A DNA stretch of 12,948 bases from Opitutales bacterium (GCA_049599475.1 JBMYOQ010000101.1:1-12948), one strand, 5' to 3'. Positions 1-12,948 are shown, numbered from the stretch's first letter. A program made the numbers and translations. Notes: generated by a model from the letters alone, not told the origin.

Positions 1-216
1 CGTAGACAAAACCATATAACCATAAAGCTCAATAATTATTCGAACTGGTATAAGAGAAGCTTGTGCGCCATCACCCTCTAAAGATTTGTTCGAGTATTGT
101 GCCGATTTTTATGCGTCTAAGCTATTGAGGCTCATCGTGACGGTATGCTCTGCCTATGTGTTCTGAAACGACCCAAACCCACGAGATCCGGAATTCGGCT
201 CGCTGGATTTGTGGGC

Positions 217-248
217 AAAAAAACCGAGCAACGTGTGAGATGCTCGGT
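217..248 (-). terminator. Intrinsic terminator downstream of the AP2-domain gene
   Basis: Perfect 8-bp stem ACCGAGCA (223-230) / TGCTCGGT (241-248) with a 10-nt loop. The A run at 217-223 reads as a U tract on the minus strand. It begins 13 nt after the stop at 262. Confidence 0.8.
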
Positions 249-261
249 AGTGTCGAAAAAT

Positions 262-762
262 TTATCCGTAATCGATCATGAGCATCTTGCGCTCAAGGAT
301 CGTTTGGTAGGACTTGCGATTGCGAATCCTCCGGAACTTGGCCAATACCTTTTCCTTGTCTTCGCATTCCATTTCGCGCGTCAGAACTGCCAATACAAAG
401 GCATCTTCATCGCTCAAGGTTGCGCTTACATGCCAGGCGATTCCACCTTTGCGGACGCATTCAGGCCAGCGAGCAACCCAAGACCAGTAACCATATTCTT
501 TGCCGCTCTTCTTCGTGACAGATTTGTAAGCCAAGTGCACTCCAACAACTCCGGATGAGTTGCGGCCGGTGTGACGGCCCTTCTCATTCATTATACAAGG
601 AGGGAGTGTTTTCTTTAGCTCTTCTAGCCAGATGCCGGCTTCTTTCTCAGCGTTTTTCCAAGTCTTATATTTGCCAATAGAGAAACTCTTTTGGTACATC
701 TTGCCCTGTCGCATGATGCGTGCGACCATGGCTTTATTTTTCTCGTTTCGCGTAATGTGCAT
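262..762 (-). CDS. Tandem AP2-like domain DNA-binding protein (166 aa, basic)
   Basis: Unit 1 reads VARIMRQGKMYQKSFSIGKY..W..A...A..W, matching the AP2 K-x-F-S-[IV]-x-K-Y pattern followed by a helix. Unit 2 starts RNSSGVVGV (the N-[TS]-S-G-x-x-G-V lead-in of bacterial/phage AP2 domains), then WVARW and an EDAFVLA helix. The protein is K/R rich, co-oriented with gyrA and followed by a terminator. Confidence 0.75.
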   Translation of the reverse strand: MHITRNEKNKAMVARIMRQGKMYQKSFSIGKYKTWKNAEKEAGIWLEELKKTLPPCIMNEKGRHTGRNSSGVVGVHLAYKSVTKKSGKEYGYWSWVARWPECVRKGGIAWHVSATLSDEDAFVLAVLTREMECEDKEKVLAKFRRIRNRKSYQTILERKMLMIDYG

Positions 763-821
763 TGTATCAGATTTTTCGGAAGGAGGTAGTGTTTCGCCTG
801 ATAAGGCAAGGAGTTAATACT

Positions 822-3242
<2,421 letters not shown>

Positions 3243-3310
3243 GACTAAATACTAAATTTTTGATACAGGCGGATGCTCCGGATCTTTGGGTAAAAAGGAA
3301 TTGAGAGAGA

Positions 3311-5947
<2,637 letters not shown>

Positions 5948-5996
5948 TCAATTTGAAACGTTCGGCTAATCTTTGGGCAGGGAGTCGAGCTTTTAT

Positions 5997-6031
5997 AAAA
6001 AAATAAGCCAGAACGTCGTCTGGCCTATTTT
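5997..6031 (-). terminator. Intrinsic terminator-like hairpin between dapF and gyrB
   Basis: The minus strand reads AAAATAGGCCAGA-CGACGT-TCTGGCTTATTTT-TTT: a 13-bp stem with one G-U pair, running into a U tract. It starts about 25 nt after the dapF stop. Confidence 0.65.
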
Positions 6032-6056
6032 CTTAAGATCTATATTTGTAAGAGAA

Positions 6057-6905
6057 TCAAAGTCCCTCGAGGCATTCAAGGTCCAAATGCATGGCGCCGA
6101 CTCGGGTGGTGGGCCCGGTCATCTTGATTTGGAATCCTTCAGCGATTTCAATGAGGAGTTGGCCTCCGGGGGAGTGCACGGTGACTTTTTCGTCTACTAG
6201 GCCTAGCTTGTGAGCAACGGATGCTGCTGCGCTACTGGAGCTACCTGAGGCGAGGGTATATCCTGCGCCGCGTTCCCAGATCTCGATTTGGATATTATTG
6301 CGGTCGAGTACCTTGAGGAACTGTACGTTGGTGCGGTTCGGGAAATTTAGGTGATTTTCGACGATGGGACCGAGTGTGCAGGCTTCTTTCTCAAAAATAT
6401 CCTCCATCGGGAAGACCGCGTGCGGGTTGCCAATCGTCGCGGCGCAGTAGGTGTAGGGCTGGCCATCGAGGATGATTTCTTCGTTGATCACCTCGCGCGG
6501 GTCACCTACCACAGGGATGACGGTGCTATCGAAGGAGACCGCGCCCATTTCGACTTCGATCAGCTTGCCTGCTTTAAATACTTGGCAGTTTACGATCCCG
6601 CCGGGTGTCCACACCGTAAAGGGGGCTTCGGAGACTTTTCCGGTATCATAGAGATAGCGGCAGAAAATGCGCAGACCATTGCCGCTCTTTTCGGCTTCGC
6701 TACCGTCGGGATTGTAGATGCGTAGGCCGAAATCTGCTTCATCTGTTTTAAGCGGTCCGTAAAGAATGCCGTCTGAGCCGAGACCGAAATTTCGGTGGCA
6801 GATGCGCTCAATCTTCTCGGGAGAGAAAATCTCGGGAGCGTTCACTGGATCCAGCACGAGGTAATCATTACCCAGGGCGTGATACTTGACGAATTCTATA
6901 GCCAT
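6057..6905 (-). CDS. dapF: Diaminopimelate epimerase-family protein, Ser/Ser active-site variant
   Basis: DapF motifs FVKYHALGNDY, RNFGLGSDG, IYNPDGSEAEKSGNGLR, IGNPH, FPNRTNVQF, WERGAGYTLASGS and PGG. Both canonical catalytic Cys positions are Ser (S74, S220). Confidence 0.9.
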   Translation of the reverse strand: MAIEFVKYHALGNDYLVLDPVNAPEIFSPEKIERICHRNFGLGSDGILYGPLKTDEADFGLRIYNPDGSEAEKSGNGLRIFCRYLYDTGKVSEAPFTVWTPGGIVNCQVFKAGKLIEVEMGAVSFDSTVIPVVGDPREVINEEIILDGQPYTYCAATIGNPHAVFPMEDIFEKEACTLGPIVENHLNFPNRTNVQFLKVLDRNNIQIEIWERGAGYTLASGSSSSAAASVAHKLGLVDEKVTVHSPGGQLLIEIAEGFQIKMTGPTTRVGAMHLDLECLEGL

Positions 6906-7041
6906 TAAGAATTAAAAGATGAGGTTTTCCTCGAATTCAAATGTAAAAGTCAGATGTCTGCGTGACCCCTGAATGTTACAGCGCCTAGGCCAAAATTTAG
7001 GCAGCCGATGAATGGCGTTAAGGATTAAGGAGGTTGCTTAG

Positions 7042-7135
7042 AGGTAGGGCTGCATCTCCGAGGGAGCCGCAGCGTTCAAGCCGAATTTCAAGCGACAGTG
7101 GCGGCTGCGTGAGGAGTGGACACGCAGCCCTACCT
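7042..7135. repeat. REPIN-like doublet of inverted GTAG-type REP hairpins
   Basis: Left unit AG-GTAG-GGCTGCATCTCCGAGGGAGCC-GC (7042-7070). The right unit on the minus strand is AG-GTAG-GGCTGCGTG-TCCACTCCT-CACGCAGCC-GC (7101-7135), with a perfect 9-bp stem. The outer 12 bp AGGTAGGGCTGC / GCAGCCCTACCT form a perfect inverted repeat. Confidence 0.75.
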
Positions 7136-7167
7136 TTTCGTCATGATTTTGATCCTATTTTATCCCA

Positions 7168-7260
7168 AAGGTCGCGAGTTCGCGTGTCTCATTATGTGTA
7201 GCTGCATTGTTGCTTAGAATTTTGCTTGGCCCCTGTGATATACGCGGACACGCAGCCCTA
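7168..7260. repeat. Degenerate second copy of the same REP doublet
   Basis: GGACACGCAGCCCTA at 7246-7260 is an exact 15-bp direct repeat of 7118-7132. A decayed left partner (GCGTGTC...TGTGTAGCTGC, ~7182-7204) differs from the REP arm mainly by transitions. Confidence 0.5.
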
Positions 7261-7354
7261 TTTTAGATAAGTCTCACAAGTATAGGTGAGCGTGTTTATT
7301 AAAATAGCCCCCTGCGTGCTTTCCATTTCTGAGTTCGCTGTCTAGCCTGCTTGC

Positions 7355-9505
7355 ATGGGCGGAGAGGCGATTGAAGAAACTTTAGTAGGGCTGCATGTTG
7401 ATAGTTCGGGCACCTTGCACACGGCTTGGAGGTCGAGTGCGGGCGTTAGCGCCGAGAGGGAAGATGCCTGGTCGCCGTTTTTATGGAGTCGCTCTGCACT
7501 GGAGTTGACTGACGGAGAGACTGTCGGGCTGGACGGCGCGGGGCCGTGGAAGCATCGCGCTGTATTCGATGATTTCGAAGCATTCAAGGCTGTGAGCAAG
7601 GACGCAGGCTTGAAAGGATCCCTAGAAATTTTGAAGCCCTTTGAGCACCAGATACTCATACAGAAGCAATGGCGTCTGTTTAACGGGCTGGGGTTTGGCG
7701 ATCTGCGGCGCTGTCAGATTGATATTGAGACTGGGTGTGCGACTCCGGGTGGCTTTTCAGATCCCAAGCAAGCGGGTGATCGTGTCTTGGCTATCGGGAT
7801 GAAAATGGGAGACCAGATCGAGCTTATCGAGCTGCAGGAAAATAGCGACGCGGCCGAGCGCGTATTGCTCAAGGAATTTGCTGAAAAGCTCGTGAACTGG
7901 GATCCAGATATCATCGAGGGGCACAATATTTATAAATTCGATCTGAATTACCTTAAAGTGCGCTCGGCACGGTATCGCGTGAAGCCCCAGTGGGGGCGTT
8001 TTGGGGCCCTTGCAGCGACCCGTAACAGCCGTATTCGCATCGCGGAACGCTGGATTGATTTCCCTAGGTGTGAAATTCCGGGTCGTACCGTGTTTGATAC
8101 CTACCTCATGATACAGATCTTCGATCTTACCAAGCGCGATTTACCTGCTTATGGTCTAAAAGATGTAGCGAAGTATTTTGGCATCTCTGGTGTCGACGAG
8201 GATGATCGGACTTACATTGAGGGCTCCGAGATTGCCAATACATTTGAGGCCGACCGCGAGCTATTCCGTGAATACCTGCGCGATGATTTGCGAGAGACTG
8301 AGGCGGTAGCCGATATCCTGCTGCCTACCTATATTGCGCAGACTCAAAATTTTCCCATTTTGCTACAGGAAGCTTCGTTGCGGGGGACGGGTGCTAAGGT
8401 GGATCTGCTCTTCCTGGATAAATACTATCACTTGAACGGTGCGCTTCCGGACCCTGAGGGCGCGGCTCGATTTGAGGGGGCTTTTTCGAAGAGCTTTGAG
8501 ACAGGTGTATATGAAAATGTACTACATTACGATGTCGCCTCACTCTATCCGAGTCTGTTGCTTCTTATCGGTGAGAACCCGAAAGGAGATGATCTGGGCG
8601 TATTCACACCATTATTACAAAATTTAAGAGAGGAGCGCCTCGAATACAAACGCCTTGCAAAGGAGGCTGAGAGTGCGGAAGAGCGTCGAGAATACCATGC
8701 TCGGCAGGCAAGTTTTAAGATTTTGATCAATTCTTTCTATGGCTATTTGGGGTTTGGTGGGGCCCGCTTTGGCGATGGCGATCTGGCCGCCGAAGTGACT
8801 CGCCGGGGGAGAGAGTTACTTCAAGAACTGATTGTGCGCTTTCAAGATGCCGGTGCCACGGTATTAGAGGCGGATACGGACGGTATCTATGTTTCGAGTG
8901 AAGCTTATTATACAGAGCCAGAGTCCCTGCTGGCTCAGGTATCTCAGGAACTTCCCGAGGGCATCAGCTTGGAATTTGATGGAGCCTATGAAGCAATGTT
9001 TTGCTACAAGGCAAAAAATTACGCCCTGCGTGAGGGGGATAAAGTGCGCATCCGGGGATCGGCTTTGCGGTCTCGGGGGATTGAGCCGTTTTTAAAAAAA
9101 TTATCGGATCGCTTGATTCAGTGGGTTCTTGGCTTGCATGAGGAGTCGCCGTTGATACTCGCGGATGCCTTGGAGACTCAAATAAAATCGGGTGATGCAC
9201 CGATCGATTTGTTGGCGAAAAGCGAGTTTTTGAGCCAAAACCCCGAAGCTTACAAGAAACATATTGATGGCGGGGGAAAGCCTCGCCGCGCATCTTTAGA
9301 AGTTGCCTTAAAAATGGAACCCATGCCGAGAATGGGTGAGCGGGTAAGCTATTTCATTGGGCCCAAGGAAAAGGGGCAAACCTCTGATTGGCAGCGGGCT
9401 TTTGCCGTCGATGCGTATGATATGCTGAGTTGCCCCTATGATGCTAAGTATTACATCAAAAAGCTCGGGGACTGGAAGAAGCGGTATGCAGATTTTCTCA
9501 AGTGA
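7355..9505 (+). CDS. polB: Family B DNA polymerase with 3'-5' proofreading exonuclease domain (716 aa)
   Basis: ExoI DIET (D123/E125), ExoII GHNIYKFD (D196), ExoIII YLRDD (Y307/D311). Polymerase motif A YDVASLYPS (D393), motif B KILINSFYG (K455), motif C EADTDG (D507/D509), then KAKNY. The start codon is uncertain by a few residues. Confidence 0.93.
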   Translation: MGGEAIEETLVGLHVDSSGTLHTAWRSSAGVSAEREDAWSPFLWSRSALELTDGETVGLDGAGPWKHRAVFDDFEAFKAVSKDAGLKGSLEILKPFEHQILIQKQWRLFNGLGFGDLRRCQIDIETGCATPGGFSDPKQAGDRVLAIGMKMGDQIELIELQENSDAAERVLLKEFAEKLVNWDPDIIEGHNIYKFDLNYLKVRSARYRVKPQWGRFGALAATRNSRIRIAERWIDFPRCEIPGRTVFDTYLMIQIFDLTKRDLPAYGLKDVAKYFGISGVDEDDRTYIEGSEIANTFEADRELFREYLRDDLRETEAVADILLPTYIAQTQNFPILLQEASLRGTGAKVDLLFLDKYYHLNGALPDPEGAARFEGAFSKSFETGVYENVLHYDVASLYPSLLLLIGENPKGDDLGVFTPLLQNLREERLEYKRLAKEAESAEERREYHARQASFKILINSFYGYLGFGGARFGDGDLAAEVTRRGRELLQELIVRFQDAGATVLEADTDGIYVSSEAYYTEPESLLAQVSQELPEGISLEFDGAYEAMFCYKAKNYALREGDKVRIRGSALRSRGIEPFLKKLSDRLIQWVLGLHEESPLILADALETQIKSGDAPIDLLAKSEFLSQNPEAYKKHIDGGGKPRRASLEVALKMEPMPRMGERVSYFIGPKEKGQTSDWQRAFAVDAYDMLSCPYDAKYYIKKLGDWKKRYADFLK

Positions 9506-9635
9506 GTAGAGTCCGTTAATTGGGTCCTTATACGGTCTTGTCACCTCGGGAATTGTTATACCAAATTTCGAAACGTTTGAGCTGTAAGGGAACCGTTCTC
9601 AGACTGTCTCAAGACTCTGATAAATCTCTATTTAG

Positions 9636-9730
9636 GGTGCGCTCGCTCACCGAACGAGCATGGCTCGACCTTAGTCGCGCAGTCTTTTGGGCTAAAGCGC
9701 TCATGCCGGATACGGTGATCCGGCGCCACC
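9636..9730. repeat. Second-family REPIN-like inverted hairpin doublet
   Basis: Left unit GGTG-C-GCTCGCT-CACCG-AACGAGC-ATG (9636-9662). Right unit on the minus strand GGTGG-C-GCCGGAT-CACCGT-ATCCGGC-ATG (9702-9730). Both share the GGTG lead, the CACCG loop and the ATG tail, with different but self-complementary stems. Confidence 0.6.
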
Positions 9731-10139
9731 ACTTTTTAGACAGTGTCTCCTCGGTTGACCGGGCTCCCTGACGGTGTAAAGAGAACCTCCTGGTTTAGGC
9801 AGAGAGACTGGGAGATTACTTTGGAAGCTTACAAAACGAGCCTCTTGCGGGGCGTTTCCCTGGGTTAATAAATGCGTTCTCAGTCCGATGCGCGCCACCG
9901 TTTACGCCAAAACACCTGGGTGAAAACCCCGGAAATTTGATACTGACTGGTTGGGCTGTGTGAATGCATAGTTAAAAAGTTTATTTAACCTCATTAAAAA
10001 AATATAAAAATCAAAAGTATCGCTCGGGACGTCTCCAATTTTGGGGAGTTGAAATACTGAGGGTTCGTTCACTGGAGCAACTTTTCGGGTCTCCCCAGTT
10101 TTTACCCTGCTTGAACCTCCCTGGATTTATTTTCTTAAG

Positions 10140-12149
10140 ATGTATAGCATTGGCTCATTCAGATACGCGATCCTCGGGGCGGTTGTTTTTTCGCTCCTGG
10201 TGGCCTTTGTTTTGATGGCAAGTGATATTTTCTTCAGGAAAAACCTTGAGGCTGTTGAGGGACTAGAAGCTCGGGTGAATGAGATTGATGAGCGTTTGGA
10301 GTCTATTTCCAAGTTTACGATGAGGACAGGCACAGGGACTGTAGGATACCGCAGTGATCTCTACCACAACGACTCCACGGAGCTTTCCATTTTAATTGAT
10401 TGGGGAGAAAGGAAAAACATTGATGAGGTGATTCTTGTCCCAGTGGTCCATAGAGGCACTGGAGGCAATTATTACCCGAACGGCTTCCCCATTGAATACA
10501 CTATCACCTGCGGCGTGGAGGGCGAGGAGTCCGAAGTGCTCATCGCAAACGTGGGCTCTGAAAGCTTCGATGACGAGCGGATCGCCCCCGTCATTTTTCC
10601 AGTCTCTAAAGGAATGGAGGCATCTTGGCTGCGGATTGATACCACGAAGATTGGCAGGCGGGTAAATAGCATTAGAAACGTGCTTAAAATTGCCGAGATT
10701 TTGGTATTTTCTGGTGATACCAATTTGGCTCTCGGTGCAGATGTCACTGTAGACGAAGAATCTGCGCCATCGTTTGCCTGGAGGAAGGAGTATTTAGTCG
10801 ATGGACATATGCCTTTTCTCATGGACTCGAATCAGGGAGATGGGGGAGAAGAGGTCATCAGTCGGCAGGGGGCTGGGGATCCGCCGACGCTTATCGTGGA
10901 TTTAGGAGAGGTATATACCATTGATCGCATACACCTGCACCCTGTTCAGGTGAATGACACCGTCCCGCGTAATTATGAGCCGCATTTTGGTATTCCTAAA
11001 GCCATGGTAGTTCATGGGGCAAAAAAGCGCTTATTCACCCCGGATGATCGTTTATTTGTTAACCATGTCAGAAACCCTTACCAGGTCGGGCCGATCATGG
11101 GATTCTCTATCGAACCCAGGGAATGCCGGTTTATCAGGTTTGTCGCAGAACGGCCTTATCACACACCGTTCGCCAGGCCGTCTGCAAGTCGCTTTGGGTT
11201 TGTCGAAATTGAGATCTTTTCGGGCGACGAAAATGTCGCCAAAGGGAAAAAGGTCATCAGCAATTTCGACTACGCGTTTAACGTCAAATCCGGAGATGGT
11301 CTGACTGATGGGAAAAACCTATATGGCTCAATTATTCCGATACGCCAATGGGTAAACGAGCTTTCTGAACGCTATTCTCTCGAAGCAGAACTCCCCGAGG
11401 TCCTGGCGACCTTGAATTCTGGATACGCTGGACAACGCCGCTGGGTCGCTATGCTGTGGGTCATTGTAATGGTGCTTGCGCTTGCCGTATTGGTTACGAT
11501 CGGTTCGGTCGAGCTTCTGCGACGTAGGTCTGTTATCAATACACGCAAACGTATTTCAGCAGATTTACACGATGAGTTTGGAGCCAACCTCCACGCGATC
11601 GGATTGTTGAGTGATATTGCCGATTCTCTCGCGGGGAAACCTGAGCAGCAGTCGGAAGTACTCTCTCAGCTCAAGGAGACCACGCGGAAGGCGGGGGAGT
11701 CTTCTAGGTATTTAACCAATATGCTAGAGGCTGAGGAGCTATACGAGGACATCGTCGGCGACATGAAGCATGTCATTAACAAGCTCTTTGCTGATCTAGA
11801 TGCGGAAATTAGCTTTTCAGGAAGTTCCTCGCCCAATGCTCTCGTCACGCGGAGACGTATCGACATTTTCCTGTTTTTCCAAGAAACGCTTACCAATGTA
11901 TTCCGCCATTCAGGAGCTTCAGTGGTTCGGGTTGAAGTTTTTATGGATAAGAAAATTCTCGAAATGACAGTGACTGATAACGGCATCGGAACTGTCCGAG
12001 AAGGCATCGTTTCCACACCGAAATCTTTAAAACGGCGAGCGCGTTATCTGCGAGCCAATCTAGAAGTAACACAACCAGAAGCTGGAGGGACGCGAGTCCG
12101 GCTCAAGTTGCGTTTGAATAAGAACGATATCAAGAAAGTAGACACATGA
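10140..12149 (+). CDS. Membrane sensor histidine kinase (HisKA_3/NarX-like) with discoidin (F5/8 type C)-like extracytoplasmic domains
   Basis: N-terminal TM (ILGAVVFSLLVAFVLM) and a second TM (VAMLWVIVMVLALAVLVTIG). H-box RISADLHDEFG (His477), N-box QETLTNVFRHS, G1 DNGIG and terminal GGTRV. The sensor region contains repeated [IV]D[WL]GE, EI.[VI]FSG and N[LV]A.G motifs. Confidence 0.9.
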   Translation: MYSIGSFRYAILGAVVFSLLVAFVLMASDIFFRKNLEAVEGLEARVNEIDERLESISKFTMRTGTGTVGYRSDLYHNDSTELSILIDWGERKNIDEVILVPVVHRGTGGNYYPNGFPIEYTITCGVEGEESEVLIANVGSESFDDERIAPVIFPVSKGMEASWLRIDTTKIGRRVNSIRNVLKIAEILVFSGDTNLALGADVTVDEESAPSFAWRKEYLVDGHMPFLMDSNQGDGGEEVISRQGAGDPPTLIVDLGEVYTIDRIHLHPVQVNDTVPRNYEPHFGIPKAMVVHGAKKRLFTPDDRLFVNHVRNPYQVGPIMGFSIEPRECRFIRFVAERPYHTPFARPSASRFGFVEIEIFSGDENVAKGKKVISNFDYAFNVKSGDGLTDGKNLYGSIIPIRQWVNELSERYSLEAELPEVLATLNSGYAGQRRWVAMLWVIVMVLALAVLVTIGSVELLRRRSVINTRKRISADLHDEFGANLHAIGLLSDIADSLAGKPEQQSEVLSQLKETTRKAGESSRYLTNMLEAEELYEDIVGDMKHVINKLFADLDAEISFSGSSSPNALVTRRRIDIFLFFQETLTNVFRHSGASVVRVEVFMDKKILEMTVTDNGIGTVREGIVSTPKSLKRRARYLRANLEVTQPEAGGTRVRLKLRLNKNDIKKVDT

Positions 12150-12799
12150 CACCGATCAAAGTAACCCTCGTCGAAGATAGTGCTGAATATGCGGAAAGCA
12201 TCGCGCTGTTATTCAAACACACTGAAGATGTGCTCCTTTTCAGCACTTACACGACAGCGGAAGTCGCTATCCGAAGCTTGGTCAATAATAAGACCAATTT
12301 CCCGGATGTGATTCTGTTGGACCTCCGCCTTCCGGGGATGGACGGGCTATCCGCTCTAGCGAGCTTTACCTCCAAGCTGCCCGAGGTAAAAGTCATCATC
12401 CTTACCCAGTCAGACTCTGAAGAAGACGTCCTCAAAGCAATCGAGACGGGAGCATCGGGCTATGTCTTAAAGAGCGCTAAGGCCGCGGAAATCATCGACG
12501 CCATCAAAATTGTAAATGGTGGGGGCGCGATGCTAGACCCCAAAGTCGCCCAGTATGTGCTCAACTCGATGAGGCAGGCGACTCCGGATACATCGGTCTC
12601 GCTTTCGCCCCGTGAACTCGAGGTATTGAACCTCCTGGCAGAGGGTTTCGTGAAAAAGGAAATCGCGGACAAGCTCGACATCAGTTACTCGACGGTCGAC
12701 TACCATGTGGGCCGGATCTACGAGAAGCTCAGCGTGCGCAATGCACCCGCCGCCGTGGACCAAGCGCACCGCCTCGGCATTTTCAACGCAGCCGAGTAA
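12146..12799 (+). CDS. NarL/LuxR-family DNA-binding response regulator
   Basis: Receiver domain with LVED, PDVILLDLRLPGMDG (Asp59), ILT and GASGYVLK. LuxR HTH LSPRELEVL..LAEG..KKEIADKL.IS..TV..H..RIYEKL. An ATGA overlap with the kinase stop indicates translational coupling. Confidence 0.95.
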   Translation: MTPIKVTLVEDSAEYAESIALLFKHTEDVLLFSTYTTAEVAIRSLVNNKTNFPDVILLDLRLPGMDGLSALASFTSKLPEVKVIILTQSDSEEDVLKAIETGASGYVLKSAKAAEIIDAIKIVNGGGAMLDPKVAQYVLNSMRQATPDTSVSLSPRELEVLNLLAEGFVKKEIADKLDISYSTVDYHVGRIYEKLSVRNAPAAVDQAHRLGIFNAAE

Positions 12800-12820
12800 G
12801 ACTGCATTCAGGCATTTCAT

Positions 12821-12855
12821 GAGGCTCGGAGAAATCCGGGCCTCTTTTATTTTTA
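12821..12855 (+). terminator. Intrinsic terminator after the two-component operon
   Basis: GAGGCTCGGA-GAAA-TCCGGGCCTC forms a 10-bp stem (one G-U pair) with a GNRA loop, followed by TTTTATTTTT. It starts 21 nt after the regulator stop. Confidence 0.88.
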
Positions 12856-12948
12856 GCGCAGCATTTCAGAAGCGGACTCCGACATTGAATAAAAGGTAGC
12901 AACTGTGTTTCTATGCCGAGCATAATATTGATTTTTTCAGTAAAGATT

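Follow-up and report, generated by a model that had tools for sequence, protein, structure and literature searches.

Cofactor-independent amino-acid racemases are, by the textbook account, two-cysteine enzymes, and the diaminopimelate (DAP) epimerase DapF is studied as an antibiotic target. The stretch of DNA analyzed here (12,948 nucleotides from a marine Opitutales bacterium, GCA_049599475.1, referred to as the window) contains a dapF gene with serine codons at the positions of both catalytic cysteines (hereafter Ser/Ser, as opposed to Cys/Cys). This raises the question of whether the substitution is real and, if it is, whether the product still epimerizes DAP, has taken on a different job, or is a DapF in fold alone.

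A DapF homolog with serine at both catalytic positions

The features of the window that concern this question are listed below.

6057..6905, minus strand: dapF, predicted to encode a Ser/Ser diaminopimelate epimerase of 282 amino acids plus stop (open frame; TIGR00652; two PF01678 matches; AF2 model)
6684..6686, minus strand: AGC codon of Ser74, opposite the first catalytic Cys (sequence read; alignment to 5ha4, 9mro and 4ik0)
6246..6248, minus strand: TCA codon of Ser220, opposite the second catalytic Cys (sequence read; aligned to the Cys of LACGTG/ACGSG)
6669..6698, minus strand: residues 70-79, EAEKSGNGLR, signature motif of the clade at Ser74 (120 closest listed homologs)
6222..6263, minus strand: residues 215-228, GYTLASGSSSSAAA, signature motif of the clade at Ser220 (homolog alignments)
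6007..6024, no strand assigned: GC-rich, terminator-like hairpin in the dapF-gyrB gap; T-runs occur on both strands (pattern scan; consensus match only)

The dapF product scores 239.8 bits on TIGR00652 against a cut-off of 114.65, with residues 3-270 of 282 in the match, and has two matches to PF01678 (DAP_epimerase). HMMER searches recover the solved DapFs 5ha4, 9mro, and 4ik0 with E-values of ~1e-54 to 1e-49 (full-length alignment at ~1e-54), and in these alignments S74 and S220 stand opposite the Cys of (M/Q)CGNG and LACG(T/S)G, respectively. Read on the reverse complement, Ser74 lies within EAEKSGNG and Ser220 within TLASGSSSSAA. The two codons that the first-pass annotation had placed at 6686-6684 (AGC) and 6248-6246 (TCA) thus read as it described and align with the catalytic cysteines, and the motifs that it held to be intact in a full-length ORF (GNDY, YNPDG, GNPH, TNV, and WERG) are all present in an open frame. 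Instead of the Cys/Cys thiol/thiolate pair of the textbook DapF, the Opitutales protein has Ser74 and Ser220, i.e., serine at both catalytic positions of the DapF fold, as in the Ser/Ser enzymes published in 2025.

The hairpin at 6007..6024 is listed on the plus strand by the pattern scan, and its minus-strand stem is followed by TTATTTT. The promoter pattern scan gave no sigma-70-like promoter at 5800-7400, and the public datasets listed as containing the window sequence include none of RNA.

The serine codons are genuine

The serine codons could in principle be sequencing or assembly errors in an ordinary Cys/Cys gene. However, TCA is two changes away from TGY, in agreement with the first-pass annotation, which had counted two substitutions to any Cys codon, and Ser/Ser is found in all 120 of the closest homologs listed (one of which is the window's own record), with EAEKSGNGLR and GYTLASGSSSSAAA nearly invariant among them. 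A public contig of 8131 bases, possibly from the window's own source, spans 6000-7000 with one difference, at 6394, and another study contributed a 217-base contig that includes the Ser220 codon and has zero differences. In the public contigs no variant is listed at either serine codon. We therefore give sequencing or assembly error practically no weight.

Among the loci with DNA examined, site 74 is encoded by AGY in 98 and by TCN in 22, and site 220 by TCN in 103 and by AGY in 13 (all AGC). Because both codon boxes occur at both sites, serine has been preserved through codon-box switches. The Ser/Ser variant is real and widespread, and is neither an error nor a dead copy.

Predicted fold and substrate pocket

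The AF2 model, made from a 40-sequence alignment (pLDDT 96.6, pTM 0.92), predicts an alpha/beta fold of two pseudo-symmetric domains, in which each of the two central helices has a catalytic residue at its N-terminus: S74 is immediately N-terminal to helix 75-87 and S220 to helix 221-233, as the catalytic cysteines are. The best Foldseek match of the model is the closed, ligand-bound Anabaena DapF 9mro (TM 0.92, rmsd 1.9 A, 279 columns), and TM is 0.89 to 5ha4; the top matches are all DapFs, while proline racemase-like and PhzF folds score far lower. Sequence and Foldseek searches of the PDB found no natural Ser/Ser chain. Identity with the O-ureidoserine racemase DcsC was considered and rejected, as its structure 7vdy gave an E-value of 2.7e-31 vs 3e-54 for DapF chains.

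In the H. influenzae enzyme, we take N64, N157, N190, E208, and R209 to be the residues that hold the far end of DAP in inhibitor complexes, and these together with N11 to be the binders of the far end and the alpha-amino group. Their counterparts in the Opitutales protein are presumably N65, N160, N193, E211, and R212 for the far end. In the alignment of 40 Ser/Ser sequences there is no variation at N13, N65, N193, E211, R212, S74, and S220, and conservation is 90% or more at N160 and H162; position 160 is Val in most of the 40-sequence Cys/Cys sample, unlike the other pocket residues, which are shared. Since the presumed far-end residues are invariant or nearly so, the substrate pocket of the Ser/Ser DapF looks as if it is still built for DAP. 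The invariance across the clade of the residues that would grip the far end also argues against an alternative in which the protein, while still binding a DAP-like molecule, does a changed or wider job, acting on another amino acid or also producing D-glutamate, with DAP epimerized slowly elsewhere.

Distribution in Opitutales and other bacteria

Of the 150 top-ranking representatives of 50%-identity clusters, 124 are Ser/Ser and 17 are fragments with Ser at the sole site covered; the others are two S/C, one each of T/C, S/T, C/S, A/S, R/S, and L/S, and a single Cys/Cys sequence. A profile from 40 diverse Ser/Ser sequences gave 120 matches, all of them Ser/Ser and all with K73 and Y216. The named homologs of the Opitutales DapF belong to Verrucomicrobia, Opitutales, Cerasicoccus, and Didemnitutus.

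Within the order, 35 of 40 relatives have a single Ser/Ser gene as their only DapF-family match, including three with genomes of 0.8-1.3 Mb (G009, G013, and G026). In the other five, the gene is split over two contigs with Ser at each site (one genome), is represented by an N-terminal piece with Ser at its site (one genome), is S/C (G025, 0.9 Mb), is a Cys/Cys gene only, 28% identical (G022), or gives no DapF match (G014, 80% complete). A further 21 same-order genomes have single matches at 60-65% identity, as judged from the identity figures alone.

For the wider phylum, residues were read in 40 fetched loci (8 from sister orders and 32 from other classes). All eight loci from sister orders of the same class have Cys at the sites read (seven Cys/Cys, and one at the first site only), at 27-32% identity to the Opitutales DapF. 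The 32 loci from other classes comprise 28 Cys/Cys, one with Cys at the first site only, and three Ser/Ser (G108, G114, and G115). As the Opitutales gene has only ~30% identity to the Cys/Cys genes of the sister orders, this comparison suggests that Opitutales acquired a Ser/Ser gene rather than mutating their own Cys/Cys copy.

Outside the phylum, a genome scan with the clade pattern gave 80 loci, 79 of which are Ser/Ser in one frame, the remaining one (L144) having Ser in each of two frames. The titles of these loci include Pirellulales, Polyangiaceae, Anaerolineae, Armatimonadota, Desulfobacteraceae, SAR324, Bdellovibrionales, Acidobacteriota, and Sporomusa, as well as a Christensenellaceae chromosome, a Geopsychrobacteraceae chromosome, and the isolate Pseudomonas sp. 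21, although some of the labels may be wrong, since many are binned metagenome genomes. No cyanobacterial names are among the named matches of the homolog, clade-pattern, and clade-profile searches.

Five genomes outside Opitutales, which come without completeness figures, have Ser/Ser as their only DapF-family match, namely a Polyangiaceae, a Burkholderiales, a Verrucomicrobiota, an Anaerolineae, and a SAR324 genome (G190, G191, G193, G194, and G195). Ser/Ser and Cys/Cys copies occur together in G186, G187, G189, and G192 (likewise without completeness figures), and G188 has a third, S/C copy besides its Cys/Cys and Ser/Ser ones; the genomes with both forms are Pseudomonas sp. 21, the Geopsychrobacteraceae and Christensenellaceae chromosomes, and gammaproteobacterial and Ignavibacteriota MAGs. 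This coexistence, in at least five genomes, could mean that the copies have different jobs, and speaks for a changed role of the Ser/Ser form.

A Ser/Ser clade and its residue signature

A FastTree phylogeny of 272 sequences was made with the two catalytic columns masked and was rooted at the midpoint without an outgroup; its Cys/Cys side holds 40 sequences, mostly from Verrucomicrobiota. All 222 Ser/Ser sequences fall in one clade without Cys/Cys members (support 0.86), the side with all 40 Cys/Cys sequences has a support of 0.999, and eight odd variants (T/C, two S/C, C/S, S/T, A/S, R/S, and L/S) are nested among the Ser/Ser sequences. The Ser/Ser sequences thus appear to form a coherent group, which is not proof of a single origin relative to all DapF diversity, because few Cys/Cys sequences, largely verrucomicrobial ones, were sampled and the root is a midpoint root only.

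Besides the catalytic serines, the two groups (222 Ser/Ser and 40 Cys/Cys sequences) differ at the following positions.

Position 73: K in 89% of Ser/Ser; M in 88% of Cys/Cys
Position 80: I in 99% of Ser/Ser; C in 97% of Cys/Cys
Position 216: Y in 90% of Ser/Ser; E in 85% of Cys/Cys
Position 223: S in 97% of Ser/Ser; G in 100% of Cys/Cys
Position 15: Y in 99% of Ser/Ser; F in 93% of Cys/Cys
Position 8: Y in Ser/Ser; M in Cys/Cys
Position 195: Q in Ser/Ser; N in Cys/Cys
Position 209: I in Ser/Ser; T in Cys/Cys

Residues conserved at 90% or more in both groups are N13, D14, N65, D67, G68, G75, N76, R79, G159, P161, H162, N193, E211, R212, G213, T217, and G221.

The conservation pattern bears on a second alternative, namely that the protein is catalytically dead and that its DapF fold is kept for binding or regulation (e.g., sensing of DAP, or contact with a protein partner). 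A serine hydroxyl is much weaker than a thiol as an acid/base, the epimerase activity of clade members is a predicted one, and the E. coli DapF partners RppH independently of its activity, according to the available part of PMC13728532, all of which would suit a dead protein. On the other hand, S74 and S220 are 100% conserved in the 222 sequences with both codon boxes in use, which would be unexpected if these positions had no chemical role, and Ser/Ser is kept as the sole DapF in genomes as small as 0.8-1.3 Mb.

Pathway context in the source genome

The window's genome (96.6% complete) has one DapF-family gene. It also encodes the LL-DAP aminotransferase DapL (590 bits vs a cut-off of 364.7), MurE (493 bits), and a LysA-like decarboxylase (264.5 bits; best match lysA, below the equivalog cut-off of 297.9), and the meso-DAP dehydrogenase Ddh has zero matches in it. 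The search for a second dapF, ddh, or dapL that the first-pass annotation had proposed thus found DapL, and neither of the other two. With DapL, the LysA-like decarboxylase, and MurE present, and Ddh and a second DapF absent, dapF is the only recognizable route between LL- and meso-DAP; in this genome the pathway needs the step, as LL-DAP is made and meso-DAP is used without a bypass. An Alr-family enzyme acting as a PLP-dependent "DapF2" was considered as an alternative route and rejected: the window's genome is without a TIGR00492 match and has only a 237-aa PF01168 frame, and the DapF2 of GapMind 2026, going by the accessible text of PMC13759103, is of the Alr2 type, frequently carries the annotation alanine racemase, and belongs to an unrelated family. 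The same text reports that E. coli without dapF grows, as another enzyme slowly epimerizes DAP (PMC13759103). A sole dapF is therefore no proof of need, and the tolerated loss leaves room for a DapF with another job.

For the related Opitutaceae, the available sections of Rast et al. (2017; PMC5303756) report DAP at a level about tenfold below that of E. coli, plus ornithine, and list the DapL pathway with DapF, the cysteines being uncommented in those sections. The low DAP content is a point against the housekeeping reading.

A widened job might concern D-glutamate. Among 41 Opitutales genomes with a completeness of 90% or more, none has MurI above cut-off, and DapF has been proposed as a source of D-Glu in PVC bacteria without MurI (Liechti et al., 2018, PMC5885031, from the portion available), both of which favor such a job. 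The bifunctional DapF/glutamate racemase of Chlamydia trachomatis, as far as the accessible descriptions go, is alike in being a PVC DapF from a lineage without a recognizable MurI. However, NF038284, the model of this chlamydial bifunctional enzyme, gives the Opitutales DapF 60.9 bits, far short of its cut-off of 350. The Chlamydia trachomatis DapF presumably retains the catalytic cysteines. Further, a D-amino-acid-aminotransferase-like gene (mostly ~185-235 bits) is found in 33 of the 41 Opitutales genomes and Alr over cut-off also in 33 of the 41, and the two together could give D-Glu without DapF, which argues against this job. We nevertheless entertain, as a long shot, a reading in which the Ser/Ser protein is the only DapF of Opitutales rather than a stress back-up, has apparently displaced the Cys/Cys form of the sister orders, and, because no recognizable glutamate racemase was found in the Opitutales genomes searched, might also supply wall D-glutamate, as proposed for the chlamydial DapF, here in a thiol-free manner.

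Gene linkage and domain fusions

Gene clustering across 65 loci found no recurrent neighbor family beside dapF, and the neighborhoods are mostly variable. Nevertheless, several Ser/Ser dapF genes adjoin genes of DAP metabolism: DapL is encoded directly 3' of dapF in a Polyangiaceae locus (L103; TIGR03542, 545.6 bits) and in an Ignavibacteriota locus (L156; NF004937, 643.6 bits), and dapA lies directly 3' in a Verrucomicrobiota locus (L126; 374 bits). In a Burkholderiales locus (L117), the Ser/Ser dapF is followed by a DUF484 gene and then by an XerC-type recombinase, an order that we take to resemble E. coli dapF-yigA-xerC. In a SAR324 genome a LysE-type exporter comes after dapF, and GNAT acetyltransferases flank the gene in five scanned loci. 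These neighbor counts are a sample, since the scan covered 84 of 125 flanking ORFs, the 41 excluded being short ORFs and several verrucomicrobial-type loci dropped by hand.

Fusions were sought in 11 long cluster representatives (10 Ser/Ser and one S/C, P0266) at the protein level, as given by gene calls only, with the following result.

LysA-type decarboxylase: three representatives (P0133, P0156, and P0144)
Mur-ligase: one representative (P0143)
Whole alanine racemase: two representatives (P0157 and P0205)
GNAT: one representative
Methyltransferase: one representative
GGACT: one representative
Nothing extra: two representatives

The GNAT acetyltransferases that adjoin dapF in the five loci and are fused to it once would fit a Ser/Ser protein with another substrate, but the linkages and fusions to DapL, DapA, LysA-type, and Mur-ligase proteins connect it with makers and users of DAP, and on balance we consider a changed or widened job unlikely. 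The fusions to LysA-type and Mur-ligase domains also count against a catalytically dead protein, which we regard as very improbable.

Of the two explanations offered by the first-pass annotation, a serine-based epimerase is the better supported, by the conserved DAP residues, the status of sole DapF, and the gene linkages, while an enzyme with a changed substrate or role is less so. From the invariant far-end residues, the presence of DapL, LysA-like, and MurE proteins, the lack of Ddh and of a second DapF, and the linkages and fusions, we infer that the gene is most likely that of the housekeeping LL-/meso-DAP epimerase, and the Opitutales Ser/Ser protein is very probably a working PLP-independent DAP epimerase.

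A possible serine-based mechanism

If the Ser/Ser protein is a housekeeping epimerase, DapL would supply LL-diaminopimelate, the Ser/Ser DapF would interconvert LL-DAP and meso-DAP, and meso-DAP would go to lysine via the LysA-like decarboxylase and to peptidoglycan via MurE. The two-domain DapF fold would close on DAP, with the far (L) end gripped by N65, N160, N193, E211, and R212. Ser74 and Ser220, at the N-termini of the central helices, would then stand on opposite faces of the reacting alpha-carbon, replacing the thiol/thiolate pair, and may serve as the acid/base pair that moves the proton in a two-base mechanism. Helix dipoles, together with K73 beside Ser74, Y216 and S223 around Ser220, and Y15, may turn the two serines into usable hydroxyls.

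Relationship to known DapF enzymes

The Ser/Ser kind of DapF is already in print, and the Opitutales gene is a further member of it. According to the accessible part of PMC13728532, Lamer, van Belkum, Chen et al. (J Mol Biol 437:169375, 2025) described two-serine DapFs with the same fold, and the natural Ser/Ser enzymes are active on DAP; the statement in the first-pass annotation that such homologs had been described elsewhere was thus correct. The stated activity of Ser/Ser enzymes (Lamer et al., via PMC13728532) argues both against a changed job and against a dead protein. As described there, the enzymes resemble the Opitutales protein in having a DapF fold that is ordinary apart from Ser at the two catalytic positions. 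In the same account (PMC13728532, 2026, on the P. aeruginosa DapF), Anabaena sp. YBS01 has a Cys/Cys as well as a Ser/Ser DapF, the latter lost its activity when its serines were changed to cysteines, and the pair is suggested to help, perhaps, against oxidative stress. In Anabaena, as reported in that text, the Ser/Ser enzyme accompanies a Cys/Cys enzyme, whereas the window's genome and 35 of 40 relatives have Ser/Ser only. Kinship of the Opitutales clade with the assayed Anabaena sp. YBS01 Ser/Ser enzyme is likely, because all 222 sampled Ser/Ser sequences fall in one clade.

Compared with canonical Cys/Cys DapF (EC 5.1.1.7; 5ha4 from A. baumannii, 9mro from Anabaena, 4ijz from E. coli, and 1gqz/2gke from H. 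influenzae), the Opitutales protein has the same length, two PF01678 matches, and the same fold (TM 0.83-0.92), and shares the GND, NPDGS, GNPH, TNV, and ERG motifs and, as predicted from sequence, the pathway role. The Anabaena structure among these, 9mro, is the Cys/Cys enzyme according to the available text of PMC12039745. In contrast to the canonical enzymes, both Cys are replaced by Ser, with K73 for Met, I80 for Cys, Y216 for Glu, S223 for Gly, and Y15 for Phe, at 27-38% identity, and the Ser/Ser sequences form their own clade. The H. influenzae C73S and C217S mutants (2q9h and 2q9j) likewise have Ser at a catalytic position in the same fold, but these are single engineered changes in a Cys/Cys background, whereas the natural clade has both serines and co-varying neighbors. 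In the related racemase HisR, Cys-to-Ser changes slow or hinder catalysis, as stated in the part of PMC11602996 available, which is a point against a working Ser/Ser enzyme.

Relative to Lamer et al., as known from the citing text, three aspects may go beyond what is in print: the order-wide exclusive use of Ser/Ser in Opitutales (35 of 40 relatives), the pathway linkages and fusions supporting function, and the clade signature of K73, I80, Y216, S223, and Y15. These five residues could explain how serine becomes reactive. A large natural clade that replaces the cysteine form completely in some orders implies that the thiol pair is not obligatory, a point made in print in 2025, and neither cysteine-directed inhibitors nor redox control would be applicable to Ser/Ser bacteria.

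Exceptions to the Ser/Ser form of DapF

Two exceptions to a Ser/Ser DapF were found within the Opitutales. One is encoded in a 0.9-Mb genome (locus L039, G025:C6:41500-42600) and is a Ser/Cys hybrid, with serine at the first catalytic position and cysteine at the second (EAEMSGNG and SSCGSG respectively). The other (L040, G022:C52:500-1900), the sole DapF of a 3.9-Mb genome, has cysteine at both positions and shares 28% identity with the query, the DapF encoded in the window. Outside the order, three DapF-family genes are present on one Christensenellaceae chromosome (L174, G188:C1:249493-253314); one of them is also of the Ser/Cys form (EGEVSGNALR and GETWACGTG) and lies within a very long open frame, given as 1349 aa.

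Glutamate and alanine racemases in the Opitutales

We surveyed 41 Opitutales genomes, each at least 90% complete (G000, the genome containing the window, and 40 others), for glutamate racemase using TIGR00067. None of the 41 contains a match above the cut-off, and weak matches of about 29 bits were found only twice in the whole set. A D-amino-acid-aminotransferase-like gene is present in 33 of these genomes, mostly with scores of about 185-235 bits (cut-off, 277).

Alanine racemase (TIGR00492) exceeds its cut-off in 33/41 genomes. A profile search of G000 with the same model returned zero matches, and the sole PF01168 match in this genome is a 237-aa frame (C4:115903-116514), which is too short for an alanine racemase (Alr). 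The missing Alr in G000 is probably due to an assembly gap.

Gene neighborhood of dapF

The features surrounding dapF (6057-6905, minus strand) in the window are as follows.

822-3242, minus strand: gyrA, co-oriented with dapF and downstream of it
3311-5830, minus strand: gyrB, likewise co-oriented with dapF and downstream of it
6007-6024: terminator-like hairpin, separating dapF from gyrB and gyrA
7355-9505, plus strand: family B DNA polymerase-like gene (716 aa), divergent from dapF
10140-12799, plus strand: two-component pair (histidine kinase and response regulator)

The histidine kinase (669 aa) contains a HisKA_3 domain, matches F5/8 type C weakly, and is encoded by a gene that overlaps the start of the NarL/LuxR-type response regulator. 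The polymerase-like protein scores far under all NCBIfam Pol II cut-offs (e.g., 104.8 vs. 570). In a Ruficoccus MAG (L088), the Ser/Ser dapF also has a similar polymerase-like gene beside it.

Elsewhere, Ser/Ser dapF is adjoined by GNAT acetyltransferases at five loci in different phyla (L106, L147, L159, L166, and L167). No NCBIfam model matched the GNAT acetyltransferases adjoining or fused to Ser/Ser dapF, the fused form being a single protein, P0152, that combines a GNAT acetyltransferase with a Ser/Ser DapF.
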